Assembly (NCBI GenBank): GCA_951406725.2
Contig: OX597817.1
Coordinates: 68,758,001-68,822,000 of the forward strand
Reading direction: 5' to 3'
From: Octopus vulgaris
Taxonomy: Eukaryota
Length of the DNA stretch: 64,000 bases
Numbering within the stretch: the first letter of the stretch is position 1; each line of letters opens with the position of its first letter. The notes under the pieces are model-generated. The model made no database searches. It saw only the letters and a program-made list of their open reading frames with translations, and was not told the DNA's origin. Of the stretch, positions 1-64,000 are shown one piece after another. Both the position numbers and the translations under genes were made by a program.

Positions 1-191
1 AAACCATTGCCAAAATGAAATTTACGGACAAGATTTGGGTCTCTGACCTAAGAGATCTGCAGCTCCTGATAAGAACTGATTCAGACAGTGATAGCTAACA
101 AATATCCAACAAACTTTTGCTAGCATGGAAAGTAGACATAAAACAATGATGATGATTATGTATACACATAAGTTATTTATGTGCATCTCTT

Positions 192-257
<66 letters not shown>

Positions 258-275
258 TGTGTGTGTATTTATATA

Positions 276-316
<41 letters not shown>

Positions 317-1806
317 TTGAAGAAAGATTTTCTTAAAAAATTATTAAATGTTTAAAAGAAAATTTTAAAAAACAGAACAGAATGATGCTAACAGTTTGAA
401 AATTGTATATACATTTATATGTGTGCATACATATACTTATAAACACACAAACACAAGCTTAACACATATTGGGTGTATTAGTGCATATGCATATATATAT
501 ATGATATTGTTGCACTTTCATACGTGCACCACTTGCCTGCTCTTGTAACCTAAATACCTATTCTAGTGTATAGTTATTGCTATTCCATTAGGTAACTCAA
601 TATAAACAGATCTATCTATGTACTGAAGCATATTATTTGAGTATTGTTATGGTTGGATGCTTCCTATGCTACTTATCTACTTCTCCATATATTCTTTATG
701 ATGAGGTATGGTAAGAGCTAAATAACTAACGTTTGTTTTAGCTTCTGATTACTTTGCAGTCAAAAGACAGCGATATGTCTTCAGTCTTTCTTGGAGGTAA
801 TAATGAGTTGAAGTATTCACAGAAGGTGATAACTGGTATTAGAATTTTTGTTTGGGTTATTTGTTGGTTGTTGGCAGTTTACTTCTCTAGTATCAGGCCG
901 GTACTTATTTTCTAGATCACCAGACATCATGATCATGATCATCATCATTTTAATGTCTTCTTTTCCATGTTTGCATGGGTTAGACATAATTCTGTGAAGC
1001 AGATATGCTACAGATGGATGCCCTCCCTGTCACCAACCTTCATTTGTATCTGAAGCAGGCAACATTTCCGCATGAGTGGACATAATTGGTGATGAATAAC
1101 TCCACTTGTATGCTTGCGGTACTCATTAGCAACTATCACATGATACTTCTTTCAGTGTCGGTCTGCCAAACCCACTCACAAGGCTTTGGCTGGCCAGTGG
1201 CCTAGGTAGAAGACACCTGGCCAATATGTCATGCAGTAGTATGAACCCAAAACCACATGGTTGAGAAGCAAACTTCTTAACAACTAACCTCTATCTGCAC
1301 CTATGTAAAGTATATCATAATGGTAACAATAACTTCTAGCATAGGTACAAAAACCACAAATATGTGGTTGATGGCTTAATCCAGTATATCCATCCCAATT
1401 CTTGACTGGTACTTCATTTGATGACACCTCCACCCACCCAAGGGATAAAAAGCAAAGCTGATTCCAATGGGTTTTAATCTCAGAATGTAAAGAGTCAGAA
1501 CAAATCCTGCAAGGCATTTTTTCTGAGGCTCTAATGATTTTGCTAATTCACTGATCTCAATGATAATGATAGTAATTCTTTCTGCTGTAGACACAAAGCC
1601 TGAAATCTTTTAGGGGAGGGGGCTGGTCGACTATAATGACCCCAGTACTCAACTGGTACTTATTTGATCAACCTCGAAAGGATGAAAGGCAAAGCTGACC
1701 TCAGTGGAAATCAAACTCTGAAGACAAATGGATAAAACACCCTTAAGCATATTGTTCAATGCACTAATGATTCTGCCAGCATACCACCTTCATGATAATA
1801 ATAATA

Positions 1807-2150
1807 GGAAGAGCATCATAGCCATGTGTTGAGAGGGATTCTTTGGGGTTTGAATAATTCACCTCTGGAAACATGCGTGTTTCATTCAACACCCTTAAAC
1901 AACCCTTATTCAGGGACCTTTTGAGTGGGATGGGTTACTCGACCAGAAGAAAATTCTAACTGGGCCCCACCTGCAAGGTCATGTGCTGTTTATCTTGATA
2001 TGAGATCACCATGTTGCACACACATGGTTGTGATGCATGTGCCTAGCGTACCCTTATCAGACAGGTAGTCATGATGGGTATACTGGGCTCCATATATTTT
2101 ATCCCAGTGTCACTTTGATGGCATGCACTGCTCTCTCACTCAATAATAAT
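1807..2150 (+). mobile_element. Family D: non-coding TAA-flanked retroelement, 5'-truncated copy
   Basis: Colinear with 49232-49570 and 36025-36360. Preceded by (TAA)n and ends CTCTCTCACTC(AAT)n. Confidence 0.8.
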
Positions 2151-3539
2151 ATTAAAAAAATTTAAATAATAATAATAATGGTTTCAAACTTTGGCATGAG
2201 GGCAGCAATTTTGGGGAGGTGGTAAGTTGATTATATTGATCCCAGTGCTCAACTGGTACCTATTTTATTGACCTCAAAAGGACAAAAGGCAAAACTGACC
2301 TCAGTAGAAATTGAACTCAGAACATTTAGATGGATGAAATGTTGTTAAGCATTTTGTTTGACATGCTAATGTTTCTGCCAGTTCCCTACCTCCATGATAA
2401 TGATAATGATTTTAAGAATAATGGTCTCTAATATGTTCACAAGGCCATGAAATTTATGGAAGGTTGTGGTCAATATGATCTTTCCCAGTATATGATTGGT
2501 ATTTGCTTTTATGATGATGGTTCTTCCAGTCTCAGCAATGCATATTCAGCTAGTTGTTTGGTTAAATGGATTTCTTCATGTGAAATTAATGGGAAACCAA
2601 GGCAGAGTATTCTTCTAACAGGTGAACTCTTAAAGCAATTATCAGAGTGATACAATGGAACAGCATTGGGTCTTTGAATTATAGATACAATTGAAAAAGA
2701 GAGAGAGAGAGAGGTGGGGAATTGGATCTAATAAATAGCTGTAGAGACTCCAATGCATTGTTTTGTCCAAAGAGGGGTGGAATCTATGATATTGCTAAAA
2801 CAGTCCTAAACTGACTCTATAAAACTCATGGGAAACACGCAAGGGAGTATTTTTCTCATCTCTGAGATGATATGGCTGTTGTAACAAACACACAAACAAA
2901 CCCTAGGTTACAGTTTAACCTTTTGGAGATGAAGCCTCATTTGGATTTTCTGTGCCAAGATGGAGCCCTTTTCACAAGCCCTATAGAAGGCATGCACTTA
3001 TTTTTCAAAAAAAAAATTAAAAAATAAAGGAATTACTTTACATATATAAAACTATATATATATACTTGTAGGAAACTGAATTAACTAATACAATATTCTT
3101 TGTCATTTGACTTTTCGGCCAATAGATCAGTGCTGTCATCTCCTAAGGATTAAAGGAAAGTTAACTATTACTCACTGACCAACAAACTTCAGCCTTTGGC
3201 CTACAGTTGTAGTTTCCTGTATTTTTGCTCTTCTCAACTGTTATTACAGTAGTTTCCAATTCCTTGAGGATGGTTGGTCTCCTGCCACCACTAATCAAAT
3301 ATTCTTGACTCTTCTTGTCATTATGTTGCATCCACCCACCACCAACTACATAACAGACCGTTATGCTTAATCCTTACTTCCTAGAATATTAGTACTCAAT
3401 CCTTTCTCCCTAAAATTTTGGTATTCTGAAGTTACCCCCTGCAGATATTTTGTGACAGCTGTTGATTTGTAACTGTTTAAAAGGGTTTCATCAGCTCCTT
3501 AGAAGCTGCAAAGGATAATGTCGCAGCTAATCCAATAAA

Positions 3540-3756
3540 TAATCTTTTCTAGTCTAGGCACAAGGCCTGAAATTTTGGGGGAGGGGGCCAGTCAATTAGA
3601 TCAACCCCAGTACGCAATTGGTACTTAATTTATTGACCCTGAAAGGATGAAAGGCAAAGTCGACCTGGGCAGAATTTAAACTCAGATCGTAAAGACAATT
3701 GAAATACTGCTAAGCATTTCACCTGGCGTGGTAACATTTCTGCCAGCTTGCCACTT
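3540..3756 (-). mobile_element. SINE family B, (ATT)n-tail subtype
   Basis: Same head and domain as 42892-43121, but tail CCCCTCCCCCAAAATTTCAGGCCTTGTGCC...GATTATT. Also ~1573-1790(-), 2172-2392(-), 25150-25372(+), 26410-26545(+) and 60165-60400(+). Confidence 0.85.
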
Positions 3757-5346
3757 GCTAATGCAATAAATAATAAAAATGAAAATAAGTATTTTCAAGT
3801 GCAAGTATATCTGTGGTGAAAAAGCTCACTTTGCAATCATATGGTTTCAGGTTCTGTCCCACTGTACAGCACTTTGCATAAGTGTCATCCACTACATCCT
3901 TAGGATGACAAATGCCTAGTGAGTGAATTTGGTCGATGGACACTGCAGAAGCTCATCATATATGTGTGTGTGTGTATGTGTATGTGTCTTTGTGTCAGTG
4001 TTTGTCACTTCCCTCCCCACTGCTTGACAATGAGCGCTGTTTTATTTTCAACCGTGTACCTTAGCAGTTCGGCAAAAGAGACTTAAAAAATAAAACTAAA
4101 CTTAAAAAATAAAACAAAAAATACATAAGTACTTTTTCTGACTAAAACTCTTCAAGGTAATGCCTGATGCCCCAGCATGGCTTTGGTCCACTGACTGAAA
4201 CAAATAAAAGGGTAAAAGATGGAAGATAAAAATGTGTCTGGTCTAGACAATATTTTCTGTGAGCTGTCTGGGTCTGAAAATGAGCTACAGATACTAATTT
4301 GCTCATACATATTTTAAAATTAAGGCCAATCAGCTGAAACAAAATGATATGACTAGTCAAAACTAATTCTTGTAGCTATTTTTCTTACTTCTTGCTAATC
4401 ATACACACATGTATGTTTGAGAGAGAGAGAGAGAGAGCGTGAATATGAGTGATCATGTATGTGCTTGTGTGTATTTGTGTGTGTGTATATTTGTGTGTGT
4501 GTATGTCTTTGTGTCTGTGTATCTGTGTGTTTGTAGTTATTTTTGGTTAGCCCCAAGCCAGATTTTATCAAGCAGAGATGTGATTAATAGTGTTCTAGCA
4601 GTAACTATCATATCTTATTATTATTTTTTTATGTTTTTTATTTATATATTTTTTTCAGTCAACATATCTAGTTAAAACTACATATTGCAATGTGAAATTT
4701 TTTTTTAAAGAGTAAGAAGCGATTTGAAGCGATTACATAAAAATTTTCTTAATGCCTTGCAAATGTGTACACACACACATACACATATATATAAACACAC
4801 AGGCACATACATATATCATCATCACATCATTTGTTTTAAGTCCATTTTCTATGCTTGCACAGGTTGTAAATGTTGTCACAGTTAGAGTTAGCATGTATTT
4901 GCAGATAGTGTTCACCCAAATGAATAGGAGGACTGCATTTTGCTCATGTGTTTCATTTTCGGCTCGGTTTCTATGACTGCATGCCTTTCATAACACTAAC
5001 CATTTTAGAGAGTGTACTGAGTGATTATTTTTCATGGCAACAGCATTAGAGATGTAGCCATGTCCTCAACATTACCAAAAGGACTTTGCAACTCTTCCTC
5101 TCTATTCACTCTGCAATCTCTTCAGAGAGTGATATGCATGGGTGATAGAAACATAAAAAAAGAGAAGCCTGTATTATAGAGGTAAGTGATAAGAAGGATG
5201 TGTAATAAGGGAATGAATGATTGGGGCGCACCGTTATCAGAGATAGGTAACCATTTTTGCAAACCAGTTTTGTGTAAGAAAATTTTTCCAAAGACCAGGA
5301 TACAACAAAATACAATAATGTGCATAATATTACATACACAATAGAC

Positions 5347-5531
5347 CAGTGTTCTGCAACCAGTTTGCCTTGACATACTGGTGTGCCATGAGATGATATC
5401 AGGTGTGCCGTAGTGTAACATGAATATAATTTTTTCCCTATACTTTTGGTTATATTTTAAATTCAGGTGTGCTGTTGAACTTTGAAAAGAATATAAGTGT
5501 ACTGTAAGTGGAAAAAGGTTGTGGAGCACTG
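5347..5531. mobile_element. hAT (Charlie-like) MITE
   Basis: TIR CAGTGTTCTGCAACC / GGTTGTGGAGCACTG (12/15). 8-bp TSD CAATAGAC/CAATATAT. Subterminal GGTGTGCC repeats. Confidence 0.75.
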
Positions 5532-5716
5532 CAATATATGACGACATTGTCATCGTCATCATCATCATCATCATCATCCCTTAACATCAGTTTTCCATGC
5601 TGGCATGGGTTGGACAGTTTGACCAGAGCTGACAAGCAGGAGAGCTGCACCACGTTCCAGTCTGATTTAGCTTCGTTTCTTTGGCTGGATGCCCTTCTTA
5701 GCATCCACTACTTTAA

Positions 5717-5937
5717 CCCTTTCGTTACTGTATTTATTTTGAGATGCTCTGTGTTTCTTTCAATTATTTTAAATATAACAAAGAATTTAGTAAAATAACT
5801 TAGTTATCATTCAGCAAGTATTATGAACATAAATTGTGACTAAGGTTTGGTGGTATATTTTAATGCAAAACTTATGAAAACAAGACATTTGTATTACAGA
5901 GCCAGAGCCGGTTTTGGCCGGGTTGGTAACGAAAGGG
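5717..5937. mobile_element. piggyBac-type MITE (221 bp)
   Basis: Perfect 12-bp TIR CCCTTTCGTTAC/GTAACGAAAGGG with TTAA duplicated at 5713-5716 and 5938-5941. Splits a family C SINE. Confidence 0.9.
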
Positions 5938-6329
5938 TTAAATTGTGTGCCGGGTGCTTTTAACGTGGCACTGGCACAAGTACTTTTATGTGGTGCTGGC
6001 ATGAGTGCTTTTTACATGACACTGGCACAGGGCTCTTGCAGATCAATCCTCTTCATCAGCAAAAGTGACCTTAACACTTATGCTGTGGAGGACAGGTCTT
6101 CTTGAGATATATATATTACATATATAAGGCAAACACACTCTGTGTATTGCGATAGTCAATAAAATAGAAATGAATTGAAAAATTTATTCTTTCTGTGTGA
6201 CCTGGTTCCAAATGATCCATGGCCTGTTATTGGTCCATGACCAAGCAGTTGGAGACCTCTGATGTACAGAATAGGGTGATGACAGAGGTACAATTTGACC
6301 CAGGAAATAGATTGATAATAGCGTCCAAA

Positions 6330-6655
6330 GCCAGGCAGTCTGTCAACTACAATGATGACCATTCTAGTTGATTTGATCCTTGGAACCGCCTGCTCATAAA
6401 CTTAACATGCAAGTGGCTGAGCACTCCACAGACATGTGTATTCATAAGGTAGTTCTTAAAGAGATTCAGTGTGACAAAGAATTCAACAAGGTCGGCCCTC
6501 TGAATTACAGGTACCACCCATTTTTGCCAGCTGGGTGGATTGGAGAAACATGAATAAAATGTCTTGCTCAAGGATACAACACACCACCAGGAATCAAACT
6601 CACGACCAGAAGGTTGTGAGGAAAACATCCTAACCACTAGGCCACATACCTTCAC
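6330..6655 (-). mobile_element. tRNA-derived SINE family F
   Basis: Minus-strand TGGCCTAGTGGTTAG...GAGTTTGATTCC head and CCTTGAGCAAGACA domain. Tail shared with 22290-22575(-) and ~58900-59070(-). Confidence 0.8.
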
Positions 6656-6815
6656 TGAGTCCTAGGACATGCTGGAGAAAAAGAGCAATAGCATTGGTGA
6701 CAGAATGAAATAGAATGATAATTGACAGTACAGGAGAGAAAGATAAAGGTAATAGTGTACTAACTGCTGTTGGACTAACTTTGGTCTAACTTAGTCTCCC
6801 AGACATAGATTTTAA

Positions 6816-7037
6816 CCGTTTCATTACCATATTTCTGTTGAGATGCTCTGTGTTTCTTTCAATTAATTTTAAATATGACAAACAATTTAGTAAAATGACT
6901 TAGTTATCATTAAGATAGTATTAGAAACATAAATTGTAACTGAGGTTTGGTGGAAGATTTTAATTCAGAACTTTTGAAAATAAGATATTTGTACTTAAGA
7001 GCCAGAGATGGTTTCAGCTGGGTTGGTATTATAAAGG
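6816..7037. mobile_element. Second copy of the piggyBac-type MITE
   Basis: Colinear with 5717-5937, TTAA on both sides (6812-6815, 7038-7041), decayed TIRs. Confidence 0.85.
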
Positions 7038-7754
7038 TTAACATGAACTAGAGAAGTCATGTGATGTAAATATTTTTTTCAAAATTTTCTTTTTTTTTCT
7101 TAAAATAGAATGCTGAACCTTCAAGTACACTAATACAAATTCCACAATTTTAACTTCTGCAGTTTTTGCTGTCAGGGTTGATATATTGTTTGAAAGTAAT
7201 TGGGTATTTGTTCAAAGTCTCTTTAATGATTTTGGTCGTTTTTCACTCTTAATTATTTTTTGGTTTTCTAAAATTCATCTCATTTATGGATCACGTTAAT
7301 TTGAAATGGTAAATTAAATACCACAATATTCAAAGGATTTTGTCGAAATGTACTTGTAAGGTATAACATTGGTTTCTGTATTCACTTTTTACAGTTTTTA
7401 AATCACTCATGTTAATTGCTTCTACTCTCTTTTATTTTGATGTCAGTTAACTATGATGGATAACATTTTTTAACCAAATATATTTTAGTTCCCAATAGTA
7501 TTTTCTTGTGGCTGTACAGATTTTATATGATGGTACATAGTCTTTAAATTTGACTGAAGAGAATATTGATTCTCATATGTTTTTGATGGCATGAAATAGA
7601 AAGTAAATATTGCTCTCAATCCTGTTGTTTATAATATACACATATCACAGTCTGATATGGGTTGTTTTTAATGCTCAGTATTTCTAAAAAAAAAGTAATT
7701 GATCCTCAAATGAATAAATTACACTTTTTCATTTGTTTGTTCATATGTCTGCCT

Positions 7755-8161
7755 TTCCAACTCTGCTAGCATTAGTTAGATGGGTATATTACTTAGACAT
7801 TGTCTGGCAGATGGAAGCTCTCTCTGTTGCTAACACTTGTTTTTCAAGTAAAGGGTCACTTATACCATCCATTTTTGAGGGCACTAAGCTAAAAGATTTC
7901 CATGCTAGCATGAGTTAGATGGATATATTACTAAGACATTGTCTGACAGATGGAAGCTCTCTCTGTTGCTAACACTTGTTTTTCAAGTAAAGGGTCACTT
8001 ATGCCATCCATTTTCGAGGGCACTAAGCTAAAAGATTTCCATGCTAGCATGAATTAGATGGATATATTACTAAGATATTGTCTGGCAGATGGAAGCTCTT
8101 CCTGTTGCTAACACTTGTTTTTCAAGTAAAGGATCACTTATACCATCCATTTTCGAGGGCA
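7755..8161 (+). repeat. 139-bp tandem repeat, ~2.9 units
   Basis: TGCTAGCAT recurs at 7764, 7903 and 8042. Units are nearly identical. Confidence 0.95.
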
Positions 8162-8355
8162 TCACAGTGATGATGATGTCATATCTGCTGTTGATTACTT
8201 TTTTGACCAACAGAATGAAAGCTCCTTCACCAAGCATTGCAGCGCAGAGAGCAAAAGTGAGTGGACTGCAAAGTGGTCTACGTTAAAAACATAAACCTCA
8301 TTTGGTCACATTCCATGAGAGTATCTTGATCAGCCTCTGAACTTTTCAGTCGATT

Positions 8356-8394
<39 letters not shown>

Positions 8395-8418
8395 ACATCT
8401 GTACACGCATGTGTGGAA

Positions 8419-8893
8419 CATAAAAAGCACTATTTGAGTGTGGCTGATGCCAGTACTGCCTGACTGGCTCCCATGCTGGTGGCACATAAAAAGTTCCCTT
8501 CAAGTATGGTTGATGCCAATGCCACTTGACTGGCTCCTGTGCTGATGGCACATAAAAAGCACCATCCAAGAATGGTCGATGCCTGTGCAACCTGGCTGAC
8601 TCCTGTGCTGGTGGCACATAAAAAGCACCATTTCAGCATGGTCAATGCCAGTGCCGCCTGGCTGGCTCCCATGCCAGTAGCACATAAAAAGCACCATCTG
8701 AGAGTGATCGATGCCAGTGCTGTTTGATTGGCTCCCATGCTGATGACACATAAAAAGCACCATTCGTGCATGGTTGATACCAGTGCCACTTGACTGGTTC
8801 CCATGCCAGTGGCATGTAAAATGTACTATTTGAATACAGTTGATACCATTGCCATCTGACTGGCCCCTGTGCCAGTGGCACGTAAAAAGCACC
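8419..8893 (+). repeat. 66-bp minisatellite, ~7.2 units
   Basis: CATAAAAAGCAC motif recurs at 8419, 8485, 8551, 8617, 8683, 8749, 8815 and 8881. Confidence 0.95.
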
Positions 8894-9041
8894 TTGAAGT
8901 GGTTGGTATTAGAAAGGGCATCCAGCTGTAGAAACCTTGCCAGAACAGATTGGAGTCTGGCGCAGCCACCTGATTTGCCAGTCCTCAGTCAAACCGTCCA
9001 ACCCATGCCAGCATAGAAAGCCGACATTAAATGATGATGAT
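8419..9041 (+). mobile_element. Family C element: minisatellite array + conserved (GAT)n-ending tail
   Basis: 66-bp units, then GTGGTTGGTATTAGAAAGGGCATCCAGCTGTAGAAAC...CCAACCCATGCCAGCAT...GATGATG. Other copies at ~14195-14510(-), 24445-24682, 29290-29661, 30797-31362, 42063-42281, 51205-51551, 55683-56119(-) and 59083-59414. Confidence 0.85.
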
Positions 9042-9736
9042 GTATATAATACCCACTTCAGTTATGAATGACCATGGGATTGCACCGTGAAAGTTCCCCT
9101 CCAAGGCACAAGTCCAGGCAAGGTTGTTTATGTAAAACCAGCAGTCGCCCATGCATACCAGCTTTCCCTCTCCACACCATCAATGTTATCTAAAGAAAAA
9201 GCAAAGGCCAATACAGCTTGGCACCATTGACTCTACAGCAACTCACTTCTACAGCTGAGTGAACTGGAGCAATGTGAAATAAAGTGTCGCATATATACAT
9301 ACATACATGCACACACAAACACACACTGTGTAAGTCTGCTTGCATACAAACGCATTCATGTGTGCGTGTGTGTGTGTGTTTCTGTGCATATATATTTATT
9401 TCTAATATTGCACTTAAGTACATAATTATAATGCTCTACTGAAATTATCTCCCAATTCCCATTGGACTAGCTTCCAGTAAGACCAATCTTTATAAATTGA
9501 TAATGTATGACACTTCTAATGAACGGTTCACTATACTAGTTTGACCCCACATATCTGTATTGCCACTCTGTAAAATACTGCTCGAGGCAATCTATATTCT
9601 TTTATTTTCTGCTAGTGTCAGTCAGTGTGGCCATGTTGGCACACTGTCCTCATAAGGAATAATTCTAGCATCACTCTATCTCTCATTTGTAATCTCTCTA
9701 TCCGTCTATCTGTCTGTCTCTTTCTCCTCTCTCTCA

Positions 9737-9797
<61 letters not shown>

Positions 9798-9889
9798 ACT
9801 ATCTATTTCCAAGAAATAAGTAAAATTAAATAATAAAAACCACTGTTACATCAGAAAATATTACAATGCTAAATCAAGCCAAAAAAAGA

Positions 9890-10275
9890 GTCTCTATGTG
9901 GTCACTCAGCTTGCAAGAAGTCACAGCCAAATTTCTCAATTTCTACCCTATCAAAGAAAGAAGGATGCATTAGATGATGTAGTTCTTGATACACTAAAAG
10001 AGATTGAACAGTTACAACTAGTTTGTTCAATCAGAGATGACCTAGATCTGAGGAGCAGCAACAACAACAAACAATAGCAACAACACTAATAGGCAGTTTC
10101 TATGTGGTTATTGGACTTTCTAATTATAGCAGCTAAATTTCCATCAGACCACACAAACCTATTTCAGGAAAGGAAGGACACATTGAATGATATGGTTCTG
10201 GATACTTTGCCTGTAATTAAGACAGGATGGTCATATGTCTGCTTGATCAAAAGAGACCTGAATTAAACAACAATT
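9890..10275 (+). mobile_element. Two tandem copies of old ~200-bp repeat family G ending in (CAA)n
   Basis: CTATGTGG...AGCAGCYAAAT...GGAAGGACACATTG...ACAACAAC. Also ~12250-12440(-), 13360-13545, 13740-13930(-), 26610-26800(-), 31700-32095 (tandem pair) and 41710-41915. Confidence 0.65.
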
Positions 10276-10870
10276 ACAAATCTCCCTTCGTTACCCATGT
10301 TTACTGTTCTTCAGACCTGTAAGTCATTGTACACATCTGGGTATAAGATTTGGTGTTGGATTATGCTAGTATCAAGGGAGAGAACATACTATAAAAAAAG
10401 AAATGATATAACACACGCATGCAGAAACAGATATATATAGTGAAAAATATAAGAAGAAAATTGAACAGAGTTTATACGATTTTTTTTATGAAATAAAATA
10501 TTTACATTGTCAACCAGTTTCGCTTTTGCTAATCATGACTAAGAAATTAGTGAAGATATTACAATTTCATGGTATCATAAAAAGTTTATAGTCCATGTCA
10601 GTAGCAGGAAAGTTGTTTTGTAAATGAATCAATAGCTAAATAAATCTGAGGGAATGGACGCGTGTTTATGTGTGTCTTGTGTGTGTGTGTGGTGTGTGTG
10701 TGTGTGTGTGTGTGTGGGTTTGCTTACTATATTGTTTGTATCTGTGCACTTTATTTAGTTTCTTCTTTCTTCTTTTATTTTATTTATTTACTTATTTATC
10801 TATTTTTCTTTTTTCTTCCCATTTCGTCTTAGGTATGTGGGTTCACATGTTAACTTTAACATAGACACAT

Positions 10871-10923
<53 letters not shown>

Positions 10924-11164
10924 TAAATAAAAACAGACAAAAGCACATGTGCATATAAGGATACACACCATAGAAAGACACAATGGTTTGTTTATAATTA
11001 GCAGATCATCAAAAGAGACTGATAAAATAAGTAATCAACCTAAAAAAAGAAATATGTACTAGGGTCACCTTTTACAACATGAACCTTCTTGGAAATATCT
11101 CAGCATGGCCACAGTACAATGACAGAAACAAGTAAAAGATAAAAAAAAATATCATAGTACTCAC

Positions 11165-11266
11165 CGTTTTGCCCAGCTTGCAGGTTTTCTTTTTTGGTGA
11201 CGTACCATTTTATATCTTGCCACTCCTGCTGGAGGGCGAATTATTTTTAATCTTTTATTAAGTATT
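11165..11266 (-). CDS. Internal coding exon of an unidentified host gene (ILNKRLKIIRPPAGVARYKMVRHQKRKPASWAK)
   Basis: Minus-strand acceptor tttctatttctttccacAG and donor cg|GTGAGT. 102 nt, open frame, symmetric phase 2-2, non-repetitive and more GC-rich than its flanks. Confidence 0.75.
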
Positions 11267-11655
11267 CTGTGGAAAGAAATAGAAACTTTGCAATAATATA
11301 TACATTAATAACATCACCAATAAATCTAATCATACAATAGCAATGAAACGAGCCAATGGGGAAACCTTTTATATAGTTATTTAGCAGGTGTAATAGCAAC
11401 AGTAGATACAGCAAAAGAGGAAGAAAGGGCTGTAGTAATAATAGTAGAGCAGGTAAGCAACCAATAATGAATATTGCTAATATGAGGTTATTAAATGGAA
11501 TGATGGATCCATGAGGTAACTGGATGTCAAACCATAAGTCATTTGTTTCTAAGTCACTCTGTTTTCTGCCCAAACATTTAATTAAATATGTTCCAATTCA
11601 TATAGCTGAAAAGAAGAAAAGCTAGATCCTTTAGAAAATGCTACCTGTAATAAAC

Positions 11656-11698
<43 letters not shown>

Positions 11699-11763
11699 AA
11701 GTGTACATCATCTCTATTACTTAACTTGTAGGTAAGCAGTATAATTATGAAAGTTTGCTGGCT

Positions 11764-12134
11764 ACTCTTTTATTTGTTTCAGTCATTTGACTGTGGCCAT
11801 GCTGGAGCACCGCCTTTAGTTGAACAAATCAACCTCAGGACTTATTCTTTGTAAGCCTAGTACTTATTCTATCGGTCTCTTTTGCCGAACCACTAAGTTA
11901 CGGGGATGTAAACACACCAGCATTGGTTGTCAGGCAATGTTGGGGGACACAAACACAGACACACAAACATATACATACATGGGCTTCTTTCAGTTTCCAT
12001 CTACCAAATCCACTCATAAGGCTTTGGTCAACCCGAGGCTATAGTAGAAGACAGTAGAAGGTGTCACGCAGTGGGACTGAACCTGGATGTGGATGGTAAG
12101 CAAGCTACTTACCACACAGCCACTCCTATGCCTA
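11764..12134 (-). mobile_element. SINE family A
   Basis: Reverse complement of 37202-37603. Further copies at ~3800-4215(+), 17272-17623(-), 19388-19775(-), 24010-24390(-), 39898-40360(+) and 59865-60145(+). Confidence 0.88.
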
Positions 12135-12187
12135 TGCTTAGGGATATTTTTTTAAAATATTTAGTGGGAATATTCAACTGGTACATG

Positions 12188-12222
<35 letters not shown>

Positions 12223-12964
12223 CTCTCTCTCTCTGTGTGCATGCTAATATCATTGTTGTTTAGTCCTAGACAACATTTATCCAGCAGACCTATAATCAAA
12301 AATTAAAAAATCATAACCATCCAACTATATTTTCATGACTATGTAAGTCGATGTATCCTCTGCTTCTTTTTTTCATTGGTAGGGTATGGTTTAAGGAAGA
12401 TTTAATTGTTTTTTCTAGCCGGTTGAGTGGTCATGTTGCAGATGCTTTTGATTCCTTTGTAGCTCTATTGTTGGTTTAAACTGATGATTTATGAACATAA
12501 AGAAGAATGATTGTTTAGTACAAAGTCCAGGAATGGAAGCATGTTAGATGACAAGAAGAATAAAGAATAAGAGTTCTTATATGCATGCTTCTTTAAATGG
12601 CATAGAACACCGATTTTCAGCATTTTTCAATTCATGGCATTCTAAATGAGGCATTGAAAAGAGTTATGGAATAACATAAGCTTTCTAAAAGGTTTATTTC
12701 ATATATAAAAACAAAAAAGAGAATTACATATGTTTTAAAACAGTGATGGATGTATAAATTGTATTTTGCTACAAAGGTATACATATGCACAAGTGTGGAG
12801 CATTAAACCACTTTAGGTTCCTAAATAATCTGGCATTTTCTGATTCGTTTTAAACACTCGTGGTACACTTGGATATCATATGTAAAACACACATGTGTGC
12901 TCAGCATAGTAATCAGGGGTTGAAAATGTCTAGTACAGAGAAATCCAATTTAAGCATATTTGAC

Positions 12965-13265
12965 ATTCTATTTCTCAGAGCTGGTTGATCTTGTAACTCC
13001 TCCACACAGTCACCTTTGACCCATTTGTCTTTCCTCCAACTCTCATTACTATTGTTGAGTTTAGTCCTCTGCACTAACCATTATTCCCAATCCAATCCTT
13101 CCTCCTCAGAACAGTGCCTCTCTGGAATCTTCTCTCTAGTCTTGTCTTTCCTGCAGGTGTTGATCTGCAACAGTTTAACCTGAACATTAACAGCATCAAG
13201 CTCCCTGGTCTTGGGGAGGTGTGGGGGGAGGCTGCTGCAAAGGTCATGGACACCAGCCCTTGCTT
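12965..13265 (+). mobile_element. 3' end of a CR1/L2/Jockey-group LINE
   Basis: SELVDLVTPP...HYSQS..FLLRTVPLWNLLSSLVFPAGVDLQQFNLNINSI fits the SFFPRT...WNxLP...FK C-terminus. Related pieces at ~3390-3490 (+) and ~40480-40612 (-; FPAAVDLQLFKEN). Confidence 0.7.
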
Positions 13266-15452
13266 CAGACTCATCAAATAAAGAAAAAAGTTGATCAGCA
13301 AAGTGTTCAGCAGTTTTCTTGGTACACAATCCTATTTAAGGTGGCACAAGCCAAGAAGAGAATCTCAACATGGACGCTCAACTTGCTTGAAATAGCAGCT
13401 AAATTTCTCTCAACCTTACTATCTTAAGTAAAGAAAGGAGATTTTGGATAATGCAACCCTAAATATCTCCAACTGACATAATACAATTTCAGTGCCTTTG
13501 ATCACAGATTTGTTCATCTGAAAATGACTTTGAGCTAAATTACAAGACTGACTTTAGGTAATATTCCTAGATAATCTAGCATCTGTTCCTGAAAGCTAGA
13601 CTAATTGACACTCAGGATAATTACAACTACTGTTTAAATATATAGCAAAATACCAGCAGTAGATTGGAACTCAAAGCCACTAGTCTCACAGTTTAATACT
13701 ACATCAGTTTCTGGATACTCATGATATAGGATGTATAGTTGTTGTAGTCTTTGAGACACAGTTGAACCTACACAAATCAAACAGCTCTGGGATTAAAGTA
13801 TCTTCATTTATGGAAAGAATACCTAGAATTACATTATCCAATATGTCCTTCCTTTTTTAGGATGGTAGTGTGTCATTTGGAAGAGGTCTGGCTGTTAATT
13901 CTAGCAGGCTGAGTCACCATGTTGAGGTTTTTTGCATGTTGTAAAGTGGTTGGTATTAAGGAGGGTATCCAGCTATAGGAACAATCCCAAAGCAGACATC
14001 AGAGTATGATGCAATCGTTGGATTCCTCAGATCCTTGTCAAATCATTAAATCCATGCTAGCATCAAACATTTACGTAAATTAACAATGATGAGTCTATTT
14101 AATATTGGATAATCCAATGGGTATGATTTGGAGATGATTCAGCCACAAATTCTAATAGGCTGGGTCACCTCTTAAAGATTCATCATCATTCTCATCATCA
14201 TTTAACAACCATTATCTATAGTAACATGCGTTGGATGGCTTGACAGGAGCTGGCAAGCCAGAGGGTTGCACCAGGCTTCAACTGTCTGTTTTAGCATGGT
14301 TTGTACAAATGGTTGTCCTTCCTGATACCAACCACTTTACAGAGTGTGTTGGGTGCTTTTTATGTGGCTCCATCACAGGTGCTGTATATGTGGGACCAGC
14401 ACTGGTGCTTTTTACAAAGCACCAGCACAAGTGCTTTTTTCGTGGCACCAGCAATAGTCCTTTTAATGTGACACCAGCATAGGTGCTTTTTATATGGCAC
14501 AGGCACCAGTGGGGTCACCTGATTTCCATGTTTCAAATGAACTGTAGAATTTGTGACTTTGAAATTTTGTTTATTCTATTTCATCAAAGTATGGGTTTGA
14601 CATAAATCCATGAGAGTGGGTGGGTGAGTGGGATGGGGGTCTTATTAATTTCTACATTATCTTATATATTTTTTGTTCAGGCCATTATTTTGCTTGGGGA
14701 AATATCAAGGTATTGTGAACGGTACCGGTAGTGTGTTTTAGATATATTTATTGTATCTTATGCTCTCTTCTATCTATAACCCCCCACCTTCCTCCTGCTC
14801 CTCCTCCTCCTCCTCCTCCTCTTCAATGTGTTAAGTTTTCTGTCTTTGAAATATCTACAATGATGTTAATGTCTGTTGATGTTAGTTGAAGATAAGTATA
14901 CTGGTTATCAGAGAATATTTTGCAGATATTCTTGGTCTTATATTCTTTTACTCTTTTATTTTTTGCTTGTTGTTGTTTTTTTTTCTTTGTATGCGTGTGT
15001 GTGTGTGTGTATGTGCACATTTGTTTCGATACTTCTATAAGGATGAGATTGGTGGAGGTTGTTAGTTGAAAAGTTTAAGAGTATTTCTTTTATATTGCTT
15101 TTAGGTTTGGTACTTGATCTTTCATGTTTGAATATTGATTTTGTTTTTGACATTTTTTTTGCATTGATTTTTGTTTTCGATTGCTTTTTTTTTTATATTT
15201 CTTTATATATGTATATATTTATTGTTTTGTTTTTCAGAATATTGAAAAAAAAACATATATATTCCGAAAGAATAACAAAAATATATATATATATATGTGT
15301 GTGATTCTGTTGTTATAGATCTCAAGGTTTTATGACAACATTCAATATAATGTGACATTCTTTAATGCAACACAATAAATAGCCAGTAAACAGTGATATG
15401 GTTAGTTTAGTTGGACAATATACTATAACCAATAAAGGTGTGTGGGAGATAG

Positions 15453-15502
<50 letters not shown>

Positions 15503-16239
15503 TGGGATGAGAAAGGATGAGATAGATAAAGGGAGAGTGACAGACAGAAAGTTATGTTTATAAAATGTGAATATGCAAAAGAGCATATGTACATACATGC
15601 ATGAAAATGAAAGCATGAAAAGTGTGTGTTTATTTCAGAAAGGTAGTTTGTGTATGCTTAATGAGAAAAAGAGAGGGAGGAGAGAGAGGTGGGGATGGGG
15701 TAGAAATATGCATGCATAAATGCAAATGTGTTAAAGTGAATGTGCATGCGCAAGCCTAAATTTTTAAGAGAGTATATATGCATTTCACTATAAACACACA
15801 TACAAGCACATGCTCCCATACATACACACACATACATACATACATGCATAGATACATACATACATGGACAAACATATGCCCATGTATGCTTACATGCATG
15901 TAGGTATGTGTAAGAAGAATGCTATTGAATAATATCATATATTAGTTTACAGAAATGAGGAGAATTCAAGAATAAAATAAGATAAATTGAAAAAGGAAAA
16001 CTGATATTATGATCTGGAGATAGTAAACATGTCACTTTGAAGTTATTCTTCCTGATATAAACACACACCTGTCTCTCTCTCTAAATATATATGTGTGTGT
16101 GTGTGTGTGTGTGCGTGCATGTGTGTGTGTGTGGATGGATAGATGGATGTATAGATATAGCATAAATGCACATCAGACAAGTGTGTGTCTGTATACATAT
16201 TTATATATACAGATATACATTCACACACGTATTTATATA

Positions 16240-16244
16240 TATAA

Positions 16245-16340
<96 letters not shown>

Positions 16341-16385
16341 TTATATACTTTATATACTTATATATATATATACATATACATATAC
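16240..16385. repeat. (TA)n microsatellite
   Basis: Seen directly. Similar compound TA/CA/GA tracts at 190-312, 23305-23605, 38155-38255, 40020-40170, 52690-52920 and 54100-54452, and (CTAT)n at 9738-9805. Confidence 0.98.
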
Positions 16386-18399
16386 TCACACATAAGTATC
16401 CATAAATGGTGGGGAAATGTGTGCATGTATATGTAGGTTTAAAATCAACAAAATCATATTTGTTAAAGTATTACAATGAAATACATATTGAGTTTTCCTC
16501 CAACGTATTTTCTCCTTTTTTTTTTATGATCACATATGTGACTGTACACGCTTATGCACATACACATGCATTTGATGGGAAGCCCTCAAAAGAAAACAAA
16601 ATATTCAGCCGGTGATGACAGAATGTGCATAATGAGTAAAATGCACAAAATGGGTTGTTGTACACACATCAGCCATCACATATTGCCTGTTATAAGTATC
16701 CTGTTCTTGATGCAATAAAAGAAGCAGTAAAACAAATTATGAACACTGATCTGGAACTTAACTACTCTTAATAATCCAAATCTATTTATTCCAGTAACAC
16801 AAGTAAACAGTTTCTCTCTTTCTCTTTGCGTTGAAGAATTCTGTGTAAAACAAGACATTAAACTTCTCTTCTTGTTCAATGCATAACGTTTACTCCATTC
16901 TTTGAACTTTTTGTATTCTTATACTACATTGGCAATTATGATGTAGAATATACTTCACTGATGAGATGAAAATAATGCCCAAACAAGCTCAGAATTATCT
17001 CCCCTGCTTGTTGGAAATATTTACTATTCATTAATATCATTTTGTATTCCTCATTGCTACAAGTTTATTTCTCATTGACCGTTTAATGATTCACACATCA
17101 CTAATGTCAACTTATTCTCTCTTAGATGAACAAGAAACCCTGAGGCAATTAGGTAACTGGTAATAATGTTAAATTAAAATGTTCTTCCTAGAAACACAGT
17201 GAATTGCCACCATTTATTTTTCTCTCAGGATGTATTGGTCAACTGCTTGCTCTACATATGCATATTCGTTTTTCTTTTACTTGTTTCAGTCATTCAACTG
17301 CAGCCATGCTGGAGCACCACCTTAAAGGGTTTTAGTCAAAGAAATCTATCCCAGGACTTATTCTTTGTAAACCCAGTACTTATTTTATCGGGCTCTTTTG
17401 CTGAACCACTAAGTAATTATAGGGACATAAACACACCAGCATAGGTTATCAAATGATGGCAGGGATATAGATGTTTGTGTATATATATACACAGCAGGCT
17501 TCTTTCAGCTTCCATCTACCAAATCCTCTCACAAGGACACTTGCTCAAGGTACCACACTGTGGGACTGAACCAAAACCATCTGGTTGAGAAACAAGCATC
17601 TTACCACACAGCCATACCTGCACCTATATGATAATAAAGTAATGGTTAGAATTTTAATTAAAACACTTGTAATAAATAAGGATCATAATTGAACCACTTA
17701 TCTCCTTCTCACTGGGCATGTGTTCTAATACTTATACCAGTCATAGTTGCTGCTCTTAAATTAAGTATACATATTCATTGGCTATACAAACATTTACTTC
17801 TGCAATGTGATGGCTTATTTCATTGTAATTTGTCAGCAAACCAGCAGTGCAGAACAGGTGTCATTTCACTAATATCTAACATTGCATGATATATCTACTT
17901 GTGCATTCTACAGACATTTTTTTCTAGGGTAATAAGGGTTATATGGGAAGGTACTTGAGGCAAAAGGTTTTACAGATAGATGATCTTGCTGTTGCCAACT
18001 CTTACCATTTTAATTATAGAGGAATTAGAAAACACAAAGTGAGCAGATTATTTGTTGGTAGGAAATGTCAACAGATATCACTGGTTGTAGTTCAACTGCA
18101 TATGGAGGGTGCTACCATCTGTAGTGCAGTTCTCTGCAGATTGTAAACATTCACACAGACACACACACAAATTGATGCAGTCCAACATAACAATCTCTGA
18201 TAGATAGTACTAAAACTAGAAGAAAGCAATCTTACACAATGGAATTACACAGTTAAATGCCAGCATGAAGTGTATGACAAATGGTAAGCTTAAAATACAT
18301 GAACATCATCTCTTGGAAAAATTAATAAAAATCAAGATGCTACTCTAAAATCAATAACTTTGAAACATGAACTCAAGACCCAAAGTGAAAAACGCTACT

Positions 18400-19232
18400 A
18401 TTGAAAAAAAATATTAAAAAGCCGATTTATACCACAAATTTCCTTCCAGTCTGCAAACTGTATATAGGAGGATGAAGAAAAATAATATCATAATGAAAAG
18501 AGCCATCTTTCAGGAAAATCTCTAATAATTTTTGTCTACGATTTGGAATGGAAGTAAGGATTTTCATCAGAATGCAAGATGGTTAGACACAATAAAGCAA
18601 GAATGTAGTACCAAAATCAACAGTAAAATCTATACAATCAATAAAGAATCTGTTAGGAAAGCTGTGAGGAAGTTGCACTATGGGGAGACACTATGAAGAG
18701 ACCTCATAATTTGCTACTGATAAATGATCATATTTTATAGAAAGTCATTAATGAATATATTTTAAAGGATAACGGAAGGACAAATTGACCTACCAAACTG
18801 ACTTGCCACAGCATAAACCAATCTTGTAACCAATAATAAAATAATTACCGTGGTAGAGAATTATAGGCCTAAGAATATTGGTGGCACATAGTCATTGAAA
18901 CTTCTACCAAGTAAAAAAAAAACAAAACAACAGGCCTGATATTGTTATTTTGGACAAAAGTGAAAATTTTTGCACCATTATATAGGATAGTTGCTCTTTA
19001 GATGAGAACATCTCTCTCAAATATCTATCAACAACCATATTGAAACCTGAAGTTCCTCTACCTTAAATGCATATTCCCATTTATCCCAGTTAATGTTATG
19101 TTAGTGAATATCTAAGTAACAAACTGGAAAAGCTAGGATATTCAGATAAAGAAAGCTATCAGCTAACAAGCACTTTATAAATACAATAGAACAGTGAAAA
19201 TATGCAAGACTTTTCTCAAATTCAACTTTTAA
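18400..19232 (+). pseudogene. Ancient R4/Dong-like element with the RT core deleted
   Basis: IWNGSKDFHQNARWLDTIK...SVRKAVRKLHY...IDLPN*LA...ENYRP (18541-18870) is joined directly to EYWW...NNRPDIVILDK...TVKICKTFLKFNF*. The 5' boundary is uncertain. Confidence 0.75.
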
Positions 19233-22200
19233 TACACATTGTTGTTTTTTCTATCAAAATTCCAGTAATGGAGCTTTGTTTATTTGTCAGAAACCAACTC
19301 CTTATTTCTCAGAAAAATTCTATTATAAAAGAAAAAGAAACATATGACCATATACACATGTATACCTACATGCATGCATGTATGCACTTGGACTGTGACC
19401 ATGCTGGTGCACCACTTTGCAGGTCTTAGTGAAACAAATTGAGTCCAGTACTCAAGTCTGTTACTTAGTTTAACATTTCTTTTGCTGAACTGCCAAGTTA
19501 TGGAGATGTAAATGAACCAATACAGGTTGTTAAGCAATGGTAGTGGTGGTGGGCAAACACAAACATACACATATTTATTTATCTCATATGTGTGTGTGTG
19601 TGTGGGGGGGGGTGTATGTGACAGGCTTCGACACAGTTTCTGTCTACCATGTTCCTTCACAAGATATTGCTCAGACCAGAGTTAATGTAGAAAACAATTG
19701 CACAAAGTGTCATGCAATAGTACTGAGCCCAAAACCACATGATTGCAAAGAGAGCTTCTTAACCTCATAGCCAAGTTTTCATGTAACCTATGTCACTACT
19801 TCACCTTAAATTGTGATTCTTCATTTTTTTTTTTTAAAGAGATATCAACTTAGATATATTATCTTTTAGGTGTTTGAAAAATCTTTGGATATATATTTAT
19901 CAAAATACATATGCTCTGTGCAAAATAACATTGAGAGAAATCATGACATTGTCTGGAATATATTAGAGCATGCCAAAGCTTACAAACACGGTAATAACAG
20001 TTGTGAATTTCAACTCACAGACAAAAATAAATATACTGTTTCATAAAGGTTCTATACACGAACAAACGCTCAGAACCGATATCGTTTTATCATCACAAAT
20101 CAACATATTTGTTAAAATATTTTCATTTTGAATTACTTAACAGCTGAAAACCATATAGTTGAATAATACATTAATACGCATTCTAAGGTAAATAAATATT
20201 AAAAAAAAAAAAAAAGTTACTTTTAGTTAATGTCGACAATAAAACACCAAAAACCAACACAAAAATGGCTTGGTGTTTTTGACATAATATATTGAAAAGT
20301 CAAGCTGCTGAATGACTCATACCATACAATAACATACTGACTACATCAACAAAGTTTTATATTGTTAAAATGTTTATTCAAAAGTTTTATGTACTTTTAT
20401 TATTTTTTTATACTATTTATCACATAAATAAATGTAAAACTGATTCATTATTACATTGATTGTTTTAAAATCAATATACATATGTTCTCGCATCATCATC
20501 ATCATTCTTGTCATTGTCACTCTCATTGCCATCTTCATCCTCATCAGCAACGTGTATATAATTTATATATATATTAATATTAAAACGATCAATGTACACA
20601 TGAATCAGTTTTATAGTTATAAATGAAATAGAAGGATAACACACACAACACACACACACACACACAACACACACACACACAAACACACACACACAAATAT
20701 ATATTTACACATATATGCATGATATGTGAGTTGTAAGTATATATACAATGGAGAGAGAGAGAGAGCGGCACATGTATGGCTGTGTAGTAAGACGCTTGCT
20801 TCACAGCCACATTGTTTCAGGATCATTTCCACTGTAGAGCACCAGGCTGGTCATGGCCTTGTGAGTGGATTTAGTAGATGGAAACTGAAAGAAACCTGTC
20901 ATAGTAGTGTATATACACACACATATATATATCATCATCATCATCATCATCGTCGTTTAGCGTCCGTTTTCCATGCTAGCATGGATATATATATATATAT
21001 GAGTATGTGCATGTGTGTGTACTACTGTCTCCTTGCCTTAACGTCATGGGATATTTGTAAACAAGTATCATGTTAGCATTGTGCAAATGGTGTCCATTAT
21101 TTCTATCTTCTTGAAAGTATATCTGGTCATGAGAAAATATCACCTTATTTGAAAACAGGTGAAAGCTGGTGACAGGAGTTGTTGGCATTAGGAAGGGCAT
21201 CCAGCTGTAGAAACACTGCCAGATAAGACTAGAGCCTGGTGCAGCCTTCTGGCTTCCCAGACCACGGTTGAACCATCCAACCCATGCTAGCATGGAAAAC
21301 GGACGTTAAACGATGATGATGATGATGATATATATCCATAAAGAAAGAACATGGATGAGCTGAAATTCATTACAGCTGTTTCGGATGTATTTTTTATTGA
21401 TGAATACATTGATTACATCATGAAAAAAGGTTTTCTTCAGTTTTTGGTTTAGGAAAAATAACAAGATATGGAATGTGTGTTAACCCTCTTATTCTGGCAG
21501 CAAATAAAATACCTTGATTCAAATGATAGATAGATGGACAGATAGATAGATACAGAGATACTTTGTGTATTAAGGCTACCATTGGTTTCATGTGAAAAAA
21601 ATATTGTAACAAGTTTTCAAACCTATCCCATGGAGAATTTGTTAAGATGTTTTCTTAATATAAAACCAATGGTAACCTTAACACATAAATAAAGTATCTT
21701 TATCTACCAATGTGGTATTGAGCTCTTATTCTCCTTGTCTGACATTTACATATATAAATATATATAACTGACTGTTGGAGTGCTCAGTTCTCTCCTGGTA
21801 TATCATCATCAACATTTTGCTGGGTTAAATGTGAGTGTCTTTGTCTGCTCATAACTATGTAGGCACTTTAAAACAATTAGCAAAATGTTGGTAGAAGCTA
21901 CCAAATGATACTAATTTGGGAGTGACATTTAAGCATGCATGCATACACACCCATTTCTCTTCTCAATACTAACCCACCTCCCACGTTTAGTCAAGGAGGC
22001 TTTTTCCTTTTTTTTGTCTTTTCTTTAAAACCCTTTTCCCCTTCTTGTTCTTTTCTTTCCTCATGAGCTACATGGTCTCACTACTGCTGGTGGCAGAAAA
22101 AAAAAACTCCCAGTATACTCTTGAAAGTGGTTGGTGTAAGAAAGAGCATATCCAGCTGTTGAAATCATGACGAAACTGACATTGGAGCTTACGAGATCTT

Positions 22201-22289
22201 ATCAAATCATCTAACCCAAGCTAGCATGGAAAAATGCTTCCCCATTATATATATATAAAAATGTATGTATGTATATATGTACCCTTACT

Positions 22290-22571
22290 TATGTATACAT
22301 GTACCCTTAACGTAGATCTTGGGGAGATTCAGTGAGACACAGAGTGTGACACGGCTGGCCCTTTTAAATACAGGTACAACAGAAACAGGAAAAAAGAGTG
22401 AAAGAAAGTTGTGGAGAAAGCAGGGTTCATCACCACCCACTGCCGGAGCCTTGTGGAGCTTTAGGTGTTTTTGCTCAATAAACACTCACAATGCCCAGTC
22501 CAGTCTGGGAATTGAAACTGCGATCCTACGACCATGAGTCTGCTGCCCTAACCACTGGGCCATTGCGCCTG

Positions 22572-22575
<4 letters not shown>
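22290..22575 (-). mobile_element. tRNA-derived SINE with F-type tail but different middle
   Basis: Head GGCGCAATGGCCCAGTGGTTAG...GTTTCAATTCCC. GTACCTGTA...AAAGGGCC...CACTGAATCTCCCC is shared with 6330-6655. Confidence 0.75.
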
Positions 22576-22620
<45 letters not shown>

Positions 22621-23300
22621 ATGCATATATAATAATATTGTTAAATATATATACACACCCACACACGCTCACACACATACACACACAAACATACACATAC
22701 ACGCACAAAATATATATATATATATACAAATTTACGTACACTTCATCATCATCATTTTACCATGCACTTTTCTATGCTTTGTGTGGGTTGGATGGAATTT
22801 CCATTCGAACTGAAATTCACTAGCAAATTCTCTTATATTACTAATGATATGGATGTCATGGTTTAGGGGCTCAGCTTGAGTGAAATATTATAGCCAAACA
22901 AAAAGTGCCATTATGAACGTGTCTTTAATATGGCAAGCTGAGAAATTCTATTTCTTCTTTCTGTGATATGCCTAGAAGCATTAATGATAATGATCATGCA
23001 CTTTAACCCCCCTGCATTGCCTTACATAAATAGGTTAGTCTTTCTGTCGCCAGTTGGTAAGGGCATAACATGCCTTTTCTCACTTTCAGTTTTGCTTTTG
23101 TCTCTAAGCATTCATGATTTTGTCTTCTCATATGATGTTCAATGAATATGTTTCCTTGCCTTATCCACAAATAAAAACTAAAAGTACTATAGTATAGAAT
23201 AGTATATATATATATATTCTGTTGTGTCTGAGGAGAGTCATTTTCATTTTGTGCCTTATAATTCACATAAAGAATCTTGCAAACCAAATCCAAAAAGGAA

Positions 23301-23367
<67 letters not shown>

Positions 23368-24166
23368 TATATGCATACATATATATATACATATATATAT
23401 ACATACATATACATATATGCATATATATATATACATACATATACACACACACACACATATATATATATACACACACACATATATATATACATAAATATAT
23501 ATACATATATATATACATACATATATACTCATATTTATATACATACATATACACACACACATATATGTATATATATATATATGTATGTATGCATATAGAT
23601 ATATAAATTTAAATAGAGGTTAAAATAGCCACCTTAAATGATAGAAAAAATCCAATGAATTACTGGTTTGTTACATATTATTTTGCTGTGAATAGTAATA
23701 TTCCTAACATAATAGGTTTAAGTATAAATTTTGGTTTATAAATATTCAAATTAAAATCCAGAAAATGGAGAAGTAGCATTAATATAATTTATTAATCGCA
23801 AAAATTCAACTTGCTCACTTACAGCTGTTTCGATTTTGCCCCAAAGAATTAAATTCCAGTTGCAAAAACATAACAAAAAACCTGCTACATAGAGTTTCCT
23901 GTTCCCATTTGTCAGGCAGTTGTAATCAAAGAATCAACAACAGTCTGATGAACAGAAACATAAAACTCTGAGTAGCAGTTTCTTTTTTGTGATGTTCTAA
24001 CTATTTTAAGGGGTTTTAGTTGAACAAATTGACCCCAGGGCTTATTCTTGTAAGCTTAGTACTTATTCTATCAGTCTGTTTTTGCTGAGTGACTAAGTCA
24101 CAGGGACGTGAACAAACACACCAACATCATTGTCAAGTGATGTTTGAGGGACAAACACAGGCACAA

Positions 24167-24233
<67 letters not shown>

Positions 24234-25385
24234 ACAGGTTTCTTTTAGTTTCTCTCTACCATATCCACTCACAAGAGTTTGGTCAGCTTGAGGCTACAGT
24301 AGAAGACACTTGCCCAAGGTGCTATGCAGTGAGACTGAACCTGGAACCATGTGGCTGAAAGCAAACTTCTAACCACATAGCCAGACCTATGAATATATGC
24401 ATGTATATATACACACACAACATATAACAAATATATATGTTGATCACCAACCGATCATGGCCGTTGCCAGCCTTGCCTGATACCTGTGTCGGTGGATCAT
24501 AAAAAGCACCCACTACACTCACGGAGTGGTTGGCATTAGGAAGGGCATCCAGCAGTAGAAACACTGCCAGATCAGACTGGAGCCTGGTGCAGCCTCCTGG
24601 CTTCCCAGACCTCAATCGAACCGTCCAACCCATGCTAGCATGGAAAACAGATGTTAAACTACAACAACGATGATGATGATGATATCACACACACACACAC
24701 ATAATACACACACCATCCTCATTGCCGTAATATCCACTTTTGCATAGTTGCATGGTTCAGACAGACTTCATTGAGGTAGATTTTCTATGACTGAATTCCA
24801 GTTCAGTCACCAACCCCTCACCTATTTCCATTCCCCACCCCCTTATTTTCCAGCATGTTACAAGCACTCATTGTCAGTGTTTAACAGAAGATGGCTTACT
24901 GTCTTCTCAATCAAGTACGTTCCTGTGATCAATAGAATTATAGAGCAGATCAATACACTCTTATTCCAAGTATATTGCACATAGCTGCATATATAAAAAG
25001 ATATTTTTATGGCTACATGTGGAAAAATATATCACTTAATATTAACAAATGTTTATATGTAAAACATGTAAACAAGTTTTCATTTTACTTCTGATACATA
25101 TTCTAACAATCTGTTACTTGAATTGTTTTTTTTCTTTTGCTCTATTTGACAGACGGTCATTCAGAACATCAGACGAAATGGTTTGCAGTATCTTTTTTTT
25201 TCCGCCTCTTTAACTACAGGTTCAAATCCAGCTGAGGTCGACTTTGTGCTTTGGGGCAATGAAGTACCAAAGTACCAAAAGTACCAAAACAAGTGCTGGG
25301 GTTGATGTAATTAACATATCTCATTTCCCTCAAAATTGATGGCCTTGTGCCTAATTCTGAAACCATTATTATTTTTCTTCTTTTT

Positions 25386-25443
25386 ACTACTACTACTACT
25401 ACTACTACTGGTGGTAGTGGTGGTGGTGGTGGTGGTGGTGGTG

Positions 25444-25497
<54 letters not shown>
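25386..25497. repeat. Compound (ACT)n-(GGT)n-(AGT)n microsatellite
   Basis: Seen directly. Confidence 0.95.
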
Positions 25498-25559
25498 ATG
25501 GCAGCAAGCTAGCAAAATCATTTGCATGCCAGAGAAAATGCTTCAGTTGCATTAAATCA

Positions 25560-26252
25560 TGATTGAAGGAAATCGCAAATGGCATAGCTAAAATTGGCAA
25601 GGGAAGACAAACTTTCATGCAAAAGTTTAGCAGCCAAAGTAAACTTCGTGATTGAATTCCTTTAGTGATTAACTGGCACTGAAACTTTGTTTGACATTTT
25701 GCAAATTTCAGAAAAAGTCCTCATTTCAAACAAATATTGTTGCAGCTACCTATTGTAGCCTTTAGACCCAAACATATGAGAGAGAGAGAGAGAGAGAGTC
25801 ATTAACCACAAGCTCTGCACACTAAAAAACTACCTTTAGAGTTTCTGAACACTGCACCTTGAAAAACAGTCACAAGAGAAGTAAGCCCTTTTCATTGTGC
25901 AACATCTGTCAAGTCAATTCCATCACAAATCATATCAGAAATGTTACAGAAGTTGGTATATGCAGATGTATGCATCAAACACAACTTGTTTTATGTTGGT
26001 TGTACAACAAAACAATCAAACAAAAGATTCAATGGGTACAGGTATGACATCAAGCACAATAGCAGTAGTTTGATGGAACTTGTCGAACATTTTACATCAA
26101 ACATCTGTAATTTTGAGGAACACCTGAAAGTGCACGTTCTCATAAAATATTTTGACTCTACTACACTTTCAGTTTTCAAAATGCATGAGGACAGATATAT
26201 TTGTGAATTGTTAAAGTCACATCCTGGAGGAATGAATAAAGAGAATAGGTGA
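25560..26252 (+). mobile_element. Penelope-like element 3' relic with GIY-YIG endonuclease
   Basis: ORF 25941-26252 reads LVYADVCIKHNLFYVGCT...KRF...EHF...HEDRYICELLKSHPGGMNKE. Upstream decayed IPLVINWH...LPIVAFRPK and Cys linker LCNIC. Confidence 0.8.
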
Positions 26253-26863
26253 GTTTTATCACATTTGCACAAAAATGTTTGACTAAATATTCTCTTTCCT
26301 GTTTTATGTTTATCCTTGTTACCAATTATGCAAAAGTGAAAACTGATGATGCCATTTTATCTAAAAAGGAATGTAGGACTTCCTCGTTCATATTTTGAAA
26401 TTTTGCTTCTGCAGTCTTTGCTTTCATCCCTTTGGGATTGACAAATTAAGTCCCAGTTGCATACTGGGGTCAATCTAATCGACTGGCCCCCTCCCCCAAA
26501 ATTTCAAGCCTTGTGCCTATAGCAGGAAGTATTATTATTATCATCATTATTATTATTATTATTATTATGATTATTATTATTATTATTATTTATAGTAGCA
26601 GTAACAAGTAATTTAGCCCAAGTTAGCCTTGACAAAAGAGACCTATGACCAAAGAGATTCCAACCATGACCATCTTGTTTTTATCATTTCCAGCCACAGG
26701 ACAACATTATTCAATGTGTCCTTCCTTACTTTTCTTTTTCCAAGGCAACATGGTTCAATTTGCAGAAGATTTGTCTCCTATTTCTAACAGGCTGAATGAC
26801 CCTGAACAATCAGCCTCAGTAGCTCATAATAGTAGTAGTGGTGGTTGTGGTGGTGGTGGTGGT

Positions 26864-26897
<34 letters not shown>

Positions 26898-28274
26898 GTA
26901 GTAGTAGTTGTATTAGTAGTAGTGTTATGAAACCCTGGCTTTTTGGGATTCAAAAATGACATATTCCAAGCAATAATATCAATTATTTTAGAGAGAATAG
27001 TTTCCTTTAGCAGTAGTTTAGCAAAGATGGTTAAAATATTGTTTTTGTTGCTTTATTGCTTCTATTTTCAAGTACTAATGAGTGAGAATTGCTAACCGTC
27101 TCATCAAATGATTGATACACACGCGCATGAACACACACACACAGACACACACACATATACACACACACACACATACACACACATACATAAAGGAATACAT
27201 GGAAATGGAGATGCAACAGAAGCAATTTCATAATAATATATTAATATAAATTTTAGGATGTAAATGAAAATTTAGAAACAAAAAAAAAAAAGACATGAAT
27301 AAAAATTGAAATGAAAAGTTAAAATGAATGAAGAATGTTCTTTTGACATATGTTAAGGAAATGGTACTTCACAATCACTACCATAGCTACGGTACCAACA
27401 GCAATGATCATGAATCTATTTTCATATTTAAATTTTGTTTTTTCTTTCATCTTATTTTCATCCAAAATTAACTTCCATTGTTGCAATTTTTATTTTCTTG
27501 TTTTTTCTATATATTAGGTTATATATATGTTTTTTTTTTACTTTTTCACAGTATATTCATTTTTATTTTATTTTATTTCATTTTATTTTATTTTTTCCCA
27601 CTCTCCTGCCATTTTAGAATAATCCTAGCTTTTGAGACGGAAGCTTTTTCTCAGAGATTTATTGTCTGAAAATCTTGCCAAAACCGATCTGTCTGAAGAC
27701 TGGACAAGTGTTGCCTGTCTGAGAGCATGTAGATGTATGTTTTTGCATGTTTTTGGTTTTATGTGTATATGTCTATCTATTTTTGTGTGTATAGGAGCAT
27801 GCGTCTGCTTTGCATGTGTACATACATGTGTATATGTGTGTTGTGGTTTAGCTGAAAGTTTATATATACTTCCAAAGACATGTTAAGAAGAGAAAATGAC
27901 CTGAATTAGCAAAAATTGTATAGTAATGTCTATGAGTTTTGAATAAATTTGTATGGTACTAGAGAGAAGAAATGTTTGATGGTTTGGCAGAGTATCTTAA
28001 TATGGAAGAAGAAAACTTATTCCCTCTCAGAAATTTCAGAATCCACTCTTCTACCAGTGGCATCATAACTTACCCAGACATTTAATTGGGAGAAACCATA
28101 AAGTACAGGATTTGTATAAAGGACACACAAACACACAGACACACAGATACACAGACATTTTGCCGTTTATATATATATATATGTATATTATTAGTGATAT
28201 ATATATATGTATATGTTTTTATATATATGAGGAGAGATGACAAAGGAATAAATAATTATCTAAAGAACTTCATT

Positions 28275-28355
28275 AGCTTACAACTGTTTCTGCTATAAGA
28301 TGCAGTGGACTCATAGTTGAGTGTCTGAATAACACCTTATAGCTTCATCAGAGCC
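28275..28355 (-). ncRNA. Minimal type I hammerhead ribozyme motif (Penelope-associated type)
   Basis: Minus strand: GGCU-CUGAUGA-A-GCUAUAAGGUG...CAUCUUAUAGC-A-GAAAC-AGUU-GUA-AGCU. Intact core, 11-bp helix II, 4-bp helix I, minimal helix III, GUA cleavage triplet. Confidence 0.7.
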
Positions 28356-28810
28356 TCAAATATGAAGTGGAATTTATTTGGGAAAAATTTCATTTGTGCT
28401 TATATAGGCAGCAATGAGAAAAGTTGACACAGATCTATATAAGGAAAGTGTCTGTCCAAAATGTAATTAGATGCATTAGGGGAAATATGTGTGGATACGT
28501 ATGCATGAGCTCTGAGGTACCCACAAATATGAAAGGTGTACACATGCAAAAATCCAACTCGCAGACAGACAGACAGATATGTAAATGAGTTACGAAAATA
28601 AAAAGTAGTTATGTAATCATCTTTGTTAGATAGTGAAAATTGCATGACTCCTATTCTCAAGAATGCAATACACCACCCAATCCAGGAATCATAACCATGA
28701 CCTTGTGTGTATTGAGTGCAGCACCTCACCACAAGGCCACATGTTTTCACTGTACACTTATGATATACATATACATACACGTAATATGTATAATATATAT
28801 ATATATATAT

Positions 28811-28930
28811 GGCCTGCTCTCTTAGCCAGTGGGGTGGCATCATTTGAAGGCTAAAACAATGTGAAGCGCATTGTGACCAGCGATGTGTAGCAACATCTGA
28901 TAGCCTGGTCAGTCACGGTGATCACGGTGA
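28811..28930 (+). mobile_element. 120-bp GC-richer insert flanked by (TA)n
   Basis: Sharp boundaries within TA repeats. Ends TCACGGTGATCACGGTGA. Confidence 0.55.
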
Positions 28931-29859
28931 TATATATATATGTGTGTGTATATATATGAATACACACACACATATGTACATATAGATATACCCATCCTAT
29001 TTTATTCTTCTACTTGTTTCAATCATAACATATCAACAGGTTTTTTTATTATTACAGTATATTTAATTTAATTTGTTCAACATATGCTACTGTTGCGTGG
29101 ATGTCTCCCAATGTGGCTTTCATAAACCTGCTTTAAAAACTTAACCAGATGAACAAACTGGATGCAAATGAAAACCACATTGCAAGCTATCCATGCAGCT
29201 GAAACATATGCCAGACAGATTGAAATGACATATGCTATAGAATTGACTATAATAATAAAAAAATGCGTAGATGTATTATTCTCCTTATTCAAAGCACCAT
29301 CCAAGTGTGATCGTTGCCAGAGTGGCTAACTGGCTTCCGTGCCAGTGGCACATAAAAGGTATCCTTCAAGCGTGATCATTACCAGCACTTACTGACACTT
29401 GTGCTGGTGGCATGTGTAAAAACATTTGAGCGAGGTTGTTGCCAGTACCGCCTTACTGGCCCCCGTGCCGGTGGCACGTAAAAGCACCCACTACACTCTC
29501 AGAGTGGTTGACGCTAGGAAGGGCATCCAGCTATAGAAACTCTGCCAGATCAAGATTGTAGATTCTGGTGCAGGCATCTGGTTTGTCAGCCCTCGGTCAA
29601 ATCGTCCAACCCATGCTAGCAGGGAAAGCGGATGTTAAACGATGATGATGAATGATGATGATACACTCCATAAACTATACATTATCCAAAGAAGCAAACT
29701 CAAGATTTATCCATTAGATGAAATACATTGGGATGATTTTTACCTCAAATAGTCCTAGGTTGTTCCTTACCATTCAATTCAGTCAGCCATAACTGGTATC
29801 ATAATAAAATGCTTGGATGTTCCCAGCCAGGAAAAAGTATCCCTATCTACTCACTGTAT

Positions 29860-30151
29860 ATAGACATTTCAAAAGAACCAACAGAAAACAAACACTTGAG
29901 ATTTCAGATACTTCATTATGATCGTTTCAGTAGCTGATAATCAATAATTAATAATCATTACATATTAAATTGATCATCAATTGTATTTTCAGATGATATA
30001 CTGAAATATTTCAACATAGCATCTGAAGATATGATCAATGATTAATTTAACATGTAATAATGATCAATTATGGATAATCAACTATTGAAATGATTATAAT
30101 GATACATCTGAAATCTCAACTGTTCATTTTGTTGTTCTTTTAAACTGTTTA
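29860..30151. repeat. ~290-bp spacerless palindrome
   Basis: TTGAGATTTCAGAT (29896) pairs with ATCTGAAATCTCAA (ends 30119). Ungapped arms centred on GAAATATTTC at 30003-30012. Confidence 0.92.
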
Positions 30152-30256
30152 TGATGCTCAATTGATAGCATCATTCCACTGCAAGAGTTTAGCCTAGAGA
30201 TTATTTCAGCCTCAACCTTCTCTGGTAATTTGTAGCACATTAGCACTATACATTTG

Positions 30257-30305
<49 letters not shown>

Positions 30306-30796
30306 CTATCTAGCTAGCTAGCTAGCTAGCTATCTGACTGTCTGTCTGTCTGTCTATCATTATTTAATGTCCAATTTTCCATATTTTCATGGGACAGACA
30401 AAATTTATTGAAGCAGATATTTTTACAGCTGGATACCCTCCTGTCACCAACCTTCAACTGTTTCCAACAAGTTAATATTTCTCCACACATATATAGTGAA
30501 TTCAAATACTTTAAGCTGAACATTAAAAATTGAACATTAAAACACCATTGAACATTAAATAGCAAATAAAACACCAAAAGAATGTACATATGAAATGCAT
30601 GAGCTTGACACTTAGTAAAGGTGGAAAAAGAGTGGGTTTTTTTACATTTAGAGCATATATTTCGAGCATAGCTCATCAGCAAAAGGAACAGAAAGGAAAA
30701 ATCCATTATTTTTACTGAGCTGGCCTCTTGCTACACTGAGGCCAGCTCTGTCCTGTTTTTATTCCCATCTTTGAACCTCCATAAATCCCAAATTTG

Positions 30797-31245
30797 CTTG
30801 TACCAATGCCATGCAAGATGCACTCATGCCAGTACCATGTAAAGTGCTAGTGCAGTTGTGCTGGTGCTATGTAAACTGCATTGTGCCACTGCAATGTGAA
30901 ATGCACTTGTGTCAGTACTATGCAAAATGCACTCATGCCAGTACCATATGAAATGTAACTGGGCCAGTGCCATTCAAATACACTTGGGCCACTTCCACAT
31001 GAAATACACTTGTTTTAGTACCATGTAAAATGCAATTGTGCAAGTATCATGTAAAATGCACTTGTGTCACTTCTACGTGAAATGCACTTGTGACAGTGCT
31101 GTGCATGATGCACTCATGCCAGTACCATGTAAAATTCAATTGTGCCACTGCAATGTGAAATGCACTTGTGTCGGTGCCATGCAAGATGCACTCATGCCAG
31201 TACCACATAAAATGCACTCATGCTAGTAGCATGTATAAAGCACTC
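30797..31245 (+). repeat. 26-bp minisatellite (~17 units) at the head of a family C tail
   Basis: GCACTYRTGCCAGTRCCATGYAAAAT-like units, e.g. at 30903 and 30929. Confidence 0.9.
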
Positions 31246-33988
31246 AACACACTCTGTAAAGTGGTCAACAGCTCTTGGCCTGGCCTGCTCCGATCAAACT
31301 ATCCAACCCATGCCAGCATGGAAAATGGACGTTAAACAATGATGATGATGATGATGATGATGAAATCTAAAATAAACAGTAAAATCTAAATGAACAAGTA
31401 AAGTAAATTAATAAGAAGTGACATAAATATGTAAATTAACTCCAAAAAACTCTTGTACAGAAAACAATTATATTTTCAGTGCCAAACAACCAAAACCATT
31501 TTCTCTTTGTTTCTTTTGCTTTGTGGCTCTTTCCTCTTTCTCTTTGAAATTATAGTTCAAAGAAGTCTTGGAATAGGAGACATTTTTTTGTGTTAGTTTG
31601 TCAATAACAGACTGTTCTCCTTGGTTTGTCTATTATATCATTATTTATGAAGAACATATGCAAGTAATTCTTTGTAACTAGTTTTAAATCAATGAGGGTG
31701 GCTTCTATGTAGACACACCATGTACTAGAAATAGTAGCTAAATCACCCCTTCTTTCTCAAAACATACTCTACCATTTTAAATAAAGAAGGGACAGAGCAT
31801 TCACTGATATGAAAATCAACATGATAGTCATGGTTGGAATGGTTTTGATCTTACATGGGTTCAATCAGTTTCCAATTAATGAGAGTAGCTTCTATGTTGT
31901 CACACCACATACTAGAAATAGTAGCTAAATTACCCCTTCCTTCTCAAAACATACTCTACAATTTTGAATAAAGACGGATACACTGGACAGCACATTCACT
32001 GATATGAAAATCAATGTGATAGTCATGGTTGGAATGGCTTTGATTTTACACGTGGTCAATCAAGATTGAACAGGAGGTAAACATTAACAACAACAATAAT
32101 AATATGTTAACCTTTGCATGTTTCTAAAAATGCATGAGTTATTTCCAGTGTAAGACAAGGCAACAAGATTGGAGAAAATTAAATAAAGATGTAAAATGAT
32201 AGAGATATAATTTCTTTAAAAAATTATTATCACAATCATAAAAGAACAATTATCGTCAGTGTAGCATCACCGGGCATCACCATCGCCGTCACTGTTGTTA
32301 ATGTCAACATCATTGCCGTCGTTGTAAGTTTTACAATTGAAGCCAATAAGAATAGTTGACTGAACATAGAATTTAGTATTTGAATGTGAACTGCATATGT
32401 TAGTTCATGTAATTATGATGAAACATTTAGAGATAATTCGGTTATGTGATAACGGTGGTGGTTAAAGTGGTAGTGGTGGTGGTGGTGGTGATGATGAGAA
32501 ACATTGGAAAGTTGGAAGTGTTGGGGAGAGATGAAAGTGAATTTACAAAGTGTCTATAACAAAAATTGCAAAGAATTTGTGAAGTTTTCTGAAACCAATC
32601 TAAAGTAAAGCTTTTGATATGTATTTGTAAGATGGTGAATAGCGAAGAAAGGAAAGGAGGAAGAATACTGATGCTATCTCTCAAAGTTTTCTTTAGGTAG
32701 ATAATCAGTCTAGATTATTATCACCATCATCCTCATCATCTTCACAACCACTACCACCACCGTCGCCGCCACCACCACCATCATCGCTATCATCATCGTC
32801 TCAACTGTTGTCTTTTATTTGTTTCAGTCATTGGACTGCAGCCATGCTGAGCAGTACCTTGAATGGCTTCAGTCAAACAAATCAGAAGCAGGTATACCTG
32901 TGTGGTAAGAAGTTTGTTTGCTTCCCAGCCACATGGTCCTGGGTTCAGTCCCACTGTGAGGCACCTTCGGTGTCTTTCGTCATAGCCCCAAGTTGACCAA
33001 AGCCTTGTGAATGAATCTGATACATAAAAACTAAAAGAACTCTATCATGAATGTACATGTGTGTGCGCGCATGCATGTGTGTGTGTACATACATATACCT
33101 GTATATGTCTGACAAAAGGTGTTGGTTTTTATATTTCTCCACAGCTTAGTGGACCAGTAAAAGAGATCAACTGAATAGGTATAAATCTTGAAAAAATAAG
33201 AACTGAAGGTCAATTTATCATCATTGTCATTTCATTTAATGCCTTCTAATTTTCTCTGTTTGCATTGCCAGATGAAATTTGTTGAGGCAGATTTTCTACA
33301 GCTAGATGCCCTTCCAGTCACCAACCCTCACCTATTTCCAAGTAAGGTAATATTCCCCCATGACCAGATATGTTTTCACAAGAGGGACACAACTTGCATG
33401 ACAATAATACTCAGAACTATCATGTGACATTAAGGCAAGGAGAGAGTAACACACACACACTCACACACACACACATGCACACACACACACACAACAGGCT
33501 GCCAAACAAATCCACTCACTCAGGCATTTATTGGCTCAGGGCTATAGCAAAAGATAATTGATTATAATGTCAATCAGTAGGCTTGAACTCAAAAACCACA
33601 TACTTCCAAAAATGAGTTTCTTAACCACACAGGCATGCTTACGTCTGTTTTTCCATACTGGCATGGGTTAGATAAGTCTGTATGACAAGAGCATTCCACT
33701 AGTTCCCACAGTTCAGTCATTCATTCTCAGATAGCACGTTGGCAGCAGAAAAAACTGACAATCTTTGCTGTTGTGTAGGTTATGATTTCTTTTATTTTTC
33801 ATGATTTTTAAAGCTGGATGTTCTTCCTGATCATCTTGGAGTGGATATATTTTATAGTGCTACCAATGCTACAGAGGATGTTTGAAGCAGGATTAATCCT
33901 TTTGTTACAATATCTATGTTGAAATACTTTCTCCCTATTTCAATTTATTTATGAAAATAATGAAGAGTTTATTAGAGTAACTTTATCA

Positions 33989-34246
33989 ATAACAACAACT
34001 GTCGTTAACCTTTGCATGTTTCTAAAACTGCATGAATCATTTCTAATGTAGGCAAAGCAACAAAATTGGGGAAAATTAAATAAAGGTGTAAAATGAGAGA
34101 GATATAATTTCTTTCAAAAATTATTATCATTATCATAAAAGACCAATTATCATCAACATCATTGAGTACCACAGTTGTCATTGTCAAAATCAATACCACC
34201 ATCATTAAGTTTTACAACTGAAGCCAATAAGAATAGTTGACTGAAC
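33989..34246 (+). repeat. Diverged copy of local sequence 32085-32365
   Basis: GTTAACCTTTGCATGTTTCTAAAA...GAAGCCAATAAGAATAGTTGACTGAAC is shared. Flanked by AACTTTATCA at 33979-33988 and 34244-34253. Confidence 0.85.
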
Positions 34247-34661
34247 TTTATCATTATTAAGTCATTGTCCAAAGCATTTGCATAAGTTGGTCCTAAAAGT
34301 CCATGCTTATTTTCAAACTTTTAGTTAGCCCTTGTTTCATACGCACTGAGTAATATAAAGCATTTGTTTTTCAAGTCCCAAGTTATTCTGGTCAGGTTAA
34401 ATCAGATATGGGAGTATGCACCATCGTAGTGTGTTGCCACATCCATCGTTTGATGGTATTTGCATTATTTGGCATCACTGATTTGAAACTAACTCATTTG
34501 ACATCAGACATTTTAATGTTTTTGCTCTTATCTTGCTCTCTCCTCCAAGCTGAATGTTAAGTCAGCCGTGACAAATCACCTGTCACAAAAGTCATGCCAA
34601 ATTATTTCATTCAAAAGAATCTAATATTTCAGGCTGTTTCCCTTTGCCAGAGAGTGTAGTG

Positions 34662-34940
34662 CAGTGGTTCCCAAAGTGGGTGGTACTGCCTCTCTGGGGG
34701 GCAATGGAAAGATCCAGTAGGGACATTAAAAAGTAGGGCAATAATGGGGTGACCAAACCAAGGTGATGGATGAAAGCGCAAACAAAATAATGGGTTAATT
34801 AAGTTTTATTTGTGAAATACAGTTGTTTTCAATTTGCTGCAGAGGGTGGTCTATGCTTGTGGTAGTGGTGGGAGGAGGGCACAAAGAATGCAACCAAGAT
34901 GCCAAAGGGGCAGCAGTCTGAAAATGTTTGAGAACCATTG
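34662..34940. mobile_element. hAT (Charlie-like) MITE
   Basis: TIR CAGTGGTTCCCAAA / TTTGAGAACCATTG. Decayed 8-bp flanks GTGTAGTG/GTTTAAAG. Confidence 0.7.
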
Positions 34941-35854
34941 GTTTAAAGGAAAGAAAAGGTGGTTGTGTCACACTTATGGATATTGCCAACTTGCAAATAA
35001 AACAACAACAATACTGCCTCAGTTTTTTTAACACTCAAATGAAGGTTAAGAGCCCCGAATATTAAATTTTTCATTGTTTGTTCCAAACAAAATTACCAAA
35101 TTCTTTTATGAAATCTCTGATGGACTAATTGTTTCCAATACTAGTTTCATAAGATTTTGGAATTTACCCTAAAAATATTTCAGTATTCTGTTTCATCTTT
35201 CTAGTTTTATCATTCAAATACCGACAAGTTAAGCTTTACGTTTCATGTTTAAAAACCCATAAAGTAATTCTTTTTCTTCCTCTTTATTTCCATTCCTTGC
35301 TATACTGCTGATCAGCCTCAGACAATTTGATACTGCATCAGTCTTCCTATGAGTAGAAGCTGCTAGCCTCTCACTCAACTAAATCTCTATTTCTGGAGTA
35401 AAGAATGATGTAAGTGGTTTACCAGAACATTTCCTCTGACAAAACATACTAGACTCCAAGAAAAAGGGAAAGAAGAACAAACCCTAGTACTTGACCAGTA
35501 TTTTATTTACCACCCCTAGAAGAATAAATGATGTATAGACTTCAATATGCAGAGAACTGGAAAAAATAGAGCAAAGCGTTCTGTTCATTCTATCCAATGC
35601 TTTAAGGGTTTGGTTAATTTGCCACCTGATATATTGTTATACAGACTCCAAGAGGATTTGAGGAAAAGTTAACTTGGTGGTATTTGAACTCAAAACATAA
35701 AAAGCCACAAGAAATGCAGCGTAGCACTTTGTTCATTCAATTCAACCAACTCACCACTTTAATAATAATAATAATAATTTTTTTCAAACCTGAGAGTTCA
35801 TCTCAGTAGAATATGAACTTATAATGTAAAGATGGACAAAATACTGCTAAGCAT

Positions 35855-36360
35855 TGGCAATGTTATCATGAACATTGTTTTTTCTTGGTACAAAAGATGG
35901 GCTACAGCAAATATTCTACTCAGTATCACGGATTTGCTTGTCAGTTGCTTGACTGTAACCAGTTGAGCATGTCTTTAAGTGGCTGATGATATGTACATCT
36001 CTGATCCTGAGCAGGAGTAATGGAGAAGCATCATAGCCATATGTAGAGTGAGATTCTTTGGAGTTTGAATAATTCACCTCTGCAAAAATAGGCATTCCAT
36101 TCATCATTCTTACACAAACCTTATTCAGGTATATTTTGAGCAGAATATGCTACTCGACTCGAAGAAAATTCTTACTGGGCTCCACCTGCAAGTTCATATG
36201 CTGTTTATCTCGATATGAGATCACCATGTTGTGCACATGTTGTTGTGATGCATGTGCCTGGTGTACCCCAATCAGACAGGCAGTCATGATGGGTATACTG
36301 GACTTCATGTATTTGTACCCCAGTGTCACTTAGATGGCATGTGCTGCTCTGTTACTTACT
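35855..36360 (+). mobile_element. Family D copy (longer)
   Basis: GATGGGCTACAGCAAATATTCT...GAGATCACCATG...CCCAGTGTCACTT shared with the other copies. Confidence 0.8.
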
Positions 36361-36962
36361 GCAATTTTGTGTAAGCCTCTGAGCAGGTATCGCCATGACA
36401 ACTTTCTCTGTCATGGTCAATGCGACAATTACATGCTACTACTCTTTTTTTTTTTTTTGTTGCATACTGAAAATGCCCTTAAGGAAGTAAAAATTCCAAA
36501 TAGTCACACATTTGTCATTCAGCAAATAAATCAAATAAATATATTCTGTAACATATACTGAATAATATTTCACCTTTCTTATAACCAATACGTATACGCT
36601 CACATAGTCACACACATACATACCTGCATTCACACACACACACATATATGCATTTATTTTCAATGTTTGTGTTTGTGTATGTGTGTGTATGCATCGATAT
36701 TCGAGAACAATACAAAGAAAAAACAATTGAGGCATTAAGAAGATGACTGCAAATATATTTTCCTGCAGGTTACATGAACATCTACATAGCTGGCAGTTTT
36801 AGGACTTCTCAGTCTATCGACAAGCTTACATGTAGACCATTATATGACTTACTGCAGATAATCTACTACTACTACTACTACTACTACTTACAATGTGTTG
36901 CATACCAGCACATACACATCTAACAGATTTTAATGAATTTTGTTAGGTATGTAATACAGAAG

Positions 36963-37018
<56 letters not shown>

Positions 37019-37201
37019 GTGTATATGCATAGTTTAAGTGAGAAAGAAGTATATATAGTTCTGTAATGATCTGAGATTAAAAAGAACAACTTGGATTACA
37101 TTGTGTCTCATTCTGTTACATATCAGCCGGAGCCATGAAGATTACCTCAGTCAAACTGCAAATATATATATATATATATACATACACACATGTATGTATA
37201 C

Positions 37202-37603
37202 AGGTGCAGAAGTGACTGTGTGGTAAGTAGCTTGCTAACTAACCACATGGTTCCGGGTTCAGTCCCACTGCGTGGCATCTTAGGCAAGTGTCTTCTGCTA
37301 TAGCCCTGGGCCGACCAATGCCTTGTGAGTGGATTTGGTAGACAGAAACCGAAAGAAGCCTGTCGTATATATGTATATATATATGTGTGTGTGTGTGTGT
37401 GTCTGTGTTTGCCCCCCCTAGCATTGCTTGACAACCAATGCTGGTGTGTTTACGTCCCTGTCACTTAGTGGTTCGGCAAAAGAGACCAATAGAATAAGTA
37501 CTGGGCTTACAAAGAATAAATCCTGGGGTCGATTTGCTCGACTAAAGGTGGTGCTCCAGCATGGCCGCAGTCAAATGACTGAAACAAGTAAAAGAGTAAA
37601 AGA
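37202..37603 (+). mobile_element. tRNA-derived SINE family A, full length
   Basis: Pol III A-box-like TGACTGTGTGGT, B-box GGTTCAGTCCC, internal (TA)/(TG) tract, tail CAGCATGGCCGCAGTC...GAAACAAGTAAAAGAGTAAAAGA. At least 12 copies in the window. Confidence 0.9.
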
Positions 37604-37639
37604 TATATATATATATGTGTGTGTATTACAATTTTTTGT

Positions 37640-37840
37640 TACCTATTTCAGTCATTAGACTCCAGGTATGCTGGGACACCACCTTGAAGAATCTTAATTG
37701 AATGAATCAGCCCTAGGGCTTTTCTTTTTAAGCCTCATACCTCATCTATTGGATCTCTTTTGCTGAACTGCTAAGTTATGGGGGTGTAAACATCAACACT
37801 GGTTGTCAAGTGGTGGTGGAGAGCAAACACAGACACAAAG

Positions 37841-37871
<31 letters not shown>

Positions 37872-37947
37872 TACATACATGCATGCATGCATGCATACAT
37901 ACATACATACATACATGCATGCATACATACATACATAAATACATACA

Positions 37948-37979
<32 letters not shown>

Positions 37980-38140
37980 CAATGGGCATCATTAAGTTTC
38001 CATCTACTAAATCCACTCACAAGGCATTGGTTGACCTGAGACTATAGTAGAAGACACTTGTGCAAGGTGCCATGCAGTGGGACTGAACCTGGAAACATGT
38101 GATTGGGAAGCAAACTTCTTATCACACAGTCATGCCTACA
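37640..38140 (-). mobile_element. SINE family A, tail-to-tail with 37202-37603
   Basis: Same head, body and tail in reverse, with an expanded internal (CA)/(CATA) tract. Confidence 0.85.
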
Positions 38141-38164
38141 CTCACACACTGGTGCGTGTGTGTA

Positions 38165-38246
<82 letters not shown>

Positions 38247-39469
38247 TGTGTGTGTGAACTTAATCCTCTGGCTACATTTCATAACTGAACAAAACATTGT
38301 TAAATGGTGCAAGATGTCCTGATTTGACAGGCAAGGGTGGCATTGAGGTAAGTCTCAGTAAAGAAGAAAAATATTTTGTATCATAATGATTATGTTAGTA
38401 TAGACATATTTAACACAGGGTGCATTAAAAAGCCAATGAGGCTTTTGTTACCTGTTTCAGTCATTAGACTCCAGCTATAAGGAGAAGGGAAGAAAAAAAC
38501 AATTAACTCAAAATTATTGACTGATATTATTGTTAATTATATTATGTTCTGATTTGCCAGACCTCAGTCAAATCGTCCAACCCATGCTAGCATGGAAAGC
38601 GGACGTTAAATGATGATGATGATGATGATGATGATGTTCAGGAGAATAATTCTGGACATGTTTTGGTATCATTTAGCCTCCTCAACAAAATGAATACCTT
38701 ACCATATTTACTAGAGTAAAGTAGAAATATTCAGTGAATAAATTACATTGTATAACAAAATTTTAATATTTTTTTTTTGTCTTTGATCAGTAAGTGGTAT
38801 TTCCTATTTGCTTCTCTAGAAATCAAAGGACATGATTACTATTCCCTTCAAACTTTTCTTTTGTGATTTGGACATTAATGCTTTGAAACTGACCAATTTT
38901 CCATTACATTTCAGTCAGATTCAGCATTGAGTTGCTGAAGCAGAAATATCATTACAACAAATCTTCTGCTCAATACTACAAATATGCTTGTCAGTTGCTT
39001 GACCATAACCAATAGAGCATGTCCCTTAGTAGCTGGCAATATATGTATCTCTAATCATGAGCAGGGGTAGTGGTGGAGCATCATAGCCTTGTGTTGAGAG
39101 AGATTCTTTGGGGTTTGAATAAATGTGACAAAAGCAAAGTTTGAAGGAAATATTAGCTATTTTTCATACTTTCAAGAGGTAAGCAAATAAGAAATAACAG
39201 TTGTTACCAAAGGACACAAATCGTATTTCACAGTGTTAGTCTTAGATGCCAATTATGGTAAAAGCTTCATATTTTATCTCTTTATTTCTAGAGGAAAGAC
39301 ATAATTTCATTGTGGAGCAAAACAGTGACTTGTATACCTGAAAAGCCAGAGGTGCTCGTTTTCACACCTTAAATTGTTGCTTACAAATATGTAGGTTAAG
39401 CTTGATGATAAAATATTAGCTATTATCAGTGACAGAAGCAGTATTAATACCATAAGACAATTTAATCTT

Positions 39470-39720
39470 TATTAATCTCTGGCCGTTGATTAAATAAATA
39501 TTTGTTGCACTGACAAGACCATGGAATCAGGTGAAACAACTCCAGTGTTAAGCTGCCCAGCTGTCTCTGCAGCTCTCCTGCAGAGAGAACGTATGTCAGA
39601 TGCTTGGAACTAACTTTGGGATGTTTTGTCAGAGTGCCAATCACTGCAGTATTTACCTTGAGAGGAACTCTCATAAGGACACGGTTCCAGCTCTCTTAGC
39701 AGCCAATTATTGTCTGCCAA
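39470..39720 (-). mobile_element. Possible RLE-type LINE 3' relic
   Basis: VNTAVIGTL...KHLT...GELQRQ weakly parallels PVVIGALG...YLT...AEVQK of the intact ORF. Confidence 0.3.
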
Positions 39721-40083
39721 TGATATAAATATGGGTGTTTTGATACACCATATGTCTATTTAAGAGGTGTTCTCAAGGTGAATATAATAGCATTTGGCAT
39801 TGTACAAAAGCATCCACATTAAGTTGGATATACGGATTGCCTTTTATAAGCTGTTAATTAATAATTTATTTATAAACTGCTGGTGGTGATTCATTTTAGG
39901 CACAAGTAAAGCAGTGTAGTTAAAATGTTTGTTTTGCAACCAAATGGCTTTGGGTTCAGTCCCATAAATGCAGCACCTTTGGTGTCTTCTACTATAGCCA
40001 CTGGTTGACCAATGCATTGTAGAGAGAACCCATCATATATGTGTGTGTGTGTGTGTGTGTGTGCGTGTGTGTGTGCATGTGTG

Positions 40084-40148
<65 letters not shown>

Positions 40149-42313
40149 GAGTGCATGTGTGTGTGTACATGCATGTTTCCCTACTAGTTCACAACTAGTT
40201 TTGGTTTATTTACAGGCTGATAATGTAGCAGTTCAACAAAAGTGATTAAAAACTACCAGAGATTTAAAACGAGGACTGGGGTCGATTTGTCCAACTAGCC
40301 TGACAAGGTGGTGTTCCAGCATGGCAGCGGTCCAATGAATGAAAGTAAAAGAGCAAAAGCGTAAATCTCAAAGAACCAAGGAGGGTTTATATCTTTTGCG
40401 TTAGGTGTAAGTAGAAGAAAATACAACTCAATTTGTTTAAGTTACTGGTGTGGTTCTTTTTTATATTGTTTTTGTCTGGAAGAAGAGATTGTTCCTATGC
40501 TCCTTGCATTCACAGCAAGATCAGTGAGATCAATTTGTTAACATTCTCTTTGACCAGATCAATTTCTTAGCATTTTCTTTGAACAACTGCAAATCAACAG
40601 CTGCAGGAAAGAAAAAAAACAAAAAAGGCATATGCAGGGATGGAAATTCAGAAGATGAAAGCTCTGGGGAGAGAAAAACAAAAAAAAAAATGTGTGCGAT
40701 AGTTAGTGCTCGGTATGAGAAGGGTGAAGTAGATAGAAAATGGGGGAATGATTGGAAGAAAGGCGAATGAGTTGGTAATTCCTGAATGGAGGTGACATGA
40801 GACGACCTAACTCTGAAGAGGTAGAAGCTGTAGTAGTAGCAGTAGAAAAAGCAGAGAGAGGGGGGGAAGATAGGTAGGGGGAAAGAGAGAGAGAGGGGGA
40901 GGAAGATAGGTAAGGGGAAAGAGAGAGAGAGGTGGGGAAGAGGATGGAGAGACAGAGAGTGAGAGAGTATCTGTGGATTAATCAATCAGGGTTGTATTTC
41001 TTTGAATGGAGCCCAGGATGTCTGTGTGTATGTTGTAAGATTATAGACAAAAATCTAGAAAGAAAAGAAGAAAGAGAAAGAGAGAAAGAACGAGAAAGAG
41101 AAAAAGAAAGAAAGAAAGGGAAGACACTTTGGAAATATTAACTTTAATATAACTTTCAAAACACTTTCAAATGTAATTATAGTATATTACTTGTTGCTCT
41201 TACTGCTAAAGTTATTAACTTTGCCATTTCCGTTATATTCCAAATTCATCCAATTATCTCCCACAGACTTTACGGTGTTAATTTAACCATTGTCTCCTGA
41301 CACATGATCTGTACTGCCTTAGTAACTCCCTGACAAGCAAGCATAAATGCTGCTTAAATCCAATAAGAAACTGATGCCACCAGAACATAGTTAACATGAA
41401 AGACGGGAGAGATTGGATTGGAGTGAAATATTCACACTCTAAAGTGAGAAATAGTCTAACCTAACGAAATTACTAATTGACAATCACTGGAAACAGGTTC
41501 TCATGTTGATCAGTTGGTCAGTTGTTTGTGGCTCCTTGACAATTCTTTGATAGCCTCTCAACATTGTTAACTTTGGAGACTGACAGTGTAAAGTAAGAAG
41601 GCCAAAGATTAACACTACTAGGTCACTTCATTATCATTTGTTTCAATACAGAAAATTGCACTTCCACAGACAAGCAACTCCTTTTCTGTATTATGAGCTA
41701 CTGAGTTAATCACTGCATGGACATAAAACCTACTAGAAATAGCAGCTAATTTTCTCTTAAATCAAACCCTACCATCACCATCCAAAATTACAATTTCTTT
41801 TTCTACATTGAGTAACACAGCACAAGGTATACAAGACAAAAATACTTATGAAGAATAAAACAAAAGGGTCATAGCTGAAATCTGTTCAATCAGAGCAATT
41901 TAGGATAAATTAACAGCCTCATTATACCATCTTAACTTGGTAGAGCCCTTTTCTCTCCAGGTATACTAAATAAAACACCAGAGAGTAAGGCAAAAAAAAA
42001 AAGCTGCATTAATGAGGGAATAATGTCCTCTATCTGAACAGTCTACAAGTGAATTATGGTTATTGCCAGCGCTAGTGACACATAAAAGGCACCCATGCTA
42101 GTGACATGTAAGAAAACACCCAGTACATTCTATAGAGTGGTTGGCATTAGAAAGGGCATCCAGCTGTAGAAACCAAGCCAAAACAGACAACTGAATCTGG
42201 TACAGCTCTCCAGCTTACCAGTTCCAGTCAAACTGTCTAACCCATGCCAGCATCGTAAATGGACGTTAAATGATGATAATGATTTCTTTTGTTTACAAAA
42301 TATATTAAAACAA

Positions 42314-42712
42314 AGGCACAGGAAAGGCTGTGTGGTAAGTAGCTTGCTTACCAACCTCATGGTTCCGGGTTCAGTCCCACTGCATGGTACCTTGGGCAAG
42401 TGTCTTCTACTATAGCCTCAAGCCGACCAAAGCCTTGTGAATAAATTTGGTAGATGGAAACTGAAAGAAGCCCGTCGTATATATGTATATGTATATAAAT
42501 ATGTGTATGTGTTTGTGTGTCTGTGTTTGGTCCCCCAACATCGCTTGACAACCAATGCTGGTGTGTTTACATCCCTGTAACTTAGTGGTTCGGCAAAATA
42601 GACTGATAGAATAAGTACTAGGCTTACAAAGAATAAGTCCTGGGGTTGATTTGCTCGACTAAAGGTGGTGCTCCAGCATGGCCATAGTCAAACAATTAAA
42701 AAAGTAAAAGAG
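42314..42712 (+). mobile_element. SINE family A, full length
   Basis: Colinear with 37202-37603. Confidence 0.9.
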
Positions 42713-42757
42713 TTAAGGCAGTATATTTCAAGAGAAATATAATAATAAAAATGTTAA

Positions 42758-43211
42758 CGCTTTTGTTACTGTTTTTCTTTGTTTCAATTAGTTTTGTAAA
42801 TAAGGAATGTATTAAAATAACTTTGTCATTATTAAGCTGGTATCCAGAACATAGATTAATATGAGATTTTAATAGAAGGTTTTAATTAAGACATCAAGCT
42901 GGCAGAAACGTTAGCATTCCAGGCGAAATGCTTAGCGGTATTTCATCTGTCTTTACATTCTGAGTTCAAATTCCGCTGAGGTCGACTTTAACTTTAATCC
43001 TTTCAGGGTCGATAAATTAAGTACCAGTTATACACTGGGGTTGATGTAATCGACTTAATCCCTTTGTCTGTCCTTGTTTGTCCCCTCTATGTTTAGCCTC
43101 TTGTGGGCAATAAAGAAATAGGAAGGTTCTAATTAAGATCATTTTAAAACAGGTGGTTTGAGGCATAGAAACAAAGGAAATTTAATTTCAAGCAGGCTGC
43201 TATGAAAAGGG
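42758..43211. mobile_element. Related piggyBac-type MITE interrupted by a SINE
   Basis: TTAA-CGCTTTTGTTAC start and ...AAAAGGG-TCAA end. Internal similarity to 5717-5937. SINE at 42892-43121. Confidence 0.7.
42892..43121 (+). mobile_element. tRNA-derived SINE family B (Nin/Deu-like central domain) with 17-bp TSD
   Basis: AGCTGGCAGAAACGTTAG...GAGTTCAAATTCC...ATCCTTTCAGGGTCGATAAATTAAGTACCAG. TSD GAAGGTTTTAATTAAGA (42875-42891) / GAAGGTTCTAATTAAGA (43122-43138). Confidence 0.88.
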
Positions 43212-43213
43212 TC

Positions 43214-43251
<38 letters not shown>

Positions 43252-43854
43252 CTGCCTCACAAAATCTAAGAATTTGACCCCAAGAACAATTTGAACATGA
43301 AACCATCAATACGGAAATCAATCCCAGTTTAGTGTTAAACATGTCTGAAGCAATTTCCTCCTTGTCTTTTGCAGAAGTGCTTCATTTGTTGAGTGTTGCT
43401 GTATTGATTGCTTTGACTAACTAATTCCTTTGCATACTCGAGCAAGATTTTTAAATATGTATGTATTTTCAGAGACAGTTATCATCTCTAACAGCTCACT
43501 GTCCAATCTCTGTTGTGCTGAGACTACAAATTCTCTCCTCGCTATTAATCTTTGTGGAGGAAGAGTTAAGAGAAGACTCAACATAAGCAATCAATAAAAT
43601 AATGATAAAAAAAAAAAAGAAAATCTGCAAGATGAGAGAGCATAGAAATAAATATGTATAAAACATCTCAGAAGCTGCAGTGTTCATTGACAGCTTATGT
43701 AGCAGACAAGCTTATAATGTCTAAAACTTTGTGGCCTGCTTAGAATAGCACTTATTCTTCAATGATGATGATGATGATGATAATGATGATAATAACAGCA
43801 TAGAAACTAATTTTGTACATGTGTGCTTGTGTTGATCATGGACTTCATGCAAAG

Positions 43855-44224
43855 TGACCAGATATTATTGTTCTAGACAAGAGGGAATAAGAGAGTGCAA
43901 CGTCATAGATGTGGGTATGCATATAGGGGTCAAAGAACAAGAGAAAACAGCAAAATACCAGGATTTGGTTAGGGAAATACAAAGACTATGGAGGGTTTCT
44001 ACAAAAGTTCTCTCAGTTGTCTTAGGTACCTGAGGCACCATCACCAACAGACTTCACAGTTTCATTATTGAAATTGATGTAACTATGATAGTTGTATTAT
44101 TTCAGAAATCTGTTCAACTTGGAACAGCAAGGATCGTGAGAAAGGTCCTCAGTATCTAAGGAAACTGGTTGCGACTCAGTATCAAGGAGATTGATTCTGA
44201 ATGCAGACCATTCATGCACACCAT
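43855..44224 (+). mobile_element. 3' fragment (RLE domain + 3' UTR) of an older, divergent R4/Dong-like element
   Basis: Disrupted translation PDIIVLDK...VIDVG...KEQEKTAKYQDLVREIQRLWRVSTKVLSVVLGT*GTI...FQKSVQLGTARIVRKVLSI* parallels the C-terminus of the intact ORF. Ends in (AAT)n. Confidence 0.85.
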
Positions 44225-44252
44225 TAATAATAATGATAATAATAATAATAAC

Positions 44253-44305
<53 letters not shown>

Positions 44306-44307
44306 TG

Positions 44308-44338
<31 letters not shown>

Positions 44339-44340
44339 TG

Positions 44341-44372
<32 letters not shown>
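44224..44372 (+). repeat. (AAT)n microsatellite, ~50 units with GAT/AAC variants
   Basis: Seen directly. Target and tail of the R4/Dong elements. Confidence 0.98.
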
Positions 44373-44375
<3 letters not shown>

Positions 44376-47300
44376 CGTGATACACTTCCTAAAATGGATG
44401 AGCGTGATACACTTCCTAAAATCCGCAACTCTAACCAAAACATGAAAATAATTGGTAAAATCCGGCTTGCACTTAAGGATATAATTTCAGTTAATGATGT
44501 TGATATCACAAACCTCAACCACCTATACTATGCATCCGCGAAAATCTCAACGATCCTATGTGGTGTAAAGATTAGAAAACGGCAACAGTCCCACAAAAAG
44601 CCTTCTTGGCAAGAGCGTCTGCAACAACAAATTAAAATATTTAGATCTGACATTGAATATTTGAAAAACCTTAAGGCTCACAAGATTACCAAACCTACAA
44701 AAACCCCAAAATTACTGAAAAAATACAATATGAAAACTATACTTGATATTGATGCCACCATAGAAACCATCAAACAAAAGGTATCTGCCAAAGCTGCCCG
44801 CATAGCGAGGTATGAAAAGCGTGTTAGATTTTTCAAGGACAACAACATGTTCAAAAATAACACCAAGAATTTTTACAGGAAGATAGGAAAAACAGCGTTT
44901 ACTGCAGGGTCTGTACCATCAAAAGAAGAAGTGCAGAGATTTTGGAATAAAATCTGGGCAGAAGAAAAAACACACAACGAAAAGGCCCCCTGGATTGACA
45001 GAATATCTACAGAACTGGACCCCTTAGAAGAGCAAAAGTGGGAGGGTGTCAAGGTAGAAGATATAAGATCTGCTCTCAGGAGGTCAAGCAAATGGAAGTC
45101 TCCAGGAAAGGATAAAATTCCTAACTTCTGGCTGAATGCCTTCCCAGAGAGCCATGAACTGCTAACAGAACTGTACAATGATGTTTTGCAACACTCTAGT
45201 AGGATGCCTCCTTGGCTAGTTAATGGGTTAACATTCCTGCTTCCAAAAAGTGAAGAAACAAATGAACCAAAAAACTATAGACCCATAACCTGCTTAACAA
45301 CTATGTACAAAACACTAACATCTGTCCTGACGGAATATACCTATAGTTTTTTAACAGACAGCAGCATATTCCCTAATGAACAGAAAGGATGTAAACGTGG
45401 ATCCTACGGCTGTAAAGACCAACTACTCATCAATAAGATGATCTTAGAAGATTGTCACAAACGACACAAAAACTTATCAATAGCCTGGATAGACTATAAA
45501 AAGGCTTTTGATAGCCTACCACATAGCTGGATTAGGAAATGCCTTGAAATGTATAAGATAGCACCAACTCTGCGAAACTTCTTGACTGTAAGTATGAGAT
45601 CATGGAGAACCACACTAACTCTGAACAGTGACAGTGAATCCCTAAATGCTGGTGATGTAAAAATTTCGTGTGGCATTTTCCAGGGTGACTCACTGTCACC
45701 ACTCCTCTTTTGTTTATCCTTAATACCTCTCTCAAAGCTGCTCAATGATGCGCAGTACGGGTATAAAATGTTTGATAAAAATATAAATCATCTCGTTTAC
45801 ATGGATGATTTAAAGCTTTTTGCAAAAAATGATCAACAACTCAAGGGCTTACTAGCGATAGTCAAACAATTCAGTGATGACATCAGAATGCAATTCGGCC
45901 TCGATAAATGTGCAAAGGCTACCTTTATCAAAGGAAAAATGACAGAAACATCTAACGTTAACCTTGACCAACAGAATGTCATAAAAGAACTAGACCCAGC
46001 GGAGAGCTACAAGTACCTAGGGATAATTGAAGGGAACGGAATAAGGCATTCAGAGATGAAGGAAAGGATCAGGAGAGAATGCTATCGAAGAGTGAGAGCA
46101 ATACTCAAGACAGAGCTGAATGCAAGAAACAGGATCGAAGCAATCAATGCATTAGCTATACCAGTCGTGACTTACAGTTTCAATATTGTTAACTGGTCAA
46201 TTACTGAAATATGTCAGCTCGACAGAAAAATAAGGAAACTGTTGACAATGCATAGAATGCACCACCCTAAGGCAGATACAGAACGACTCTATCTGCCAAG
46301 AAAAGAGGGAGGCCGTGGTCTTTTGCAACTGGCAATAACAATGAAGATTGCTACAATTGGCCTAGACACCTACCTGAAAAACTCTGAGGACTGGATGCTA
46401 AAACTTGTCTCAAAACATGAAAACAAGAAAGCATCATACTCAGTCACAAAACAGGCAAAGGAATATCTAAGTGAATTCCGAATACAACCAATTTCGAAAT
46501 TAGAGATAGATATACAAGAAACAAGCACAGAAAAAGCTAGGCGCATGAAAACCCGTGCCAAAACTGCGGCCTTAGATATTCTGAATAATAAATGGCAAGA
46601 AAAACCTCTCTATGGCAAATACCCAAAGAGAGCGAATAATGCAGATATCGACAAAGCCCTGACCCATCAATGGCTAATGGCCTCTGGCTTAAAATCTGAA
46701 ACAGAGGGGTTTATCATAGCAGCTCAAGATCAATGCCTACCAACAAGAAACTACCAGGCCAACATATTAAAGATCAGAAGCAGTCCAACGTGTCGTGTAT
46801 GCAAGCAACAAAATGAAACCACTGACCATGTGGTCTCCAAGTGCAGTCTTCTAGCGCCTACAGAGTATCTCAACAGGCACGATAGAGCTGCACAATATAT
46901 TCACTGGGTAATCTGTAAAAACCTGGATTTGCCCCATGAAAAAAACTGGTGGGAACACAAACCACCCCCAGTGCTTGAAAATGACCACATCTCACTCCTC
47001 TGGAACTTCACCATTCAAACTGACAGGAAGATAGATGCAAATAGGCCAGACATCATATTGAAAAACTTCACACAAAGAACATGCCTCCTCATTGATATGA
47101 CTGTCCCAATCAATATAAACGTATCTGTCAAGACCTACCAAAAACTGAGCAAATATAAAGATCTTGAAATAGAAATCAGCAAAATGTGGAAGCTGAAGAC
47201 TAAAACAATACCTGTTGTCATAGGTGCCCTGGGAATGATAGCAAAAGGGGCTGATAGCTACCTAACTCAGATACCAGGAAACCCAAAAATGGCAGAAGTT

Positions 47301-47571
47301 CAAAAGATAGTGCTCATGGGAACTGCTCATATCCTACGCAAAATACTCTCTATGTAATCTCAAGGTTTAAAACAAACATAATTTTCGGTTTAAAAAAAAA
47401 AAAAAAAAATTTTTTTTTTTTTAGACATTCATTAGTACAACATCCCCACCCCCCAAATATATGGCACACTAGGCATAACAACAACATGAACTTCCAACCC
47501 TGTTGTCTCTTGAGGTCTCTGGGTGAGACTTGGAGCCAACTTGTACAAATATAAAGCAAAAGTCAAACATA

Positions 47572-47572
<1 letters not shown>
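44371..47572 (+). mobile_element. Young R4/Dong-type LINE copy inserted in (TAA)n
   Basis: Intact ORF, ~215 bp 3' UTR (47358-47572), (AAT)n on both sides (44224-44372 and 47573-47613). TAA-repeat targeting is the known behaviour of Dong. Confidence 0.9.
44394..47357 (+). CDS. Non-LTR retrotransposon protein, R4/Dong clade (reverse transcriptase + CCHC zinc knuckle + restriction-like endonuclease), 987 aa from ATG 44394, probably 5'-truncated
   Basis: Stop-free frame with RT motifs KWKSPGKDKI, NYRPITCLTTMYK, EQKGCKRG, IAWIDYKKAFDSLPHSW, GIFQGDSLSPLLF, HLVYMDDLKL (YMDD 45798-45809) and YKYLG. These are followed by RLYLPRKEGGRGL, CRVC-x8-H-x4-C, RHD and the RLE motif NRPDII...IDMTVP...KLSKYKDL. 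No APE domain. Confidence 0.95.
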   Translation: MDERDTLPKIRNSNQNMKIIGKIRLALKDIISVNDVDITNLNHLYYASAKISTILCGVKIRKRQQSHKKPSWQERLQQQIKIFRSDIEYLKNLKAHKITKPTKTPKLLKKYNMKTILDIDATIETIKQKVSAKAARIARYEKRVRFFKDNNMFKNNTKNFYRKIGKTAFTAGSVPSKEEVQRFWNKIWAEEKTHNEKAPWIDRISTELDPLEEQKWEGVKVEDIRSALRRSSKWKSPGKDKIPNFWLNAFPESHELLTELYNDVLQHSSRMPPWLVNGLTFLLPKSEETNEPKNYRPITCLTTMYKTLTSVLTEYTYSFLTDSSIFPNEQKGCKRGSYGCKDQLLINKMILEDCHKRHKNLSIAWIDYKKAFDSLPHSWIRKCLEMYKIAPTLRNFLTVSMRSWRTTLTLNSDSESLNAGDVKISCGIFQGDSLSPLLFCLSLIPLSKLLNDAQYGYKMFDKNINHLVYMDDLKLFAKNDQQLKGLLAIVKQFSDDIRMQFGLDKCAKATFIKGKMTETSNVNLDQQNVIKELDPAESYKYLGIIEGNGIRHSEMKERIRRECYRRVRAILKTELNARNRIEAINALAIPVVTYSFNIVNWSITEICQLDRKIRKLLTMHRMHHPKADTERLYLPRKEGGRGLLQLAITMKIATIGLDTYLKNSEDWMLKLVSKHENKKASYSVTKQAKEYLSEFRIQPISKLEIDIQETSTEKARRMKTRAKTAALDILNNKWQEKPLYGKYPKRANNADIDKALTHQWLMASGLKSETEGFIIAAQDQCLPTRNYQANILKIRSSPTCRVCKQQNETTDHVVSKCSLLAPTEYLNRHDRAAQYIHWVICKNLDLPHEKNWWEHKPPPVLENDHISLLWNFTIQTDRKIDANRPDIILKNFTQRTCLLIDMTVPININVSVKTYQKLSKYKDLEIEISKMWKLKTKTIPVVIGALGMIAKGADSYLTQIPGNPKMAEVQKIVLMGTAHILRKILSM

Positions 47573-47613
<41 letters not shown>

Positions 47614-47614
<1 letters not shown>

Positions 47615-49020
47615 CCATTCTATGAATAAATGGTAGACAGTGCTACAGCTCCAAACAAAAGAGGAACTTGTAAAAAAACAAAGCCATCCCCATTAGAAGA
47701 GGAATATTCCAAGGAGACACACTCTCTCCACTCCTTTTCTGCTTGGCACTGATACCTTTATCTAACATGCTAAACAGAACTGGAAGCAGATACAACTGTT
47801 ATGGCAAAACAATCAGCCACCTCTTATATATGGATGACCTAAAACTGTGTGCTACAAATGATAAACAGCTGGAAACATTATTATGGAGATTACATGGATT
47901 TACCAAAGACATATGAAATTTGGCTTAAAAAAAATGTACCAAAGCAACCTTGAAAAGAGGAAAACTAGTTAAGAGTAGCAACATCACACTAGATAAAGCA
48001 AATGAAATAAGAGAATTAGACCAAAACTAGACATATAAATATTTAGTAATCAATGAACTAGATATGATACAACATACAAATGAAAGAGAAGATAAAAAAA
48101 GAGTACTATAGATGAGTTAGATTAATACTGAAAACAGAGCTCAATGTGAAAAACAAGATAATAGGTATCAACACTTTAGCCATCTCAGTTATAAGTTACA
48201 GCTACAATATCCTTAGCTGGACATTAAATGAACTAATCAAAATAGACAGGAGAACAAGAAAAATAATGATAGGATTCAGGATTCAACACCCAAAATCTGA
48301 CATAGAAAGGTTATATATACAATGTATAGAAGGTGGTAGAGGCCTTATACAGCTAGAAAAATACTACAAAGTAACCATCATAGGACTACAGAAATACCTA
48401 CTTCAGAAGCAAGGAAAACTAATACAAATAGCCACAGAACACGAATAAAACAAAAAACTGTTTTCAGTATTTAAGGAAGCTGACAAATACAAACAAGAAA
48501 TCACACTATCTGACAACTATGAAGAAAAAGAAGAAACAACAAAAGCTGTAAAACGAATGAAATCCAAACTAATACTAGAACAGCAACAGATCATGATAAA
48601 ATGATGGCAAGAAAAGCCCCTTCATGGCAAATACTGGGTTAAACTAAATGTAAAAGAAATAAACAAGGCAAAATACCAACAATGGCTGAGAAGCCCAGGG
48701 CTTAAAGCAGAGACTGAAGGATTTTTAATTGCAGCACAAGACCAAAGCCTCCACACCAGAAATTACCAAAAACATATGATGAAATGACGCATAACAAGTA
48801 ACTGCAGAATATGTGGAGATGGACAAGGAATAACAAATCATATTGTCTCTGGTTGCTCAGTCCTGGCTAAGAAGGAATATATTCACAGACACAACAAAGT
48901 TGGGACCTACATACACTGTAAGCTATGCCAACACTATGGAATAACAATAGAAAAAGATGCTATAAGCAGATGCCAGAAAAGGTCACAGAAAATGAGAAAG
49001 CAACAATACTATGGGATAGA
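47614..49020 (+). pseudogene. Decayed, doubly truncated R4/Dong RT (different subfamily)
   Basis: RRGIFQGDTLSPLLFCLALIPL, HLLYMDDLKL, HPKSDIERLYIQCIEGGRGLIQL, LKAETEGFLIAAQDQSL, CRICGD...HIVSGC and ENEKATILWD, with stops and frameshifts. Starts right after the TAA run. Confidence 0.93.
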
Positions 49021-49027
49021 GAAATAT

Positions 49028-49572
49028 GAGTATATTGGGCTTCATATAATTGTACCCCAGTCTCACTGTGATGGCATGCACTACTCTCACTCAATAATAA
49101 CAATGGGCTACAGCAAATATTCTGCTTAATACAACAGATTTGGTTCTCAGTTATTTGACCATAACCAGTTGAACATGTCCCTTAGTGGCTGATGATATGT
49201 GTATCTCTGATCACGAGCAGAGGTAGTGGGGGAGCATCATAGCCATGTGTTGAGAGGAATTCTTTGGGGTTTGAATAACTCACCTTTGGAAATATGGGTG
49301 TTTCATTTAATATACTTACACAACCCTTATTCAGGGACCTTTTGTGTGGGATGGGATACTTGACCTGAAGAAAATTCGAACTGGGCTGCACCTGTAAGGT
49401 CATGTGCAGTTTATCTTGATATGAGATCACCATGTTGCGCACATGTGCTTGTGATGCATGTGTTTGGTGTACCCTTATCAGACGGGTAATCATGATAGGT
49501 ATACTGGACTTCATGTATTTTACCGCAGTGTCACTTTGATGGCATTTATTGCTCTCTCACTCAATAATAATA
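49028..49572 (+). mobile_element. Two tandem family D copies (short 3' end 49028-49092; longer copy 49103-49562)
   Basis: Both end CTCTCACTC-AATAATAA, immediately downstream of the decayed R4 RT. Confidence 0.8.
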
Positions 49573-49792
49573 ATTACAATTATTATTATTATTATTATCG
49601 TAATAGCTGGAGGTGTGTTTTTGGAGCACTGTAAGTTTATGATTAATTCACTTGTTTAAAAGGTTCTATACTGTATTTTGTTGTTTAAATCATTTTGTAA
49701 CCAGCTGTCCTTCCATGAGGCTGACATTTGTTAACCAAGAGTAATACAAACCCTTTTGTCTTCAAATTTCTTTGAAAATTTGCTTTGAAGAA

Positions 49793-49994
49793 GCTCCCCA
49801 ACTACTTCTGATCATATCATCAGCTACTAAAGGACATGCTCAACTGGTTAAGGTCAAGTAACTGACAAGCAAATCTGTGGTATGGAGCAGAATATTTGCT
49901 GTAGCCCATCTTTTACACCAAAACAAAACAATGTACATGATAACACTTCCAACCAGTTAAGATCAAAAGACATGGGAGCCACTGCATAAGGGCT
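49793..49994 (-). mobile_element. Family D 5' portion, inverted
   Basis: Reverse complement matches 35860-36030 and extends further 5'. Abuts (ATT)n at 49995-50062. Confidence 0.75.
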
Positions 49995-50016
49995 ATTATT
50001 ATCATCATCATCATCA

Positions 50017-50056
<40 letters not shown>

Positions 50057-50488
50057 CATTATCATGTTCTGTACCTGTATGAAATTTTTCCACTTTAAGC
50101 AATGTTGTGCATTACCAAATGTAATTCAATAATGGACGGGCTAACTGCTGAATCATGGTTTAGATAGTCCCCAAACCACTGTAAAAGGATTTCATATCAT
50201 GCTTCTAATCTAGATCCAATAAAGAGGAGGTTAAGATATTTCTTTTCACTCCATGAGGATTTTGTACCATTTGATAAATTTTCCTCAATAATCACAACTA
50301 ACCCAATTAATAGAAAAATGTGAAATAAATTATTTTAGCAATTAAAATGTTATAATGATGTAGTGATCACGCTTCCCCTCACTTCACACTGAAGGAAACT
50401 CCCTCCTATCCAGCACCACTGAATTTTCCGCATTTCTGATCATTATTTCTAGATTAATTTAGCACTTTACAAAACTCATTAAAACTCC

Positions 50489-50543
<55 letters not shown>

Positions 50544-50571
50544 CATCAGTATTATTGTTAATATTCTTCAT

Positions 50572-50940
50572 AACTGTGTGGTAAGAAGTTTGCTTCCCAG
50601 CCACATGGTTCTGGGTTCAGTCTCACTGCGTAGCATCCTGGGTAAGTGTTTTCTACTATGGCTTCAGGCTTACCAAAACCTGGTGAGTGGATGTGGTGGA
50701 AAGAAACTGAAAGAAGCCCATCATATATGTGTGTATATATCTACATGTGTGTCTCTATGTGTGAGTTTTCCCCCTGCTCCTCACTGGTTTGGCAAAAGAG
50801 ACTGATAGAATAAGTACCAGGCTTTTAAAAAAATATGACCTATGATTGATTTGTTCAGCTAAAAAAGACCTGCAAGGTGGAGACTCAGCATGGCCACTGT
50901 CAAAAATAACTGAAACAAGTAAAAAGTAAAAGATAAAAGA
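50572..50940 (+). mobile_element. SINE family A (left arm of inverted duplication)
   Basis: Head GTGTGGTAAG...GGTTCAGTCTC, tail GAAACAAGTAAAAAG. Confidence 0.85.
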
Positions 50941-51819
50941 GAGTTGAAATGAGAAAAATAGAAAGAAATAAAAATGTAATTTTACTAAAGAACAAAATTT
51001 ATTGACCTAATTAAACACAAGAACTGTAATTTCAGTAAAAAAAACACTGAACTGTACTACGAGAGGCAATGATCCATTTTAGATATAGTAGAAACCTTCT
51101 TTTAACAATGATTAATTAACACAAATTAGTACAAATTCTCTTAACTCTAATTAACACATTTTCCTTTTTTTTTTGTGCTGATAACTTGAGAGTTCCAGTT
51201 ATCTGCATCGCCTTACTAGCACTTGTGCTGGTGGCACACGAAAAAAAAACATTTGAGCGAGGTCGTTGCCAGTGCCGCTGGACTGGCTCTTGTGCAGGTG
51301 GCACATAAAAAGCACCATTTGAGCGTGGCCGTTGCCAGTACCACCTAACTGGCCCTCATGCCGTGGCACGTAAAAGCACCTACTACACTCTCTGAGTGGT
51401 TGGCATTAGGAAAAGCATCCAGCTGTAGAAACTCTACCAGATTGGATTGGAGTCTGGTGCAGCCATCTGGTTCACCAGACCTCAATCAAATCGTCAAACC
51501 CATGCTAGCATGGAAAGCGAATGTTAAACGATGATGATGATGATGATGATGGATACAAGAGAGATGCCTGTGTTATAGTTGTCTTTAAAGGACAAACAAT
51601 ACAAAAGAAAACTGAAAATGTCCGGAAATCAAATGAACAAATGGAGTATTACTAAGGACATGTGAGTTAGGGGTGTCATGCATCATTGCTTCTCATTGTA
51701 CAGTCTAGTGTTTATTTTAATGAAATTACAGTATTACTGGAATTACAGTATTAGGTTAATAAATCGTGTTCTTAACTAAAATTACATTTTTATTTCTTAT
51801 TTTTCTCATTTCAACTAGC

Positions 51820-52186
51820 TTTTATCTTCTACTTGTTTCTGTCATTTTTGAAGGCAGCCATGCTGGAGCATCACCTTGAAGGGTTTTGTAGTCAAACAAA
51901 TTGACCCTAGAACTTACTTGCTTAAAGCCTGATACTTATTCTATCAGTCTCTTTTGCTGAACTGCTAAGTTACAGGGACTTAAACACACCAACACCAGTC
52001 ATTGAGTGATGAGGCAGGGGGAGGCAAACACTGCCTCAAGACACACACATAGATATATACATGTATATACTACAGGCTTCTTTCAGTTTCTGTCTATCAA
52101 ATCCACTCGCAAGACTATGGTTAGCCTGAGGCTGTAGTAGAAGACACTTACCCAGGATGCCACACAGAAGAGTTGAACCCAGAACC
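51820..52186 (-). mobile_element. SINE family A (right arm of inverted duplication)
   Basis: Reverse-orientation copy sharing its 3' flank with 50572-50940. Confidence 0.85.
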
Positions 52187-52704
52187 AAGGTTAGCCTTGA
52201 GTTATTTATTATGGCTAAACTCACTGACAGGAGTGCACATATATCCATGAGAGCTTTAGTTTCTTTTAGCCATCACAGTTAAGGCCATATAGGAGCAGCA
52301 CTCATGTACATTAGTGAGTTGTACTTGTTAGGTGAGTGACTTCAATTCAAGACAGTCTGATGTGACCGAAACAACTATGTCATAAAAGAGAGATATTTTA
52401 ACCATCTAAGAACACAATTCTGTTGTATTCACTTTTCATTTACATCTTTATAGTTGAGTCTATTATGAAGTGTCGAAATGTTTTGTCACACACCTGTGAC
52501 TTGGTTACCATTCGCTAGTATTGTGTCTGTGACTTGATTGAATGAAAATACAATGAAATTTTTGACACTTTGTAAAAAGACTGAACAATAAGAAGAAAAG
52601 AGAAGTGAATATAGCAGACTTCATGTGTTCCTAAATGGCTACAATGTATTTTCCACAGTGTAGTTATTCATATATCTATATCTATATATCTACTTATCTA
52701 TCTA

Positions 52705-52752
<48 letters not shown>

Positions 52753-52799
52753 GATAGATAGATGTTATATGTATTATGTATATATATGTATATATATAC

Positions 52800-52888
<89 letters not shown>

Positions 52889-53824
52889 CACACTCACACA
52901 CACACACACACACACACACATTATATATTAGTATTAGTATTTCATATTGACTGTGAGTTTAAGACTTCACCTGTTGGTTTTTCAACTCTACTCTGTGCTG
53001 AACCTCTTCCCTTCACTCTCCCATGCCATCAGTAAATATTATATACTTATTCTTGAAATAAACATATATATTCACATGCACACACATATATACATACATG
53101 CATATGTGTGTGCATGTGTGTGTGTGTGTGTGTGTGTGTGTCCCCTTCTATTTTACATTAAAATCAGTTTACACACACACCACACACACACACACGCACG
53201 CACGCATGTGCACGCAAAAGAAAAAGAAAAACTTGTTTCTGGAAGTAAGGTATCAAAATATATTATGTTTAAGCTGAAATTTTAAATTTCATAATTCTGA
53301 TTTTTCATATTTCTGATTGTCAAGTAAAATCTGAACAATGGAATGGTAGAAACCTTAAAAAGGAATGCTCAGAAAACAAAAACAGAAAGAGAGAACCTTT
53401 GATTGGATGCATGTGTAAAGATACCTTCAAATAGATAAAAATATTTGATTTGTTTATGCATAAAAGAAGAAAGATATAATTGTTTATGTATATCACATAA
53501 ATAAATAGATATATAAAAACAGAAGAACAATTCAGTTCTATTAACAGAAGATATTTTAGGCTAATCACAAAGCATCATACACACTCATATGCTACAATAT
53601 CGAAGAAGGAATGAGAGAACACATATGACAACAATAGAATCTCTTAGTGAAAAAATATTGTTTCTAGAACGCATTTGAAATTGAATTTTTTTGTCCATAA
53701 AAAACTATGTAAGATGATCAAAAGCAGCCTGCACTGCAGCACATGTGAAATATTTATACAGGAAACAGAAAACAAAGATAAACCTGTCAGAAACTTCTTA
53801 TGCATATTTCTACTGAGTGTCTGC

Positions 53825-54045
53825 CTTATAAAAATTATGTAATAACTTTTTCAGCTTATGTAAACAGGTACTCAGGATGTCATTATTTGAACTCAAGTCG
53901 TTCTCGTGCTGCTGTAATATTAAGATATTTTCTGTTAAGTAAAGGCGAGAACTTAGCTTCTTTCTACTTTGTCACGTATTTAAGGAGGTGTAACAGCAAG
54001 GATAGACCATTTTACATTAAAAGTTCCCGTCACTATTTTGTCTTA
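53825..54045 (-). mobile_element. Second Penelope-like GIY-YIG C-terminal relic (different lineage)
   Basis: Minus-strand translation across a frameshift: FNVKWSILAVTPP*...LYLTENILIL...NNDILSTCLHKLKKLLHN, matching the KWxIL...CxLCLxEK...LNxRxE...CxHK pattern. Confidence 0.6.
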
Positions 54046-54267
54046 ATCTCCAAATATATTTTGAATGTCAGGTATATGTATGTACATACATGTGTGTGAA
54101 TATGTGTGTTTATGTGTACATATATATATATATACATACATATATGCATATATCTACAAACATCTATACATATATAATATAATATGGGTGTGTATGTGTG
54201 TGTATATATATATATGCACATACATATACACATATATATAGATATATATTTATGTATCTTCATGTGC

Positions 54268-54310
<43 letters not shown>

Positions 54311-57012
54311 CACACATTCATACACACACATGCACACACACATGCACACACACATGCACACACACATACACACATGCACACACACGCACGCACACACACA
54401 CATGAACACACACACATGCACACACACACACATACACACACACACACACACAACTCATGTAACTATCAGTTTCAGAATATATATTCTGCACTATATATTG
54501 CTTGTGTACCAGCCTCACTTACTACTAATTATGTCATACCGATCACACATTTATACAAAATAGGCAATAAAATGAATGTAGATTCTGTAACATTAAAACA
54601 TCATCTTTTATATTTTTCACTCGAAAACAGAAACAAAAAAAAAAAGACAAAAAGTAGAAGAAAAGAAGAGAAAAGCTGAAATGCAGAGATATCTATAAAG
54701 AGAATTTTTCGCAGCTGATTTTTCAAAAGAACTTGTTCCTTTGTTGAACAAAATTCCGTGTGAAGAGCAATTTAAAAATTCTCAAAGAATTGCGAAATTC
54801 TTCATAAACATCTGAGGAGACATTTCTTCCAGTTTTAATTTTATGTAACAGATTTAGCCAAATGCAATTTCCATTCATCTATACAGAAAATAGAGTATTT
54901 TTTTGAAGAATAAATAAGATGGGCGGTGGGTGTGGGGATGGATGAGTGAGAAGTGAGAGCAAGAAAGGGAGAGAGAGGGGAGGAATAGTGAGAGCATTTG
55001 AAAGCAATACAGAAATATGAAAAGATACCAAAAATTTCCTAAGGTTTTTTTTTTTTATATATTTTTAATTATAATATATGTTGTATGAAGACATCAAATT
55101 ATTTTAGAAAGAATTCACGAATAAAATAAATTTTAAAATAGAGAGGATAGAGGAAATGGCACAGAAAGTATTTTGATAAAATTCAAGGATGAACTTTTTT
55201 TCATGGATTTCTTTGTAAGTTGAATTATTCTTGTCTTTTAGCCAATATCTCATGGTGATTATGATTGTGGTGGTAACAATGGTAGAATGCAATGAGAGTG
55301 GTCAGCTTCTTTGGGTAATTCTCATAACAAAGCACACTTAAAATTCTTTCCCAGCATGTCATCATTATGTAGTAAGACTCGTTAAATTTAATTTTTTACT
55401 GTGAGACGTCTTCATTGTTTGGGACAGACACAGACTCAAAAACTCAAACAGCTATTGCCCAAGTCTAAAGTGTGTCTAAAAACTAGTTGCTGTGAAGACA
55501 TTAAACTGTTATCAATGTACTTTCAAGATCATCATTCTGTTAGCCTCATCTAGAACATAGGAAGTTACTGTTTTGCTTTCCTAGTCATTATGACTACTAG
55601 GCTAAGTTTCCTTTAGCAACTCTGAATCCTTGTGCCCAATTCTTTATGTGACGTTCGTTTCTTTTGAGCAGTTATGAGGCTTCATCATCGTTTAATGTCC
55701 ATTTTCCATGCTAGCATGGGTTGGACGGTTCGACCGGGGTCTGGGAAGCCAGGAGGCTGCACCAGGCTCCAGTCTGATCTGGCAGTGTTTCTACAGCTGG
55801 ATGCCCTTCCTAATGCCAACCACTCCGTGAGTGTAGTGGGCGCTTTTTACGTGCCGCCGGCACAGGTGCCAGGGGAGGCTGGCAACGGCTATGATCGGTT
55901 GCTGCTTGTTACATGCCACGAGCACAGAAGCCAGTCAATGCAGCGCTGGTATTGACCACGTATGAATGGTGCTTTTTACATGCCACCGGCACAGGTGCCA
56001 GGGGAGGCTGGCAACACCCACTATCGGTTGATGCTTTTTACGTGCCACCAGCACGGAAGCCAGTCAAGGCGGTGCTGGCATCAGCCACGTACAGATGGTG
56101 CTTTTACATGCCACTGGCATAGGTTTATATTGTTTAGTCCAGTTTGCTTCTCCAGTGAGATTTGTATCTGTATTATAACATTTGTCCTACTTCGTATTAT
56201 AGAATTGATATCAGCTCCAATCTAGAGACCCTGTAAATTGTAGCAAGTGAAACTGAAATTATTCATGTTTTACAAATGTTATTCCTGCCAGACTGTATGT
56301 CTACATTCTGATGTTTTGCACACACCTTAATTTCTCCTCTAATTTACGTTTGTTCAGTATTGTTTGGAAACTGTAATAAAAATTTATTTCATTTGAACAC
56401 TGATACAATGCACTTGCCTTCTGATATTTATTGTTACTTTTATGCCATCTACATTTCTTGCATGTCTACATATACTTGCTAAAATTATCATCACTGCTGT
56501 CATCCTCCACTATTCTGTACTCCCTTGGTTTGGACAGAATTTACTACAGCTTAAATGCTTTTCTTGTCTCCAACCCTCACCTGTTTCCAAGCAAGCTAAT
56601 GGCTGGACAAGGCTTCCATGAAAGATTGCGAACAAGGGACATCACTTGAATGAGAGTATAACTTGTTTACAACTACTATACCATGTTGAGACAAGGAGAC
56701 ACAAATACACACACACTCATACATGGTAGTAGTAGTGGTGGTGACGATGATGATAATAATGATGATCCTTAAATCCAGTAGCTAAAATGCTGTCAAATTT
56801 AGACATTTCAACACTTGAAACTTAAAACATTATTAGGAAAAGTAAGATTTTCTTAAAATTTCAAACAACTGAGCCTGTGTTTTGATATGACTAGAATATG
56901 TTTTTGGCCCCTATCTTATGATTGCTGACAGCCCATGCCAGCTATTCAGTTGGATATGCTATGCTTGATGTTTGGATATGCACATGACAAAATTTGTTTT
57001 GTGGTTCTTAAC

Positions 57013-57350
57013 AGGTGGTTGCATGGCTCAGTGGTTAGAGCATCGGGCTGGCAATCTTGAGGTAGTGAGTTCAATTCCTGGGCCAGGCTGTGTTTTGTGT
57101 TCTTGAACAAGACACTTTATTTCACGTTGCTCCAGTTCACTCAGCTGTAGAAATGAGTTGCAGCATTACTGGTGCCAAGCTGTAGTGGCCTTTGTCTTTC
57201 CTTTGGATATCACTGATGGTGTGGAGACAGGAGGCTGGTATGCATGGACAACTGCTGGTCTTCCATAAACAACCTTGTCCAAACTTGTGCTTTAGACAGT
57301 AACTTTCTCAGTGCAATCCCATGGCCATTTATGACAGAAGAGGGTCTTTA
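57013..57350 (+). mobile_element. tRNA-derived SINE family E
   Basis: A box TGGCTCAGTGG, B box GAGTTCAATTCC, TGTGTTCTTGAACAAGACACTT domain. Its 3' part is repeated inverted at ~9050-9288. Confidence 0.85.
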
Positions 57351-58312
57351 TAACAGATAGTTGAGCATTCAATGTTGCAAGCATATCTGTGCATCTAAAA
57401 ATGTTCAATTCACAACAATTTAGTTTTGAATTCAAATCAACTGCATGACAACCTCTCCTGCTATATCCTTAGATTGACCAATAACTCTTGAGTTGAGGCA
57501 CAAAATGAGTCTTTATGTGGTTGTTTAATCTGCTAGAAATAACAACTAAATCTTTTTCAAATTACAAGTTACCATCGTCAAAAAAGAGTATTTTCCAGAT
57601 GAACAACATCTATTGGAGGATGATGATGATGCTTGTTTATGTCATATGATATCAATATACTGGTACACACAAACACACATGCACACACACCTACACACAT
57701 GCACACACACACACACACACACATGATGGGGTCATTTCTAATTTTGCTGACCAAATCCACTCATAAGGGCTTTGGTTAGCTTGGGGCTAAATAGAAAGCA
57801 CTTGCCCACAGCTCTGCACAGTGAGATAGACAGAGGAACCACATGACAAAGAAGTAACCTTCTTAACCACACAACCATACATGTGCTTTGTTTTTTAATG
57901 CCAAGGTATTATTTAAGGGAGATTTAACTGCTATTTTTAGGAGGTCAGGTATCACACAGTGCCCCACCACTATCACCAACACCACCATACACCTCATTGG
58001 TTTGTGGTTCATCATAATTTGTTGCAGTTTGGTGGAAATGAGATTAGAAATTCAGACAGGACTGACATAATCAGTTTATTTTTACATTAAGGGTGTCTGG
58101 CAATTCACTACCACCCACCCACTCACTCTTACTTCACCTCCAATTATATTTCTGTATGAGATAAATATAAATTCAATATAGTTATGGATTTATGGCAGTG
58201 GTTTTTAGGTAATGTAATCAGAATTCTGAAAAAAACAAAAAAACCTAATGCAGGGAATTTAATATGATGGTGGAAATTTCAAAATTCAAAATATTGACTG
58301 GGATGGAAAAAT

Positions 58313-58354
<42 letters not shown>

Positions 58355-59429
58355 TAGTGCAACGAAATCATGCAATTAAAAATAAGATTACTGAATGACA
58401 ATGATAATGATGGCGGTTGTGTTGATGTCAATGATGATGATGAGGAGGCTGATGATGAGGAAGTTGATGATGATGATGGTGACGATGATGGTGGTCATGC
58501 CACCTCTGCTGATGATGATAATTTCTTCCAAATGAGAGACAATTAATTCATCCCTCGCTCCTCCATATTCCCAGTGATTTGACATGCCATAATTTTTGTT
58601 TGTCCAAATCGATTAAAACATTTTCCTATGCAACATTATAAATACAGTATAATAGGGGGAAAGAAGGCCTTGCCAAATGCTTATCTAATTATGCTAATTC
58701 CCAATCCTGTTGCATGGATGTGATACCGAAGTATAATAACCGACAGGAAAAAATCAAAGTTAATGATATTCAAGATTTGGAAGTTGGTTGCATTAAATAA
58801 AGATGGAGTGATGAAGATATGCACATATATTGAATATGTTACCTTTGTAAGATGATATTTGAAAGATATAAAGAAACTGGCCTGAATACGAAATGACAAA
58901 TGGATCTCCACCAGTTTAGACGATGACTATTTCGGTTGTTTCTTCAACTGAACTGGCAATTCATTGAGTTACAGAGAACATGGCTGAAGATTCCACAAAC
59001 ACTTGCACCCTGCTTAATGTAATTTTTGAAGGGGAATCAGTATGACATGTGTGACATGGGTGAACTTTGTCACATATGACATCTATGCTGGTGACACGTA
59101 AAAAGCACCGTCTGAACGTGGCAGATGCCAGTGCCGCCTGACTGGCATCCGTGTCAGTGACATGTAAAAGCATCAACCGATCGTGGCCGTTTGCCAGCCT
59201 CCTCTGGCCCCTGTGCCGGTGGCACGTAAAAAACACCCACTACATTCACGGAGTGGTTGGCATTAGGAAGGGCATCCAGCTGTAGAAACACTGCCAAACC
59301 AGACTAGAGCCTGGTGCAGCCTCCATGGCTTACCAAACCCTGGTCAAACCGTCCAACCCATGCTAACATGGAAAATGGACGTTAAATGACGATGATGATG
59401 ATGATGATGATGATGTGTCAGTATAGGTG

Positions 59430-59697
59430 CAATTCAAGAAAAAAAGTACAGTTACGATCTCATGTCATACTGACTCGTGAGAGTTAATCTCCTGGTTTCA
59501 TGGCATATAGATTCCCTGCCTGGATAGAACACTGGTTTGTTGCAGGATTGCTCATTATTGTCAGCTGAGTGAACAGAACCAATGGGAAATGGCATGTTTT
59601 GCTCAAGAACACAACACATCACATGGTCCAGTAATCAAAACCACAATCTTACAAACATGCGTCCAACACCCTAACCAGTAAGCCATATGCCTCCACA
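59430..59697 (-). mobile_element. tRNA-derived SINE with E/F-type head and a third body
   Basis: Head TGGCTTACTGGTTAG...TGTGTTCTTGAGCAAAACA...TCACTCAGCTG, then ATCCTGC...ATCCAGGCAGGGAA. Confidence 0.65.
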
Positions 59698-60544
59698 GTT
59701 CAACCAATGGGCTTGCAATTAGTGTCTGCTCAGTTACACTTACAAGGCTTGGGTTACCCAGAGGTTATAGTAAAAGACACTTGCCCAAGACTATGTGAGG
59801 TAATGGAACCCAGGCACTCATGACAGACGAGCATGGTTTTGAAACATACAGCCATGTTTATAGGTACAGACATGGTTTCTCAACCACATGGTTCTGGGTT
59901 CAGTCTCACTGTATGGCACTTTGTGCAAGTATCTTCTACTAGAGCCCTGGGCCATAGTAGAAACTGAAAGACGCCTGCTGTGTGTGTACATATATATATA
60001 TATACAGATGTGTGTGTTTGTGTGTGTGAGTGTATATACATAAATAAAATATATATATACCAATGTGTATGTTTTCATGTCAGTCCCCCACCACCACTTG
60101 ACAATCGGTGTTGGTGAGCTTACATCCCCTTAACTTAGTAGTTCAGGTTGTGACTGGGAGATAAGGTGGCAAGCTGGCAGAATTGTTAGCACACTGGACA
60201 AAATGCTTAGTGTCATTTCATCTATCTTTACGTTCTGAGTTCAAATTCTGCCAAGGTTGACTTTGCCTTTCATCCTCTCAAGGTCGATAAAATAAGTACC
60301 TGTTAGACACTGGGATTGATGTAACTGACTTACTTCCTCCAACCCCACCAAAAAAAAAAAAAGAAAATGACTGGCCTTGTGCTAAAATTTGAAACCAATA
60401 TAATGTGGCTGGGTGTTAGAGTGAAACTGAACACACATTAGCAACATCTCCATGGGTTGAAGTTTGCTGTAGCTTAGCTTTAAATTGCACTCTTCACGTG
60501 TTCTAGTGGGTTTTTATGCCGTGTATTTTTTTAAAGGCTTAATT

Positions 60545-60865
60545 ATAGGAGGAAGCACCATAACCATGAGCTCTTGAAGGATTCCAAGACTGATGAAATG
60601 GAAGGAGCAAACATTCAAACTCAGCCTGAATTTTCAGAACAGAGTAAGCTTCACGAAAAATACTTCAGAGCCAAATAGTGATGTTTGAACTGAAAGATGG
60701 GTTAAGTCTATAGCCTATGAACAGGAACAGTTACTTTAAAGGGTTTCAACATAGTTACCTTCAACAAAATTACACTCAATAGACCTTGACTAGCCCTAGT
60801 CTATGTTTCAATGTGTAGGAGTTTCTTTGTAGACCCTCATATTATACAATTCATTATTCTATGTT
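60545..60865 (-). mobile_element. Heavily decayed RTE-like RT fragment
   Basis: Minus-strand KPFKVTVPVH...PIF resembles the RTE F.V.VGVHQGS.LSP.LF region. Many stops. Confidence 0.4.
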
Positions 60866-61825
60866 CTTTGTAATTGTTGTGGATTAAGAGCCTAATCAAG
60901 ACTGGTCTAAACCAGGACACAGCAAATACATTGTTTTGCTAGCTTTTTTGACAAATTTTTCTTTGTATGCTGTCAACATTCTGGAAGTAGGATTCTTAAT
61001 TCCTTGTATTTGTGTGTGTGTGAATGTGTGTGTGTGTGTGCATGTGTGTGTATGAATGTGAGTGAGTGTGAGTGTGTGTGTGTGGTGTGCAATCAAAGAG
61101 ACAGAAAGAGAAATTTGTTTTCATGTCATTGGTTGAGAACTTAGGTTGTATTTGTTGTTCTTTAATGTTGCTTCTAAGTCAAGAGATGATAGATTTGTGA
61201 GGTACTATGTGGTAGTAGGTTTCCAGGCAGGAGGGGAAGCAAAGTGATCATCTGGCATGTTCTTCAACTTAAAAGGGACCTCAATACTATATTCAACTTA
61301 AAATTCAATCATATTTTGTGGCAGGGAACATTCTTGTTTTTCATCTTTTGTCTTGTATTTCAACTAATCAGCACTTTGTTACATGGCAACCATTTTGACT
61401 TCAAAATGGTAAAATTCAAATAATTATTATTATAATCAGTCTCTCCCTTGGATGAGTTAAAAGCAGAAGCATCATAATTACCTCAGTCATATCAAAAGCA
61501 TGTCTAGATTGGAAGAATATCTAACCACTAACATTTTCACTTGTTTAAAGACATGTATGTTATAGATTCTGTTCATGCCATGATCTTGTCTGCTGCATGA
61601 TATTACAAAAAGTTAACTTGCGAACATTAGCATTTGGACTTAAAAATTAATTTGAAAATATGTAATCAATTAATAATTGTCTGAAATTTTCATAACTGAT
61701 CAAATTAACTCAATTAACTGACTTTTTTCACAAAGTGAAGACTTTTATATGTCACAGAAAAAAAAAATCTTTCTTTGCAATATTTATTCCACTTAAAAAG
61801 AAAAGAATTTTTTTTTTTTAAATAT

Positions 61826-62262
61826 ATCATCATCATTGTTTTAATATCCACTTCTCCATGCTTACATGGATTGGACAGAATTTGTTGAGGCAGATTTTCT
61901 ACAACTGGATGTTGTTTTTCCTGTCCCAAGCCCTCATCTGTTTCGAAGTAAGGTAATATTTCCCCATGACTAGACATGTCTCAGAAGATTGAAAATGAAG
62001 AACACTGCCACTTGAATGATGATGACACTCACTTATAACTATCACATGATGTCAAAGCAAGGACACAGTAACATACACGTATCTAGATATATATATTTAT
62101 GATGAGCTTCTTTCAGTTTCCATCAACCAAATCCATTCACAAGACTTTGGTTGGCCCAGGGCAATAATGGAAAACATTTTCCCCAGGTGCTGTGAAGTGG
62201 GACTGAACCTAAAGCCATGTGGTTGGGATGCAAACTTCTTACCACACAGCCACATCTGCACT
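61826..62262 (-). mobile_element. Composite SINE family H (family A head + alternative body + (GAT)n tail)
   Basis: A-type head at 62100-62262, then GGGGAAATATTACCTT...CATCCAGTTGTAGAAAATCTGCCTCAACAAATTC...GATGATG. Also ~940-1285(-), 33222-33635(-) and 20766-21328(+). Confidence 0.8.
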
Positions 62263-62699
62263 TATATGGTTACTAGCAACAGCAACAGAAAAAGAGAAAG
62301 AAAGAAAGAAAAGAAGAGAAAATAATCCTACACATTTTGTTTTGTAAATAATAATGTGCACATCGAAGAAGTTGAAAAGTGGGGCAAGTAAGGGATGAAG
62401 GAAATTATGGAAGAATTCAGTAATTCTAACTCCTCTACCAATAACTTTATGTCTAAGACAACTGTAGAAGATGGAGTGTTATTCAGACTTGTAAGTCTAA
62501 CAACATGACAGACAGGAGATGGAGTCAGTTATAGACATCACTGATGAAGCAGTCCCTGTTAAAATACCACATGGACAGGAATTGCAGTGATGCATAGATT
62601 CTTGCTGTGGCTGCACTTGACAGTGGAATTATTGATAAAACTCAAAACAGATCAAATGCATTATTTTTTTCAAATAAAGGAAATATCAAATAATACTGG

Positions 62700-64000
62700 T
62701 CAGAATGGTGATAATCTTTCTTTTGTGTCTTATATCAGTTGACGAAAAAGTATCTTCCATATGGTGAAGCTTATTCAGGAGACTAGATATGCTAGAATGT
62801 TGATAAGTAGGTTTTGTACTATTGCACCATGCATCATTATATAAAAAAAATTAGTGGATCAATAATCTCAAATCATCCTGGATAGAATCTTAGTCAAGAT
62901 TGGAAGAATTTGAAGATCAAAGATTGTCTCTGATGAATTCATTAATGCGCAAAGAAAACTACAATGAATGGAAATTAATCACTAAGGTATCATCAGCTAG
63001 ATGATCAATTAATTATTTATAGTAAAGTGAGTTAAATATAGAAGGAAATAACTAGAAACAACTACTTGGGAGATTTTTAATTATTAATTTATTTCTGTAT
63101 AAGCTTGGATTAGCTTTTTCTTTTTTTTTCCATTCAACATATTACTGATTATAAGAATGTAAACGTTATTGCTATAATTGAAATTCTCAGCAAATATGAC
63201 CAATTTTTAGCAGCAGAACATGCCGTATACATGCAAGAGTCACAAGAAAATCTATTATCTCTCTACACATACTGAAAATGGATTCATTAAGCTCTGGAGA
63301 GAATTTGTGCAAATGAAAATCCTTGATGAGATTCGAAATGCAAAATATTATTCATCGTTAATGCCACTCCACAACATTACTCAGATATTGTAAACTGTTC
63401 TAATTATTTACTGGTCTAAAGTTGTAGATAGTTCTGCATTTTCATTTGAAGAACAATTTATTTTAATTTGATAGTTTCTCAAAGGAAATTCTCTTTTGAA
63501 TGCTAACCACTTTAGAAAGATTTTATGTTGGATTTTCAAGTTTACATTTGACAAGCCTATGGATAATGGATCAAATATGTACAGAGGGTGAAATGGAGAG
63601 CAAAGCAGTTTTATGGGAGCTTAAGTCAAACTGCATTTATTCTAGCTGGAGAAAGCAATACACTAAATCACTTTGGCATTGACTGTGTCAAGTCATGCAA
63701 GCAAGTAGTTATTTACTTTGGAGAAAATTCAACAAACACAGTGTTTTCAGCAACAGTGCACAAAGGTGGGAGATTCTAAAACTACATCTTATTGTTTCTT
63801 TGTTTAGAATATCCAAGACGAGATAGTCTTCAGATATCAACATTTACATTTTGTGAGAAAAGACTTTAACTGGGATTGAACAACTAAATCTTAGAGCACA
63901 AGCTTAAACTGAACTAAACAGTATTTTTGATTACATGTCTTCAACATTTCAAAGTGTTCTGCTGCCATCTTTACAGTTAAACGTACTGATGATTGATCCA
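62700..64000 (+). pseudogene. Decayed hAT-superfamily (ZMYM1/DUF4371-like) transposase, runs off the window
   Basis: Fragments QDWKNL, NVIAIIEILSKYDQFLAAEH, YLSTHTENGFI...ILDEIRNAKYYS, DNGSNM and AFILAGESNTLNHFGIDCVKSCKQVVIYFG, with many stops and frameshifts. Confidence 0.75.

What the first reader, a model, noticed from the sequence alone, without database searches (positions are those of the whole stretch)
43761..50062. A ~6 kb self-renewing TAA landing pad: six elements stacked in series
Seen order: (GAT/AAT)n, RLE relic 43855-44224, (AAT)50, intact element, (AAT)13, decayed RT of another subfamily 47614-49020, family D 3' end, AAT, family D, AAT, then an inverted family D next to (ATT)n. 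The first five are in the same orientation and differ greatly in decay. Inference: each insertion regenerates a TAA target, so different lineages reuse one site over long time spans, as R2/SART-type arrays do, but at a dispersed microsatellite.
Basis: partly seen in the sequence, partly recalled or inferred. Interest (0 to 1): 0.72.

Follow-up and report, generated by a model that had tools for sequence, protein, structure and literature searches.

The report
Dong retrotransposons stacked in AAT microsatellites
Several jumping genes of a known kind that aim at AAT repeats, with a short non-coding passenger that likely borrows their enzyme, have piled up head to tail at one repeat; such piles are common in this genome, and the one odd point is that new copies have a much longer pure repeat in front than behind.

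Summary
The stack is real, but it is ordinary for this genome. Five co-oriented pieces lie in series: three R4/Dong-like RT+RLE retrotransposons of different families and ages, then two pieces of a 556-bp non-coding element (D). The 'intact' element is not intact: it is a young (99%) copy lacking its first 1.78 kb. In 100 evenly spaced 10-kb stretches, D/R4 neighbours across an AAT tract were co-oriented 11 to 0, and one stretch held a six-member stack. Dong elements are known to target (TAA)n, so splitting a tract and re-using its halves is expected. Renewal is not needed to supply targets: 24 of 28 lengthened tracts in a host repeat carry no element. Two points go beyond what I found in print: D behaves as a Dong passenger, and young copies have a longer pure AAT run 5' than 3' (30 of 38; 17.5 vs 7 units), which may mean the enzyme adds target repeats. 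The scan noted similar stacking at other targets in this genome before.

The parts
43762..43796 (+). decayed (GAT/AAT)n tract, left edge of the stack
43810..44224 (+). R4c: oldest relic, RLE C-terminus plus 3' UTR; left end approximate
   Evidence: tblastn 37% to the main ORF over 43890-44156; nearest copies 73-80%; 10 of 14 relatives end at an AAT-type tract; present with its unique left flank in a second organism
44225..44372 (+). (TAA)49 tract, 5' flank of the young element
44371..44422 (+). 27-bp tandem duplication of the element's truncated 5' end
   Evidence: like duplications in other copies
44373..47572 (+). R4a: young Dong-like element, uninterrupted RT-CCHC-RLE frame, 5'-truncated by 1.78 kb
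   Evidence: RVT_1 E 9e-28; best solved relatives are R2 proteins; 98.5-99.5% to copies in 20 loci
47573..47613 (+). (AAT)13 tract
47614..49028 (+). R4b: decayed copy of a second family, cut at both ends
   Evidence: 44-50% aa to R4a with stops and frameshifts; nearest copies 88-91%
49029..49092 (+). D positions 489-556, fused to R4b without AAT (likely a later deletion)
49093..49104 (+). (AAT)4 tract
49103..49562 (+). D positions 97-556, 5'-truncated non-coding element
   Evidence: 90% to nearest copies
49563..49599 (.). (AAT)4 meeting (ATT)7 head to head
   Evidence: 39 other matches at 74-91%; 13 of 14 abut an AAT/AAC tract at this end; reading frames run away from the tract; no significant Pfam match
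49790..49993 (-). inverted D, positions 3-232 only
   Evidence: a contig of another sample spans the X/D break without differences
49994..50063 (-). (AAT)23 on the minus strand, 5' flank of the inverted D

Best explanation
This is a pile-up of (AAT)n-targeting R4/Dong-like retrotransposons of three families and ages, plus a non-coding element D that likely uses their enzyme, built by what are inferred to be separate insertions into one microsatellite and trimmed by likely later deletions. Shown: each young copy has AAT repeats on both sides, reads along the AAT strand and is cut to varying lengths at its 5' end. Inferred from R2/R4 biology: the endonuclease nicks the tract, reverse transcription is primed there, and the tract is split into two usable halves, so the next element lands beside the last in the same orientation. 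Targets come mainly from ordinary slippage growth of AAT runs; insertions keep and multiply them. Inferred, about even odds: the enzyme also adds AAT units at the 5' junction. R4c is oldest, R4b and D intermediate, R4a landed last between R4c and R4b. The inverted D and element X come from a neighbouring tract of opposite strand.
For: AAT follows 30 of 30 R4a 3' ends and 70 of 73 D 3' ends; 51 of 69 D copies also have a 5' tract, with a ladder of 5' truncations. At least seven R4-type 3' UTR families end in AAT. In 100 evenly spaced 10-kb stretches: 54 D/R4 pieces, neighbours across a tract co-oriented 11:0 (p 0.001), 25:0 with family E, five pairs and three triples by strict linking; locus L160 is a six-member stack on inspection. 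21 of 38 young R4a copies have a co-oriented neighbour across the tract (22 less one 5' duplication), 3 an opposed one. Tandem duplication of the 5' end occurs in R4a, R4b (ten copies in L160) and D, a shared junction signature. Age ladder 99 / 88-91 / 73-80%. Dong targets (TAA)n in insects, molluscs and cnidarians (PMC7998251, PMC3812793; passages).
Against: No named Dong or R4 sequence could be fetched, so clade membership rests on anatomy and target, not on a tree. D shares no sequence with R4a or the R4b 3' UTR, so its helper is not identified; Penelope-like and other elements also end in AAT here. No contig spans the long tracts. Occupancy of sites is more clumped than either a Poisson or a geometric model gives (three triples against 0.2-0.6 and 0.6-1.4), so regional preference or tract quality also matters.
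Confidence: 0.85

Rival explanations
1. Active target amplification: the enzyme adds AAT repeats by repeated copying at the 5' junction, so each insertion leaves a larger, purer target than it found and stacks feed themselves.
For: Pure AAT run longer 5' than 3' in 30 of 38 young copies (3 ties; medians 17.5 and 7 units; p 3e-5); random cuts in random runs gave at most 26 in 2000 trials; the two runs sum to 27 units against a length-weighted 14. Whole tracts: 26 of 33, 82 vs 30 bp. Repeated synthesis at 5' junctions is visible as (GAA)n additions and 5'-end duplications.
Against: Preference for long pure runs with a cut 5-9 units from their 3' end gives the same pattern. 24 of 28 lengthened tracts in a host repeat, up to 183 bp, hold no element. 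D shows no asymmetry (12 of 24). The window's own copy has pure runs of about 10 (5') and 13 (3') units.
Confidence: 0.35
2. Passive accumulation or local duplication: elements gather in a tolerant region, or the stack arose by tandem duplication or co-transcription, without repeated targeting.
For: D/R4 pieces are clumped (75 of 100 stretches have none); some D copies carry a partial D fused upstream without AAT.
Against: Members belong to families 37-50% alike in protein and of different ages; junctions fall at AAT tracts and neighbours are co-oriented 11:0; the same neighbour pairs do not recur with a given copy.
Confidence: 0.07
3. Assembly misjoin: unrelated repeat copies were joined through their AAT tracts.
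For: No contig of seven runs spans the long tracts; one other locus with tandem R4a copies holds an N gap.
Against: Junctions without long tracts are supported: R4c with its unique flank in two other samples, one a second organism, and the X/D break in another sample. The 27-bp duplication and the deletions are not misjoin products. Stacks recur at many loci.
Confidence: 0.05

Closest known systems
Dong (Bombyx mori), DongAG, DongBG and ostracod Dong1/2; R4/Dong clade (PMC7998251, PMC3812793, PMC3774820; passages seen)
   Same: Single ORF with RT and C-terminal restriction-like endonuclease, no N-terminal zinc fingers, N-terminal three-helix domain, (TAA)n on both sides; closest proteins come from corals, insects and shrimp.
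   Different: Here at least seven families coexist at high copy number and stack with each other and with non-coding elements; I found no paper describing this for Dong. An HDV-like 5' ribozyme, shown for Dong, was not found by my rough descriptor.
Dong-R4 of Octopus vulgaris (PMC13282606, PMC8967140; passages seen)
   Same: Five recently active Dong-R4 families with 1,129 insertions are reported; R4a is young and abundant in the same way.
   Different: The passages seen say nothing on target, stacking or passengers; their repeat library (supplement, not examined) may already hold R4a and D.
Tandem insertions of target-specific elements, e.g. Utopia in U2 genes (PMC4640811, passages seen); R2 and SART/TRAS arrays (recalled)
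   Same: Repeated insertion at a preserved target gives head-to-tail copies.
   Different: The target here is a dispersed, length-unstable microsatellite shared by several unrelated families.
Non-autonomous R2 derivatives (SIDEs) and SINEs (recalled)
   Same: D is short, non-coding, abundant, 5'-truncated in steps and shares the target of an autonomous family.
   Different: D shows no match to R4a or the R4b 3' UTR and no Rfam match for a tRNA, 5S or snRNA head.

Membership tests
R4/Dong clade | single ORF with RT, CCHC motif and C-terminal RLE | tested here: met
   1,272-aa ORF; RVT_1 and zf-RVT; alignment to R2 proteins runs through the C-terminus
R4/Dong clade | insertion in (TAA)n, one orientation | tested here: met
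   39 of 39 5' junctions and 38 of 38 3' junctions at AAT
R4/Dong clade | divergent N-terminal Myb/SANT domain without zinc fingers | tested here: inconclusive
   confident three-helix model; best rows include Sap1, Zeste, SANT, TRF and the R2 N-terminal domain but only at Z 4.5-6.8; Foldseek and Pfam gave nothing. This domain is absent from the window's truncated copy.
R4/Dong clade | RT phylogeny with named R4/Dong elements | not testable with these tools
   no named reference among the hits
R4/Dong clade | HDV-like ribozyme at the 5' end | tested here: inconclusive
   fixed 5' end at a G-rich start; rough descriptor found no fit; no Rfam match in two loci holding the 5' region
R4-mobilised non-autonomous element (D) | same target, orientation and 5' truncation pattern as the helper | tested here: met
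R4-mobilised non-autonomous element (D) | 3' end shared with an autonomous partner | tested here: inconclusive
   no match to R4a or R4b; no D-like 3' end joined to coding sequence in the loci held, other than by deletion; other R4 families were compared only by eye and by folding
tRNA/5S/7SL/snRNA-headed SINE (D) | structural-RNA-derived head | tested here: not met
   no Rfam match over D in five loci at E up to 5
Tx1/L1-type LINE (X) | ORF1 followed by APE-RT ORF2 | tested here: inconclusive
   frames and an APE-like start recognised from recall; Pfam not significant in 4 of 4 pieces

The most novel reading that the evidence does not exclude
Dong retrotransposons enlarge their own landing site: repeated copying at the 5' junction adds about ten pure AAT units per insertion, and these amplified tracts feed a shared niche used by at least seven Dong families, a head-less 556-bp passenger and unrelated LINEs, so that about half of the long AAT microsatellites in this genome are retrotransposon-kept.
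Probability: 0.3. Interest if true: 0.62.

Novelty: new member of a known kind. Interest (0 to 1): 0.3.

Why it matters
As it stands: a clear, countable case of many retrotransposon families sharing one microsatellite target, with a very young family of near-identical copies that makes Dong targeting testable, and a likely passenger element for a clade in which I found none described. If the 5' excess of pure AAT is made during insertion, it would tie microsatellite birth and growth directly to an RLE retrotransposon and explain why stacks are more clumped than simple models predict.

Tried and rejected
Empty-site search by matching left and right flanks of 29 D and 19-20 R4a copies to other loci gave only other stacks; the one true case (L236, 15-bp site to 94+24 bp) lost its force when 24 of 28 lengthened host sites proved element-free. 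D as an internal deletion of R4a/R4b: no similarity. D or R4a 5' HDV-like fold: descriptor negative, Rfam negative; weak tests. Folding of 3' ends showed stem-loops in R4 UTRs but no clear match in D. Contigs of public runs cannot bridge AAT tracts, so presence or absence of R4a in other samples could not be told; two short contigs over the D-(AAT)4-D joint are too short to count. Relatives in metagenome contigs: 0 of 44 candidates confirmed. Xiong and Eickbush 1993 and Burke 1995 are not held; Kojima and Fujiwara 2004 was seen only as a citation. PMC3124438 (passages) had nothing relevant. Family E was not counted as a core member because only 12 of 96 3' ends abut a same-strand tract. Full-length copies of family X were not examined.

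Full report
Setting. The window lies in a 2.8-Gb animal genome of 227 contigs. It is probably an octopus; this is my inference from recall of its repeats and from earlier notes of the scan, and I did not establish it.

Observation. The series is present as described. The main element has an unbroken 994-aa frame with RT (E 9e-28) whose best solved relatives are R2 proteins. It is not intact: 28 of 29 other copies continue upstream, the full element is 4,969 bp with a 1,272-aa ORF, and this copy begins at base 1783, losing about 285 residues that include a three-helix, possibly Myb-like domain. Its 5' end is duplicated over 27 bp. The second RT (R4b) is 44-50% alike in protein and the relic (R4c) 37%. 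Nearest relatives are 98.5-99.5%, 88-91% and 73-80% alike, so the three insertions are far apart in time and the youngest sits in the middle. R4b runs straight into the last 68 bp of D; about 430 bp of R4b, the tract and 488 bp of D are missing, most simply by a later deletion. The stretch 49600-49790 is a further repeat family X (39 other matches) that abuts AAT/AAC tracts in 13 of 14 copies and reads away from them; it is fused to an inverted D of positions 3-232.

Family D. It is 556 bp, has no long frame and no match to R4a or the R4b 3' UTR, and no Rfam match. Among copies held (29 top hits plus neighbours and random finds), 70 of 73 3' ends are followed by an AAT tract, 51 of 69 have a 5' tract, 31 of 73 start in the first 20 bases and the rest form a ladder of 5' truncations. 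Tandem repeats of the 5' end occur in D, R4a and R4b. This is the footprint of target-primed reverse transcription and points to an R4-type helper (inference, about 0.65). A part of D also lies inside a MITE-like repeat.

Genome-wide test. I took 100 evenly spaced 10-kb stretches from 12 contigs. They hold 54 D/R4 pieces; neighbours across a tract are co-oriented 11:0, or 25:0 with family E; 19 pairs lie within 400 bp against 1.1 expected, at most 6 in 5000 shuffles. Strict linking gives five pairs and three triples; L160 is a six-member stack on inspection. So stacks like the window's occur on the order of once per megabase (one case, wide error). At least seven R4-type 3' UTR families, D, part of E and a Penelope-like end finish in AAT. 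Of 38 young R4a copies scored (of 40 loci; one with a gap, one without the 3' motif), 21 have a co-oriented neighbour across the tract. The share of tracts that already abut such an element is 36% by bases (p 0.017 against 21 of 38), 46% of tracts of 30 bp or more and 53% of 60 bp or more: re-use is about what target supply predicts if long tracts are the targets.

Is the target regenerated? In the plain sense yes: all 39 young copies have AAT at the 5' junction and all 38 at the 3' end. But insertion is not the main source. A host repeat carries a 15-bp proto-site exactly in 338 places; 28 copies have six or more AAT units, and of these 24 have the host flank running up to the tract, which reaches 183 bp, 3 hold an insertion and 1 is unexplained. 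Tracts therefore grow by slippage (or remain after an element is lost between its flanking tracts), and elements follow.

The odd result. In young copies the pure run at the 5' junction is longer than at the 3' end in 30 of 38 (medians 17.5 and 7 units; random cuts gave at most 26 in 2000 trials); for whole tracts 26 of 33 (five copies left out: four scored with no 5' tract because of junction duplications or extra bases, one running off the locus). Older D copies show no such bias (12 of 24), and the window's own copy shows it for whole tracts (147 vs 39 bp) but not for pure runs. Either the enzyme cuts long pure runs near their 3' end or it adds units at the 5' junction; only empty alleles can tell.

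Assembly. Contigs of public runs support the R4c relic with its unique flank in another sample (no differences) and in a second organism (11 differences, one 12-base insertion), and the X/D break in another sample. None spans a long tract.

Known work. Dong elements carry RT and a restriction-like endonuclease and target (TAA)n in most insects, molluscs and cnidarians (PMC7998251, passages; PMC3812793, passages); Dong has a 5' self-cleaving ribozyme (PMC3774820, passages); five Dong-R4 families are recently active in Octopus vulgaris (PMC13282606, passages; PMC8967140, passages); tandem insertion of target-specific elements is known (PMC4640811, passages). Six searches found no account of multi-family Dong stacks, of a Dong passenger or of the 5' bias, but the founding papers and Repbase are outside the library and the supplement of PMC13282606 was not examined. 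Earlier notes of this scan describe Tx1-type stacks at a SINE, a Helitron and GATA repeats in this genome, none for this family.

Verdict. Real, correctly read in outline, but an ordinary example of a genome-wide pattern that follows from known targeting. New member of a known kind; interest 0.3.

Noticed in passing
window 1578-2391: A second small co-oriented stack: E, (AAT)4, truncated D, (AAT)12, E.
   Followed up: partly
window 38745-39236 and L203:1227-1716: A roughly 500-bp MITE-like repeat with terminal inverted repeats that carries D positions 103-272 inside it.
   Followed up: partly
L160:7300-7545 (minus strand): The 5' end of a full-length R4b copy is repeated ten times in 24-25-bp units behind the AAT tract; D in L072 shows about seven such repeats, most with AAT between them; R4a in L091 has about 17 added GAA units.
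   Followed up: partly
L092, L098, L105, L189 and others: A Penelope-like family with a tRNA-like end also abuts AAT tracts, sometimes as an inverted pair.
   Followed up: no
window 47390-47423: The R4a 3' UTR holds an A-run followed by a T-run that can fold back; its length varies among copies.
   Followed up: no
window 49563-49599; L014, L104, L106: Head-to-head (AAT)n(ATT)n joins are frequent (10 tracts in 7 loci clustered) and bring oppositely oriented stacks together; origin unknown.
   Followed up: no
L100 and L101 (G000:C2, about 210.36-210.37 Mb): Two identical-start R4a copies with the same left flank separated by an N gap; likely an assembly duplication.
   Followed up: no
L128: A tandem array of larger units, each with several short AAT tracts.
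   Followed up: no

What the first reader, a model, noticed from the sequence alone, without database searches (positions are those of the whole stretch)
44371..47613. Uninterrupted, microsatellite-targeting R4/Dong retrotransposon ORF among otherwise decayed repeats
Seen: 987 codons without a stop, all RT, CCHC and RLE catalytic motifs intact, 3' UTR ending directly in (AAT)n, and (AAT)n at the 5' side. Established: R4-clade elements use a site-specific restriction-like endonuclease, and Dong of Bombyx inserts in TAA repeats. Inference: a very recent insertion from a probably active family, encoding a compact TAA-specific TPRT enzyme.
Basis: partly seen in the sequence, partly recalled or inferred. 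Interest (0 to 1): 0.75.

Follow-up and report, generated by a model that had tools for sequence, protein, structure and literature searches.

The report
Truncated Dong retrotransposon in TAA repeat
This is a cut-short, likely inactive copy of a young jumping-gene family whose copies sit almost only inside TAA repeats, a habit already known for this group; the unusual details are that full-length copies often start with new GAA repeats, likely made by the enzyme re-copying the start of its RNA, and that a short non-coding repeat occupies the same kind of site.

Summary
The 987-codon frame, its RT/CCHC/RLE motifs and both (AAT)n flanks are real. But this copy is 5'-truncated: full-length sisters are 4.96 kb with a 1272-aa ORF; this one lacks the 913-nt 5' UTR and residues 1-285, including the Myb-like domain. 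It is not a compact enzyme. The family is young and large: 2,048 exact 3' ends (92% run into (AAT)3), about 60-100 full-length starts, 33 of 150 scored copies with a full-length open frame. In a positional sample, 48 of 54 5' junctions lie within 60 nt of (AAT)3 (background 1%). TAA targeting by Dong, including in molluscs, and recently active Dong-R4 families in O. vulgaris are in print; this scan noted Dong stacking in TAA before, in other genomes. Not found in my searches: 8 of 55 full-length junctions carry (GAA)3-22 against 0 of 55 truncated ones, which fits repeated re-copying of the RNA start; and a 555-nt non-coding repeat with thousands of copies shares the target. No empty site, named-reference tree or expression data were obtained. 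New member of a known kind.

The parts
43890..44207 (+). 3' end of an older, decayed Dong-like element (RLE remnant and short 3' UTR) whose AAT tail forms the left flank
   Evidence: tblastn 37% to residues 1180-1272, E 6e-12, with stops; end of the UTR read from the sequence
44208..44372 (+). Upstream (AAT)n with a few GAT/AAC units; inferred target array
   Evidence: strict run 44226-44372 = 147 bp
44371..44395 (+). 25-nt re-copied piece at the 5' junction (same as 44398-44422), joined to the target through a shared AT
   Evidence: full-length copies have other sequence here; similar re-copied pieces at 4 of 55 truncated junctions
44394..47357 (+). 5'-truncated ORF, 987 aa = residues 286-1272 of the family protein: RT, CCHC knuckle, restriction-like endonuclease
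   Evidence: 99.5% amino-acid identity to full-length copy L061
45798..45809 (+). RT active-site YMDD
   Evidence: both D in 117 of 117 nearest relatives
46791..46844 (+). CCHC zinc knuckle; carries private I1095T at 46822
   Evidence: I/V/L in 311 of 313 relatives aligned there
47049..47156 (+). RLE core: PD (D1171), D1186, K1202, KY intact; private D1192N at 47112
   Evidence: position 1192 is D/E in 116 of 117 nearest relatives but variable in the wider set (D161, T83, S25, E19, N8, A5)
47358..47572 (+). 3' UTR, 215 nt, with a fixed family 3' end
47573..47611 (+). (AAT)13 downstream flank
47614..49010 (+). Second decayed, 5'-truncated Dong-like element of another family, stacked in the same array
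   Evidence: tblastn 44-51% over 47701-48958 with stops and frameshifts
49026..49569 (+). Two partial copies of a 555-nt non-coding repeat ('X') that elsewhere sits between (AAT)n runs
   Evidence: blastn 88% to L270 copy at 49026-49099 and 49108-49569

Best explanation
This is a 5'-truncated, likely dead-on-arrival copy of a young Dong-like (R4-type) LINE family that likely inserts by nicking (TAA)n arrays and reverse-transcribing its RNA from the nick. Shown: the anatomy, the truncation at Met286, the copy numbers and the AAT flanks at both ends of most copies. Inferred from R2 biochemistry: a full-length 1272-aa protein (Myb-like domain, RT, CCHC, RLE) binds its RNA, nicks the TTA strand and primes there. 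When copying stops, the cDNA end re-anneals on the RNA or on the target through 1-3 matching bases and may re-copy a short stretch, once or many times, before the second strand is primed on the upstream TAA. In this copy that left a 25-nt duplication. At the true RNA start (inferred G-A-A-G) a 3-nt slip would give the (GAA)n runs seen only at full-length copies. Each insertion leaves AAT on both sides, so later elements stack in the same array, as here.
For: 2,048 exact 3' ends, 1,882 followed by (AAT)3. In 60 of the first 69 listed copies on C1 (59 aligned, 54 with the junction in view), 48 have (AAT)3 within 60 nt of the 5' junction and 38 within 5 nt, against 0.96% and 0.35% of positions in this window. 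All 55 young full-length junctions have upstream AAT. Full-length element 4,962 nt, 913-nt 5' UTR, 1272 aa. 33 of 150 scored copies have an open frame of 1276 codons or more. Model pLDDT 88.6; best solved matches are R2 proteins. (GAA)3 or more at 8 of 55 full-length against 0 of 55 truncated junctions, p 0.006, and after 4 of 455 AAT runs; tandem re-copies of the first 12-45 nt at 8 more; GAA runs also at 5 of 19 starts of an older subfamily (read by eye). PMC7998251 states TAA as the Dong target in most insects, molluscs and cnidarians (passages).
Against: No empty (pre-insertion) site was seen, so a pre-existing target is inferred, and 6 of 54 junctions lack nearby AAT. No tree with named Dong, R4 or Rex6 sequences (none returned). 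The 5' HDV-like ribozyme reported for B. mori Dong and R4 (PMC3774820) was not found. Only 24 of 59 sampled copies are 98% or more alike to the reference copy, so most 3' ends are older. In O. bimaculoides a Dong element showed no insertion polymorphism (PMC9115989). The full-length set was partly picked by a pattern starting AAGG. Raw reads of two other runs were almost blank and gave nothing.
Confidence: 0.88

Rival explanations
1. The element inserts without sequence preference and makes its own AAT (tail slippage plus target-site duplication or junction synthesis).
For: No empty site seen; LINE tails can be made by slippage (recalled); the enzyme visibly re-copies short pieces at junctions.
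Against: A tail explains only the 3' side, yet 48 of 54 5' junctions at scattered truncation points have AAT. Left flanks are often the AAT tails of unrelated elements, as in this window.
Confidence: 0.06
2. This copy is itself a working, compact TPRT enzyme.
For: Unbroken 987 codons from an in-frame ATG; canonical RT and RLE residues intact; N occurs at position 1192 in 8 wider relatives.
Against: Lacks the 5' UTR and residues 1-285, including a domain conserved in relatives. Removing the N-terminal DNA-binding domains of R2Bm abolishes nicking (PMC10499050, passage). Its 5 private substitutions occur in none of 38-60 sister copies, so it has no daughters among them.
Confidence: 0.04
3. The (GAA)n at full-length starts are pre-existing compound (AAT)n(GAA)n microsatellites, not products of insertion.
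For: Compound arrays exist in this genome (4 of 455 AAT runs; some 3' flanks).
Against: 0 of 55 truncated junctions show them; they abut the element start in register and recur in two subfamilies.
Confidence: 0.15

Closest known systems
Dong (Bombyx mori), DongAg, DongBg, ostracod Dong1/2; R4/Dong clade (PMC3812793, PMC7998251, PMC3774820; passages read)
   Same: Single ORF with RT, CCHC and C-terminal RLE; no N-terminal zinc finger; (TAA)n target; start at G directly after TAA, as in the B. mori Dong junction given in PMC3774820; conserved helical N-terminal domain where a Myb/SANT-like domain is reported.
   Different: No HDV-like ribozyme found at the 5' end; 913-nt 5' UTR; GAA runs and tandem re-copies at full-length starts, which I did not find described for Dong.
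Dong-R4 families of Octopus vulgaris (PMC13282606; parts 1-2 of 3 and one supplement look-up)
   Same: The paper counts 5 recently active Dong-R4 families with 1,129 insertions, and 51 families over 92.7 Mb; this family is probably among them if the host is that species.
   Different: The parts read give no target site, junction or domain analysis; its consensus sequences are on an outside repository that I could not see, so identity is untested.
R2 (R2Bm, R2Tg; PDB 8gh6, 9nl3)
   Same: Same RT-CCHC-RLE fold and catalytic spacing; microhomology, added bases and tandem duplications at 5' junctions are described for R2 (PMC2718515, PMC3774820; passages).
   Different: 16-18% identity in the structural alignments; target is TAA repeats, not 28S rDNA; no N-terminal C2H2 finger.

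Membership tests
R4/Dong non-LTR retrotransposons | Single ORF with RT, CCHC and C-terminal restriction-like endonuclease | tested here: met
R4/Dong non-LTR retrotransposons | Insertion into (TAA)n (Dong subgroup) | tested here: met
   1,882 of 2,048 3' ends; 48 of 54 5' junctions against 1% background; empty sites not seen
R4/Dong non-LTR retrotransposons | No N-terminal zinc finger | tested here: met
   No C2H2-type pattern in residues 1-480 of L061; no Pfam match there
R4/Dong non-LTR retrotransposons | N-terminal Myb/SANT-like domain | tested here: inconclusive
   Residues about 121-206 form a conserved, confidently modelled helical domain with two conserved W; Atlas first hit Myb_Rap1 at 0.86, a lead only; no Myb family in Pfam for L061 or 35 relatives. 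Absent from the window copy.
R4/Dong non-LTR retrotransposons | HDV-like ribozyme at the 5' end (reported for B. mori Dong and Ascaris R4) | tested here: inconclusive
   No Rfam match near threshold; no canonical L3/P1.1 in my descriptor scan; candidate core not kept in an older subfamily; cleavage untested
R4/Dong non-LTR retrotransposons | RT phylogeny groups with named Dong/R4/Rex6 | not testable with these tools
   Three protein searches listed no entry named Dong, R4 or Rex6 among the 120 shown each; no tree was built
R2 | Insertion at the 28S rDNA site | tested here: not met
   Flanks are (AAT)n at dispersed sites
R2 | N-terminal C2H2 zinc finger(s) | tested here: not met

The most novel reading that the evidence does not exclude
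The Dong reverse transcriptase copies the first three bases of its RNA over and over, telomerase-fashion, and so creates new (GAA)n microsatellites at full-length insertions; and Dong enzymes of this genome also carry an abundant 555-nt non-coding passenger into (TAA)n although it shares no 3' sequence with any Dong tail seen here, which would make it a TAA-specific SINE-like element moved by a restriction-like-endonuclease LINE.
Probability: 0.45. Interest if true: 0.6.

Novelty: new member of a known kind. Interest (0 to 1): 0.35.

Why it matters
The window copy is ordinary. The family is useful: my searches listed no biochemical TPRT study of a Dong protein, and here dozens of natural intact ORFs and about two thousand junctions make the question of how an RLE element recognises a microsatellite testable. 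The junctions suggest a route by which one microsatellite (TAA) seeds another (GAA), and the non-coding repeat may show that such enzymes move RNAs unrelated to their own.

Tried and rejected
1) Longer AAT upstream than downstream (median 75 vs 27 nt, p 3e-5) suggested an R2-like upstream footprint; in the positional sample it did not hold (p 0.15 and 0.90), so it was dropped. 2) D1192N as a killing change: conserved in the 117 nearest relatives but variable in 316; not claimed. 3) HDV-like ribozyme or xrRNA at the 5' end: no Rfam match, no canonical descriptor hit, fold z -0.9 and -0.2, core changed in the older subfamily. 4) Single-sequence model of residues 101-187 (pLDDT 58) gave no fold match. 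5) Reads: two raw runs laid only 3 and 100 reads, and joints at repeats were skipped, so no copy number or empty site; contigs of two other samples show the family's presence only. Expression and presence in other species remain unexamined. 6) No Dong ORF was found whose 3' UTR is repeat X. 7) Xiong and Eickbush 1993 is not held; Kojima and Fujiwara 2004 was seen only as a citation.

Full report
Observation. The frame from ATG 44394 to the stop at 47357 is 987 residues, the only long frame in the window. It matches RVT_1 (E 9e-28) and solved R2 proteins (E 4e-29). YMDD, CCHC, RH and the RLE residues that correspond by alignment and spacing to R2Bm D996, D1009 and K1026 (PMC10499050, passages) are present as D1171, D1186 and K1202. 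The 3' UTR ends at 47572 in (AAT)13, and a 147-bp AAT-type run ends at 44372. Decayed Dong-like relics of other families lie on both sides, at 37% and 44-51% identity, so three elements are stacked in one array. The host genome G000 has 2.80 Gb in 227 contigs; its size fits the octopus genome described in PMC13282606, so I take the host to be probably an octopus.

The copy is truncated. Twenty stretches around long copies show a 4,962-nt element with a 913-nt 5' UTR and a 1272-aa ORF; 6 of the 20 held an ORF of 1265 residues or more. The window copy begins at Met286. It lacks a region conserved among relatives that models as a separate helical domain, residues about 121-206, followed by a disordered linker (mean pLDDT 88.6). 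PMC7998251 (passages) reports a Myb/SANT-like domain there in R4/Dong elements; my own support is a lead only (Atlas 0.86; nothing in Pfam). The copy has 5 substitutions found in none of 38-60 sisters: P553S, I1095T, K1178T, D1192N and one silent. D1192 is D or E in 116 of the 117 nearest relatives but variable among 316, so I do not call it fatal. Five changes in about 3,180 nt, at the rate of 0.0036 per million years quoted in PMC13282606, give roughly 0.4 million years; assembly and copying errors would make it younger.

The family. Searches with either end of the copy gave 1,558 and 1,044 candidates; the 40 scored each were 98-100% alike. An exact 24-mer at the 3' end occurs 2,048 times and is followed by (AAT)3 1,882 times. 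The 5' start occurs 59 times exactly, and a nearby 25-mer 102 times with up to 3 mismatches. Of 150 scored copies bearing the N-terminal domain, 33 have an open frame of at least 1276 codons. For a sample not chosen by flank I took 60 of the first 69 listed 3' ends on C1 (9 already held or adjacent were skipped); 59 aligned, 24 of them at 98% or more, the rest down to 83%. Of 54 with the 5' junction in view, 48 have (AAT)3 within 60 nt and 38 within 5 nt; the window background is 0.96% and 0.35%. A tail made by the element cannot explain AAT on the 5' side of copies cut at many different points, and left flanks are often the tails of other elements. No empty site was recovered, so a pre-existing target is inferred.

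Junctions. All 55 young full-length junctions examined have upstream AAT; 37 end in GAA before the fixed start, 9 join directly, 8 carry (GAA)3-22 and 8 carry tandem re-copies of the first 12-45 nt (a further locus with a 92-nt AAG run is). None of 55 truncated junctions has (GAA)3 (p 0.006), and only 4 of 455 AAT runs in those loci are followed by it. Five of 19 starts of an older subfamily show the same runs (by eye). The simplest reading is an RNA that starts G-A-A-G, or a cap read as G before A-A-G; the cDNA end slips back three bases and re-copies until it anneals to the target. Longer slips give the tandem pieces, and the window's own 25-nt duplication is the same event at a broken end (4 of 55 truncated junctions). 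Tandem duplications and added bases at R2 5' junctions are described (PMC3774820, PMC2718515; passages); GAA birth at Dong starts did not appear in searches or 98. The full-length set was partly selected by a pattern beginning AAGG. An apparent excess of upstream over downstream AAT failed in the positional sample.

5' end RNA. B. mori Dong and Ascaris R4 have a self-cleaving HDV-like ribozyme at the junction (PMC3774820). I found none here, nor an Rfam xrRNA of the kind noted earlier for other families of this genome. How the RNA start is set is open.

A second user of the target. A 555-nt repeat (X; partial copies at window 49026-49569) has 3,925 exact matches to its first 34-mer and 5,476 to its last. 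All 30 starts examined follow (AAT)n. In 40 of the first 45 listed 3' ends, 18 are full length and 31 have (AAT)3 within 60 nt of the 5' junction. Its longest frame is 57 codons and no B box was found; there is no Rfam match over it and no similarity to this element; some starts show the same re-copied pieces. No partner LINE with its tail was found. A search for non-autonomous Dong SINEs returned no paper, and the listing showed none by title; I read none of those. It is likely moved by some Dong enzyme, but which is unknown.

What is known. TAA targeting by Dong, DongAg and DongBg is reviewed in PMC3812793 (passages) and stated for most insects, molluscs and cnidarians in PMC7998251. PMC13282606 (parts 1-2 of 3; supplement look-up) counts 5 recently active Dong-R4 families with 1,129 insertions in O. 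vulgaris and gives no target analysis in what I read; its sequence library lies outside the tools. PMC9115989 (passages) found an O. bimaculoides Dong without signs of recent activity. PMC8967140, PMC4640811 and PMC4838377 were read as passages. No named Dong, R4 or Rex6 protein came up, so clade membership rests on architecture, target and the absence of R2 features, not on a tree.

Verdict. Observation confirmed; interpretation right for the family, wrong for this copy as a compact enzyme. New member of a known kind, interest 0.35; the GAA-making junctions and repeat X are the parts worth a follow-up.

Noticed in passing
window 49026-49569, 35853-36356, 1811-2148, 49813-49985 (minus), 38953-39121; full copy L270 about 960-1510 (minus): 555-nt non-coding repeat X with a sharp start, thousands of copies, (AAT)n on both sides and 5'-truncated forms; candidate TAA-specific SINE-like passenger of a Dong enzyme, partner not found.
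   Followed up: partly
L063, L071, L010, L075 and others: Copies of the same family lie head to tail in one another's AAT tails; several other Dong families with different 3' UTRs share the arrays.
   Followed up: partly
L048 and L054, near the 5' junction: 5' inversion: upstream part of the element on the opposite strand, as in twin priming (label recalled).
   Followed up: no
window 44986-44990 and 46307-46309 equivalents in sister copies: Recurrent one-base deletions in short C and G runs break many sister ORFs; may be assembly errors, so intact copies may be undercounted.
   Followed up: no
window 46497-46502 equivalents: A 6-nt in-frame deletion shared by 7 of 47 copies marks a sub-lineage that kept spreading.
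   Followed up: no
window 47395-47425: A(n) then T(n) run in the 3' UTR, variable in length between copies, able to form a hairpin.
   Followed up: no
window 7764-8161, 8413-8893, 30797-31244: Tandem arrays of 139, 66 and 26 bp units.
   Followed up: no
P0092, P0200: Close relatives of this animal LINE protein are filed under bacterial names (a cyanobacterial MAG, Streptomyces), on short contigs; probably contamination.
   Followed up: no

Follow-up and report, generated by a model that had tools for sequence, protein, structure and literature searches.

Family D copies and Dong-type LINEs at the locus

The window, by which we mean the whole 64,000-nt stretch of octopus DNA analysed here, contains both copies of a repeat that we call family D and LINEs of the Dong/R4 type (Table 1). 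Window copies were aligned to a 556-nt majority sequence, D, built from 29 genomic copies. All five copies listed in an earlier note on this DNA were found and are mutually homologous, and a sixth piece, absent from that list, lies within a MITE-like repeat, family E. The copies at 1811, 49026 and 49103 end in CTCTCACTC-(AAT)n, as had been claimed for three of them, and the TAA described at most 5' junctions is present as an array in three of the five listed copies, with none at 35853 or 49026. The piece at 49026 abuts a broken Dong family B coding sequence and is followed by AATAATAACA and then by the next D copy. On the minus strand, 49985-49813 corresponds to D21-193 at 93% identity, and the copy reaches back to about D3 at 49994. 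It had been read as an inverted 5' part, but because this copy and the one at 49103 both contain D97-193, it cannot be an inversion of the latter; instead, it is a separate insertion in its own array that has lost its 3' half. An unrelated older repeat (window 49600-49790; 85 candidates, 75-90% alike) adjoins it.

Table 1. Family D copies and Dong-type LINEs in the window
Feature	Position	Strand	Remarks
D copy	1811..2141	+	D226-556, 95%; flanked by arrays on both sides
Older D copy	35853..36356	+	D53-555, 86%; both ends now without array
D103-272 within MITE-like family E repeat	38953..39122	+	Not an independent D insertion
Third Dong family, 3' end with short UTR	43890..44222	+	Ends in array 44225-44372
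Dong family A copy	44371..47572	+	Truncated at the 5' end, with a head duplication of 27 bp and a TAA array at either end; contains RT, CCHC knuckle and restriction-like endonuclease
Broken Dong family B coding sequence	47686..49025	+	Covers RT up to the beginning of the endonuclease; a D piece stands where the 3' end is missing
Short D 3' piece	49026..49092	+	D489-556; aligned part 49026-49088 = D489-550, 89%
Family D copy	49103..49562	+	D97-556, 5'-truncated, 90% to majority
(AAT)n array, 3' junction of the 49103 copy	49563..49574	+	
Separate D insertion, 5' part only	49793..49994	-	~D3-230, two small deletions; 5' end in array 49994-50062

The long ORF of the window contains a reverse transcriptase (RT) domain and matches solved R2 proteins. 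A candidate partner for D, namely a single ORF with RT, CCHC knuckle and restriction-like endonuclease in an element with a TAA target, is present, the endonuclease motif having been read by eye. The name Dong/R4 rests on anatomy, target and the literature, where Dong is described as a restriction-like-endonuclease element inserting into TAA repeats (PMC1635306); recently active Dong-R4 families are reported from octopus, together with 893 unclassified SINE families (PMC13282606). Dong family A is very young, with many open frames of ~1,280-1,320 residues, and full-length copies measure ~4.9 kb with a 5' UTR of ~900 nt; its copy in the window is one candidate donor of the enzyme. LINEs of the Dong type that end in (AAT)n form at least 18 groups. 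Many full-length copies of families A and B carry GGACGT within their first 20 nt, a motif that we take to resemble a downstream promoter element, and at their 5' junctions additional purines and repeated heads are frequent.

Family D is a discrete non-coding unit

When 29 aligned loci were extended upstream, as the earlier note had proposed, they arrived at a discrete, fixed 5' end, ATGCCCTGATGC..., and at no RT or endonuclease ORF. D is a unit of 556 nt with 45% G+C, and outside both of its ends lie triplet arrays and then unrelated sequence. It contains no ORF, with frequent stops in all six frames, so the family is non-coding as first described, in a unit of 556 nt rather than the suggested minimum of ~600 bp. 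D has no terminal inverted repeats (its longest self inverted match is 8 nt), and the 24 full-length copies have no target-site duplication (TSD) other than array sequence, the two apparent TSDs among them both being array variants. The hallmarks of a DNA transposon, which had been named as evidence against retroposition, are thus missing, and we rejected a MITE or other DNA transposon because D has neither terminal inverted repeats nor a fixed-length TSD. D resembles a SINE in being short and non-coding, with discrete ends, a tail of repeats and some copies truncated at the 5' end. Local tandem clusters of D tails and D heads also occur (C8:76829637-76837710; C1:30148145-30149001).

Several long stems are predicted for the sense strand (z = -3.5, 1/100 shuffles as good), whereas the antisense strand folds no better than shuffles (z = +0.64). 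Among 25 common variants we found no compensatory base change: nine keep a pair, seven break one and nine are unpaired (two of the 27 variant rows, private to the reference copy, were left out). The fold is therefore a prediction only.

Family D is abundant, and both old and recently active

Abundance was estimated from 1.2 Mb sampled evenly over C1-C23, as 120 stretches of 10 kb placed at round coordinates. Here 23 matches merged into 21 D copies that occupy 9,117 bp, or 0.76% of the sampled sequence, which for a genome of 2.8 Gb corresponds to ~49,000 copies (Poisson range roughly 30,000-75,000). Ten of the 21 copies start at nt 1-2, 14 within nt 1-16 and 18 within nt 1-65; the variable 5' ends seen in the window are thus real but unrepresentative. 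The other three are truncated at nt 246-249, where a strong stem is a possible stop point.

Identity to the D majority runs from 74% to 98% in the even sample and up to 99.6% in the best loci, and this wide range indicates that D was active long ago and has also been active recently. The majority of 17 copies with less than 93% identity differs from D at 5/556 positions, a figure that leans low because the comparison is anchored on D. Young copies show several alternative letters at 30-50% frequency. D is also abundant in contigs of runs X15, X18, X19, X20 and X6, whose labels name other organisms, and in X18 and X19 the majority letter differs at some sites; going by the run labels, the family is common to related species. 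In four runs that were guessed to be RNA, the contigs cover 30/30 bins of D; contigs, however, give neither strand nor start nor level, and many other transcripts or DNA have D embedded in them.

Family E (window ~38745-39234) measures ~480 bp and has imperfect terminal inverted repeats; a first look gave 5,579 candidates, and its copies are ~86% alike. It carries D103-272, the majority of which is 96% identical to D, and the same two joints between D and family E recur as loose ends in contigs of four runs. Because older D copies include D103-272, capture by family E from D is the likelier direction.

D and Dong share target and junctions

Genome-wide, 4,946 exact 27-nt D heads were found, 2,638 of them (53%) directly after TAATAA and 83 after two G/C letters. 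Among 30 of these 83 viewed by eye, all but one or two are head duplications (here, tandem repeats of the first 15-40 nt) or still lie beside an array. Exact D tails continue with AAT in 12,692 cases, as against 171 that continue with a base other than A, and 19 of 20 viewed from the latter group still enter an AAT/GAT array. An array begins within 15 nt downstream of 63/69 3'-intact matches, at loci chosen by searches rather than evenly sampled, compared with 2.07% of 20,000 random positions, and AATAAT directly follows 54 of these 69 tails. Scoring the junctions, a check that the earlier note had called for, thus finds them enriched for TAA.

The resident Dong families show a similar pattern. 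In both A and B, the 5' end follows a TAA array and the 3' junction has the phase seen in D: AATAA follows 25/25 Dong A tails, 22/27 Dong B tails and 46/71 matches to a short D tail pattern, which also catches partial and chance matches. Head duplications occur at the 5' end of 5/24 D, 3/11 Dong A and 8/18 Dong B copies. Extra purines at the 5' junction are usual in full-length Dong A and B but mostly absent in D. In the even sample, the sense-polarity 3' ends that cluster before (AAT)n belong to D and the Dong families, whereas the common SINEs that abut the same arrays, presumably of tRNA type from their features, have the opposite polarity. D and the resident Dong/R4-type LINEs therefore have in common their target, polarity, 3' junction phase and tandem 5' head duplication.

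Dong coding sequence is present in 24/49 D loci (22 on the same strand, two on the opposite) as against 51/360 even tiles, a co-location that follows from the shared target. Direct joints from Dong to D without an array were seen by eye in 2/88 matches (window 49017-49030 and a second locus); such joints may have arisen when the template was switched from D RNA to Dong RNA, or by deletion following separate insertions.

D has no detectable end from the Dong families compared

A SINE usually has its 3' tail in common with its partner LINE, although exceptions exist, and a SIDE is defined by ends derived from the partner LINE. We compared D with 118 Dong 3' UTRs, which form ~18 groups and, since overlapping loci were kept, represent fewer independent ends, and found no blastn match at E < 0.5; nor did D match the 5' UTRs of Dong A and B. 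Thus, D lacks the shared tail of a SINE against these 118 3' ends, and the partner-derived ends of a SIDE against the same 3' ends and the 5' ends of two families. It does occupy the partner's target with partner-like junctions, so the term SIDE-like, used in the earlier note, fits its way of life but not its ends.

A two-stem hairpin with an invariant AGG 34-50 nt before the 3' end is common to nine divergent Dong families (window 47505-47543 and 44151-44189). Its covariation exceeds 500/500 shuffles and all slid controls, although these controls lean favourable because the segments were picked by pattern and the structure was drawn from them. The hairpin is a candidate recognition signal for Dong. 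A loosely similar hairpin in D, GGG..CCCAG, closes 34 nt from the 3' end, within the 34-60 nt at which Dong families have AGG..CYYRR. However, the relaxed hairpin pattern matches D at 8 places, so that one match in the right zone is likely due to chance. A covariance model of the Dong hairpin gave a best E of 1.8 on D, a weak negative because the model scored only 1/9 held-out loci.

One alternative, compatible with mobilisation by Dong, is that the ends of D are old UTRs of a Dong family that is extinct or that our sample missed, which would make D a SIDE or a shared-tail SINE of that family. Our comparison covered ~18 3' UTR groups and two 5' UTRs, whereas 51 Dong-R4 consensus sequences are listed in the published octopus library (PMC13282606 supplement); D is old, with copies as divergent as 74% identity, and its hairpin sits at a Dong-like distance. 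Yet the 118 UTRs gave no match, the hairpin evidence is weakened by the chance matches and the covariance model, and the D source has barely changed between the old and young majorities, so that a shared tail should still show if the partner family survives. We consider this origin unlikely, if still worth weighing.

Searches for a known small-RNA precursor

ARAGORN found no tRNA in nine D loci, which bears out the claim that D has no tRNA head, and a tRNA-derived head was rejected. An Rfam family was also rejected, there being only two sub-threshold matches at E <= 10. A 5S-derived head was suggested by a weak colinear alignment, but 69/500 shuffles were as good for nt 1-130 and 28/500 for the whole of D. 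A 7SK-like gene above the Rfam cut-off, with a TATA-like stretch upstream and a T run at its end, lies elsewhere in the genome (C11:99736743-99737023, with two weaker copies); it does not align with D. No B box was found in D by a pattern search, three internal T4 runs are present, and a loose A-box-like TGGC..TGG at nt 25-36 was noted by eye. D thus lacks the tRNA, 5S or 7SL head with internal Pol III promoter of a classical SINE. A pattern search found no hammerhead core with a closing stem, and an HDV-like search with our own descriptor, run without a positive control, found no fold from nt 1 and one internal match of a kind seen in 6/30 shuffles.

Alternatively, a conserved host gene for a non-coding RNA, unannotated and driven from an external promoter, could be the parent, and D copies its processed pseudogenes, repeatedly captured by Dong; this is again compatible with Dong mobilisation. 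The near-static source, as seen in the old majority and in the well-conserved piece within family E, would suit such a gene, as would the strand-specific fold and the failure to find an internal promoter in D. However, the alternative letters in young copies are as expected for multiple source copies, and neither the Rfam, 5S nor 7SK comparison provides a parent gene. Moreover, no master gene, that is, a copy with a unique, non-array 5' flank and a terminator, was present among the 30/83 head and 20/171 tail exceptions viewed. We therefore regard a host gene as improbable.

It is still less probable, indeed very unlikely, that an RTE/CR1/L2-type LINE or a Penelope element mobilised D, with (AAT)n as a slippage tail rather than a target. 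Such elements are described as abundant and recently active in octopus (PMC13282606), and the tRNA SINEs end in the same arrays too. But arrays also lie 5' of D, as the TAATAA-preceded heads show, there are no unique TSDs, and D has the polarity of Dong and not that of the tRNA SINEs; nor did we find a hammerhead core with a closing stem or a common flanking ORF, the UTR comparison having covered Dong LINEs only. Finally, the earlier note's second suggestion, that D is the unusually long 3' UTR of another R4 family, recalls the D piece directly after Dong B coding sequence at 49026 but is already refuted for the bulk of copies and has next to no credibility, because D has a fixed 5' end after arrays in thousands of copies and no ORF in 29 loci, Dong 3' UTRs in the sample are mostly ~70-250 nt long, Dong B has its own of ~100 nt in 47 sampled ends, and direct joints are as rare as noted above.

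A model for the mobilisation of D by Dong

The reading that we favour, and consider likely, sees family D as a SINE-like retroposon, an orphan that Dong mobilises in trans; the enzyme that copies it is probably a Dong protein. D has fixed ends and stacks with Dong, and its target, polarity, phase and pattern of truncation and duplication are as described above. Mobilisation by a TAA-targeting R4/Dong-type enzyme, as originally proposed, is thus supported as likely by the same target, polarity, 3' phase and head duplications, although a target and junctions common to D and Dong are circumstantial evidence, drawn from sequence comparison.

In this model, a full-length D RNA with a fixed 5' end would first be made. 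Its likeliest source, at about even odds, is transcription by RNA polymerase II from an internal promoter; the three internal T4 runs and the failure to find an A/B box match or a ribozyme pattern point that way, and the alternatives are read-through with processing or a single host gene. The RNA is predicted to fold into several long stems, and the Dong protein would bind it without a copied Dong tail, probably through structure and an (AAU)n end able to pair with the cut target. The endonuclease would then cut a (TAA)n array and prime reverse transcription at the 3' end of D, a step suggested by the invariant 3' junction. Synthesis would mostly continue to or near nt 1, sometimes stopping early or repeating the first 15-40 nt, a junction pattern also present in Dong A and B. 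Each insertion leaves an array on either side, so that D lies stacked with several Dong families in head-to-tail order, as is observed.

That D, by the weak model described above, lacks the 3' hairpin of the nine Dong families argues against stringent recognition by those families. More tentatively, and with the balance tipped slightly against it, Dong proteins may copy an unrelated, structured 556-nt RNA in trans into a microsatellite target, in tens of thousands of copies. This RNA would have no borrowed LINE tail, Pol III head or known ribozyme, and template choice would be relaxed or shape-based. Its nearly static source may be a host or selfish RNA under constraint, of a kind not yet described.

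Significance and comparison with known systems

Known parasites of restriction-like-endonuclease retrotransposons, such as R2 SIDEs and EhSINEs, carry a piece of their partner's end. D appears to break this borrowed-end rule at very high copy number, and the surprise appears to be a high-copy, target-specific parasite of such a LINE without a detectable borrowed end. R2 is held to be stringent in reading its own 3' UTR (PMC3414825); if the orphan reading is true, template choice would be relaxed or shape-based in a class of enzymes regarded as stringent. Because young D copies coexist with many open Dong ORFs, the RNA features that a Dong/R4 enzyme needs in its template can be tested directly, and these needs also matter where such enzymes are used to insert genes at specific sites. 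Our analysis also provides a name and a proposed mechanism for a large repeat, one that is probably left unclassified in automated libraries.

D falls outside both the classical SINEs, having no Pol III head, and the SIDEs, having no partner-derived ends among those tested. The literature that we searched describes no non-autonomous element of octopus that depends on Dong, although Repbase, Dfam and the Zenodo library of PMC13282606 may hold D as an unclassified SINE or unknown repeat; in the parts of the Dong literature cited here, no non-autonomous partner is described (PMC1635306, PMC9115989, PMC13282606, PMC8967140). EhSINE1 of Entamoeba histolytica, as described, is similar to D in being 500-600 nt long and non-coding, with no identified small-RNA precursor and only loose A/B boxes, and it is mobilised by a LINE with a restriction-like endonuclease, as we propose for D (PMC2996970, PMC3716655, PMC1635306). 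However, it has a 3' end of ~70 nt in common with EhLINE1, long TSDs and no fixed target (same sources), whereas D has no detectable shared tail and no unique TSD and is tied to (TAA)n. The R2 SIDEs of Drosophila are likewise short, protein-free parasites, with partner-like junctions, at the target of a site-specific restriction-like-endonuclease retrotransposon, but they carry the partner's 5' ribozyme and 3' end and are described as rare (PMC3414825, PMC3774820). D, in contrast, matches neither end of the tested Dong families, shows no HDV-like 5' fold by our uncontrolled descriptor and is present in tens of thousands of copies. Sadhu of Arabidopsis resembles D in having no known head or tail, yet it is a plant element of ~900 bp and moderate copy number, with an ordinary LINE as its inferred partner, and microsatellite specificity is not among the features described in these sources (PMC2848041, PMC4494074). 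Dong LINEs of the R4 clade themselves have the TAA target, polarity, 3' phase, head duplications and stacking that we see in D (PMC1635306, PMC9115989, PMC13282606, PMC8967140) and, unlike D, they encode the enzyme.
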